The notes under the pieces: generated by a model | Told to the model about the DNA's origin: nothing | What the model saw: the letters and a program-made list of their open reading frames with translations, nothing else | The model's database searches: none | In this document: positions 1-64,000 of the stretch, piece after piece | Layout: each line of letters begins with the position of its first letter | Numbering within the stretch: position 1 is the stretch's first letter | Program-made: the position numbers and the translations under genes | NCBI RefSeq assembly: GCF_036321535.1 | Contig: NC_087436.1 | Span: 58,220,001-58,284,000 of the forward strand | From: Camelus dromedarius | Lineage: Eukaryota | Reading direction: 5' to 3' | Length of the DNA: 64,000 nucleotides

Positions 1-309
1 TTCAAATTCTACAAATTACCTATTATTAATGTTTCACTAACTTCAGAATTTTTATAGCAATCAAGGACTCTACACCTTTCTTAGTTTAGATTACATTTAG
101 TGAAATTACTTTTAATTCTTTATGTTTTATCTTTCTCAAATAATGTTTTCAGAATCAAAGGCTGTGTTTTTATGTTGTATTTTCTTACATTCTTTACTGT
201 CACTGAATTGTATTTTATACAGCTCCAATGTCTTAACCATCTGTGTAAATACTTTAGGTACACAGAAAAAGTATGACAGGAAAAATCCACGTTTCCTACC
301 CGTAGAGTC

Positions 310-470
310 ATAGATTAGAGTCATAGCTTTGCCACTTACTATCTGTATGGCCTTTATGTAGTCGCTTAAATGTTTTAACCCCCACTTTCACCATCTGTAA
401 AATGGCAAAATTAGTGCCTTGTTGACAGATTCAGAGAAAATAAACATGAAATTTATAACTCCTAATACAC
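310..470 (+). mobile_element. MIR SINE fragment (degraded)
   Basis: MIR-core-like sequence 'gctttgccacttactatctgtatggcc...ccactttcaccatctgtaaaatgg'. Boundaries approximate. Confidence 0.65.
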
Positions 471-3400
471 TGTGGTTTATAATTGCAAGGCTTACATTGA
501 TAAAAGGACAAACTACCTTCTCTTCTTTCTTTAAAGTAACCCTCTTGATTGCACACTGGCCTTGAGTCTATTTAGAGATACCTGGCCTCTTAAAACACTC
601 TTAAACACTCAGAAACTGGCTATCTTTCTTTGGAATCATTTCTGTTATCCTTTAGTAAGTTCAATGCTTCTCAAAGTATTTTCTAAGGAATGCTCCTCTT
701 GAGAAATAATATGGAAAAAAGGAGAATTCAGAGAAATACAACTCTGTAAACTGTTGCTTATGGTTTGCACTCTTAAAGATTAACATTTCACATAAAGTTA
801 TTAAAGTCTGTGAGACATCCAGCAACACAGAACCAATTTGATTTTTTTAATCTCATACCTTTTTTAAAATGTGAAATTGGTCATGTAAATTTTACATGAT
901 AATTACCCATGGAAACAGTCTTACTTAGAACTTAAAATGTTTAAAAATTCAGCCTTAGTTCAAATAACTGCCTAATATTGCCTTGGATGAGAGATGTGTG
1001 GAATCAAGTTGTTACTAAGTAAGAATTATCTGATAACCACATCATTTACAAAAGTATTTATTGAAGAATAAATAAGAAGTAAACAGGAGCAACCAGGAGA
1101 GACCAAGCAAGTTTAATATTATCTACCCTTCTCCCTTTCACTTCCTTAGGATTTTTACTTCTAAACCATGTGGCCCTTGAAAATTATCTCCTTTCTGTTA
1201 GCCAAGATTATGCTTTCTACTAGAATAAATCAAGAATATTAATTTTCATTTATCTAGTCAATTTATGATAATTTCCATAAGATGTATCCAAATCTATTCA
1301 TTTGTAATGATTATTTTGACCTGAATTTACAGTGGGCTGGTTATACTGGTGTCATGAAATTTTCTAGTTACTAGATTTTACTTTTTGCCATTACACTCAC
1401 TGTGCCTATCAGACTATATGGGCTATACAGAAAAACAATTCATGCATTTTATTAACTTTCATGAGATTAAATAGGAAAAAATTTCTCTTATAGCAATTAC
1501 AATTGCTTATGATTATATAAAGACACATAAATAACCTTATAATATTATTTTTGATTATTTATTAGAAGCAAATATATCCTCCATTAAACTTTACACTCAC
1601 TTTGGTCTTGATATTGCTTCTGCTTATAAATTACAAAAAAAGAATATTTCATTTTTGATTTCCTTCAGAGTTGCCTATATAAAATTCTTAAAAGGCTATT
1701 AATTTCTCTTAATTTTATAAGCTTTTCTACTGGCATTGTTACATTTTTGAGGTTTCCACTTCATTTTATACTTGGTTGGTATACTATTTTAATGATATTT
1801 TTAAAATTTATGCATGGCTTATGTCAGATCTAAATGACAAGAAATCATTCATAATAAGGTTCTTAGTTTGGCTTTTCATCTGTTTCTAATTCAAATCACC
1901 CTTAACTTCCCTAGCAACAAAACATAAGGGAGGGGGAAAATATTTAAGTGTTCATGTTATGAACCACTACATGGGTTCAGTTGCAGAACTGCTTCAACTT
2001 GAGGACCCGTCACATGATAATGGAAAAGGAAAGCACTCCCTTTTTGTTTCGTTATGTTTGGGGAAGTATTACCCAAAATAGCCTTTATGATGTCTTAGGG
2101 TTTTACGTGTAGGGAAGAAATTCAACCTATTTTGGAAGGTGATCAAAGTAGAATGATTTGGGGTTTTTTTGGTATCAAATTAATGAATGCAGAAATGAAT
2201 GCTTCTAGAATTAATAAGCTATTTTAAAGTTCAGTTCAGATACGTCTAGGATATTAAAGAAATTAAATCCAGTTCAATTACCTAGTGATAAAATCTAATT
2301 TAAGTCTCTAAAGATTTTTGGGAAATTAAAACGTGCTATAACTAACTCTTCTGTATATAGCATCTGTAATTGTCAATGAAAACATTTTGTCATTTTAACT
2401 TTCCTTTTTTTTTTTTTTTAAAGAAATTAAGCATTACAAATAAGGTTGCTGACCCTGTATTCCTTCTAAACCTGTTCTGTCATTGCCAGAGGTACTAACA
2501 ATCTAAATTTAATGTACCTCTTTCTGTCACATTTTGTTCTATGTATTTCTGTACTGGAATTATTTACAAGAATTTAAAAAATTTTAGAAATTTAAAAAAA
2601 ATTTTTTTAATTTTGGTTTAAATTTTGTTGGACCAAGGCATGTATTTTTAACAATTTTAAAATACCTAATTTTAAATCATATATAATTTTCAAATTGGCT
2701 GTACATATATGTGTATTTAAACTTATCTATCAATTTCTCTATCATTGTGTTAAGTCAAACTTACAATGCTTTATGCATACTTCCACGTATAATAGCTACC
2801 TGTACTTAGCTGGTTTACCTTTAAAAAGATATGTATAATACGTTAGAGAATTAAATTTAGTATTGCATCTAGGTTATCTCGTTAAGTTGAAATTGTAGAC
2901 ACCTAAACTGATACAAAATTAACATAAAGAGAGTAAAAATTTGGACAATTTACAATAAAATAAATAATTCAATGAAGTATTTTTAATGGGTATCACCTTT
3001 AGTAAATTTTGAATCTGAATTGAATGGAGTATTAAAACATTTGACTATGTATCACTGTTTTCTAAAATATCAACTATGTCGAAGATGCATTCAATACAGA
3101 ACTGAAGAAGTTTACCTACTGAAAGGAAACTGAAGATGACATCACACCACTATTTCTGGGATATTTACAAGGATTCTGACACTCCCTTAAGCCAAAGGGA
3201 GTTTTTAGTAAGGATTATTTATGTTTTACATAAGGTTGCACAGTGGTGTTTTCTTACTCTTTGTTTGCTGAATTAATGTCTTGAACCATATAGACTTTGG
3301 TTGAGCAAGTGCTGCCTCTTTGATCTTTTGAGAATTTTAAAATTTCTATCTTGATTGATTCTCTGACTTTCAGCTTAGACCTATGAAGAAGTAGAGTGAC

Positions 3401-4351
3401 TCCCCAAATTCCTATCATCTAGTCATGCCAAGTTCATGGGGCTGCCCTCATATCTGGCCCAAAACATTAATTCTTAGTTTCCAGACTTTCAACATATTCC
3501 AAATAAGTATGTATGTCATTTATTTTAAAAAAAAATTAGATTAAGAGTTAGAACGGAAGGGTTCTTTTTGTAGCCCTGTCCCTATAAGCCATCTAACCAC
3601 CTACAAGTTCTTCATTTCCCCTGTCTAGGGGCTTGTGAGAACCAAATGAGAAGTGAATGTGAAAGTGTCTCAATATATAAAATAGCTAAACTTCTGTTGT
3701 TGTTTGTTGCTTCTAAATTATTTAAGATCACTAATGTCTAAAAAGAGAGAATGTGAATGGTATTACACAACTGCTAGCTAATACATCTAAAATTCTATTC
3801 ATCTGAAAAATATCTGATTCTTAGTAAAACAAAGTACACCGTAATTTTCATCATTCATACATTATCAAAACCAGACACTCTTTTATCCTTTCTCATCATT
3901 ATGAGATAACTGAGAATTTATAACCTTATACCAATTAAAAACTGTATGTAATTAAAACCAAGGATTATATACTGCAAAGAATGTGTAAATAGGACATTTT
4001 TAAAAATCATAGGCATCTTAGTAAAAAAAAATCTGTAATCTGTTTTTGTCATCTACACTCATGATAATCCTCTCCTGTACTTAGTCAAATATTTCCCAAC
4101 ATGGGCTTAGTATCATTTTTCAAAATTATCTTGTTTCTTTTTAAATAGTAAGAATTGCTATTAATTAAACCTCCTCCATATACTAAATACTTTACATATT
4201 TTACTGTATTCCTATCTTCTAGGAAAATAACTGGTGATTTAATAATTAGCCTAGGGTCACAGAGTCACTAAGTAAGGCAGCTGGGGTTCTATTTTGCAGC
4301 CCTGATTCTAACAGTCATGTTTTTTGAAAAACACTGTGCCCCTGTACATAT

Positions 4352-4533
4352 GCAGTGGCTCTCAGTATTGGCTACATATGAGGCTGATCCAGGAATTTAA
4401 AATAAACTTCTGATGCAGGGCCTCCCTCTCAGAGATTGTGATTTGATTTGTCTGTGATGGAGGACTGCGGTTAAACCTGAAAATAAATTTTAGAACCTCC
4501 CCAGGGGATTCTAATGCACAACACTGAAAATCT
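4352..4533. mobile_element. MER5A-like hAT-Charlie DNA transposon fossil
   Basis: 'cagtggctctca...cagagattgtgatttgatttgtctg...cctccccaggggattctaatgcac' resembles the MER5A consensus. Confidence 0.65.
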
Positions 4534-5224
4534 CAGATTTGGTTAAAACTGTCTACTTTCTGGATCACTCTCAGAATACGTAACATGCACTCCTATCATC
4601 AGAACCTTTGTTCATGCTGAGAGACAGAGCTGCCTGGCTGAAAAAGCAAAGGTTTTGGTGTAGGACAGAAAAAAATGGTTTTGAATCACCAACCTATGAC
4701 AGTGATTAGCTATATATGGTGAGAATGAGACTCTTGCAACGTAAACGTCCTCATTAAAAACAACAAAAAAAGGAAATGTGCTTTGTAGAATTATTATGAT
4801 GGACATAATGCATATAAAATCACAGATGTGATATATAGTTGTGGCTTCAAAGAAGTTTATGTAAAGAACATTTTTCAATTATGTATTGCAAAATGGTAGC
4901 TGTCCATAGGCAGAAACAAATTCAGTGTGGTCAGATGTGTCTTATATAAGCTTCATGTGAGCCTCACATGACAGAAGGGACACAAACAGTGAAGGAGTAC
5001 CTCCAGTGAGGCTCTGTGGCTCTAAGTGGGGAGAAGGATTCCACTGGGATAGCATATCATCAGGTTAATGCAAGAGAGGTTCCTCTGATTTTTGCATGTA
5101 TTTACTACTTGCCCATATCCTTAAAACTAAATAAATAGCTAATAAGTCTGAAAGAAAGATCATTTGCAAGTAATACATTGAATCAGAAGATTAACTGTCT
5201 GTTAGAATAGATGAAAAGGTTTTT

Positions 5225-6510
5225 ATTTAGTTGAGCTTTCTGTTTGGAATGCCATCTCTCATTCTGTGTCTACCTGTTAACATCTCATCATCCTTTAACA
5301 CGTATCTCAGATGCCATTTTCCTTCTGAAATGTTTTCTGAATGCAAAGGTAAAAGACAGAACTAATAAAATGTCCAGTCTCTCTTGTATCAGCTAACTAG
5401 TATAAAAAATAGAAAGTAGGATCTGTACCATTAATTCACTTAAGAATTCAAATATAATTTACTGAGCATAACTACACATTGGGCAATAGGTTAAGGCAAC
5501 AAAACCCTCGCCCCATATCAGTCTTATGGGAATGGCAGGCATAAAAACCACAACTGAATTTTGTGTGATACTTGAGGTAACAGAAACAGGTTTGCATTTA
5601 GTCATAACTTAAAAGACAGCATGATTATCAACGTCTCATGTGTAGATGGGTCAGAAAAGATTTCACACAGATGAATATGATAAGGTAGTTTCACAGCATC
5701 ATTTTGACTGCACAGATTTTAGTGTCAATCATACCCTTAGCTGGACTCTACTGTTTATAATTCTTGAACATGATATGTAACTTCACTGTATCTGTTTCTC
5801 ATCAAATTGCGATAGATTTCCGATAATACATGTAAAGAATTCAGTAGATTACCAAATATATGGTAAGCCATCAAAGAAAAATCACAAGTGATACAGATCA
5901 AACATTATTATGATAGAATGAAACAGGATTTTCAAAAATATGGAAGCATGAAAAATCATGGCAATTTCAAGCAACTTACAAGATATTGAACATTAGATAT
6001 TTATGAGTAGTAAAGGGAGTATGGTTGGACAGGTGGGCTGAGGCTAGAACTTAAGGGCTTAAAGAATATGGACTTTATGATTGGGGGAATGGCATTAAAA
6101 GTTTAAAGAAGAGGAGTAACATGATCGGATCATAATTTTTAAAAATCACAACTGTGTAGATGATGGGAAAAGGGATAAAGGATAGTGATAAACTAGACAA
6201 TTAAGTTAAGAAATAGCCAAAAAGATGTTATTGTTGGTATTTAGAAATAAAAACAGGTTGAAGAGTGAAAAGAAAGAAATAAATATATAAAATTGAGTTT
6301 GAGATAGATTCAATATGATGTAGTGACCAATTAGATGTTGAATGTGGGTAGATGTAGGTCTTCTATGACTCCCAAGTCCCTGAATGGTGTAATAAGGTGA
6401 AAGTTAGAAAATTATCAAAGATGGTTAAGAAGTGGGAGGAGATTTTAGGGGAAAGATAAATGCACATCACAATGGACAGTAAGGTTGTACACAAACGTAC
6501 GGACCTCAAA
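5225..6510. mobile_element. Degraded L2 / MIR fragments
   Basis: L2 3'-end-like 'ttcaaatataatttactgagcataactac' and purine-rich antisense L2-type tract at ~5980-6510. Boundaries approximate. Confidence 0.45.
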
Positions 6511-7930
6511 AGAGAGAGATGAATTGAAAATATAGGTACACTATATCCTTACCTATCTTTATTTTTTACCACGAAAACAGGTGACTTATTACACAAGCTA
6601 GAATTTATAATGTGATAATATATCCAATGTGTCACTGTGTACAATAAATTTTTCTTATATGAATCAGCAAAACACATAATACTTTTAGAGATTTTATCAC
6701 TTAAGATCATGACTGTGTTTTTCCAGATATATCCATTTTATTCTAAAAGACACATATATAAGAACTATTTGTTTACCTTCCCCCAAAATAATCTTCAAAA
6801 ATTACTATCCAAGGAATCCCACCTACCTATCTTTAAAATTAATAGTATTTATCCATTGTAAAGTTATCTCTCCTCGTTTTTAAACACACATAAGCAGTGC
6901 ACTGCAAGCTGTTACTGAATTACAAGTTTTATAAAATATTTCACTAAATCCAAAGAAATTCCATATCAGATACTATTATTAGAATCTCTGCTTTTCTGAA
7001 GAAATATCTAGGCTTTTAAATTGTTTTTCCAGACAGCAAGTGAATAAATGTAGGATTTAATCTATACACCTGAGTCAAGTGCCTAAGCCCTTTTGTATCA
7101 AATATTTATCCATCTTCCCTTAGAAGATACTTATATAAAATATTTGTAATTCTAGCATATTTTACCTTCATACACAAACACTCTTTCCTTCACCTTATAG
7201 ATGCTTTCTACTAAATTCTGGTATTTATTTTGCCTGGTTATATTTCAGAAATCACTATATAAACTTACAAACAGACAAGGCAACAAGATTTAATGTATTA
7301 GGAGTAGTAGATTTTAATGCAACTAAATCAGAAACAATCAAATATTCAGTAAGACAGATTTTAAAAATTACTATTTAGGTATATAAGATTGAAGTATTTC
7401 AGGCATCAATACATTGATATAATATTAGTAAAATATTTTATAGTGCTCAAGTATAAAAACTTAAAACAATTTCCTATACTTTCTTTTTATCTAAATTAAT
7501 AGAAAAATCAATGTGTAGCATTTTTTGTTGAAGGGTGGAAATTTATATTTTTAACTAGCTGATACCAAGACTTCATTTATCTTTCTGAGGTTTAAAATAG
7601 CTTGCCTCTAACTTTCAGCTAGCTCATTTGATTAATTTGGAGATTGGTCAGACCTATAAATTAGATATTAACTTATTATATATCCATACATGTATATACA
7701 TGCTTCCATTATACTAAGCAAAATGAAGGCACACTTATGTAAATGTAGTTGTCTTTGATGGTGATGATATATATTCTTGCATGTATAATGTCAGAGATAG
7801 AACTTACATCATATTTATAAGAATGTTGTAGTTAAAAGTGTTAACACTTAGTTGAGATGTTTTTGATTGCCATTTGTATGGAAAACACTATTCCAGGGCA
7901 TAAAGAGAAGGATAAGAATTTCTGTCTTCT

Positions 7931-8133
7931 CAGGCATATGTAGAACAGATAAACAAGACTATACTGTACAGCACAGGGAAATATATACAAGATCTTGTGG
8001 TAGCTCATAGCGAAAAAAAATGTGACAATGAATATATGTATGTTCATGTATAACTGAAAAATTGTGCTCTACACTGGAATTCTACACAACATTGTAAAAT
8101 GACTATAACTCAGTAAAAAATGTTTTTTAAAAA
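7931..8133 (+). mobile_element. Young 5'-truncated LINE-1 3'-end insertion (~200 bp)
   Basis: Closely matches the 3'UTR at ~47870-48060. Short A tail. Perfect 17-bp TSD aagaatttctgtcttct at 7914-7930 and 8134-8150. Confidence 0.92.
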
Positions 8134-8195
8134 AAGAATTTCTGTCTTCTAAGAAAGGTTCAAAGGTTGTTCAAAGGGTCACTAAATAAGTATAT

Positions 8196-9107
8196 TGTGC
8201 CGATTTCAATTACACCAATTGATAGCTCTAAATCCACCCTCCATTACCTGCTCTGCAATAATGAAGATGGGGTTTAACAATATTTCTCCTTTGCCAACTT
8301 GCAGGTTTTCAAGCTTTGTCAATAAACAGTACTAGAGGGACACTGGAGGAAGAAAGGTTTCTCTTTTTTCATCCCAATGTGCTCCTCTCATCAAGCTTCT
8401 GCAGTAGTTTCTACAGAAAATGGCTCCTATAGCACATGGTGGCTTGTAGCACCCAGCAACCACTAGCTACCTCTGGTAGGCTTTCTGGTAGCTTAAAAAT
8501 GAATTTCAAGGCCTGGCACCTCCCTGTAGACAACTTCCTCCAAAACCCACTAGGGTGACTTTGTAATCTAGCGGTAAATACTAGTGACTTATTTCCTTGG
8601 GAAACAGCGGACTCCAGCATCCCCTTGGGTTATTTTGCCATGAATATGCAACATCTCCTTATGGATAACTTTTTCCACTACTCCCCAGATGACATAGCAC
8701 TGAAGAAGTGGCGCCTCCTTAGCTTTGCAGAGAAGTGGTGCTAGTTAAGAAACTTCCTGTAAGTGGCTTCTTTAGTATCTGAAAAGGAAGATTTCCGGCA
8801 AATTCTTCAATCACAGCACCTCAGTGACATGGCCACTCTCCAGTGAGCCATGGCTGTGTCCTCTCAAAGGCTGGATGTTAGCCCTGCATGGGGTATGGGA
8901 GATTTTTCCTTGGGTGCAACATCTCAGCCCTAGAGGCAGTGACTGCTCTTTATACCGATTATTACTATATTCTATGGAGTCCTCTTTAATTATTACTAGT
9001 CAATCCTTTCTTATTCCAAAATTCCATCTATTTATTCTGTACATTAAACTTTCCCTGTTTAAATCACTGTGTGGTTTCTGCCTCCCAGTGGGCCTTTGAC
9101 TATTACA
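8196..9107 (+). mobile_element. ERVL-class solo LTR (LTR33/LTR41-like)
   Basis: Starts TG and ends '...attaaactttccctg...tggtttctgcctccc...tgactattaca'. Near-perfect 5-bp TSD tatat/tacat. Confidence 0.65.
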
Positions 9108-11614
9108 TACATCAAAAGTAACATAAGAGTTAATCTAAAAGTAAAGCAGCAATAATACAAGATAATAATACAAAATGTGCTCCAAAGCATAGGAGGAATA
9201 ACAAGCAATGCAACAAAGGGTGAAAGTATCAATAAAATATTTCATAGACTTTGGGTTAGATCTCTAAGACTAGAAAGAATGTTTTTCAGATAGAGAAGAA
9301 TGGGGATGAATTTCTGGGAATGGCTTTAGCAAAGGCACTCGCATATTGCTAGAGAACCAAGGAGTCGGAACAGAGAATTGGTAGGGTAATTTAGGAAATT
9401 AATTAGGTTAGGAATATATGGTGGATCAGTTACAAAGAGTTTATCAATGTGATGCCAAGGATTTTGTACATATCACACAGATATCGGTGAGCTAAACAGA
9501 TTTTCATGGAAGAATGTTTGTTTCCTTTGGAAATCCCATTTGATGTCAGATACTTTATCTTAGGAGCCCTGACATATAATACACTTTTGCCGGTTCCTTA
9601 AACAAAATCATATGCTCTCATCTTTGAAAGTGTGTATATATCTATCCATCATCATGAATAACTATGAAGAGAAATCTGAGAAGCCTGCATGGATATAAAT
9701 ATGTATTCCAACCAAGAACAACATCTGAAAACATTTGTCAAAGATGCCAGACACTAAAAGCACTATTTGTATCATGAATAGTAAAAATTTTGCATCTTGC
9801 TAAGATATAGAAATGGTGGAGAACTAGTAGTTGTATTTTTATTCAATTTATTTCACATGTATATATTTTAATCATCAGTTATAGCTTGAGAAATGTAGGG
9901 CAAAGCATTTGCCACCTCAAGAAAGAGTCCAGTTGAAAACTGAAGGTATATACACGTATCTAAAAAATTGAAAAAAAAAAAAAAAGTGCACCGGAGTCAA
10001 TATCTAAAGGAACTGAGTTTCGTGTAGTCTTAACATTATCAGAGTCATAAAATGACATAAAATGGATATTCCAAGGGGGTTTAGATAATGCATTATTTTC
10101 CCATTTTGTCAGGCCCTGAGTGAGGCTGAACTGTCAGGCACCTGTCAAGTAGAAGGGAACTTCAAGCATCACCTTCAAGAAGAAGCAAATTAAGTATATG
10201 TCAACAAGTTGTTGGACTGAATGGGAATGTCAAACATGCCAGAATTATAGACACTTTCTGTATCAGGTTGCAAGATTATTTACAAAGAGTTGTGTACCTG
10301 TACAGCATAAATCAAGTTTTCATTCATCTGCTGCTAGTGATCTTATCATCACTATATATAATTCTACTTTGCTAAGAAAACAAAATCAAGACATGAAGTT
10401 ATCTCATTAAAATAGAGGTGTTATACTAAATTGCTGATTGGTATTTGAAATATTACATATAAAATCACGGTAGCAATGCTATAATTAAAATGGACTTGAC
10501 TTTGCATTTCTATATTTATGTTTACATTCTTTTGTTTACTCTAATTTTTGAATCCAAAAAAATTCTTTTCCATTTTATCAGGGAAGAGAGTTTCTACCAC
10601 CAAAACCACAGTCCTCGCATGGAAATATTGTTTATTAAATCCCCTACACTGTTTTTGATTTATCTGTGTTGGCAGATCATTTTCACAGTGTAAGGATGTT
10701 TTTGTAATCTATAATACAACGGTAAATCAAACTGACATTTTAAAATGTCTAAGCTACATGTTTTTTATTCATTGATAATAACTATTTTTCTTTCTTAAAA
10801 ATGCTGATAGTCATATGATAAAGGTATGTTCATTTGAAAAAAGCCTACATAATGAACTATTATTCAAAATAATTTTATTACAGTTCACATGGAGATTATA
10901 CAGATGTTCAAAGGTGAAAATTTATTGAGATGAAGAGCTGTTGACATATTTTTAATATACAAAATATTCTAGGCAACGAATAAATGGAATTTACTTATAC
11001 TTTCTATTTAAATTGTGATTGTTATTTACTGTCAATATTTTGTCTTATTCAAACTACAATGACATTCTAAAATTTAATTACTTTAATTGGTATAGGGTCA
11101 TGGAAAAAAATCATACAGGTCAAATTTCTTGAAACATTCTTTAGCAATGTCAATATGATCCTGGACCTCTAGGAAAAAATAGGAAACTGAGTCAATTTGT
11201 TTTTTTAACAAATATCTGTATATTTGGCATCATATAGGCAAATTTGGGGGTTAATGATTCCATATAAATTCAAGATTATCTCAGTGTTTTGGTATTGAAT
11301 GAAATCTTCCATTTCATGAAGCATGCAAAGCATACAAAATACAAAATAGAATAGTTGTGAAAGCAATTATTTTATTGATAATGGAAATTTTAAAAAACAA
11401 AGAAATTTGTTTATGAAATCTACAGAATCACAGAAATATCCTCTTCCAATTCATGTACAGAGTTGGAAGAAAGGAATAAATATGGGGAAAAGATAGAAAT
11501 GTCTGACTTACTATTTTTTTAAATATATATATAAGAAATCTACATTTCTAATTTTAAAAAGATACTTCTAGAATTTATGTCAAGGTATTCAGGGACAGTT
11601 AAATACCATGAAAA

Positions 11615-11806
11615 TATAGGGACAGGAACTGGGCTTCCACCCACTTTTTGGCCTTTATGGTTAGTTGGGAACTATAATGGCACCTGTGGGTGTGCCATGA
11701 GACTCAAGGTCCACTGGAAGTCAAATCTTCTACCATCTTGGTTCTAGCCAGTTTATCCTGTCCTCAACTGCTGTGGTTGTGCCTCACCCCCTTCCCTCCT
11801 GTTTCA
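11615..11806 (-). mobile_element. Partial ERV1-type LTR
   Basis: Minus strand begins TGAAACAGGAGGGAAGGGGG, similar to ungulate ERV1 LTR starts. GC-richer than flanks. Left boundary uncertain. Confidence 0.5.
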
Positions 11807-14262
11807 GATGCACAAACAAATGAAACAGAAAAAAATCAATGAGATTGAGTAGAAAATACCTATAACTGCAAACTTATGAGACTTTATAATAACAGAATGT
11901 ACAAAACAAATGGCAGGCCACGGTGAGGTAAAGGAAGCCAGAGTACAAAACTATCAATATAGAATTGTTTCTTCTCATACTTGATTTTCAAGCATAAATC
12001 AAAAAGTCAAGGTAAACATAAAGCACAACACACATACATTTTGATGTACTTGGTTTCACTGCTCTTGGTATTGAAGTTAGTTTTACCAGGTAGAGTGGAA
12101 CTGCCATTAGTCTTTCACTAATACTAAAGAATTTTCTGCAGAAGAGCCATCAGTTTTGTTTCAACACATTACTAGAAAAACAAACAGATTTGCTTTTTAG
12201 TTAATGTCTTCCTGAGGAAAACCAAAAATTGATGCATGCTTAATGTGTGCAGTCTGAAAAAAATAGTAAATGGGAATATGAAAATAAAAAATTACCCACA
12301 ATTCTACCACCAAAATAAGCACTTCTATTTCTGTTGTCACTAGTTTAATTTCCTTCATGATGTTTTCATTTTATCTACAACTGTGTCAAAGAGTCTCCTT
12401 GCATTTGTGTACAAACAAGGATATATGCCATTTTGACTATATATTATTTTTTAATGTTATCACCATGAAGCATTAATAGTTTTTTTAACATTTTGAATCT
12501 ATTTTTTCCTAAACTTACTCCTGTTTTATTATATATTCTCTGAAAAATTAATTATGTATACATAGCATTCCCAGGTATAAATAAGCCCTAGTTTATTTAT
12601 TCACTATTTTTGAATATCTATGTTTTCGAATTATTAATTATACAAAGGTCTATGATGAGCGTCTTTATATATTAATATCTGTGAACATCTCTAATTATTT
12701 CATTAATGATACACATTCCTAGGACTTGAGTACAATTAATATATTATAGAATACAAATGTTACAGAGATTAACTAAATTAAAAAGATTTCCTGTTACCTG
12801 TACTTGTTCCCATTGGCCAAAGTGCACTTCTTGCCTTTGACCTCTCTTTTGAAATAAAAGTAAGTTCAAACTAATATTTTGTTTTCTTATTTCTGGCCAG
12901 TTGGCCAATGTGAGGTAAAGGAAAGATTATTCATAAAGTAACTCAAACTAGGGTTGGATGGACATTTATGAGGAATAAAGCCAAAGAAAATGCTGCTATT
13001 TAGACTATAAAACATTTTGGGAGTCTCATTCAAATCTAAGAATCTGGGATTCCTTGAAATATTTAAGAAGGCTAACCGATTTTTTTGAAAAGTAGCGTTC
13101 AGAAGTTAAATACATGTAATACTACATCTCACAAATTACTGTATGCATCATAAGACTATGTACTAAACTGGTATTTGGATTAGAGAGGATTTTGTCAAAT
13201 TTTGTCCCATGCTCCTTTATAGTAAATTGGCAGTATTGTTAGTTGAGACTAGATTACCTTAGAATTATGTATGAAGCTCTAATTTATTGCTGATTATTTT
13301 TACACCTCTAAGGTGCAAGTATTTTATTTTATTATTTTATTTTATTATTTTATTATTATCTTATTTATATTTATTTTAATTTGCATATTGGCTCAAAGTT
13401 TTAGCCATAGAAAACAAGACTTCTTAACTCTAAGTACTATCAAATGCTATCTCTCAAAATATATTTATCTTAAAGTGTATGAATGAGAAAATATTAAAAG
13501 AATGTCATGTTTTTGAGGAGATAATTTAATAATATCCTATATTAATATTTTGGCAAAGTGTTTTCCTGCTGAAATGATGGAGTCATTTATGTAATTGTAC
13601 TACATGGCATACATTTCCAACATATTGCTGAAATTAAGGAAAATTCACTTTGGCATTCTACTTGATTTATAAATGTATTTGATGAAAATGCTCTTAACCA
13701 GAATATCCTTTGAGTCACTAACTTTTTTCATCATTTATTCCAGGATAAATTCTTATCTCAATATATTTTATTCTATCAAATGAGAATATTAGTTTCTAGG
13801 TGTTCACCAATGAGGAAGTGAAACACTTAAAAGAATTTCACAATCATTTGCAAAGTTTTATCTCTATAAACATGTGTGTATATTTCATGTTGTGACGTCA
13901 AAAGTATAATGTGTGTAAAGCAGACTTGAGATTGAAGACAACATTTCAATTATTTTTCATGCATTTATCCTTTGTCACATCTACAGGCCTCAGTCCCTGT
14001 TTATAAACTTAAGTTTTACAAAAATAAAGCAATAAGGAAATGAAAAGAGTTTTACCTTTCCTTGACTTAAAAGTTTCTTTCAGAATGGAAGCTGCCTTTC
14101 ACAATTAAATCACTTCTCTTAAGTTTGCCATCCTTAGAGATGTTTATTTATACTCTAAAATTACTCTAGTAAAATGTTTGCAGGTGGTATAACTGTATCT
14201 GCTGAAAGAAGAAATTTGGTTACACTTTATATTTCATTGGTAAAAATAAAATATTTGCTATT

Positions 14263-14743
14263 TGTATTAGTTTTCTATTGATGTTGCAAAAAATTCTGCA
14301 AAATTAGTGGCTTAAAACAACATAAATATATTATTTTACAGTTCTAGAGGCTCGAAATAAAAAATTGCTCTAAATGGGGCTAAAACCAATGTTTCAGCAG
14401 AGCAGTATTCCTTCTGGAAGTTCTAGAGGAGAATCTGCACCCTTGCTTTTTCCAGTATCTAGATTCAGTATCTAACCGAATTCCTTGGCTCATGACCTTT
14501 CCCTCCATCCTCAAAGTCAGCACTGCAGCATCTTCCAAATTCTCTCCTGCTCTGACACTTTCATCTCTCTCTTTCCCTTGTGATTGCATTATGCCCTCCC
14601 AGATAATCTGGACAAGATCCTTAATTTAATTATATCTGCAAAATTCCTTTGCATGTAGACAATATGTTTACAGGTTTCAGAGATTAAGATACCAATATGC
14701 TGCCTATTATATAAACATACATGGCCACTATTCTTCCTGCACA
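14263..14743 (-). mobile_element. MaLR solo LTR (MLT1C/D-like)
   Basis: 'tgtattagttttctattg...agtggcttaaaacaacataaat...ttttacagttctagagg' is the antisense MLT1 signature. Flanks ctatt/atatt give a 4/5 TSD match. Confidence 0.8.
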
Positions 14744-14997
14744 ATATTTAAGATAGTTCATTTTAAGCTTTTGTCCCCACAATAAGACAAACACACACAC
14801 AGAACACGCAATATATAAATATTCAGATAAAAGTACAAAGCAAGAAACTGTCTTTAAAAGAGAACTTGTTGTAATGATATAATCCCTATGTATGCAGATT
14901 ATTTTTTCTGTCTTATTACTTCTGTTTGTACATTCATTTACAGTATATCTTATCAATGTCTCCTTTCATTTATACTTTTAGGTTTTTTTAATAATAT

Positions 14998-15021
14998 ATG
15001 TGTGTGTGTGTGTGTGTGTGT
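14998..15021. repeat. (TG)n microsatellite
   Basis: Direct read. Confidence 0.95.
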
Positions 15022-15199
15022 AGAGAGAAAGAAACTGTCATGTCTCATGACCTATTTTGCTAGTATGTTCTTTTTGTTTCATAATGTCATAGTTATTATT
15101 TGTATAAAATTTTAATCTGAGGAATATTCTAGATACAACTATTTGTCTCCTCTGCATATTTAATTTTTCTCTTTTACTTGTGTTGATACTGATACTTAC

Positions 15200-15330
15200 T
15201 TGATACTCTGGAATTTTGCATATCACATTTAAGATACTCATCACTGAAAGAAAGTATACTAAAAGTATAAATGGGTAGCAACTTTTATCAACATTATGCT
15301 GCCCAAATCGTTCTTTCCCTTTGAAGTCCT
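15200..15330 (-). other. Candidate 131-nt exon of an unidentified gene
   Basis: Minus-strand acceptor 'tttcatttgctcattttcag|' and consensus donor 'CAA|gtaagt'. Exactly one frame is open (DFKGKERFGQHNVDKSCYPFILLVYFLSVMSILNVICKIPEYQ). Peptide not recognised. Confidence 0.3.
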
Positions 15331-15843
15331 CTGAAAATGAGCAAATGAAACACTTCATCTGTATGCACAGTATACAGATAATGCAGAAGGAATTAGATAA
15401 GAAAATCCCATTGTAGACCAAACTTATAATAATCAGTTTGGCTTCCTCCAGATCAAATGAAATGAAAGTAAATCTGATCTTAAACGTTTAAGGAAATTAC
15501 AGATATTGGGAGGTGATCATGTAACCTGAAAATAAGAAAAATGAATTCTTATAGCTACAAAAGATGATTGGTTCTACAGATAATACATAATTGACACTTT
15601 GCTTTGAAATTCCATATTCTATTCAACTGCATTCCTTTATGTCTCACAACATATGTCATAGTTATGTTCATCTCTGGACCTTTACCCATGTTTATTGTCT
15701 TTCCTGAAATGATTCTGCCTTTACTCTCTGCCTATCTAAGTATTAAACATTTTTCAACTTCAGTTACAATAATGACTTCCTTCATTTGAGTTAGTCATTT
15801 AATGTTCCATAAATATTTGTTTTCTTTTCTGCAAAATATAGAA

Positions 15844-16131
15844 CTTTTCTTCTGTTGAAAAATTTTTCCTCTAGTTTTATTGTGGTATAATTGACAGATA
15901 GCACTCTGAAATTTAAGGTGTACAGTATAATGATTTGACATACATACATCATGAAATAATTACCACAACAAATTTAGTGAATAGCCATCATCTCACACAG
16001 ACACAAAATAAAAGAAAAAATGTTTTCTTCATGATGAGAACTCTTAGGATTTACTGTAAACAATTTTCATATATAACATACAGCAGTGTCAATTATATTA
16101 ATCATATTGTACATTATATCCCTAGTATTTA
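15844..16131 (-). mobile_element. LINE-1 3'-end fragment (older subfamily)
   Basis: Antisense L1 3'UTR 'ttttattgtggtataattgac...tttaaggtgtacagtataatgattt'. 17-bp TSD with one mismatch, ttctgcaaaata(t/c)agaa, at 15827-15843 and 16132-16148. Confidence 0.8.
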
Positions 16132-16897
16132 TTCTGCAAAATACAGAATTTTGGAAGATCAAGCAAAACATTCTAAGTAAAATTATTTTGTTAATTTTAA
16201 AATGCTGTCCAAATAATAATCATTATATTACTTGGTATAAAGGAAAATATATAGCCTAATGATGGAGACAGACAAATAAATGGCAATTATAAAACAAGAT
16301 ACATACTAGAAAAAACCTCAGCATAAGGTACTATGGCTCTTGAAGGAAGAGTACCTAAGTCACGTTGGGAGCAACAGATGAAAATAATTTTATTATTGCT
16401 TCACTTAATATAATCCTTTAATATAGATAAGAACAACATAACCAGCAAGTCTCCAATGTTTGCATATTTTTTAAAAAATTTCTTATGTAGAAGGAAGGTT
16501 TCTAGTTCTTTTAAGATAGATTTTATAAAAAGCTGAACAAATCATCCTTTAGTTTCACAGAGAATGAATAGGACTCTCTTAAGATGATGGCAACATCCTT
16601 TGTTTTGACTTCTGTAAATGTGTGTGTAAGAAGGAGAGAGAGAAAGAGAATCCCAAATACAATTTTCAGAATTGAAAAGAAAAAAAGAATCTGAAAAGTT
16701 GGGAAAAGAGCTAAAAGTAAAATTATATAAGGATGGACGTTACCTTCTTTAAAATACCAGATAACTGGATTTTTACAGGCTAATAGCACTTTAGAGGATC
16801 TAAATTCAGAATTTCCCAAACTGTGTCTTCAAAATACAGTTTATCAGTAGGTATTTCTCCCAACTACCTATCCTCACTCCTACCATAGGAATATATA

Positions 16898-17780
16898 ATT
16901 TTTTTAAATAGACCTTACTTCTAGAGCAGTTTTAAGTTCACAGCAAAATTGAGCAGATGATACAAAAACTTCCCATATATCCCCTGACTGCACACGTGCA
17001 TGGCCTCCCCCATTATCAGTATCCCCCACGAGAGTAGAACATTTGTTACAATTGATGAATCTACAGGGATACATCATAATCTCCCAAAGTCCACAGTTTA
17101 CATTAGGGTTCACTCTTGGTGTAGTACATTAAATGAGTTTGAGCAAATGTGTAGTAACACTTATCTACCATTATAGTATCATACAGACTATTTTCACTGC
17201 CCTAAAAATCCTCTGTGCTCTGCCTATTCATCCATCTTCCCCTACAACCCATGGCAACCAATGATCTTTTTACTCTCTCTCTAGTTTTCCCTTTTCCAGA
17301 ATGTCATATAGTTGGAATCATGTAGTATGTGACATTTTCAGATTGGCTTCTTTCACTTCGTAATATGCATTTAAGGTACCTCCATGTCTTTTCATGACTT
17401 GAAAACTCTTTTCCTTTTAGTGCTAAAATATATTCCATTTTCTGGATATGCCACAGTTTACTTACTCACTCACCTATGAAAGATATGTTGGTTGCTTCCA
17501 AGTGTTAGCAATTATGAATAAAGATGCTACAGACATCCAAGTGTAGGTATTGTGTGGACATAAGTTTTCAACTTCTTTGGGTAAGCACCAAAGAGCTAGA
17601 TTACTGAACTGTATGGTAAGGTGTGTTTAATTTTGTAAGAAACTGCCAACCTGTCTTTCAAAGTGATTGTACTATTTTGTATACCTACAATTAATGAATA
17701 AGAATTCTTACTGCTCTACATTCTTACTAGCATTTGGTGCTGTCAGAGTGCTGGATTTTGGCCAGTCTAATAGGTGTATC
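16898..17780 (-). mobile_element. Ancient L1 (L1MC/L1MD-like) 3' region
   Basis: 'tagagcagttttaagttcacagcaaaattgagcag...cattagggttcactcttggtg...ggttgcttccaag'. Homologous to 33280-33600 and, inverted, to 24400-24775. Confidence 0.8.
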
Positions 17781-18139
17781 GTACTATGGCATTCCTTGAA
17801 AAAAGATGTGGTCAAATTCATCTGTGAAAGCTACTTGAAATGCAATAAATATTTTTGCTGCAGAAATTCTAAGATCCAATGTTAATGTACACTGAGAATC
17901 TCTGAGAGAAGGATGTCTGTATTTCCCAAATGTATTTGATCAGAGTTCATTTTTTTTAAGAATTTCTATTAACATCTAAAAGAGAACCTTTGGTCTCAGA
18001 AAAAAATAAGAAATGTCAATTTATTCCATTCCTTGTTTATTTATTATTCTGTTTTATTTTATTTTTGTATAAACAAATAAGATAAGGTCAAGAGAAGTTA
18101 AAAAAAAAAAAAACTTCCCAAAGTCACATAGTAATCTGG

Positions 18140-18365
18140 TAAAAGAGGTATAGCATAGTTTTAAAAGAGTGTACTCCAGTACTAATATGTTGTATAAACA
18201 TAAATTTATTAGCATCTCTGTTTCTCAGTTTTATCATACGTACAATAAAGATAATAATAGTACATATCTCATAGACTTATTTGGAGAGTAAATGAGTTAA
18301 TATATGTAAAGCTTAGAATAGCTTTGGCACACAATAAAATCAGAAGAAACATTAGCTAATATTAG
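18140..18365 (+). mobile_element. MIR SINE
   Basis: 'ctctgtttctcagttttatcat...ataataatagtac...tctcatag...taaatgagttaatatatgtaaagcttagaatagc..tggcaca'. Confidence 0.75.
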
Positions 18366-19135
18366 TGTTAGTAATAGAGTTGAGGCAAGAACAAATGACC
18401 AAATAAAGCTGAGTAATGTAAATTATTATTCCAATCATTTTTTCATTTTAAATGTTAACTGCTAACCTAGCAACAATAGTACCAAAAGTGTTACTAAATT
18501 AAGTTATTAAATTTAGGTTCTAGCCTATTTATAAAATAGACTTCAACTAGGACACTTATGAATAAACTGTAAGTACTTGACTTTCCCAAATGCTGTTGCA
18601 TTTGCCAACTCACAAAGGAATTCTGATGTATTAAGTTACATGATAGTTGGAACTTTTGAGCTTTCAGTTTTCCAATTCTCATTTTAGTCATGACTAGAGA
18701 ATACAAATTTAAGAAGTCTTACGTGAGAATACTAAGGAAATAATTTCCTACACAAAAGAAAATTATATTAATATTTATATCCTAAACTTCCTTATTATTG
18801 TAGGCTGAGTATGCAGAATCATCTAATAACTTAAATTTTTATTTTTTATTTTATAACCAAACTAGACCACAACAGCCTCTGCAGCTTTTTTCTTTTAAAC
18901 ATTATATAAACAATTTAGCATTCAGCTCATAAATCGCTGGTATTAGTGTCTGTTATAATTTTAAATCTTAAAACTAGAACTGTTTGTGCATATGCAAAAA
19001 TTGTTTATCTCTAAACCAAAGCCATTCTGAAAAAATATGTTATATAAAAATAGAACAGACTATTTTGCTATATGATTTACTTACTTGCATAGCATAATAA
19101 AATTATCTGTCAACAAAAAAACTAGATAAGCTAAG

Positions 19136-19604
19136 TATTATGAGTTGAATTGTGTCCACCAAAAAGGTATGTTGTCCTTGTGTCTATGTTAGGGCTTGGG
19201 TTAGGACTGTAGCCTTTTTGGAAACAAGATCTTTGCAGATGTTATCAAGTCAAGATGAGGTCATTAGGGAGGGTCCTAATCAAATTTGACTGGTGTCCTT
19301 ATAAGAAGAGGTAAATTTAAATGTGAACACACACAAGGAGGAGTACACTATGTGAAGACATGGACACCAGGAAGTCAGTCCTGTGCAGACAAAAGCAGAG
19401 ACTGGAGTGATGCTGCCACAAGCCAAGCAATGCCTGGGGCTACCAGAAGCTGGAAAAGGAAAAGGAGAATCCATCCCGAGAGGCTTAAAAGGAGTAGACA
19501 TGTATTTCATACTTCTTGCCTCCAGAATTGACAGAGAATAATTTCAGTTGTTTAATCCACCTCGCTATGTTACTTTGTTAAAACAGCCCTAAGAAATGAA
19601 GACA
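19136..19604 (+). mobile_element. MaLR solo LTR (MLT1C-like)
   Basis: 'gttgaattgtgtcc...ctttgcagatg...aagatgaggtcatt...tactttgtta..cagccctaagaaa'. Perfect 5-bp TSD ctaag at 19131-19135 and 19605-19609. Confidence 0.88.
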
Positions 19605-21189
19605 CTAAGATAGTATTGCTATATATCTTTTCACATAAGATAGAATAAAAATGTTTTCATATATGCCGACTTAACAAGTCTAACACATGTGACTGTGTTC
19701 CAAATGGAAGTAAAAAACAAAATGCTCTGGATGTCTTTTCACTGAATTTAACATGACACAGACATAGAGGAAAGGTCATTATGGAAGGAAGGACAGGGGT
19801 AGGTGGAAAAGATATCTGAAGTACTGGAGATACAAATTTTTCTTATACTATATGAGTTATTTACTATTAGGAAGAGTATCAACTATTAGGAAAAGATAAA
19901 ATAAAAATGGTATCAAAATAATACATTTCCTTCCCTATCTTTTCTATGTTTACCATTATATCTATATTTATTATTAGGCCTTTATTTATAGATGCATTGA
20001 AGCTCTGTGATGTCATAACAAATATGCATAATATCTAGCAGGCACTCCAGGAAAATTCTTGAATTTCATCATACTATTTTGGTTACAAAGTGATACCGAG
20101 TTCCCCCAAATTGGAATTCTCACTACAAAAACAGAGATAGAATGCCAGCTTTAGTTAACCACCATCAATTTGTTGCTTTGTTTTTACCTCCCTTAATTTC
20201 TGTAGGGGAAAATGCCATTATATTAAGAGGAATCAACACCAACAATTCAGAGGCTCTTTCAAGCCAGAATACAAAGTCTCTACAAAAGATCCTTTTATTA
20301 CTTTGTTAACAAATATTACCTTCAAAACAGGTAGCCAGCAGTACATTATTCTATCTGACCTCTTTGATCTGTGGGAGAAGTCTTAGTTTTCTTACTTGAA
20401 CTATATTCTCTGTAAGATCTCTTTCAGATTCAGGTAAGTGTCTGCATATTAATGCAATACAAACGTGCAGCAACAGCACCACTCCTACTGAGTCAGAACT
20501 GTTCTGAGGCCCTATTTCTAATGTGCCCCCACCAGACTAAAGGAGCCCAGTGATGACAAGAGTTAGCACCAGGGCGATATCCCTACAAACAGATAATGCG
20601 ATGAAGAAGGCACCTAGCCTCTTTATTTGTCCATACATCACATCTTGTGATATCAGCTTGCCCTGCTGTTAGAAAGCACTAGTTCTTTCTCTGTCATCAA
20701 ATATGTATATGGGAACTAATTACTGTGGGGTTACAGGGTCATATTCTGACTGTTTGTCTCTGCTAACCATGGACTACTCTTGAAACCTAGAGAAGATTCT
20801 GGACACAATGGAGACTTAAAAGCTTCAGGAAGAGAGAACAGAAACAGGCACTATGGGAAACACTACAAGGAGGGTTGACACTCCAGCAGAGTCCAAGGTG
20901 AAGAAGACCTTCAATCTCATGGTGACCAAAAGGAGGGGCCAACAACCAGGCATACAACACAGATGAACACCTTCAGCATATTATGATTGCTCCCCTACTC
21001 TGCTTTTGTAACACTAGGGAGGAATTATGATGCCCAGGCTAAAGCTGCCCCTCCACATCTCGACCTAGAAATACCAGAACATGACCTGTTTTCCTCTCCC
21101 CTATACTTCAACACAGAGGTAGATTTTGAGACAAGATAAAATAAAGTTGGATTGAGCACAATGAGTAGACTTCAGAGCTGTCAGGAATC

Positions 21190-21340
21190 TCTGTGGAAAG
21201 TGTTGAAAATGTTAGTTATCTTGATTGTGGTAGTAGTTTCATTGGTGTATATATAAATCTATCAAAATTCATCAAATTGTACATCTGAAACATGTGTAGT
21301 TTACTGTACAGGAATCTTACCACAATAAAGGTGTTAAAAA
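21190..21340 (+). mobile_element. Ancient L1 3' terminus fragment
   Basis: 'tatcttgattgtggtagtagtttc...aaaattcatcaaattgtaca...caataaag'. Confidence 0.65.
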
Positions 21341-21739
21341 ATAGCTCTTATTAAACTGGTAAAAAAAAAAAATGAGTGGGCAGATGTAAGAAAAACCACA
21401 AAACATAGTTCAGTACCCCAGGAAATGGTTACCTCTTAGGTCTGAAGGACTGATGGGAGAGAGTAGTTCCTAGAATCTAGAAGAAACAACTGTGTAGAGA
21501 GGGCCTCACGATGGATGTTATAATCTCCAGCCAAAAGACAGCCAAGTGACAGTGATCCACAGAGAAAAAGCTAAGAGAAAAAATATCCCCATTTCATGTT
21601 CTTCCCTTGGCAAAATATTCAGGATGCCAAAGAGCAAAATCCTATTGTTGTAGTCCATATAGTACACCTTTCCAGGGCACAGAGCAAAGAAGAAAGAGGT
21701 GTCGGAGTATTCATAAAGTAAAATGAAAGTTATTCAGCA

Positions 21740-24350
21740 CACTAGCCAAAATATCACTTTCATGAAAGGGAAAAAGACATGTTTTCACATGCAATGAATA
21801 CACAAAATATACCATCCCTACCAATATTTAAGATAAATAATGCAGTATTATTTTCCATACACAAAAATTAGGTTAAGATAATGAAAGATGATGAATACCA
21901 TAAGAGCAGTAAGTGATACATTTTATATAATCCCTAGTTAAATATAAATTGATGAGAATGTCACTGAGATCTGTAATACACATACTAAGAAAGGAATTTA
22001 TAAAATATAGTAAATATATCTTACATTATTCTAGGAAGACTTATTAATAGTTTGAAGCCATACTTTAAAACTATTTAACAGAATTCAGAAGTAGGAGAAG
22101 AAAGAGAGTTAGGATTGAAGCATCTAAACTTTCTATCTTGATGAGGGAAATGAGCATTTCAAATACCTTGGCAAGGGGCACAGTGAATTTTTTCACTTTT
22201 ATATTTCAGCACAGAAATCTAGATTTAAACATAACTGTTAGAATGAAAGTCATTAAAATGAAGTTGATGAAACAACAAAATTAAGTAAAAGAAAATGGCA
22301 ATTTTTTCTTTATCAAGAAAGCATAATGAAAGGAATAACAGCAAAATATTATTTTTCAATAAATATAAATGCTATAAGTAACCCCATTAAAAATAAAGAT
22401 GCAAAGTCAAAATCTAGCCAGTGGCTATTTATAAAATCGTACCCAAAACACAAATCATAGAATGAAAATAAAAGGATGATGATGATATAAGGCCAATTTA
22501 AGATAAAGAAGTATGAAAGAGAGCAGAAAGAGAGGTAAAGTGTTAGGTAACTTAGTATATAAGCCCAGAGTCAAAAACAAACAAACAAACAAATAAATAA
22601 ATAGTTTGCAATAATAAAAGATATAATTCTGAAAGAATATAAAAATCATTATTGTTGTATATCAAACATAATGATGAAAAACTTGAGATGAAAATACCCC
22701 GATATGAGATTGTGACAGAGCCAAAATAATTGCCTGAATACATCATTTCAGTTTTTTAAATAAAAAGTAAAATTATATAATTTTAGTAATAATTAACAAC
22801 ATCTTTTAATTGCTATATTTGGAATCTTATGGCTTTCATGACCACTAAATATTTAGAAAAAGAACTGCATATTTGACCACACACACTTTAAATAATTCCA
22901 AAATTTATTTATTTTCAGTTAAATTCTTTGATCATGTAACAAAGTAAAAATACTTAAAAGCCTCTTGGAATTTAATAATTATGCCTCTAAATAACCAGCA
23001 GATCAAGGAGTAAAACAAAATGGAAGTTATAAACTATGGAAAAGTGAACAACAAGGAAAAAAATCTATCAACAGCATAGAGCCAAAATTACTCTGGTTTC
23101 ATAGCAGAGTCCTAACCAATGTTTAAGGAACAGGTGAGCCTCATGATAGTCAAACTTACTCAAAATATTTTTAAAGAGATGAAAATATTCCTAAATTATT
23201 TTAAAGCCCTAATAACATCAAATAAAATAGGAAAAAAAAACATTTATAGGCTGTGGTCATATATTAATGTAGATGAAAAACTTCTGAATAAAATACTACA
23301 AGTCCATCCCAGAAGTGCAGTAGAATAATGCAACACAGCCAAACAGATTTAAGCCCCAAACACAAGCATTGTTCAGTATTAAGAATTTCCTGAATATATT
23401 TTCATGCAGCAATAATTTTAAGGATGAAAATCTGTACTTGTAAAGTATGTTTTATATTAGATAAAATTCAACAGCTAGTCATAATTTTAATAAGTTCTAA
23501 GTAAAACAGATTTTAAAAATTAACAGAAATAGTTATATATGATTTTTTAAATTTTTTTTTACATAAACTCATGTTAAATTCCAAAATGTTAAAAGCATTG
23601 TCAAAAAAAAAATCATGACAAAAACAGGAATGCTAGGACTTGATGACTGTTTAAAACTCTGGGAAATTCTATCAAATCCAACAACTCAAGAAAACAAGCA
23701 GTATAAATATTGAAAAGAAGAAAAATTACCTTTAATTTTCTGATGACACGATATACACCACTAACATTCAAATCCCTCATCCAAAACAAAGATACTTACA
23801 TAGAAAAACAGGAATATAGCATTTGTATGAATATAGTATATGTGTGTGTAAACCTATGCATACAATATATATGTATTTTATTATATATGCATTAAAAATG
23901 AAAATCAGAATTAAATCTCATTCATGTTTGTGGCAATATCCAAAATATCAGAGCAAAAATTCTAAATGCCAATGCTCCAAAAGTGATGTTTAATTTTAAA
24001 CCAATTCCAAACAAAATATCAATGAGTTTGTACGTGAATTTACGTGTGTGATGAGATTAGAATAGTATTTCAAAGTTAATTTTATCAATAGAAATGGGAA
24101 AGAATTTTGAAGTTGTTTTCCCAAAGGGAGAATACTATAGAGCCATTTTCTCTACTTTATTTGAAAACTTACTATAAAGCTACTACAACCAAAACAGTAT
24201 TGCATTCTCAGGAGAATTAAAAAAAAAAATAGAGACAGGAAAGAGAATAAATAGGTGCTCACAAGTAGATTCAGTATACGTCAGGATTAATTACATAATA
24301 AATGATACTGTTGCAATGGACTGTTCATCTAATGGAATATCTTTGGATTT
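21740..24350 (+). mobile_element. Highly degraded ancient L1 (L1M) ORF2 remnant
   Basis: A-rich. Residual peptides YRLWSYINVDEKLLNKIL (cf. L1 YRPISLMNIDAKILNKIL) at ~23245-23300 and LKTYYKATTTKTV at ~24160-24200. Confidence 0.7.
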
Positions 24351-24399
24351 TCTGGCAACAACAGTGACTATGATACCATCCCATGTAAGAGTAAAGATA

Positions 24400-24775
24400 T
24401 TATAACATAAAACACAGCTAGGAAAGTGTTAGGGGAGAAAGAGGGATAAATGGACAGAGCACAGATTTTTTAGGACAGTGACAAACAACTCTGCATGATA
24501 CACTATGTGATAAATACATGTGATTATACCTTTCTCAAAACTGCTAAAGTGTACAAAACCAAATTTGAACCCTATTGTAAAATATGGGTTTGGTGTGATG
24601 TTTCAAGGTAGGTTCATTAACTGTCACAATGTACCATTCTGGCAGGGACTGTTGATAGTGGGGGAGGCTGTAGCTGAATGAGGGAAGGGTGTCTATGGGA
24701 ACTCTCTGCACTTTCTTTTCAATTTTGCTGTGAACCTAAAACTAGTCTGACAAATGAAGTCTATGTTTTTTAAAA
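24400..24775 (+). mobile_element. L1MC/L1MD-like 3'UTR
   Basis: Reverse-complement homolog of ~16900-17260 ('ttttaggacagtga...aattttgctgtgaacctaaaact'). Confidence 0.75.
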
Positions 24776-24905
24776 AGCACAATCATAAAATGATTAAAAG
24801 AAAAACAGGAGAATTGTAACCTTGGGACAAGACAAGTAAAACAGAAACTACAATGAAAACACTGGCATATTTGATAGCATAAAATTAGTAAAATTTTATA
24901 TATAT

Positions 24906-24907
<2 letters not shown>

Positions 24908-24945
<38 letters not shown>
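24908..24945. repeat. (TG)n microsatellite
   Basis: Direct read. Confidence 0.95.
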
Positions 24946-24948
<3 letters not shown>

Positions 24949-24999
24949 ATTAAGGGACTAAAAGGAACAAGATGATATCCACTGCATAACTTTTTGGAC

Positions 25000-25230
25000 A
25001 TGGACAATGGAGAAAGATTACCCAGGTTTAAAACTTGGCTATGTTCCTTACTACCTTTGTTACCTAGAGATTGTTGTTTAATTTTCTTCAGTCTCAGCTT
25101 CCTAATCTATCTAATGATGATAATAAAAAAATCTGCCTTTTTTTGGTTGTTTTGAAGATTACATGAGTTAATACATGTAAGGTAACAGAAAAGTGTTTGA
25201 CACTTATTTAAGCTCTGTAAGTTAGCCTAT
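25000..25230 (+). mobile_element. MIR SINE
   Basis: 'ccaggtttaaaacttggct...cttactacc...tctcagcttcctaatctat...gaagattacatgagttaatacatgtaagg'. Confidence 0.7.
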
Positions 25231-25849
25231 AAAATTTATGCACTAAATTTACCATATGCTTATACTTTTTTCAATTAAATTATTTTATAAATGAATATTC
25301 ATGTGTAAATACGGTCAAGGTATGCAGTTTAAGTGAAGAAATTGATTTGAAAACAGAACAATATGTTTTAAAAGAAAACAAAAATTTACGTGCCAAAATA
25401 GAGGTTTTAATTATTCATATGCAATTTTTAAACCAAATTTGGATTTCAAGAATTGAAGACAGAAGCAGAAATGTTTTGCTCAGATTACTGTACAAATCAA
25501 TTAGTTGCATAAAGAAATAAAAAAAATTTATCCATATGGTTAATATGCAATAAACTTAGCATAACATTATGAACATATGTTAAACTTTTAAAACAAGATG
25601 CATTACAAGTCTAGAAGTGATTCACAGGATAAATAACTGACAAGGAGATGATGCATTGGGAAATACTTCTAGCACTTGAATGCGACAGTATGTATTGGAT
25701 GTATTTCTCAGGAGCTCACTCATGTGCCTCACTTGGTTCAGTATTTCTTAGAGACGACATGTTGCATGAAGTACAACACTGTAATGCATCTATGGATAAT
25801 ATGCATTAGTGAAAAAAGCTTGTATTTTCCCTTTTGTGTAATAATAATA

Positions 25850-26090
25850 AATCAGGAGATAGCTAGGAATTTTATGTGCATACAATTTTGTATGTATTCT
25901 AACCAATGCAACAACCATTCAAGGTAGGCACTGGTTATCACTGTTACCAGATGAGAAAACTGAATCTAAGAGAGGTTAAGTAATCAAGCAAAGTTACAGT
26001 TAATAAAAAGTGGGGCCATTATTCAGATATAAATCATTTTTTCCGTGTTTTAAGACTTCAATCTAGGACTTTGACCATCATGCTATTATA
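25850..26090 (-). mobile_element. MIR SINE
   Basis: 'cagatgagaaaactgaatctaagagaggttaagtaa'. Confidence 0.7.
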
Positions 26091-27191
26091 TAGGAAACAT
26101 TTGGGAAACAATTTGTGTCTACATCTGGCCAAGAGTGACCTAAACATCACCTCTGAATCCTGACAGTCCAGTGTACCAGAACTTGCTGTCTGGCTTCATG
26201 CCTTTCTAGACTTTTACCTCCCCTGTTACATATTGAGGGTAATAGTCTTCCCATTACACTTAATGCTTTGTTTATGAATGCTTACAAGTATCAAGTTATT
26301 ATGATACTAATTCTAACAGTCTGTAAAGGGCAGCAATATAAAAATACTTTGTTGTTGTTCTAAACCATATCTATGCAAAGTAAACTTCTCCCTCAATTGA
26401 TATGCCCTATTCATTGATATATGAGTTTCACTGATATATGAGCTACTTGCTTACACTGTTATTTTAGCATCTTGGATAAATTCACAACATTGATTCACTT
26501 ATAACTTTACTTCCTTGCTCCAACATTATTATTTCTCATCCTGCAGGTACTTTCTCAGGTTGCTTTCACTAGGTATGTTACCTGTGTTTCTTTCTTCCTT
26601 TTAAAAAATTTTGTGTTAATTTGTTTTATGTTATTTTAAATATTATTTATGTTATTTTCTTTGTTGCTGACATTTACTTTGCTATGTCAGCTCCCTGTTT
26701 AGTACAACTGTAGAATTTTTAAATTCTATTTTAGAAAAATGGTATTAGGGATCAGAAACTCAGGTTCAAATATCTAATCCACAGGTATCCTTAGCTGACT
26801 TACTCAAGTTAAATTACCAAATATTAGTTTTCTTTCTTGATATATAAAATAGGGTATTGGTATTACCTAATTAGAGTCATATCTGAAGATCATATAATTT
26901 GGTATATGAGAAGAAATTGTTAAAGATAGAATGCAAATAAAATTATATTAATTATAGCAAATTGTTCATTCAAATATATTATTTACTAAAGTCTTACTAT
27001 GTGCAAAGATTATGCAAGGTGTTAAGGATAGAGTGAAAGAAAATATGTTTATTTAAGCATAATAGGTATTAAAAAGCTGAGTGGATAATTGTTTAAATAC
27101 AATTGTGCTAAATGATACAGAGAATTAGAGGTTACTTAAGCGCATATAACAGAAGAATGTGACCTAGTCTGTTGGGAAACGTCTTCCTCAT

Positions 27192-27592
27192 TGTTATAGG
27201 CTGAATTGTGTTCACTTAGAATTCATACATTGAAGCCCTAATTTCCAATACTTCAGAATGTGACTGTAGCTGGCAATAGGGCCGTCAAAGAGGTAAGTTA
27301 AAACGGCTTGTTAGGGTGGATCCTGATTCAATTTGACTGGTGTCCTAAGAAGGAATTTGGACACAAAGAGACATCAGGGATACATATTTACAGAGAAAAA
27401 GACATTTGAGGCCACAGCAAGAAGGTGGCCATCTGCAAGCCAAGGAGAGAGGCCATGAAAGTCAGAAGTCAGAAGACAACAAGACTGATGACATTGATCT
27501 TGGTCTCAAAACACTCAAAATGGTAAAAAATAAGTATCTGTTACTTAAGCCCCCCCAGTGTGTATATTTTGCTTTGATAGCCCCAGAAAACA
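27192..27592 (+). mobile_element. MaLR solo LTR (MLT1B-like)
   Basis: 'tgttataggctgaattgtg...aattcatacattgaagccctaa...gaaggtggccatctgcaagccaaggagagagg'. Perfect 5-bp TSD ctcat at 27187-27191 and 27593-27597. Confidence 0.88.
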
Positions 27593-28321
27593 CTCATAAA
27601 TTATTTTTTAAATGTACATTTTAATTTCTATCTCAGTTAACTCATGGTCATGTAAGTTTCATACAAAATGCATATTCCTTGCTGACTTTGTAACCCTATG
27701 CCCTAGTCGCAGAGCAAGTACAAAAAAGGAAAACAGTTACTTTGCAGTCCTATATCTATCAGGTAGGAACAGCAATCCTATATACTTAATTAACAGTTCA
27801 ACAGTGAGTACTGCAATATTGTATAAAGTAGTTGATGAATCTGGGTTCATAAAGGAAGAAGGATTTAGAGTAGTTTCTGATGAATGCAAATTTTAAGAGG
27901 GAAGGATCTCTGAAAACAAACTCATATTTCAAAGGAAGCCTGTCAATCTAAGAAATTATCTCCAAAGCTCTCTTATGGAACATATATATGCAAATTAATC
28001 CCAAGTTCCTGGTACTGGTGCCTTTAATTCCTGCACATTCATGATAATACTGGGAAGACATCACAAGGGGAAATCTTGACTGACTTTAATACAAAAAGCA
28101 TTCAATCCTAGAGCCATATTTATAGCAATGTTGACATGTTTGTCTTGTCATTTTTTTCAGTACTTCTTGATATAACCCTATTTGATTTACACATTTTTAA
28201 TAGCTCATCAGGCATAACTGTCACTAAATGCTGCATAAAATTAAAACACAGTAATTAGGTATTAGACAAGATGTTAAAATTATGATTTATTTTCATATAT
28301 ATGTGATGATATGTCTGAAAC

Positions 28322-28385
28322 CAAAATATCTAGGTTGAAATATCAAAATATCTAGGTTGAAATGTCAAAATATCTAGGTTGAAAT
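28322..28385. repeat. 22-bp tandem repeat, ~3 copies (caaaatatctaggttgaaatrt)
   Basis: Direct read. The copies are nearly identical. Confidence 0.95.
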
Positions 28386-28942
28386 TCTTAAAGTATAGGA
28401 AGTGGTGTGTCAAATAAGTGGTTCTGAAGCAAAATAATAATAATAAGGACTTTTTAAAAAGAAACATTTTTAAAATTTCCTAATTGTAATATTTCTTCTT
28501 TAAACAAGTACTTTTAAAGACTAAATTCAAGGATATAGGCTATTACTTTCTCCATCAAAATAACTATTTAAAAAAGAAGGCAGGAGGAAATCCATTAAGT
28601 GTTGCACACTTGACCTAAATTATTCTATTAGATTTAACCGTTTCACCTTAAGTGCTTTGAAACTTAAATGTAAGTGATAATGTTTGGATATATCAGAATA
28701 TCAGAACAGAGAATACTCAGTTCCTTCCTTTTTCTATTTTTTTTTTCTTTTCCTTTCCCTTTTTCCCCCTCTGCTTACCCAGTTACTTCTGGGACAGTAT
28801 TTATTTCACCTTAAGGCTAACTTTTTTTCCCCTTTTGGTAATCTTTGGCAGTTTAGGGAGTCATCTAGGCAAACTATTTGTCAATGAGGATAAATAATTC
28901 AATTTACATGTTTTGTTTTATTTATTAAATTTATTAAATGAT

Positions 28943-29480
28943 TGTAAGTGAGAAACCGCTCCACCTATCTAAATCTGCAGGCTATTCACAAAGAGATTCT
29001 TCTTTGGTGTTTTGCTATCCAAACCCAGTATTTCTTTTCATGGACTTAAAACCGGAGGGTGGCAGTCTGTAAATCTGCAGGAGGAAGAGAGAAGTTGGTT
29101 TCTATAGTTCCAAAATAGGTCAAATATGTTTCATATCTGAAGAAATATTTCCCACTGAGTCAGGTAAGAACTCAGTCCACTATTGTTTCTCCTTACCCCT
29201 CTTACTAAACCCCAATTTTCCAAACCAAGTCCTCTAAATGACTATTCCAGTCTAGCAGCCCTACATTCCGATCTGTGATGAGAAAACCTCCCTCCATCTT
29301 CTGAGAATTTGAACAGAAATCAACCAAACTTCAATTTACCTGTTCCATTTTCTCTTATAAAATCTTTAAATTCTCTGCTCTCTGCAGAACACTCATCTTA
29401 AAGTTGTGCTCACTTTGCAGTACCTTAATTTAATGGCTTTGTTTGCTTTTTGACCATCCATGGTTAAGACTTTCACCATA
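28943..29480 (+). mobile_element. Probable old ERV1-class solo LTR
   Basis: TG start, TATA-like 'cttataaaat' followed by 'ctctgctctctgcagaacact', GC-richer than flanks. Family not determined. Confidence 0.4.
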
Positions 29481-32400
29481 GAAAAGGAGCTAAGAGTAAA
29501 GGAAGCAGGAGAGTGATGTTCATATAATAGGGATCAAGAAATAATAGAAAGCAAACTTTCAGCTCAATATATAACCATTATAGAGATGGTTTATCCATTA
29601 CTAGTGATGTATTTTCATTAATGATTCTAAAAACAATTTAACAGTATCGCAAATTCACGATAAGTGGCCTTCAGTGGCCAAAAGCATTCACACCTCAACT
29701 ATAAATTATTTTAATCAGTGAAGGAGATCCAAAGAAATACTTAAGGAAGAGAGGCTTCATTTGAAATTATAAATTAGGCACAATAATAAACAGTTCAGGT
29801 TAAATACCGAACAGGATATAATTGTAGAATGTGACAATGACAGACAGACTAGAAAAGACTAGAAAGCGTGCTTGATTCAAAATCAAGAAAACTGCCTCTT
29901 GCTCATTTCTGTCACTGACCAGGGGTAGGAAACTGTTGCATGAATTAACGTAGAAATAATTTTCTCTTCTGTAAAATAAGAAAGCTTGATTATTCTCACC
30001 TCCCAAAATTTTATGATACTGAAATCTCTAAGAAGGAGATAGGAAAATAAGGGAGAGGGAAAAGTTAAAAAAAATTAGCAATAGGTTATTTATTTGCAGA
30101 AGAATTAAGAAAGTGCAAGTAAAATGACAATAGAAACAAACGTTATGAAATTCTGATGGCTTGAATTAAAAGTTTCCGTACATTTTTTGGCTTCATAGGC
30201 CATAGATTAGTACTGCCTATACCCGCTTAGCTTGGTATTCCCACTCACAACAAATTCAAATGTTAGGTTATTTTCTACTCATATTTTCCCCAATCACTCA
30301 CAGTTATGCAGAGGAAGAAGAAGAAACAGTAAATATTTGAGCAGGTTATACTTCTTTATGCTCTATAATTCTACAGTATCATAAACATGCACTCATGTTC
30401 AATAGTATCTTTAAATTTTTAACTCCAAGAATTATATGGCTCTACAATTCAGTGAAAAGGATTTCTCTTATTCCCCCAAAATATATGTTATTCAATTTTG
30501 GGGGTTGGGGGAAAAATAAGTACTTTTTCTTTCTCTTTCTTAGTTCCCAGAGACTAAGAAGTGAAGCAGCACTCTAAACTGTACAAGGATAATGGCACCT
30601 CACACAAGATGTCAAAGTGATAGTGACAGGAAAAAGTTAAGAGCCAACTAAAGCATTCTTTCTTAACAACTGTGAACTCCACATAACCTTAGAGATGATT
30701 TTAATATCATGCTTGAGATCCCCTGGAGTTCTTATATAACTGGTATGATATGATACTGTACAGTAAGTAATTAAATAATAACATGTTCAGGGAAAAGCTT
30801 AATGTTACACAGCAAATGCATGATTCTGAGGAAACGTAGGAACCTATTTTCAGCTCAGACTCCAAGTAGAAAGAGGCTTTTTGTCACCAAGTGTCTTGGA
30901 CAGCCTCTATGCCATGGCCCCACAGCTCATAGAATGCAGAACTGCTGGCAGAAAAATACTGATGTTATGGAAAGAAGGCAGTCTGGAATTTATTTAACCA
31001 TATCCATATAGATGCATGTTTCTCATTACAGTGCTAATCTCAACAAATGCTGCACAAAGTTCCTTACTAAAGAACCCTGTCAGTTACAATTAAATGTAGA
31101 CAAATGGCGCATGGGAATTCTATCTGCTTGAGTCAGCATTGTGATGCCTAGTGTGGGTAAAACCATGGAGCTAACACTGCCTACAGAATTCTGCCTTATC
31201 AAAGAGTTTTTTCTGTATCAGTATACCACATACATCCAGAAACTCCTTATACAATTTTATCACTTCAGTGATGGTCTAGCACTTTCTTTATGATCATGAT
31301 AAAACAGATACTCTACCACTAGTTTCATATTACTTCTTCCCCTTGTATTTTGTGCAAATTACTGTCATGCCTTTTTGGAATGGATTATTCAACTTCCTAA
31401 CAGGTTAAAAAAAGCACACCTGGAAGTTAGTATTACATAGTTCTTTATTTAAAACATAAAATTTAGTAGTATGTGAAATTTAGCTTAAAGTTTTAAGTGA
31501 AATTAATTACTAAAATTGTACCTGGCATTTATTTTTATGTGCAGATTGTATACTCAGATATTTTACATTAATTATTTTTTAAATGATCATGCCAGCCCTA
31601 TTACAAAGTTTTTTCTATTTTCCGTATTCTGTAGGTAAGAAACTGAAGTTGATACATTAAGCAATTTGTTAAGGTAACTGGTGGGAAGTGTTAGGGCTGA
31701 ATTTGAATCTCTTGAGACAGACTCCATAACCCACTCATTTATAAGGAAAAGTACACTGCCTTTCTAATTTAGGGCATTTCATTAGTAGCCTGTAATTATT
31801 ATCAGCAATTTAAGATGCCATTTTTTTCTTTCTTATGATAATCATAACCAACATTTACTAAGTACCAGCATTACCCTAAGCAATTTCATGTAACATATTC
31901 AGATCTCACAAGAAGCATGTAAGACAAATACTATTATTTTCCCTATTATACAAATGAGTAAACTTGAGAATAGAGAATGAAAGAAACTTGCTCAAGTATT
32001 ATAAATCTGAAGTAAAGGAAGTAAGACTCAAATCCAGGCAGTCTGTCTCCTATGTCCCTGTGATTACTTTTCCACCAGAAAGCCTCTAAATGAAAATAAC
32101 ATAGAATAAGAAAATATAAAGTTCTTTCAAAAACATTTTATTTTCTAATGTTGAAAAGATTAAACTATATTGACCATATTACCTGCAATTAACTGAGAAG
32201 TTAGTTTTGAGGTAAAAATTATATCACAATTACTTTTTGCCTAAAGCTTAGGTCTCCTATATTAACCAGTATATCCTATTAACACAAATTTTGAGAATAT
32301 ATAATAAATGCATTTATTGTTGAATCAATATCTCTGAAGACAAAGCCATTTTACCTCTCAATGATAGCAAAGAGAAGAAAATCTGAAGAGCCATGTCACT

Positions 32401-32569
32401 TAAAAAAGCAATCAGTTCCTAGGTAATTTGCTATATAGTTTACAGAAGGATGTTCAATTTGCCTTGTAATCAGAAAAATGAAAATTAAGGTCATAATGGT
32501 ATATAATGTTTCACACATAAAATGAGTAAAAATTTGGAAGACAAATGATGCTCAGTGTTGATACCACGC

Positions 32570-33690
32570 ATCAATCTGTCAGAAAATCCTAATAACTCTC
32601 TTTAAAAGATACTCAGAATCCAATCACCATTCACCACATCTTCTTTGTATCACCAGGGGAGTGCCACCATCTCTAACCAGGCTGATGGTAATACCTCTTC
32701 ATCATTCCCCCGACTTGCAGTTTTGCCCCCTTCTTCTGTTCTATTCTCTGAAGTAGCTGAAGGACTCTGCTAAAATGTAAGGATTATATACTTATCAGAT
32801 CAATACCGTGAAATGTCTCCCCGTTTCACTCAGTGTAAAATCTAAAGCTTTTACAATTAACTCTAAAAGTTTACATGATCCATTTATTGTTACCTCCACT
32901 TCATCTCCATCTGACTCACTGTGCTCTGATCTCTTCGCTGTTTTCCCCACAGGAGGCATGCCCTTTTCTTTAAGCTTTTCACCAGAAAATCCCTCCTCCT
33001 GAAATTCTCTTCCTTCAGATATTTACATTGATAACTCCCTACCTCCACCAAGTTTTTGCTAATATGCAATCTGCATGAGATCTGTGCTGTTCACCCTATT
33101 TAAAATTCCTCACCCCTCTTTTACTCCCAGCACCACTTATGCTTTTCTATTCTTTGCATTCTACTTTTCACTTTCATATCATCTTCTAACATATAATTTA
33201 CACATTTTATGTTTGTTTTAGATTGTATGACTTCATTAGCTAGAATACATGCAGCATAATGTCTGACATCTTCGTCTTTTTTAATAGACAAATTTTTAGA
33301 GCAGTTTTAGGTTCAAAGTAAAACTGACTGAGCAGAAGGTAGAGATTTTCCCTTATACTCACATGCAGTCTCCCCCATGATCAATATCCTCTACCAGAGT
33401 GATGCATTTGTTACAACTGATGAAACTATACTGATATTTTCACCCAAAGACCACAGTTAACATCCACGCATGGTGTTGTACATTTTATGGGTTTGGACAA
33501 ATGTATAGTGACATGTATCCACCATCACAGTTTCATGCAGAGTATTTTCACTGCCCTAAAAATCCTCTGTGCTATACCTTTTCATCCCTCTCACCTCACT
33601 AGTCTTTGTCTTTTTGTGTTCATCCAAATAGCTTAGAATAGGACCTGAGACAACAGGAGCTAAAAAAATACTTTTTGAATAAATAAATGG
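32570..33690 (+). mobile_element. L2 3' region interrupted by an antisense L1MC-like fragment (~33280-33600)
   Basis: Pyrimidine-rich L2-like body ending 'gcttagaataggacctg...tttttgaataaataaatg'. The inner segment is homologous to ~16900-17240. Confidence 0.7.
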
Positions 33691-36600
33691 ATTACACTAC
33701 TTGGTACATTCCCTAGAGAAATCCTTGTTCTGATGTACCACTAAAGCAAGTTTGCTTGTGAGAGCAAAACACTGGAAATCACCCAGATATTTATACTTTG
33801 AGGAAAGGTGCTTCCCAGAGGCCTCAGTTATTTTGTAGATACCTCATGTTCTATCTTTTATTCATTTCAAGGGCATTTCCAATCTTAATTTTAAAGATCA
33901 GAACTTAATAATCCTTAGATTAGCTGCCTGATTAGAATCTATTTAATTAAGCTTTTGGCTAAATCCAGCAGGAATGATGGGGTCTCCCCTCCCATTCCCT
34001 CACAGGATTTCAACTATTGTCCATTTTAAGTCCAAAAATACTTGAGAGTTTCCAGTCTCCTAAAGTATATAATACTGATTGCTACCATCAGTGACAGCTT
34101 TTCTTTTTCGTTTTCAATTCAAACCCTTAAATAATGTCTTCTAACAGTGTCATCAGCCTAAAACCTACCTTCATTTTCACATTTATGTACCGACACCCTA
34201 TCTTCATTATATCTTGCCCTTTTTGCATGGGTCAGGGTTCTTAGTGTTTGAATTCAATCTTATTTATGACATGCCTCTCTTTCCATTTATTTAAGTGTCC
34301 TTAACTGCTTGCAGTGGTTACATCACAAGTCTAGGGACTAAAATGAACATAAGATTAATATCATATATAGTTTATAAAAACCTTGAATGATAGTTAAATA
34401 TGTAAAATTAACATATAAAACCATTAGAATGAAATATTATTCAAACCCTCTCATTTTCAAAGCATGTATCATAAATGTATTGGTCTCTAAATTCCTTTTA
34501 CCTAAAACAGTCCAACCTAAAAATAAAAGAACCTGTAATACTATTTACTATCTACATTAAAACTGGGATCCAGGTCAAGCAAGTCCCCAGTAACGGGCTT
34601 AAGTAAGGAAGGCATATGTAAGAGACTAAGCAGCCCACAAATATTTAGATAAAAGACAAGAAGGTTGAGCAGGGAGAACACCATGAATTTAAGGAAAAGA
34701 AACAAGCTTCAGGACAGTGAATAAATTTATCTGGCTTGTATAATGTTGTTTTCTTTTTAGCTTCTTAGATTTCACAATCACCCATCCTGTTTCATTAAAC
34801 ACTTGCATTTGTTAAATATCTTAGAATTTTTAGCAAGGCATTGCCATTTCTGATATCCCTAATGTTATATTTAAATCATATGTTTCAAACCTGTCATTTT
34901 CAAAACAAGAAATGCTTCTATGATCAAGTATTGAAATGTCAATTTACAATTTAGAGTTTTTAAGAACAGGTTTAAAAAAAATAAAGTACACAATAGGTAT
35001 TCAAAAATCTATGTTAACTACTGTTTCTTGTCTCTTACTTTGTGCTTTTGACAGTGTTTTTCAAAAAAAAAAAAAAAGCAACTGAAGGATGATATCAATA
35101 TGAATAAAGAACTGGAAAAACTCAGACACACACACACACTGAAAGTAACAAAATGCCAGAAATATACCTTTTGTGACATGGTTTCTTTAACTGATCAAAG
35201 CAATATAGGAAGAATCAAGGCTCTACCAGGTTGTCTTTAAATATACTCTATTTTTGAAAGTAGTACTTAATGTTGGAATACTGACTGGCTTAAAGTGAAA
35301 AATAAACTATTCTATTTTTTTTTCTCATCCTCAGTTCACCCAAAAATTATCTTGGCAAGCAAGGAAACAAACAAAATTATAATTTCTATAAGAGAATACA
35401 AAATTCAAGATTATTTTTATTCCTAAAATTACATGTTAAGAGAGATTAATTATTTTGAACAAGCAACTACACTATATATTTCGACTAGTTACAAATCCAA
35501 GGAATTTCAGGGAATTTTAATACTATGGCTATATCTTACCTACTACTTGACGGTGAGTAATATTATTATTCAAATTTGGAGACAGCTTCATCTGTTTGTT
35601 CACATTTTAAATACAATTTCTGTCTATATTTTAACAATAACATCCATAATGTTTGGATTTGGGCTGAATATGCATGGTAGTAATGGGAGGCTTTTATTTT
35701 TTGGTGAATTAAATCAGTTGTAGGAAAAAAGGAACATAATGAAAACTACCTTCAGCTTAGCATTAAAATGGGAATTTAAAAAATGGCCTTTTGGACACTG
35801 ACCTTTCCACACCTTAAAAAGATTGATGACATAATGTTTAATGGTACTACTGCAGTACTTAATACCACATAATTCACTTTCATAGCAAAGCAAATGACTT
35901 TTAAACTATCTTAAAAAAAGATGACACAGCTCAGATCACCAGGTCAGGATCTTTACTGCTACCCTTGAAGAGAGAAAAATAATTCTCCAGGGAAAATGCT
36001 TTCACATGGATTATATCTGGCACCTGGTTTGCTATTTTATACTGCATTTGGATCAATACTATCTTGAAAGGAAGTCTAGACATAACTTCTAGCTACCCAA
36101 ATATATCACAAGTCTTATTTTTTAAGTAATTATTAATGTAAGACTACAAACATTAAGGTGATGACTTTCCTAAGATATTTCAAATATTTCACATTATACA
36201 TTATATTATATTATGTTATATTAACTAATGATAAATATAATACATACAGCAATTCAAAAATGTGTTAATTTCAGAATTTTATGCATATATAGTTTTGCTG
36301 AAATAGTTAAGAATAAAAGGACATATTTATGAATGTTACTGATAGATTATATGCCATTCATATTAAAATAAATTAATTTTAAAATTAGCAAAGATAGTCA
36401 CCTGCATACTTGTTAAAATAATCATACATGGACATATATTTTTAAAATGTTCAAACAAATTGAGATTTCATATCAGTTTAGTAATATGCTTTTAAAAACA
36501 TTTGAGAGTATGCATTATAGTGATAGAGCTGAAGGCAATTAAATGAATATTTTAGAAACATACTGTTATCCAAATCCACAGAGCTAAGCTCAGTCTGTTT

Positions 36601-39349
36601 AAATGAGACATTAATGTACAAAGTGATATCATCAAAAAAAGTCACACCCATGGGTAAAGTCTAGATAGTTATTTGTTAATATCCAGAAACATATGAGGGA
36701 AAACGTTAACTCACTGGCAAAACAAAGATGAATTTTTTCCCGTTACTAATACTACTACAAATAGGAAGAAGGAAAGTTGAAGTTACAGATTTTTTTTTTA
36801 ATTTGACAATGTAGAGTTAATAAATATTTTGAATGAGGTCAAAACTTCTAAATGGAAACAATGTATTTGCTATTTGAAATTATTCACTTCAGTATTCAGA
36901 GACTGTTACTAGCTGGTTTTTAAGTCTATAGGTCACTTTGTTCAAACTTTTAAATGACAACACCTAAGTAAGGAAATAATATAAAATTCTCTTTCTTACT
37001 TGTTTGTTAGCATTTTGAGACAGTCTGACAAACCTATGTTTACAAAACTGCTAAGAGTGATCTGTAAGAATAAAATCATGTAAATTTGCCATTTTTTGAA
37101 GGTTAAAATAATACTTCTAAGTCAATCCCAATTCTATAAAAAAAAGCATTTAAAACCCCACTATACTGTTATCATGAATTGAATTTTCATAGCATTTTCT
37201 TTGGAACTATTCAAAAGTTCAGTTAAACAAGCAAAAGTCATAATGAATATATTAAAAATTTACAATCACAACATATCTCAAGCTACTTTTACATAAAAGC
37301 AAGATATTATATTTATTCAATTCAAAATTTCACCAATAAAGTGAAAACAGAAGTAGAAGAAGAAGAAGATGGAGGAGGAGGAACATTTATATAACTATCA
37401 GTTTTCAAAACACTTTGGAAAAATTATCTCATTTTATCCTTACAACAATCTTGGAAAACAGATATCATTTTCTATTTTGCTGAAAACTTCCTCTATAAAG
37501 TTAAGTTGCCCCACCCTCTATCACTCTTTTTAGCACTAATCCACATTCTGTCTGAACATGAAGACCTGAACCTTTTCACAAAACTGCTTCCTCATCCTTT
37601 AGTAATCCTACTTTCAACACTCCAGATCACCACCTTTCTTTCTCATTTTTCCTTTTCCTTCTTCATCATGTATGATGCATACTGCTTTCTCCAGTTTGTA
37701 ACTGTCTTTTTCTGTACATTTCCAGGTCCACCTCAAGATTATGCTATCTAATCACATAAGTTTAAAAACCAAGTAATTAAAGTTCCTCAAATTATTATTG
37801 AAAAGTAAATTAGTTCTGAGTAAATTGTTTGGTGTTCTACTAACAATAACATGTATAGACAATAATAAGGGAATTTGTGAAACTTATTTTGAAATCTCAG
37901 ATGGTAATTTTATAGATAAGCTCAGTGAAAACAGACGAGTATTTACTAAAATAAATATATGAAATAAAAATACAGATAAAATAACACATAAATAGGTGAT
38001 TTTCAGTCTTTATTTTGTAAAATTATCATTCAAAGCAAAGCCTTTTCAGATTTAAAATTATGATAACAAGATAATAAAGACCCTAAGAGAATAAGTATTA
38101 GCAAAAATAGTATTTCAAAACTAAAATTCTAACAAAAATTAGGAGTGTTCTCAAAGTATCAATAAACCTGCCATTTGAGGACAACAGCCATGTCTGAATA
38201 TGATTCAACATCATATATACATCTGCAAGATGATGATAATGAAATGTACAACTTTTCTGTTTCAATGAATTTTTCATTCATTCAATCAGTAAACATTTAT
38301 AAACTTCCATTATATTTGAGACACTGTACTAGGCATTAAGGGGACTAAAATTAAATATAGAAAAGTCCTTAGCCTTAAAATTAAAAATTAGCAATTATAA
38401 TACATTTAGTTTACAATAGAGAAAATCAAAATATACAAAAAAAACTTCTAATATAGATCTTAAAATTTTACTGAGATACACAACTATGAAATGTACATAT
38501 CTTAAGTAAATAGCTCCTTTAATTTTACATATGCCCTTGTAGCATATATGAAACTGTAATGTGAAAAATATGTAAAAAGCACTCAGATCAACATATAGAA
38601 CATATCCTATACCTCAAAGGCTCCTTCCTAATATTCTTTTGTAAAATGTAGAAGTTATGTTTGAAGAACAAGAGCCAAATAGTAAACAGTGAAATATACA
38701 TGAAAACTTGGCTTACAATATTCTAAAAACTAAGAATGTAGATAGTTGTGTATTTAGAAAATCATGAAACAGTAAAAATTTACAACTATCTAATTTGTTT
38801 TATAATGTACTGAAAATTTTAATGTGAATTTCAATCACTTTGAGGATTTTAATCTTTGAAATTTAAAATAATTAAATTTAAATAGCATGAGAAATAACTG
38901 TATAAAGTTATATCAATATTGATTTCAAATAGGTAATACTTGGAAACTTCAGTTAATTGTCTCTACCTATTTATCTGAGAATGTATAAATTACTAGATTA
39001 GTATAATAGTCATGGTAAAAGATTTTTGTTTCTGTTGTTTAGGCATAAAAAAAGTCCTTACAGATAAGTATACTAGTCATTTGCCAATGCCCTCAGAAAA
39101 GAATAATGTTTAATGAAATATCTGGATGAGTAGACACACAATAATACATGATCAGAAGGCATAAAAAGAAGTCTTAATCCCTTTAGCTTTCTATTATCAT
39201 GCAAGAACAGCCCAACTGTGGGATGAGAAACACACACAGAATATTCACTACCTTGAACAGAAGGTTTAACAGGCCCTGTATGGGAATAAGCTTTGCCAGT
39301 GTTACTTATCTAAAATAAGTCCATATTCATTCTTTATTTTCCCAGCGTA

Positions 39350-39566
39350 CTTTTTTTTTAAACTGATGTATAGTCAGTTTACAATGTTGTGTCAATTTCT
39401 GATGTATAGCGTAATGTTTCACTCATACGTATACATACATATATTCGTTTTCGTATTTTTTCATTATAGGTTACTACAAGATATTGAATATAGTTCCCTA
39501 TGCTATACAGAAGAAACTTGTATATCTATGTTATACATAGTAGTTGGTATCTGCAAATCTTGAACT
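39350..39566 (-). mobile_element. LINE-1 3'-end fragment (artiodactyl-type)
   Basis: Poly-T then 'tttacaatgttgtgtcaatttctgatgtatagc...tattgaatatagttccctatgctatacag'. Confidence 0.85.
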
Positions 39567-39567
39567 T

Positions 39568-39680
39568 GGGGGAGGGTATAACTCAGTTGTAGAGTAACTG
39601 CTTAGCATGCACAAGTTCCTAGGTTCAATCCCCAATACCTCTATTAAAAAAATAAAATAAAACAGCAAAAAAAAAAAAAA
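39568..39680 (+). mobile_element. tRNA-derived SINE, Vic-1-like (Camelidae)
   Basis: GGGGAGGGTATAACTCAGTTGTAGAG (A-box), then GCTTAGCATGCA, then GGTTCAATCCC (B-box), followed by an A-rich tail. Confidence 0.8.
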
Positions 39681-40049
39681 TTATGACTGTCAAATTTGTC
39701 AGATGCTGCATTTACTTACATAAGTAATCTATTAGATACCTCAGGCACACAAGGCATTTAGTATGTTAGCACTGAAAAAAAAAACAACTTTTTTATCAAA
39801 CTTGCCAGTTGTTGCAATCTTCTAAAATCCTCATTAAAAATACACAGTCATATGCCCCTTGCATTTACTCAATTAGAAGGTTAATGATATAGACTAGGTA
39901 TTTCAGTTTTTAACAATGGGGTAAAATAATAATTAGGCTCAGGAGAGTTACGAAAATACTAGGTTAAATCACACAAATTCCTTTGGGAGATATGAAGAAT
40001 ACAAGGTTCAAAAATTCATGGAAACATACTACTAAAAAATACTCATCCC

Positions 40050-40225
40050 TGGTTTCTCTTCCTCTTCTAATAAAGACACCAGTCCTACTGGATAAGAATC
40101 CCAGCCATATGACCTCATTTAACCTTAATTACCCCTTTTAAAAGGCCTTATCTCCAAATATGGTCACAGTAGGGCTTGGAGCTTCAACATATGAATTTTG
40201 GAGGTCATACATCAGTTCCTAAAAC
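40050..40225 (-). mobile_element. MLT1 (MaLR) LTR fragment
   Basis: 'tatgacctcatttaaccttaattacc...ggccttatctccaaata...gcttcaacatatgaattttgg'. Confidence 0.7.
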
Positions 40226-43200
40226 CTCCTTTACAGAGCAATGCAGTTAATGATGTAGTATTTCCCTCTTCAAATATGGGGAGACACTGACAAATTTTAA
40301 ACAGATTTGGACTTGAATGAAAAAAAATCTGGAGACAGGATGACTGATTTAAGGCTCTCACACTAGTAAAAAAGAAAATATATTGAGTATCTAAACTTAG
40401 GCAACAGAGATAGAAAAGAAGGAAAAAAATAGGTATTTAGAATTTTTTTTAAATATGTAGGTCAAACAGGTAACTAAAGAAAATGAAGTCAACACACTAC
40501 TGGGAAACCTGATAAATTCTTAGAATCACAGAACCTCAGAATTGAAAAAAATTTCAACACAATTTACAAGAATCTCCCATGCAATGCAGGAATCTTTTCC
40601 AGTATCTCTGGTAGGAACTTATCTAGTCTTTATGTAAACACTTCGGTGGCTGGTGAACTCAATTCCACACTGAACACTCTATTCAATTATCTAGGTTAAT
40701 GGATAAAGCCAAACTTTCACATGTTATAAACATTTTAATTAGTTGATGAAATTGTTTCATATATAATTTTCCACTCAGAATTTGAGATCACCTCACATTT
40801 TTTTTTTCTTGATGTCTTTCATAATTAAATTCCACAGGCCCTAAAAAAATTGTTTCAGTTCTTTTCAGGAAAATACTGGTATTCTACCATTATTTACACA
40901 CTCCTAGGGTGCAACTCATTATTCATTTTAATATCTTGAAGTTTTGTTTTTTTCCCCACATGAAGGTAGCAGAGCCTCTTTCTATTTATTATCTTTCTAT
41001 AAAAGTACAAAGAACAATTCTCATGGAAGGATGAGGCAATATTTCAACATGATGGGTTAACATTTCCTGCTGGCACATTTTCTCTCTAGGTAGTTTTTAG
41101 CAGATCTTATAAAAATTAAATATAACAATGAAAAAAATTTTAGTTGACACACAATTTTAATATGCAACTGAATAACTCAATATTCTTCTAGGACACACAG
41201 GTATAGAGACATTCACACCTACCCACTACCTATGTGGGTGTGATGGGAAGGTGGTGTACATGGGGGAGGCGCATTCCACACTAATTCTTTAACTCACGTA
41301 TTTAAAGAAAATAACTACTAGAGATTCTTTGACTAATAGTGCGCAAAATCACTATATATAGCACCATAACTCTAGAGCTCATGTTTTTATGTAAAACAGA
41401 TAGTGATTAATCTTACTGTATCAGCATACCAATATCTTCTAAGAATAAGAGAACTCAGTATTTCAAAGTTATATACTTTATAAAGAAGTCTACTTACATC
41501 ACACATAGTACTTTTAAAACACATTTTGAAAGCTAATCTTTAATATTAAACACACATACACACATACACGAGTTTTTTTCCCTCAGTCAATCTAAAAGGA
41601 ATAATAACTTTAATCTGAGGTTATAAAAACATATCTCTTAATTTTACAGGATTATATGACATTCCTACAACATGTCAGAGATTATCATCAGTGTGACAAT
41701 TTACCTGCAGTTACTCATTTATTTAACATAGTGCATACATTAACAAACATCCTTTATGCGTAATGACAGTAGTAGCTTTAAAATAGAAATTTTGTTTTTG
41801 TAGTGAACATCAATCATTTTCTGGATCTGGACAGAGAAATGAAAAGTGTGGAGGCTGACAGTTCTGACAGAGGACACCATGTGTTGAGGCCAGTGATTAT
41901 CTCACAATTAAACAAAATCCCTTTGCTGGTGCAAGATTTTAATGTGAAAAAAAGTGGAAGTTTCAGAAAAGAATGAAAGTTACCAGAACACTGCCAGGTA
42001 GTCTAAGTATTTTGCTAACTTTGGGTTGTAGAAACAAGAGTCACGTGGCAGTACCCTGGGCCCACATATACTTACAAAGGCTCAAGTATTTCTGAAGGAC
42101 AAAAAGAGGGGTGGGAGAAGTTTTTAGTTACAACTAGGATGAACTGTGGGAACTTGCATTTTTAGTTGGCGACATCAAGACGTCTGCTTTTAGACACAGA
42201 CCTCCTATGGAAAAGCAGACACACAGATTTAGAAATTATTAATCTGAGGCTCAACTTATTTGCACAAACTTGGGAGTTTTTCTGAATTCTGAGGATTTTT
42301 TTTTTTTTTGACCAAACCTTCTGCTTCTAAGGAAATGATCAGAGTGCAAAATCTATGAATCGCTTGCAAAACAATCACCTGAAGGTATTCCTAAAAACAC
42401 AGATTCCTGAGCTTTACCCTAGATATGAATCAGCATTCACACTGAACTTTGAGAACCACTGCAGTGGGAATTTCTAAATATTCTCAGTAATTTGAAGAAA
42501 AGAGTACAATAATTCTGACTGTAATGATAAATCAGAGTTTACCAAAAAGTGATGTAGAGTGGGATAATACTGATCTTGGAGGGATTTAGAAAAAAAATTC
42601 TCCATAGCCTTCCAGGCAAGATTGATCTTCCCAAACTCAATCTTCACACAAACTAGAATGAACATGAAATAACCATTGCTTACCTCTAAGTAACAGGCAG
42701 ATTAGGAACTCACTTATTGATATTTTCAAAGAAGAATTTCTGACAAGACCAAACATGACTAGAGTATAGTGAAAAATTTTGGAGGGAATGTGCATACACT
42801 GAGAAATAATGCATTCTTTTCATTCCTATTTTGTATATGGAATAATTTCATTGTCAGTGAATGTTACAAATAAGGGGTACCACAGCAGTATCCTCTATCA
42901 ATGATACCACCGCTCTCTATAAATAAAGCACGCCCAATAAAGGACTATGGAATGGTGCACTGATAAGTTTCTTCAAAATCCTCAATATATCGTGCAAGTT
43001 TATATATGATCTAGATCCTGCCAGTCTCCTCTCCCAGGGCTTTGGGTGGCTGATATTATGTGGAGCCTCAGCCATTCTGCTTCCCTGTTGAATGTTCTTC
43101 CACATCCTACTCCATTTCTACCTCCTTCCTGCCCCCACCCACAGTTATCTTGGGTAACTCCTGCTTATTATATTGTGAGAGCTTAAACAGAGACTTTATG

Positions 43201-45007
43201 TGACTACTTCTACCTCTGCCTTGGCTGAGCTAGGTTACATGTTCTTATAGCCTTTATATTGCCTCTTCATAGCACTTAACACAATTAAAATTAATAGTTA
43301 CATCAATTATTTTTAGTATAGCTCTCCACTGATTGCTTATAAATTCAAACAGATCAGGGATCATGACTTTCTTGTTCAATGTAGCAGGGCACATACAATT
43401 TTTAAAAACTAAATGCCTGTGCAACCACATATGTAACTAAGACAAGATGATTTGCTTAGCAGCATTTGAGTGGCACATATGTAGTAAAATTATGACAAAG
43501 CTCTAAATTAGACCTTAAATTTTACCCTCCAAAATTGGATTTATTTTCTTATTTCTCAGTGATTGCTAAATGGAAAATGATACTGTGACCTCTTTTAAAT
43601 AGACAGATTACATAAAAATTAAAATAATGAGGATCTTGTAACTTTTTCATTTGAATTTATGGGAAATGATTAAAAATCATGATGTTAACTAATCTTAATT
43701 TACATAATATCACTTGAAAGCACATTACTTATGTTTTATTATTAGTGATTTATTCAGTTGTAGGTATAAATATGAGCTTTAAAAGAGAATAGAAAGATTT
43801 TTATACTATATTTTACATTTAATTAGCAAAGATAAGTATCTTAAAATGCTTAAATCTCACCAAAGTTCATGCTGGTTTCAAGAGATGCTTATTTATGTTA
43901 TATTTCTGTAATAATATTTATGATACAGTTACTACATTATGAGCACAGGGTACATAACTAAAACACAATAAAGTGAAAACATAAATATGTTTGTTAGATG
44001 ATTTCTAAATCTTAGAAACCTAGGGAACTATAATATAATTGGTGAAAATGGATTTGATGTTTCAAAAGATACTTCTGCTATGTTTTTCCTTCAGCTGACC
44101 CCAGAATGGCATTTCAAAGGGAATTACAAAGCTATTAAATATCCACAGTTCAATCCCCATACTTATTGGTGTCAGAAACATATGGAAATGGATTAATAAT
44201 ATTACAGATTGTCCTGGCAGTCATTTCATTTGATTAGACTTTTATTGCATAGAATGGATATTTAAGAAGTAAAGGTGATACAAATGAATAAAAGTAAAGG
44301 AATACTCTGCTTGCAGATCATGTAAACTCTCTTTGTGCTGAACTAATCAGCAGGCGATTTTTCTGGTATGACTTGTCAGAGAATGTAAATTAACCAACAA
44401 TATGAAGCCTCGGAGACTAAGGCAACATCTGCAGTGGATGCTGAGGTTCAGGGAACGTAGCATCACCTTTTAATAAGGTAGGAATTGATGTGTCTGCGTC
44501 AGTGAGACAACGCTGCTCACCATAAAACAGGTCCCATGACAGAAACAGTAATATGGGCTTTTGCACACTGTGCTATAATTTAAACTCTTTACTTTTATTT
44601 TCCAGATGAAACGTGGGAAAGTGGAGTTCAGTTTGCTTCAAACTGCAGGCAATCTTTGACGACACAGTATTATGAAGAGACCATGGGTCCCAAACTTACA
44701 AGATGCATAATCTTTGATAAATAATTTTTCAAAGTGCCTCAGTTTTATTCTTAGTAAAAGGACAGTAATATCTATGACATAGAGTTTTGGAAAAGAATAT
44801 TGTTTATGAAAAAATCCAATACTGTGGCTAAGATAAAGCATGTTATACTTTCATGTAACACTCTTAGTTCACCTACCATGTGCCAGTTAGATAAAGCATT
44901 TCACTGCTTCTCCCTCTTTGTTGTATAAAATCCCTTTATATAGGTGAAGATGTAATTCTCACTGTTGACTCAAGTTGCACTGACTGCAGGAAGAAAAAGA
45001 GGAGGGA

Positions 45008-46342
45008 GGGGGGAGAAGCAAAATGGCAGAGTAGAAGGACGCTTGTAGCTCACCCTCTCCCACAAATACACCAAAACTCACATCTATGGACCCACTCAGC
45101 CAACCAGAGCACCTGCCGAACTCCAACAGAACATCGCCCTCTTCGAAAGACAAAGATTCCAAAAATCGGGTAGGAAAAGAGAAAAAAGAAAAGGCAAAAC
45201 AGTGCGGGACTGATCCCACGGGGAGGGAGTGGCAAAGGAGGACTGGCGCTCATTCACTGGGTTTTCCCTCTCCAACGGAGAGGCCAGTGGGACAGAAGGA
45301 GAACCTCTGAGGCTCAGATATGCCCTGAGCACCCCTTGTCTGACAGAACTGAGTTAAACGGGCACAAAGGGTCCCCATGACACCCAGCCCGAGACGCAAG
45401 ATGACAGCTGGGGCTGGGGCAGGTGGCCCGAGCTGGGCGGAGGACTCGAGCGGCTGCACTGAGGCAGCCCCAGGGGACTGCAGGGTGCTGCGCACCATGG
45501 ATGGGAGGGGGTACGGAGCAGAACCACCTCGGTCTCCCATAAAATGCGGAAAAAAAGCAAGCAATACAGCTGGTGTGCCCTGGGGGGAGGGGCACCATAG
45601 ACTCTGTCTCCTCAGACCTGAGCTGCCATTACTGGCACTTCTCACGAGAAGACAGGCGGGACTCAGCCACAGCCACCATATTCTCCTGTGCACAGCACGC
45701 AGACAGCGGTGGGGCCGAAACCTGAATCCACACCCAGGGGCTCTGCAACCGCCTATGTAGGACTAAGACTTGTTTACACCTGGAGGCAGATAGGATCTTT
45801 CTTCCCTGGCACCTCAGAGAACTCGTGCTGCCAAGACAAACAAGGAGCTGAGATTTGGCACAGAGCAGAGGCGGGGCCATTCTGCGGTCTTCCCCCAGCT
45901 CACCTTTGGAGCACTGACCTGAGGCGGAGTGGGCAGCTGCATAGAGCAGTGGAGCGACCGGCACCAGGAAAGGACAGGCGGCAACCTGCTTTCCTGGCAG
46001 GAACGCAGCACCTGACCATGGTGCTGGAAAGGGGCGTGATCTGCCCACCTGCCTCCCCTGAGCACAGCATCTGACTGAGGCATCAGGAGGGGGAGTGACC
46101 CACCTGCCCACCGGATAAGAGCTCAGTACCTGACGCAGTGCTGGGAGGGGGTGCGATCTGCTAGCTGACAGCCACTGGGAGCAGCACAGAAGAGGGCGCC
46201 AACAGAGGGCCTCTGGAAACAGCAAGCTGAGTTTGCGAAACAGGGCGAAGACATAAAGAACTCTCAATAAAATCATTAAGAGCATACCGTCTCCAGGAGA
46301 ACTAGATAACTGATACTCCTTAAGCCACATTGCCAGAGAGGT
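45008..46342 (+). promoter_or_regulatory. L1 5'UTR internal Pol II promoter (CpG-rich) with YY1-like site at 45019-45027
   Basis: The only CpG-rich stretch in the window. CAAAATGGC near the 5' end, as is typical of L1 5'UTRs. Confidence 0.75.
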
Positions 46343-47242
46343 ATGAGCAATATGAGGAAGCCGAGGAACCACTCCCAATTAAAAGATCAAGAAAAATCCC
46401 CTGAAAGCACAATCAAGGAAATAGACATCGATGGCCTACTAGATCAAGATTTCAAAAAAGGAGTGATCAAAGTATTGAAGTAACTAAAAGAAACAGTGCT
46501 TAGAGATATAACATATATCAAAAATGAAATAGAAGCTATAAAGAAGAACCAAGGAGAATTAGTAAACTCATTTGCTGAGATGAGAGCTGACCTAAAGGCT
46601 CTACAAAGCAGGCTAGATAATGCAGAGGAACGACTAAGTGACCTAGAAGACAGGACAACAGAAAGCACCCAATCAGAACAGCTGAGAGAAAAACAAATAA
46701 AAAACAATGAAAACAATATAAGGGACCTATGGGATAATATAAAGCGTGCCAATCTATGCATAATAGGGGTTCCAGAAGGGGAAGACAGAACAAAGGGAAT
46801 TGAAAAGGTATTTGAAGAAATCATGACTGAAAACTTCCCAAACCTAAAGGAATCAGATATCCAAGTACAGGAGGCTCAGAGGGTCCCAAACAGGAAGACC
46901 CCAAACAGACCCACACCAAGACATATTATAATCAAGATGGTCAGAGTCAAGGATAAAGAAATGATCCTAAAGGCAGCAAGAGAAAATCAAAGAGTGAGTT
47001 ACAAGGGAACCCCCATAAGGCTCTCAGCTGATTTCTCTACACAAACACTACAGGCCAGAAGGGAGTGGCAAGATACATTCAAAGTCCTGAGTGAAAAAAA
47101 GATGCAGCCTAGGATACTCTATCCAGCAAGGCTATCCTTTAGAATAGAAGGAGAGAGAAAGAACTTCACAGACAAGCAAAAACTAAAAGAGTTTAGCAAC
47201 ACTAAACCCATGCTAAAAGAAATACTGACAGGTCTACTCTAA
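46343..47242 (+). pseudogene. LINE-1 ORF1p (coiled coil, RRM and CTD; Transposase_22-type) with one in-frame stop at 46481-46483
   Basis: ATG at 46343 is in frame with the 248-aa ORF 46496-47242. Motifs LWDNIKRANLCIIGVPEGE, TPRHIIIK, YKGTPIRLSADFS, ARREW and YPARLSF are present. Confidence 0.92.
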
Positions 47243-47383
47243 ATAGAAAAGAAGCGGGATGCTACAAAAATGAGAAACCCGTAACTGGAAAGGAGATAAC
47301 GGCCATGAATTACAAAAAGAATAAACACAAAATTGTAAAAGAAAACATCTAAATCATTAAGAGTGGGAGAGGGAAGCAAGGAA

Positions 47384-47754
47384 AGCCATTGTGGAAAACA
47401 GTATGGAGATTCCTCAAAAGACTAGGAATATACTTACCATGTAACCCAGGAATCCTGCTCCTGGGCATAAATCCAGAAGGAACCCTACTTCAAAATGACA
47501 CCTGCACCACAATGTTCATAGCAGCACTATTTACAATAGCCAAGACATGGAAACAGCTTAAATGTCCATCAACAGATGACTGTGTAAAGAACATGTGGTA
47601 TATTTATACGATGGAATACTATTCAGCCATAAAAAACGACAACATAACGCCATTTGCAGGAACATGGATGTTCCTTGAGAATGTAATTCTAGGTGTAGTA
47701 AGCCAGAAAGAGAAAGAAAAATACCATATGAGATCGCTCATATGAGGAATCTAA
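47384..47754 (+). pseudogene. LINE-1 ORF2p extreme C-terminal remnant
   Basis: WKTVWRFLK...[15 protein letters not shown]...[13 protein letters not shown]. Collinear with 54606-54965. No upstream RT or CCHC region. Confidence 0.9.
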
Positions 47755-48239
47755 AATCAAAACAAAACAAAACATAAATACAAAACAGAAACAGACTCAT
47801 AGACATAGAATACAAACTTGTGGTTGCCAAGAGAGTGGGGGGTGGGAAGGGGCAGACTGGGATTTTAAAATGCAGAATAGATAAACAAGATTATACTGTA
47901 TAGCACGGGGAAATATATACAAGATCTTGTGGTAGCTCATAGTGAAAAAAAATGTGACAATGAATATATGTATATTCGTGTATAACTGGAAAACTGTGCT
48001 CTACACTAGAATTTGACAACATTGTAAAATGACTATTACTTAAGAAAAAAAATGTTAAGAAAAAAAAAAGAAAACAGAAAAAGAGGAGGGAACAGGAAAC
48101 CAAGGACAGAGGGGTAGACAGAAAGGTGAGAAAGTAGAATAAGAAACAGTGCTACATATGAATGACAATGAGACTTACAGTTAGTGTTGGTCGACACTGA
48201 CTGAATCCAACATTCATTTCTCCTTTCTGTATGTCTTTC

Positions 48240-48830
48240 TATATAGTACAGAATGAGAAAGGAAAGCATTCATTTGCTAAATTCCCTTGTTGCTAGGGTT
48301 TTAGATGTCAGTTATATTCTCCCAATCAGACAGAATTTAAGAAGGTTTGGAATGAAAAAGTGAGGCAGAAGCTGTTTTTTATTTTACTGGCAAACATGGT
48401 CATGAAGGTCATCTATTTTTTTCTTCAACATTAACTGAGTTTCCAGTGTCCCATAATCATTTTTGTAGGTAAGGAAGGGCTAGACATGGCAGACTGAAGT
48501 CTGGCAACTTATGAATTTTCTCATACAGTTCTGAATCTAGCAACAGTAAATTTAGTGGCTTTTTGACTATAGTAGCTCCCTGACAGTGGATGTATGAGGA
48601 CCATGGTCCTGTGGAGTCATTCTCAAGCCAGTGGCTTCTCATCAAAAGTCGTTAGCTACCTTGGGTTGCTCAGTTCAGTGGGGGTGGCTTTGTTATTCAT
48701 TTTTGACAGTTCAATCTAGAATATGTTTCTTCAACCCTACCAAGGCATTTAATAACCTGTCCAAAATCCCTTTTTTATTTAAACTAGTTAAATGGATTCC
48801 ATTCTCTGAAACTGAACCATGCAGATAGAG
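48240..48830 (+). mobile_element. Old ERVL-class (LTR16-like) LTR remnant
   Basis: 'ttcccttgttgctagggtt...tcccaatcagac' and a 3' end 'ccttttttatttaaactagtt...aactgaacc'. Family uncertain. Confidence 0.4.
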
Positions 48831-50344
48831 ATTCTAATAAAGCTTCATAAAAGCTATAACCAATGGAGGAATTATGTGCACAATCAACAACTTAGACCAT
48901 TTGAAAGTTAACACTTATTAAGTCTTAATATATAATTTTTTCTTAAAACTGTATGTTTTCCACTCAAATAAAAAGAATGAAATACATAAAAAATTACTAA
49001 TCAACCACCAGTTACGTTGTATCAAGCAAAGCACAATGATAGAAGGAAGGAAAAACAATAGTACTACTTTAAATGAGCTCACAATCTATATAGGGAATGA
49101 CAAATCCAGAAGAATTTTAAATATAAGACAAAGTGTGGAAAGCAGAGCAAAGTAAGAGTGCTCTAGCAGCACAGAGGAAAGGAAGTGATTATGGCTGTGG
49201 TAATGAGGGAGGGATAATAGTACTTCTTGTGATTCTAGTGATTACAATCTCTTGGGAAAATTTTTTCTCAAAGTGGAATCCACAAAACCAGTTCTCAGAG
49301 GTTAATAAGTTCTTTATAAAGCAATGTATCTCAGTAATATGTTTGGGGAAACTGGGTTAAACCAAAATATGTTTTGTCTTTTAGAACTATGCACAGACTT
49401 TAATACCTAATGTATGTTGGGTATCTCTTTTAAAAAGGAACACAATCACAGTATTTCAAACTTTTCCTTGACAAGAGAACAACAGAATGCAGTCTTCATG
49501 GACTATCTCTCAGGGTTACAGTTGTAAAGAACACACTTTGAAAATAAAATGTGACATAAAGTAAATAACAGATTTATTAATCCAGAAAAATGGTCATTGT
49601 GTATAATGATCATTTTTACAACTAGTAGCTAAGCTGAAAAGTATAATGCCATGCTAAAAGAATTCAGACATTCAAGAGAAAATGACAGAATTTTTTTCTT
49701 TTTGTTTTGCAAAACACAGTGATGTGTAAAAGGGAACCACAGTTTGGAATAATCACATGACGTCAAGGTAACAGATACAACTACCAGTCATGATTAACTG
49801 GCAGTTATGGAAACTGAAAGATATTTTTTTTTTCAAAGGATTTTGACTTGATGTGCTAGAGGAAAATTTTCAATGCAAAACACACCTATGCACACATGAA
49901 CACACATACAATACCAGCAAAGCAGAAGTCTGTGTAATAACTTCTCAAAAAAGCCAAAAACTTATCACAGGAAATTTCTTGAAAATGTTTTGTGGTTAAA
50001 AATAAAAACTATTTGATTTCATGGCACTGAAATTAAAGGTGTTTTTCAACCATTAATTTTTTTTTCGGTATTGCTCCTTATGCTTTACTAAGATAAAAAT
50101 ATTTCACTTAATAGGTTTTAAAGTACACAAAAAACAGTTAAATTAATAATTCACAGAATAAAAAAAAACATAGCTAACATTTAATGAATACTAATTATGT
50201 GCCAGCTACTATTTTAAATGGTTTGTATACAGTAACTATTTTGTCTTCAAAATAATTCTCTGAATAGATACTATTACTATCTCAATTTTATGGATTATGA
50301 AACTAAAACTTGGGGAAATCTAGCCCCCTCTTCAAGGTCACTAC

Positions 50345-50770
50345 TATCTGGCTATAGGTCAAGCTACTGTAACAAAGGGACACAAAACTCCAATAGCTTG
50401 AATAGATAGACGTTTCTCATCCCAGAGCTACAGTCAGGTAAGGAATGCAACTTTGTTTCACAAGATCATCAGGGACCCAGATTCTTTCCATTCAGTGGTT
50501 CTGTCATCTTCAGGGTATTGCCTTTATTGGTATGGCTGAAGTGAGGTCTTGACCACAATGTCCACATTCCAGCCCACTGGAAGGTTATAAGAGCAGTGGA
50601 GGGCAAGGAGTTACTTTAAAAGAGTGAGATCTAGAATGTGCCTACATCACTTCCTCTCACACCCCACTGGCCATAACTTAGTCTTATTACTTTTTCTGGG
50701 TCCAAGGGAAGCTAAATGATTATCAAAGAAGAATAAGAGAATGAATACTGGAGACAATTAGCAATGAGAC
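50345..50770 (-). mobile_element. Old MaLR LTR (MLT1J/K-like) adjacent to a MIR
   Basis: 'aagctactgtaacaaa...cagggacccagattctttcca...catcacttcctctcacaccccactggcc..aacttagtc'. Confidence 0.6.
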
Positions 50771-51902
50771 ATAAAGATTCTTAATAAATCATCTGGGGTC
50801 TCACTTACTAATTAATAGCACTGAGATATAAACCTAGTTCAGTCTTACTTAATGCTCAGCTGATATTCAACACCTTTAACCAACCTGTGAAATAAGTATT
50901 TTTTAACCAGATTAATAGATGTCACTTATGATGAGAGAGATTAAGTTATCTCTTTAGGATCAGCAACTATTCAGATGCTTTGCAAGACAGGAAGCCACGT
51001 CTTTGATACACAATGATTATTTTTAATCACATGGAATACATTTTTCTATGACTGGCAATGCATTGCTCTTTAAACCATATCTATATATATATGACATATA
51101 TATACATGACTTTTAGAAAAATCTTGTGCTGTACAGATATATCACTCTATTCAATTCACTTAATGATAAAGTCCCAACCCTCATGAAAGTCTTTGTTTAG
51201 AAAAGGTTGACTATCAGGTCTTCAAAAATACTTTGTGATATTTTTCTGGGAGAAAATTTAATTTGACTAATGTTATTTGAATTTACAATAGCTTTTTCAG
51301 GGAAATGTAGCTCTATAAGTCAGAGGTTCATCTGCATTGACAGTAGGCAATGAAACCTATCTGCTGGAGCTCACCAGTCAAATGTTGCTCAAGCTGGTAG
51401 TGAGAGAGAATCAGTGTGCAAATCAGATGACTAAGGCATATAATGCCAGTCTCTTTCTAGGTCAGTATCTACAGAAGTGCATATGAAAATAAAATTTCTC
51501 TCTTGAACTCCACTAAATTTAAATCACAGCAGAGAGGCAAGGATCAAACAGAGATGGCCAAGATTAAATTGAGAATAAAGTAATCTTGTACATCCCTTGA
51601 GTTTCCACTGCAAGTGATGATAGCAATCAAGAGGATGCTTCTCTGTGCTGAGAGCTGAGGTGGATAAAGTGAGGGCACCAGTCTTTCTATTCGGATCCTT
51701 TCACAACTACTAAAATGCACTTTTAAACTTTCAGGTACATTAGTAGTGCCATAAAGAATTGAAATCTCTTTTCATATCATTTTAGCAGTCATTTGGCTGT
51801 ATCACAGGCCACTGTTTCTTGTATGCTACAGTAAACCTCTACCTAAAAGTGTCAGGCTGACTGTGAGGAGCTATCAACTATCTGCACACCTGACAGGACT
51901 CC

Positions 51903-51903
<1 letters not shown>

Positions 51904-51935
<32 letters not shown>
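51904..51935. repeat. Poly(A) tract
   Basis: Direct read. Confidence 0.95.
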
Positions 51936-51940
<5 letters not shown>

Positions 51941-52563
51941 GCCTCACACATCAGACAAGCTCTCTGCTTTATTAAATAGTAGCAACGGTCCTTTTCTTAA
52001 AGATCAACGAAAACTTCCAAATGCATTTTGTTAATCCTTACTCATAACATGTATTTACAAGAATGCACGTAATAATGACCTTGGATATTGACTCTTAATG
52101 AAAAATAATGCTTAAACTTGTCCAAGTAATTTATTTTATGTTCGTGACCTTCCTCTGAAATTAGCCGCTAGTATTCTACAACTTCTTAAATCTCTAACAA
52201 ATAAAGGCATATATACTGATGACTGACACTTTTTGTTTTTATCTAAGTTCTTTATATAAACTTAATACCAAAAGAAAACTAGTATAAGATTGAAAGTATG
52301 GGAAGGTACTTTTTTCAGATTATTTCATGTATTTCCAAATACTATAAGAAGTATTATTTAGATCTGTAAAATATGATCAAGTTTTGCTGCTTAGTTTGTA
52401 GCTTTCCAAGCTCACAAATTCATAGAGTGTTATACAGAGATAATGAGATATGATGATGGTTACATATACAGAAGCAATGTGTATTATGCACAAATTCTTC
52501 TAATAGATTTGATATATTAATTAAAATGATTCGAAGGAATTTCCAGTCTCCTGGGCTTTGGAT

Positions 52564-52677
52564 ATTAAGACCTTTAAATCTAATCCCATTGGCTTGATTT
52601 ACATTATATTTACTACTGCAATTAAGACCTTTAAATCCAATCTCTTTGATTTGATTTCTACTACAATTACTACTAGA
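52564..52677. repeat. 57-bp diverged tandem duplication
   Basis: 'attaagacctttaaatc' starts at both 52564 and 52621, and the downstream halves are similar. Confidence 0.85.
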
Positions 52678-52792
52678 ATTTCTAGTATGAAAATTATGAA
52701 TTCATTTATGCAGATGTTAATTTACTCAACAAATGTCTAATAAACAACTACACATCAGGCACTGATCTAGCAACAATCAAGAATACATTGAT

Positions 52793-55293
52793 AGAAATCC
52801 TCACCAAAGTTTTAGCAAATAGAATCCAACAACACATAAAAAAGATTATACATCATGACCAAGTGGTGTTCATCCCAGGGACACACAAGGCTGGTTCAAC
52901 ATACGCAAATCAATCACTGTAATACATCACATCAACAAGAGAAAGGACAAATACCACATGATCATCTCAATCGATGCAGAAAAAGCATTTGATAAAATTC
53001 AACACCCATTTATGATAAAAACTCTAGCCAAAGTGGGTATAGAGGGAACATATCTCAACATAATAAAAGCTATATATGACAAACCTACAGCCAGCATAGT
53101 ACTCAACGGTGAAAAACTCAAAAGCTTCCCACTAAAATCTGGGACAAGACAAGGATGCCCACTATCACCACTCCTAGTCAACATAGTCCTGGAAGTCCTA
53201 GCCACAGCAGTCAGGCAAGAGAAAGAAATAAAAGGGATCCAAACTGGAAAAGAAGAGGTAAAAGTGTCATTATATGCCGACGACATGTTGCTATAATAGA
53301 AAACCCTAAAAGGTCCACACAAAAGCTACTAGAGCTGATTGAAGAATTCAGCAAGGTAGCAGGTTACAAAATTAACGTTCAAAAATCAGTTACATTTCTT
53401 TACACTAACGATAAATCAACAGAAGAAGAAAGTAAAGAAACAATCCCCTTTAAAATAGCACCCAAAGTAATAAAATATCTGGGAATAAATCTAACCAAGG
53501 AGGTGAAAGAATTATACACAGAAAACTATAAACCATTGATGAAGGAAATTAAAGAAGACTTTAAAAAATGGAAAGATATTCCATGCTCTTGGATTGGAAG
53601 AATCAATATTGTTAAAATGGTCACACTGCCCAAGGCAATCTACAGATTTAATGCAATCCCTATCCAATTACCCAGGACATATTTCACAGAACTAGAAAAA
53701 ATCATAATAAAATTCATATGGAACCATCAAAGACCTAGAATTGCCAAAGCATTACTGAAGAGAAAGAAAGAGGCTGGAGGAATAACTCTCCCAGACTTCA
53801 GACAATACTATAGAGCTACAGTCATCAAGACAGCATGGTATTGGTACCAAAACAGACATATAGACCAATGGAACAGAATAGAGAGCCCAGAAATGAACCC
53901 ACAAACTTTTGGTCAACTCATCTTTGACAAAGGAGGCAAGAATATACATTGGAATAAAGACAGTCTCTTCAGCAAATGGTGTTGGGAAAACTGGACAGCA
54001 GCATGTAAAACAATGAAGCTAGAACACTCCCTTACACCATATACAAAAATCAACTCAAAATGGATTAAAGACTTAAACATAAGACAAGATACAATAAACC
54101 TCCTAGAGGAAAACATAGGCAAAACATTATCTGACATACATTTCAAAAATTTTCTCCTAGAAGAAATAAAAGCAAGAATAAACAAATGGGACCTAATGAA
54201 ACTTACAAGCTTCTGCACAGCAAAGGAAACCAGAAATAAAACAAGAAGAAAACCTACGGAATGGGAGAAAATTTTTGCAAGTGAAACCGACAAAGGCTTG
54301 ATCTCCAGAATATATAAGCAGCTCATACGACTCAATAAGAAAAAAATAAACAATCCAATCCAAAAATGGGCAGAAGACCTAAACAAGCAATTCTCCAAGG
54401 AAGACATACAAATGATCAAAAAGCACATGAAAAAAATGCTCAATATCACTAATTATCAGAGAAATGCAAATCAAAACTACAATGAGGTATCACCTCACAC
54501 CAGTCAGAATGGCCGTCATTCAAAAATCCACAAATGACAAGTGCTGGAGAGGCTGTGGAGAAAGGGGAACACTCCTACACTGCTGGTGGGAATGCAGTTT
54601 GGTGCAGCCACTATGGAAAACAGTGTGGAGATTCCTCAAAAGACTAGGAATAGACTTACCATATGACCCAGGAATCCCACTCTTGGGCTTGTATCCAGAA
54701 GGAAATCTACTTCAGGATGACACCTGCACCCCAATGTTCATAGCAGCACTATTTACAATAGCCAAAACATGGAAACAGCCTAAATGTCCATCAACAGGTG
54801 ACTGGATAAAGAAGATGTGGTATGGAATACTACTCAGCCATAAAACCCGACAACATAATGCCATTTGCAGCAACATGGATGCTCCTGGAGAATGTCATTC
54901 TAAGTGAAGTAAGCCAGAAAGAGAAAGAAAAATACCATATGAGATCGCTCATATGTGGAATCTAAACAAACAAAAACAAAAACAAACAAACAAACAAAAA
55001 CAAAGCGTAAATAAAGGACAGAAATAGACTCACAGACAGAGAATACAGACTTGTGGTTACCAGGGGGGTGGAGGGTGGGAAGGGATAGACTGGGATTTCA
55101 AAATTGTAGAATAGACAACACTGTATAGCACAGGGAAATATACACAGAATGTTATGATAACTCACAGAGAAAAAAATGTGACAACGAGTGTGTATATGTC
55201 CATGAATAACTGAAAAATTGTGCTGAACACTGGAATTTGACACAACATTGTAAAATGATTATAAATCAATAAAAAATGTTAAAAAAAAAAAAA
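52793..55293 (+). mobile_element. Young 5'-truncated LINE-1 (RT region to poly-A)
   Basis: ORF2 homology, 3'UTR, aataaa and A tail. 14-bp TSD aagaatacattgat at 52779-52792 and 55294-55307. Confidence 0.95.
52797..54965 (+). pseudogene. LINE-1 ORF2p reverse transcriptase and C-terminal domain, frameshifted
   Basis: [33 protein letters not shown] and [18 protein letters not shown] are present. Frameshifts at ~52885, ~53295, ~54433 and ~54821. Confidence 0.95.
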
Positions 55294-56149
55294 AAGAATA
55301 CATTGATGGACTAAAAAGACATGGATCCCACTCATGTCTTTTAGAGCCTAGTAACAGGGACAGATATTAACAAAATACTTCTACATATATAAAAATACAA
55401 ATTGTGCTATGTTCTACAAAGGAAAAATACAGATATTAGGGAGTAATACAAGGTGTAATGATTCAATCTGTGGCTAGAGAAAGCTCCTTTAAAGAAGTAT
55501 ATGAGGCCCCAAAGTTCGCAAGAATGATTTGCATGACACTGTAGAGCTAGCAAGAAAATGTGAGCTGATAGTGAAGAGTGAGAGAAGATTCGCATTCTGA
55601 ATTACGGAGCACTAAACTATACATAGGCTGAAATTCCAAAGACCAAATTCTAAGATACTGAGCTTGAACTTCAGTTATTTAAATAGAAAGAGTCTCAATT
55701 TTTGGTTGTCCTTCTTTGTCCTGTTTGGGATGCTTCCCTCATCATTCAGTAAGAGAACAATTTAAATGAAGGAACATCTCGTTCATTCATATATTTTTTA
55801 AAAACTTTGGCTAGGCAAATAAAGAGCCAGGTTAAAGAACGTATCTTCTAGCCTCCCTCAGTTAGGCAAGATCATGGGACTCAATTTTGGCTAATGGTGT
55901 GATGCTGAACTGTCAGATGTAAATTCTAGGAAAAGTCTTTAAAGGAAAAGCTAGAACATAGACGTGAGGGCTGGAACAATCACACCCATCTTGAACAATG
56001 AGGTGATGCCACATGCAGAGAATATTAGGGGAGAAAGATCTAAGAAGCCTAGTTCCCTGAGGTGTCCACCCTATCATGCTAGAATTCCTGCCTCTAATCT
56101 TTTTTTAAATAAGAACAATATAAATTTTATGCTATCTCTTATTTTCCAT

Positions 56150-56700
56150 TCTCCACTCAACAACCAGAGTGATTCTTTTAAAATTTAAATGAGATTTTAT
56201 CTCTTTCCTCTTTAGAACCCAAAATGTTTTCTAATCTTACTCAGAGTCTTAGAAGTCTTCAAGTCCTTCAGGGTGCCTTGTAATTTGGTCCCATCTACCA
56301 ACTCTCTCCCTCTTTCACTGTGTTGTGACCCTCATAGGCCCCTTTTCTACCCCTGAGTAAGCATGTTCCTGCTTCAGGGTCTTTGCATTTGCTATTACCT
56401 TTCTTGAAAAACTATCAATAACTCTGTACCTGACTCCCTCACATAATTCACATCTCTACTCATTAAAAATTAAAAAGTGTCTTTTGTAACCATTCTAAAC
56501 AAAATTACAGTACACATATCACCCTGCCTTATTACATTTCTTCTTCTGTCTTATATTTCATAGCACCTAACACTCACTGACTTCCTTCCCTTTTCCTTCC
56601 TTCCACCATTTGTTTCCTTTATACCATTAATGATAAACTTAGAACAATGACTACAACTTAGAATAATATATAAAACATTTGTTGAATACATAAATAAAAT
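56150..56700 (+). mobile_element. L2 3' fragment
   Basis: 'tcctgcttcagggtctttgcatttgct...tttcatagcac...aaacatttgttgaata'. Confidence 0.6.
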
Positions 56701-58819
56701 ATCTTTAAGTTTATTCTAGTTCAGTAAAAGTTATAGATTGTTACAACAGTAAAAACAAAAGCTGATGTTTTCCTGTAACCTACCTAGATTTAAGGGGGGA
56801 AAAGCCTTAGTAGTTTTATATCCACTCAAAGTCTTCTCATAGTATTTTTCAGCCACCAGTAACCACCAGCCCATACTTGTACAACACAACACCTCAATAA
56901 CACTGTAGGGAACTTAGTAACACTTGTTAGAAGAGAAAAATGGTATATGAGAAGAAGACATGGAGACAGAGTAAGATATTGGTCAGAGTTGGGAAGAAAT
57001 AACGAGCAGCAAGGTCTTGGTGACTAGACAAAATGCCCTATTGTTAGTCTTACTTAAAGACTCTAAGGTTTCAGGATATAGTAATCATATCTAGCTGCAT
57101 TATAATTTAAGTATCTTCTGTCCTGTCTACTTTTTAAAAAAGTCTTCATGCATTCAACAAATATGAATGTATCTCAAGGCAGTGTGGGTAGAATTGTATG
57201 CAAAAATAGACAGAGAACTTGCATGATTCTTTGAGGGAGTTCTATGATTTATGATTTCATTATATTTTGTTTTTTTAAATTAATTAATTCATTATTCTTT
57301 TTGACTTCATTATATTTAATCTTCTGAATTTGAGTTATGGAATCTGTAGACAGGTGACTAAAGAAGTTTATGTAAACATATTAATAAGGTCAATTTTAAT
57401 AGAGTAAATTTCTAAAATAACAGTATGTAATAATTTTTATTTTAATAAGGAAAAACAGAATTAGGATTAAGTGAAAGATTAAAGATTCTACTGAATTTAA
57501 AGGATTATTATTTGAATCTACATTAAAGCTCACTCTATTTAGAAGTCAAGTAAGATACTCATATATACGCACTATAACATGGATTTAATATATTTAATCA
57601 GTATAAGAGATCAGTCTTAATATTAACCTGGACAGGACCATAAAAGCACCATTAAAACTTACCATTTGTCATATAGAAAGCTTAAATTTTATTTTATTTC
57701 TTCAAGTAAAAGTCAGGAACTTGGCATTTTCTTTATTTCAATGACAGGATACTTTCTTAGAATCCCTGGCTGAGGAAATGGCAGATTTCAGTTCCTAGTT
57801 GTATTTTATCTCTCCTCACCAGCTGTGCATTTTTGATAGAAGAGAAGGAAGGGAAGGTACCGGGAGTGGAGGGGTTAGTCTATTCATATTTCATAAGGCC
57901 TTCTCTGTGAGCCCTGCAGTTGCCATCAAAGCACATGCACACACAGTGTCCCTCACACTCCAAAGACCACTGACACAGAATAAGGGTCAAGATATGCAGC
58001 AAGACAGATTCTTTGAAGTCTGCATTTTAGTGGCACTTAGACACAAAATATTTGGTCACTTTTGACCCCCATAACCCTTGAGGCTATGAGCTCAAGCACA
58101 TGTGAACTGTCTACCATCATCACAAACACTTTCTCATAAAGGCCTCAAATACTATGTCTTATATCTGAGTAAATAGAGCTATGAAGAAACCAGAGCAAAG
58201 AATCAAAATCTGAAAATACAGTGAAACAGCATAAATGGGTGGTTGTTAATTTCCTACTCTAATTTAATCAGTAGTTGTCTATTATAAAAGTCCACACAAG
58301 AATAGTTAATCACAATTTAGAGAAAATAATGTGATCTTTCTTTAGCATGAATACATTCTAGCATAAGGCAAGCGAAAACCCAACTCTAGAAAATCTTTTT
58401 TTCTCACTAAGGTTTGCAGTGATCAAAGTTTGGATAGAAGTATTGGATCCAGTATAAAATAAAGTTAAAATGGGCACTAATTCAATACATAGAATAGAGG
58501 TTCATGTAGAGTTGCCATAGAGTGGTCTTAATTAATAAGGACAATTTAGCCACTTCTCCATATAACCAATTGCCTAGCATCATGAATACTTAAAGACTAT
58601 TGCATCCTATTATTGTAATAACCTGTTTTTTTAATGAATGTTAGTCACAACAAAACTTGATCACCTAGAACTTCATGATCAAGTGTACTCATAGCTATCT
58701 GTATATTTTTTAAGAACAAACTAAGATCAAAGCGTCGTTACCTAATAGCAGATGCGATTCCAAAAGCTTGGAAAATAGCGTAACATAAAAATGTGCTTTT
58801 TAGTCTGTAACAGTTCTTT

Positions 58820-59222
58820 CTGGCTGCCATGGATAGGTTGAGGTCTCCCCGGAAATAGACTATGAAATGAAGATGTGAAAGTGAGAGATTTATTAGGGTA
58901 CCCAACTTGGGGTGCATGAGAAGGAACAGGAATGGACAGAGCTGTGAAGCTGTGGTGCAGTCACAGGCCTTGGCCAACCCTCAGGGAGATCCTGGGGCTA
59001 GGATGGCACAGGAGAGTTGTCTGGGTCGGGTAAAGGGGTTGTGCCTCTCTCCTCCCAGGGTGACCAGTCATTGGACGTGGAAATAACCTAACTGAGCGCC
59101 ATTCAGCCAAAGCATTTCCCAAAAAGAGCTGAGAGCTTTTGGCTAGACAATCTCCCACCAGCTAGGGAAAGAAATCTTTTAGTTCTGAACAGTCTATGTT
59201 GGTACAGCATAGCATCCATAAC
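58820..59222 (-). mobile_element. LTR16-like ERVL solo LTR
   Basis: 'tttattaggg...gctgtggtgcagtcacaggccttggccaaccc...ctggggctaggatgg'. Confidence 0.55.
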
Positions 59223-60849
59223 ACATGCTTCTTCAAATATTATTTAGACACATTCTATGTATAAATTACCATTGGTAGATGAACTCAAGCCTCTTAATAC
59301 AAATTTCTCTCTCCAGAAACTTGCCAGCATAGATACTATATATGTACACATATAAAATATACTTAATATTACTCTCAACATTAAGTATATTGCTATCAAT
59401 TAACACACTTAATTACCTCATAATACTAACTATTTAGAGACATATCTAATATAAAAATCAGAAGCAATAAATACATAGAAAAGGGTAGGCTATTAGCATA
59501 TGCGAAGGATTGGGGAAATTACCTTTGCATTGATTTAGGGCTATAAAAATAAATAGGATTTTAGTATGAGGAGAGGAGGGGAAAATATTAAGGTATAAAG
59601 AACACTGTTATACATAAAAAAGAAAAGTTATGCAAGTAAATGTGAAATGGGACCAGTCAGAGAACAAGCAACAAGCCAATCTGACAGGAATATAGGTTAT
59701 ATAAAAATAAAATTTGGGGAGATAGTGTCATAAAGGGAAGGTGGTGCAGATTTGAAAGTCCAGATTTTATTGGAGGTCTTACTGATCTCCAATGAAAAAA
59801 TCACTACTTGTTTGTTTATGAAGAGACGGAAGGAATGACATTTTAAGATATGGCTTCTTTCTAACTAGCACAGCCAACTGAGCTTTCCCAATAATTCTAT
59901 GTGTTTTCTTGAATTCTGTCCCTAGAGTAGACAATCAAAATGTTTTCTTTTGCTGGTAGACCTCTTGACAGGTTGTTATTCAAAGGAACTAAAATTTTTA
60001 AATTAAATCAAAACCATTTTTTGATCCTACTAGAAAGACTAATTTATCTTACATGTTCCCTATCTGTTTTCAGAATGGAGTTTTTGTACCAAATTCCCCC
60101 ATTCTTTTGCTTTTATCTAACATATAGTTTAAAAATAGACTGCTAAATTTCACATGTGATCAAAAGTATAGGACCACTTTTCAATATATATAGGTTAAAT
60201 GTATCCCTTAGGGATTCAAATAATACTGGAATAAGACAAAATACTTTGACTAAAATGCAGTAAGTAAACATAAACCTCCATGGCCATGAATATACAACTA
60301 TCAAGTACTGGATTCTGAGTAGCACAAATACTGCTACCACTGTTATTGACAGATAATTTTCATGGAGCATTGCCCAATTAAGAGAGTGGACATGTATAAA
60401 GGGTTTACCTTTTTTAATCTTCACAATGATATTATTATTTGAATCTATTTTTATTTTAATTTTTCAGATAGTTTTTCAGATAAGTGAATAGCCAGAGGCC
60501 CAGGGGCCTCTCAGTTAGTCAGCAGTGAAGTCAAGATTTAAACTCAAGCTCTTTACCCAAAAGATACCATCCCTACTGAGTACATAAAGAAGTTGACACT
60601 TATAGGCTTAAGGAATTTAATATGTTGAAGTCAGGCTTATTAGTCACAAAAGATCTCATTTATTAACTATGCTATCTGGTTTCACATCAAAATTTATTTA
60701 ACAAAATTTAAAATACAGATGCTATTGTCAGTTTCCAAATAACCACAGGACACCATACCATCTGAAAGCAAAAAAGAAAAAAAGAAAAAAAAAAAAAAGG
60801 CACCGATGCATTCTGCATCTCACCAGTTCATTCTTCTTCATTTCCATAC

Positions 60850-63210
60850 CCTGAGATAATTTTATCAAATCTTGGTCTTCAAAAATCTAACACTTATCCC
60901 CCTGTTCTCAGCTGATGATTATGACTTACACTCTGGAAAAAAGAGAAGCAATCAAAAGAGAACAGATCTCTTTCCCAACACCAGATCTGCCAGTCTACCT
61001 ACATTTAAGTTTGAATCTGACCTCCTTATTGAACTTAACTTATCTAAGAGTATCTGATGCATATGTACTCTGGATCCCTTCACCTCATCCACTCAAGGCC
61101 TTAGGTCCTGCAGTTATCTGTTCTCTGTCTTATATTCATCAGTGACCACCTTTGCATTTTTTTTTTTTCTTTTTAAGTCTTCTCTTGGTACTATGTTCCT
61201 CTTTTGCTTCTCTGCTTCCATTCACAGAAAAACATCTCAAAAGGGATTGTCAGTTTTTGCCAATTCTTTTTGACCTCCACCCACCTGACCCTTGCCACAT
61301 ATACACTCTTTTTCTTTTCAAGCTACTTCCTGTTGGGAATTTGCCCCACTAATCCCACTAAAATTTTGTTGCAAAGGTCATCAGAGATCTCTGTCTTGCT
61401 TAAATCCAGTTGTTGATCCTTTTTATCACTTATTCAACTTTTCAGCAGCACATGACACAGTTGACCACTGTCTCATAAAAATACAGTTTCTTGGCTTCCA
61501 GGAAACAATAGTTTTCTGCTTTTCATTCTGCCTCAATGGTCACTTCTTGTAAGTGACATTTCCTGGCTCTTCTTCCTCCAATCAGTCAACTCTAAGTGTT
61601 AGTGGCCCTTTAGCTGAATCTATGACTATCTACTCTTCTATATTATAATCCTTTCAATAGATGATGTCATCTATTCTCATGACTCTAAACATGATTTTTA
61701 TGTTGATGACTTCCAATTTTACATATTCTGAACTGACTTCCACCCCTGGATTCAAATAATATGCACAGCTAATTTCTTCTCAGCTCTCATTTGATAAGAT
61801 AAAGGAGAAAACAAAAGCAGTCCCTAGCATCTGGGACGTTTCCATTTTTCTCAACATTCACAGTTTTTCAAGATGTCTATCCCCAAAGGAAATTTTGACT
61901 ACTCTTCCACATCTTCACAGTATCCTTTTCACTCCACCAACATCTTTGGAATAGATAAACCAATATCCTCCTTACTGAATTTTGTAAAACTTATGCATTC
62001 TACAGTTCATTCTCCATGCAAAACCTGAATAATTTTAAAAATATGTAAACACGATGATGCCATTTCACTACTTAAAATTAATTCTTGCAATGACTTACGC
62101 TTAGAATGAAATTAAATGCAAGATTCCTACATGAATGGCTCCTGAGTACTTTCATGATAATATATTTTTAAATTGAAGTACAATTGATTTACAACATTGT
62201 GTTAGTTTCTGGTATACAGCAAAGCGTGTATATATATATATACACACACACACATAAATATTCTTTTTAAGATTCCTTTCCATTGTAGGTTATTGCAAGA
62301 TATTGAGTATAGTTCCCTGTGCTATGAAGTAAATCCTTCTTGTTTATCTATTTTATGTATGGTAGTGTGTATCTGTTAATCCTATACTCCTAATTCCCCC
62401 CATCCATAAATTTGTTTTCTAAGTCTGTAAGTCTGTTTCTGTTTTGTAAGTTCATTTGTATTATTTTTTAGTTTCCACATACACATAATATCACATAGTA
62501 TCTCCCTTTCTCTGTCTGACTGACTTCACTCAGTATAATAATATCTAAGTCCATCCATGTTGTTGCAAATGACAATATTTCATTCTTTTTATGGCTAATA
62601 TTCCATTATATATATATATGTATACAACACCTTCTCTATCCATTTATCTGTTGATGGACCCTTAGGTTGCTTCCATATCTTGACTATTGTAAATAATGCT
62701 GCTATGAACGTTGGAGCACGTGTATCTTTTCAAAATAGACTTTTCATCTTTTCTGGATACATGCCCAAGAGTGGGGCTGCTGCATCATACAGTAACTCTA
62801 TAGTATCTTGAATGACTTCTACCTTCAATGCCCTTTTTTCATCCATACAGCTTTCCTTTTGTTCCTTGAACATATCTAGCTCTTTTCTTACACAGGCACT
62901 TTGCAAATTTTCGTTAACTCTGTCTAGAACATTCATCACTCATCACCCAGATCTTCACATGGTGAATTCCCTCAATTCAGGCTTAAATGTTTCTTCAAAG
63001 GTTTCCTTACAATTTTATCTGAAATAGCACACTCCACTCCAGTTACTCTGTATTACTTTATCTATTTTATTTTTGTAATAGTACCTAAAAAACATGAAAT
63101 TATCATCACTAGTTACTTACTTGTCTATTCAATGGTAGCTTCATACAAGCAAGAGAACTCTGCCTGTTTTTTCACTATATCCCCAGTGCTTAGAGAAGTA
63201 CCTGTCACAG
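60850..63210 (+). mobile_element. Degraded L2 element interrupted by an L1 insertion
   Basis: L2 ORF2-like 'tcagcagcacatgacacagttgaccac...cttggcttccagga'. 3' end 'ttcactatatccccagtgcttagagaagtacctg'. Confidence 0.7.
62165..62800 (-). mobile_element. LINE-1 3' fragment (artiodactyl-type) nested in L2
   Basis: Antisense 'ttgaagtacaattgatttacaacattgtgttagtttctgg...gtccatccatgttgttgcaaatg...ggttgcttccatatcttg'. The minus-strand translation includes IELLYDAAAPLLGMYPE. Confidence 0.88.
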
Positions 63211-63829
63211 AAATCAAAGATTTTTTATTTTTAGGAGAGAGTAACAATAGGTATAGACTGCATATCCCAAAAATGACAGAAACAAAGTTGAAGATTCATT
63301 TGCATATATTATGTCTACTGGAGCTCAGCCAATAAGAAGGCCAGTGTGATGCTCATATTTGAGGCCTAGGCCAGCACTAAAGTCTGCTGACCATCATCTG
63401 CTCTGCCTGCAATTCAAGGCCTGCCCTTAGACACAGCCTCTGGCAGCATAACATTGTCCTATCCATAGGGGATGTATCCATTAGTTACAATATGAAGAAC
63501 AGACCAGGCCAAGTAGAGAGTATCACACACACAGGAGGTAATAACAGAAACAATGCTAATAGGAAAATGAAACCCTTTTTTTGGTTCACAATAGATAGAA
63601 AATATGACATAAAATTTACATAGGAGTAAAAATAGCTTCTGTTGAAAAGTAATCACTTCTAGAAAAAGGAATACTTTCAGAGAAATTTTTTATTTTTTTT
63701 GAATCTTCAACTAACAAACTTTAGCTCATCTAAGTCCAGAAAGTTACTACCTTCTAAGTCTGGATATTAAAATGCTACTTCTAAATTCAATGGTTCAAGA
63801 CAAGTATTCAAATATACCAGACTCACATA

Positions 63830-64000
63830 CCTAATTCTTAGTGATAATCATGAACTCTCATAGCTTTTATATACTGTGCCAGCCACTATTTTAAGTATTT
63901 AGTAGCAATAATTCACTTAATTCCCTTAAGAACACAATGCGATCTATATCATCATTATTGCCAGTTTATAGATGAAGGCATAGAGCATGTAATTTACTGA
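63830..64000 (-). mobile_element. MIR SINE (runs off the window end)
   Basis: 'tactgtgccagccact...ccagtttatagatgaagg'. Confidence 0.55.

Follow-up and report, generated by a model that had tools for sequence, protein, structure and literature searches.

Non-autonomous derivatives of L1 known as HAL1 (half-L1) were reportedly described by Smit in 1999 and by Bao and Jurka in 2010. Passages in several papers characterise these elements as carrying ORF1 without the enzyme domains of ORF2, as well as a poly(A) tail and a target-site duplication (TSD), with EN and RT supplied by full L1s (PMC5753468, PMC5322556, PMC3627910, PMC5786205, PMC13756887), and passages in four of these papers add that HAL1 is copied in trans (PMC5753468, PMC5322556, PMC3627910, PMC5786205). 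In part of one of them, lineage-specific HAL1 families are treated as a recurring class with independent origins in several mammals (PMC5753468). The pig element HAL1_SSc, which corresponds to L1A6, is 3016 bp long and consists of a 5'UTR of 944 bp, an ORF1 of 906 bp, the start of the inter-ORF region (IGR) and an L1-type tail (PMC6501411). A further kind of internally deleted L1 is represented by the SpIREs, whose deletions are placed, in the sections of the source concerned, in the 5'UTR or across the 5'UTR and ORF1, and which are termed dead ends there (PMC5860796).

No report of a camelid HAL1 was found in the literature, and none is named in the accessible parts of PMC8605555, PMC5203782 and PMC6726744, with 0 mentions of ORF1 in those of the first and 0 mentions of HAL1 in those of the second. 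Bao and Jurka 2010, Repbase, Dfam or the supplements of PMC8605555 may list one, and a camelid family is possibly already catalogued. The present analysis concerns a stretch of 64,000 nucleotides of Camelus dromedarius DNA (contig NC_087436.1, positions 58,220,001 to 58,284,000), referred to below as the window. One unit within it is best explained, with a probability of about 0.72, as a dead copy of an old and probably extinct camelid family of the HAL1 type, which would have originated from one internal deletion and been moved in trans.

Results

The L1-derived unit occupies positions 45008..48075 on the plus strand, on which all its parts are read, and lies inside an exact 16-bp TSD. The 16-mer occurs just twice in the 64-kb window, at 44992..45007 on the 5' side and at 48076..48091 on the 3' side, so that the perfect duplication around a unit of ~3.07 kb reported by the first-pass annotation was recovered, with a total length of 3,068 bp. 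The 5'UTR, or internal promoter region (45008..46342, 1335 bp), is GC-rich (GC 0.52-0.62) and CpG-depleted by age (CpG o/e 0.34-0.47). Its first 60 bases resemble, by eye, the 5' terminus of pig L1_3_SSc; therefore, the 5' end of the unit appears to be the true L1 start, which agrees with the earlier claim of a full 5'UTR. A weak internal repeat was also seen in this region (46006-46044 against 46124-46161, 80% over 40 bp, E 0.07). The 5'UTR is followed by ORF1 (46343..47242, 900 bp), by the first 141 bp of a shortened L1 IGR (47243..47383), recognised by its likeness to pig IGRs by eye, and by a deletion junction (47383..47385) that was located by sequence comparison. Beyond the junction lie the C-terminal tip of ORF2 3' of the CCHC finger (47384..47754, 371 bp) and the L1 3'UTR with its A-rich tail (47755..48075, 321 bp). 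Self-comparison detected no EN or RT sequence between the two TSDs, as had been stated before, and what is left of ORF2 is the post-CCHC part alone. Because EN and RT are absent and a TSD is present, the unit was probably mobilised in trans. The A-tail and the TSD are both in place, and a post-insertion deletion would give identical ends.

ORF1 comprises 299 codons, with zero frameshifts and one in-frame TAA at codon 47, and the segment 46580-47239 matches three L1 ORF1p Pfam families, all above the cut-offs. The description of this ORF1 as complete thus holds for its length but not for its integrity, and since the frame, though full length, contains a premature stop, the unit is regarded as dead. 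Comparison with the intact ORF1p P0003 revealed 76% identity in the N-terminal 150 aa and 89% in the C-terminal 128 aa, while the N-terminal part showed ~50% identity to pig. P0003 itself is an intact protein of 300 aa closely similar to that of this ORF1, a single member from a 3831-bp NCBI contig, and no related loci were found with it in genome and viral contigs.

The presence of an L1-derived 5'UTR and ORF1, the absence of ORF2 EN and RT, and the A-tail and TSD support the structural assignment of the unit to HAL1, and one gene model, described below, suggests that it belongs to a family. Like the known HAL1 elements, the camel unit has, besides an ORF1 lacking the ORF2 enzyme domains, a poly(A) tail and a TSD; it differs from them in its camelid lineage, in a C-terminal remnant of ORF2 that is still recognisable over 371 bp, in keeping the parental 3'UTR in full, and in the broken ORF1 of this copy. 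Pig HAL1_SSc, the cetartiodactyl example, is similar in its size of ~3.0 kb, in its succession of 5'UTR, ORF1 and IGR start, and in its L1-type tail. However, the pig element has a 5'UTR of another family, and its 3' third is, by eye, AT-rich and not ORF2-like, with a short L1 tail behind it; in the camelid unit, by contrast, a clean internal deletion has brought the IGR up against the ORF2 tip. Because the 5'UTR differs and the 3' third is unrelated, an origin independent of pig HAL1_SSc is suggested. With the SpIREs the unit shares full-length ends, a precise internal deletion and a TSD; in contrast to them, its promoter and ORF1 are spared, ORF2 is removed, and no GT donor is supported at its breakpoint.

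The sequence at 47384-48069 aligned with positions 54606-55293 of the neighbouring L1 with 81.0% identity over 711 columns, and this match begins 4 codons downstream of the last Cys in the neighbour's CCHC motif. It had been proposed that a spacer of ~140 bp is joined at ~47383/47384 to sequence matching the neighbour from 54606, just after the CCHC motif, and both the spacer length (141 bp) and the alignment bear this out. The frame of the tip is free of frameshifts and has one premature stop near its end. The search with the ORF2-tip protein, for which the best 120 of 334 matches were listed, also returned the dromedary protein P0043, which is discussed below. The closest named matches among those listed came from Camelus bactrianus (83%), Vicugna pacos (83%) and C. 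dromedarius (75-81%), above pig (70%), in accordance with the camelid origin assumed earlier. The 3'UTR and tail are 87.5% identical to an L1 3' fragment at 7938-8135 and less similar to the neighbour L1.

Several other L1 remnants are present in the window. The neighbour L1 (52793-55293, plus strand) is 5'-truncated, extends from a partial RT to an A-tail and is framed by a 14-bp TSD (52779, 55294). The subfamily of its 3'UTR differs from that of the half-L1 (34 private changes in 195 columns), and its tip has an 11-bp deletion. The L1 3' fragment of ~200 bp at 7914-8150 (plus strand), with a 17-bp TSD (7914, 8134), is of the half-L1's 3'UTR type with just 6 private changes in 195 columns, and its length fits a half-L1 or a full-L1 source. 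An old frameshifted L1 ORF2 tip with its 3'UTR (62165-62801, minus strand), ~69% identical to the half-L1, served as the outgroup. At 39349-39640 an older L1 3' end (minus) stands, by eye, back to back with an apparent short tRNA-derived SINE (plus), and self-BLAST showed no L1 body upstream of the long pure A run at 51904-51937.

Conserved residues were changed at 10/79 positions in the tip and at 17/177 in ORF1 (13 ORF1 codons omitted), so decay was not significantly greater in the tip than in ORF1 (Fisher p 0.51). The tip pN/pS reached 1.06 on the half-L1 branch (16 non-synonymous and 4 synonymous changes) and 0.27 on the branch of the neighbour L1 (4 and 4); the contrast between branches gave p 0.17, with 6 changes unresolved, and it is also expected from plain post-insertion decay. 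The 3'UTR of the half-L1 carried 15 private changes in 195 columns. Taken together, the changes in the tip, ORF1 and 3'UTR indicate a decay of ~4-8%. At a neutral rate of ~2.5e-9 per site per year, this corresponds very roughly to about 15-30 million years, and the half-L1 family is probably extinct.

The first-pass annotation had offered two readings of the unit, a member of a family or a one-off deletion. The family reading has since gained one independent locus, P0043, by a single protein-level step from a gene model. P0043 (KAB1270384.1), a dromedary gene model on a 68-Mb contig, joins the 5'UTR of the half-L1's subfamily to an ORF2 tip via R-K-PLW. Its residues 417-663 correspond to a translation of that 5'UTR (e.g. 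26/29 and 46/80 identical in ungapped blocks) and are followed directly by R-K and the tip, and it is the one protein with a strong match to the half-L1 5'UTR among the 269 ORF2-tip proteins compared. The two residues before the PLW motif in the first set (n=102) were VQ in 88 cases, IQ in 11, and VW, LQ and RK in 1 each, RK being that of P0043; the VQ or IQ of full-length L1s thus preceded the tip motif in 99/102 occurrences. When, in the letters of the half-L1, the 5'UTR GT at 46231 was joined to the AG that precedes 47381 and lies 5 nt ahead of the tip, the exact P0043 peptide NSKLRKPLWKT was obtained. The neighbour L1 has two in-frame AG acceptors within 68 nt upstream of PLW, neither of which yields this peptide. 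As a control, the same joining logic recovered the other odd join of P0043, KQPK-SALF. Because the 5 coding bases and the AG equal the letters of the IGR, the P0043 locus most simply has the IGR-to-tip junction.

The tip of P0043 is identical to that of the half-L1 at 47/59 residues (20% diverged), and residues 1-410 or 791-941 of the model gave no match to the 64-kb window at E<=1; therefore, P0043 appears to represent a different locus. The residues after a repeated 14-aa piece were left out of this identity count, as their source is another, older L1, and the number of changed conserved tip residues in P0043 (11/79) includes the part from that L1. The P0043 model hops between L1 copies and makes the second copy known from a predicted protein, not from DNA; read in this way, the one model points to a second locus with the identical junction. 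Both carriers of the junction have Cys where 4/4 full-length-type camelid tips have Tyr, and Cys occupies this site in 3/92 other tips of the representative set. The shared Tyr-to-Cys change may be a weak sign of one source; with ~10 private changes per 59 codons, one chance overlap has, by our own estimate, a likelihood of roughly 1 in 5. Among the camelid gene models with a readable boundary (P0034, P0043, P0047 and P0154), a sample biased by gene predictors, the junction occurs in 1/4, a rate that, gene-predictor bias aside, would be hard to obtain were only two copies present.

When proteins 80-256 aa long were searched with residues 1-48 of the junction peptide, 1 candidate and nothing significant emerged, and the junction was absent from all 150 representatives among the matches listed; camelid L1s are very sparsely represented in these collections (7 camelid-like tips, the query included). 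The exact junction pattern was met 0 times in metagenome, genome and viral contigs, where a control pattern shared by the tips of camelid L1s was also met 0 times, so that this count is uninformative. In 20/24 listed sequencing runs (11 studies, two organisms), 0.70-0.72 of 503 words sampled from 44000-49000 were contained, a proportion that carries no evidence on the junction. P0160, which has GK before the tip motif, was rejected, being not of the camelid type and having no 5'UTR or spacer match. Among the annotated proteins, P0043, P0047, P0154 and P0186 are dromedary gene models that bear the name LINE-1 ORF2 protein; these four, as well as P0034 and P0050, are annotated camelid proteins composed of chained L1 pieces and host sequence, and in P0034 an L1 ORF2 C-terminus is attached to the GTF2F2 N-terminus.

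Discussion

Part of PMC6501411 gives the length of pig L1 inter-ORF regions as 390-529 bp, two subfamilies excepted. The 141-bp spacer of the camel unit tracks, by eye, the IGR consensus of pig L1B-L1D (PMC6501411, supplement file 1) over its initial 150-200 bp and ends at a purine-rich block, and because it follows the consensus only as far as this block, the deletion probably begins inside the IGR. In the reading that we prefer, the source L1 would have lost ~3.7-3.8 kb, as figured from pig IGR and ORF2 lengths, between a point 141 bp into the IGR and a point just past the CCHC finger of ORF2. The loss may have occurred via deletion or a template jump, with the 1-2 nt of microhomology that are seen at the junction. 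The shortened half-L1 would have kept the promoter, ORF1, 3'UTR and A-tail and would have been transcribed. By analogy with the known HAL1 class, its RNA may have been coated by its own ORF1p, and the ORF2p of autonomous L1s may have copied it into new sites in trans. Target-primed reverse transcription at these sites would account for the 16-bp TSD, and neutral decay of the inserted copy would have followed.

An internal deletion confined to this locus, which happened at insertion through a template jump or later, is an unlikely explanation. In its favour, the other candidate copy is single and indirect, ORF1 and the tip show similar decay, and neither the spacer nor the 5'UTR has a second match elsewhere in the 64-kb window. 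The R-K join of P0043 would then need another cause, e.g. a 5'-truncated L1 with a junction-like, purine-rich target site, or this copy having undergone a small duplication. However, for a full-length tip to provide both the AG acceptor and R-K, at least 3 specific substitutions within 7 nt would, as far as can be deduced, be required, and a truncation would have to hit this very point to within 1-2 nt, 3' of a 5'UTR that belongs to the same subfamily. The flanking exons of P0043, unmatched in the window, and the divergence of its tip also speak against this explanation.

It is improbable that the junction reflects recurrent RNA processing, in which full-length transcripts of different source L1s were spliced, or repeatedly template-jumped, from the IGR onto the CAG that precedes the tip and then retrotransposed in a SpIRE-like manner. 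The letters directly before the first tip codon, CAG in the neighbour L1 and AAG in the half-L1, do have the look of an exon join, and spliced integrated L1s are recorded for human in sections of PMC5860796; the acceptor side, however, has no polypyrimidine tract. Moreover, in the portion of the source that holds the pig L1B-L1D IGR consensus, which is not camelid and from which the camelid parent IGR may differ, the homologous breakpoint is followed by T or A, with no GT start. A donor-like GT is found there ~9 nt upstream of the breakpoint, in sequence that the half-L1 retains, and a splice origin via this site was therefore rejected. The common Cys favours one source as well, albeit weakly.

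An ATG of the IGR at 47305 shares its reading frame with the ORF2 tip as far as 47754 (plus strand). The frame that it opens spans ~149 codons and is interrupted in this copy by two stops, one between the ATG and the tip and one near the tip end. A far-reaching interpretation would be that of a camelid half-L1 family, uncatalogued and of high copy number, whose source made ORF1p and a selected mini ORF2 tail protein (IGR ATG plus C-terminal segment), aiding ORF2p capture in trans or inhibiting full L1s, or else that of a junction serving as a reusable IGR-to-tip splice which lets ordinary L1s shed ORF2. This is very unlikely: an in-frame join is expected by chance in 1 of 3 cases, and there is no sign of selection on the mini-ORF here. 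An assembly collapse, by which the 5' half of one L1 was fused to the 3' tip of another, is scarcely credible, given the exact TSD on both sides of the unit and the same junction deduced at another locus from a separately deposited dromedary gene model.

Summarizing, the half-L1 unit indicates no new mechanism, and its place is most probably among the products of an old camelid family of the HAL1 type. Half-L1s probably enter camel gene annotation, as the chain of L1 pieces in KAB1270384.1 suggests. A set of such half-L1 copies could test the need for cis-made ORF1p in trans mobilisation. If the family is confirmed, its deletion would be unusually clean and traceable to the parent L1, and camelids would join the mammals in which L1 has independently spawned an ORF1-only parasite.
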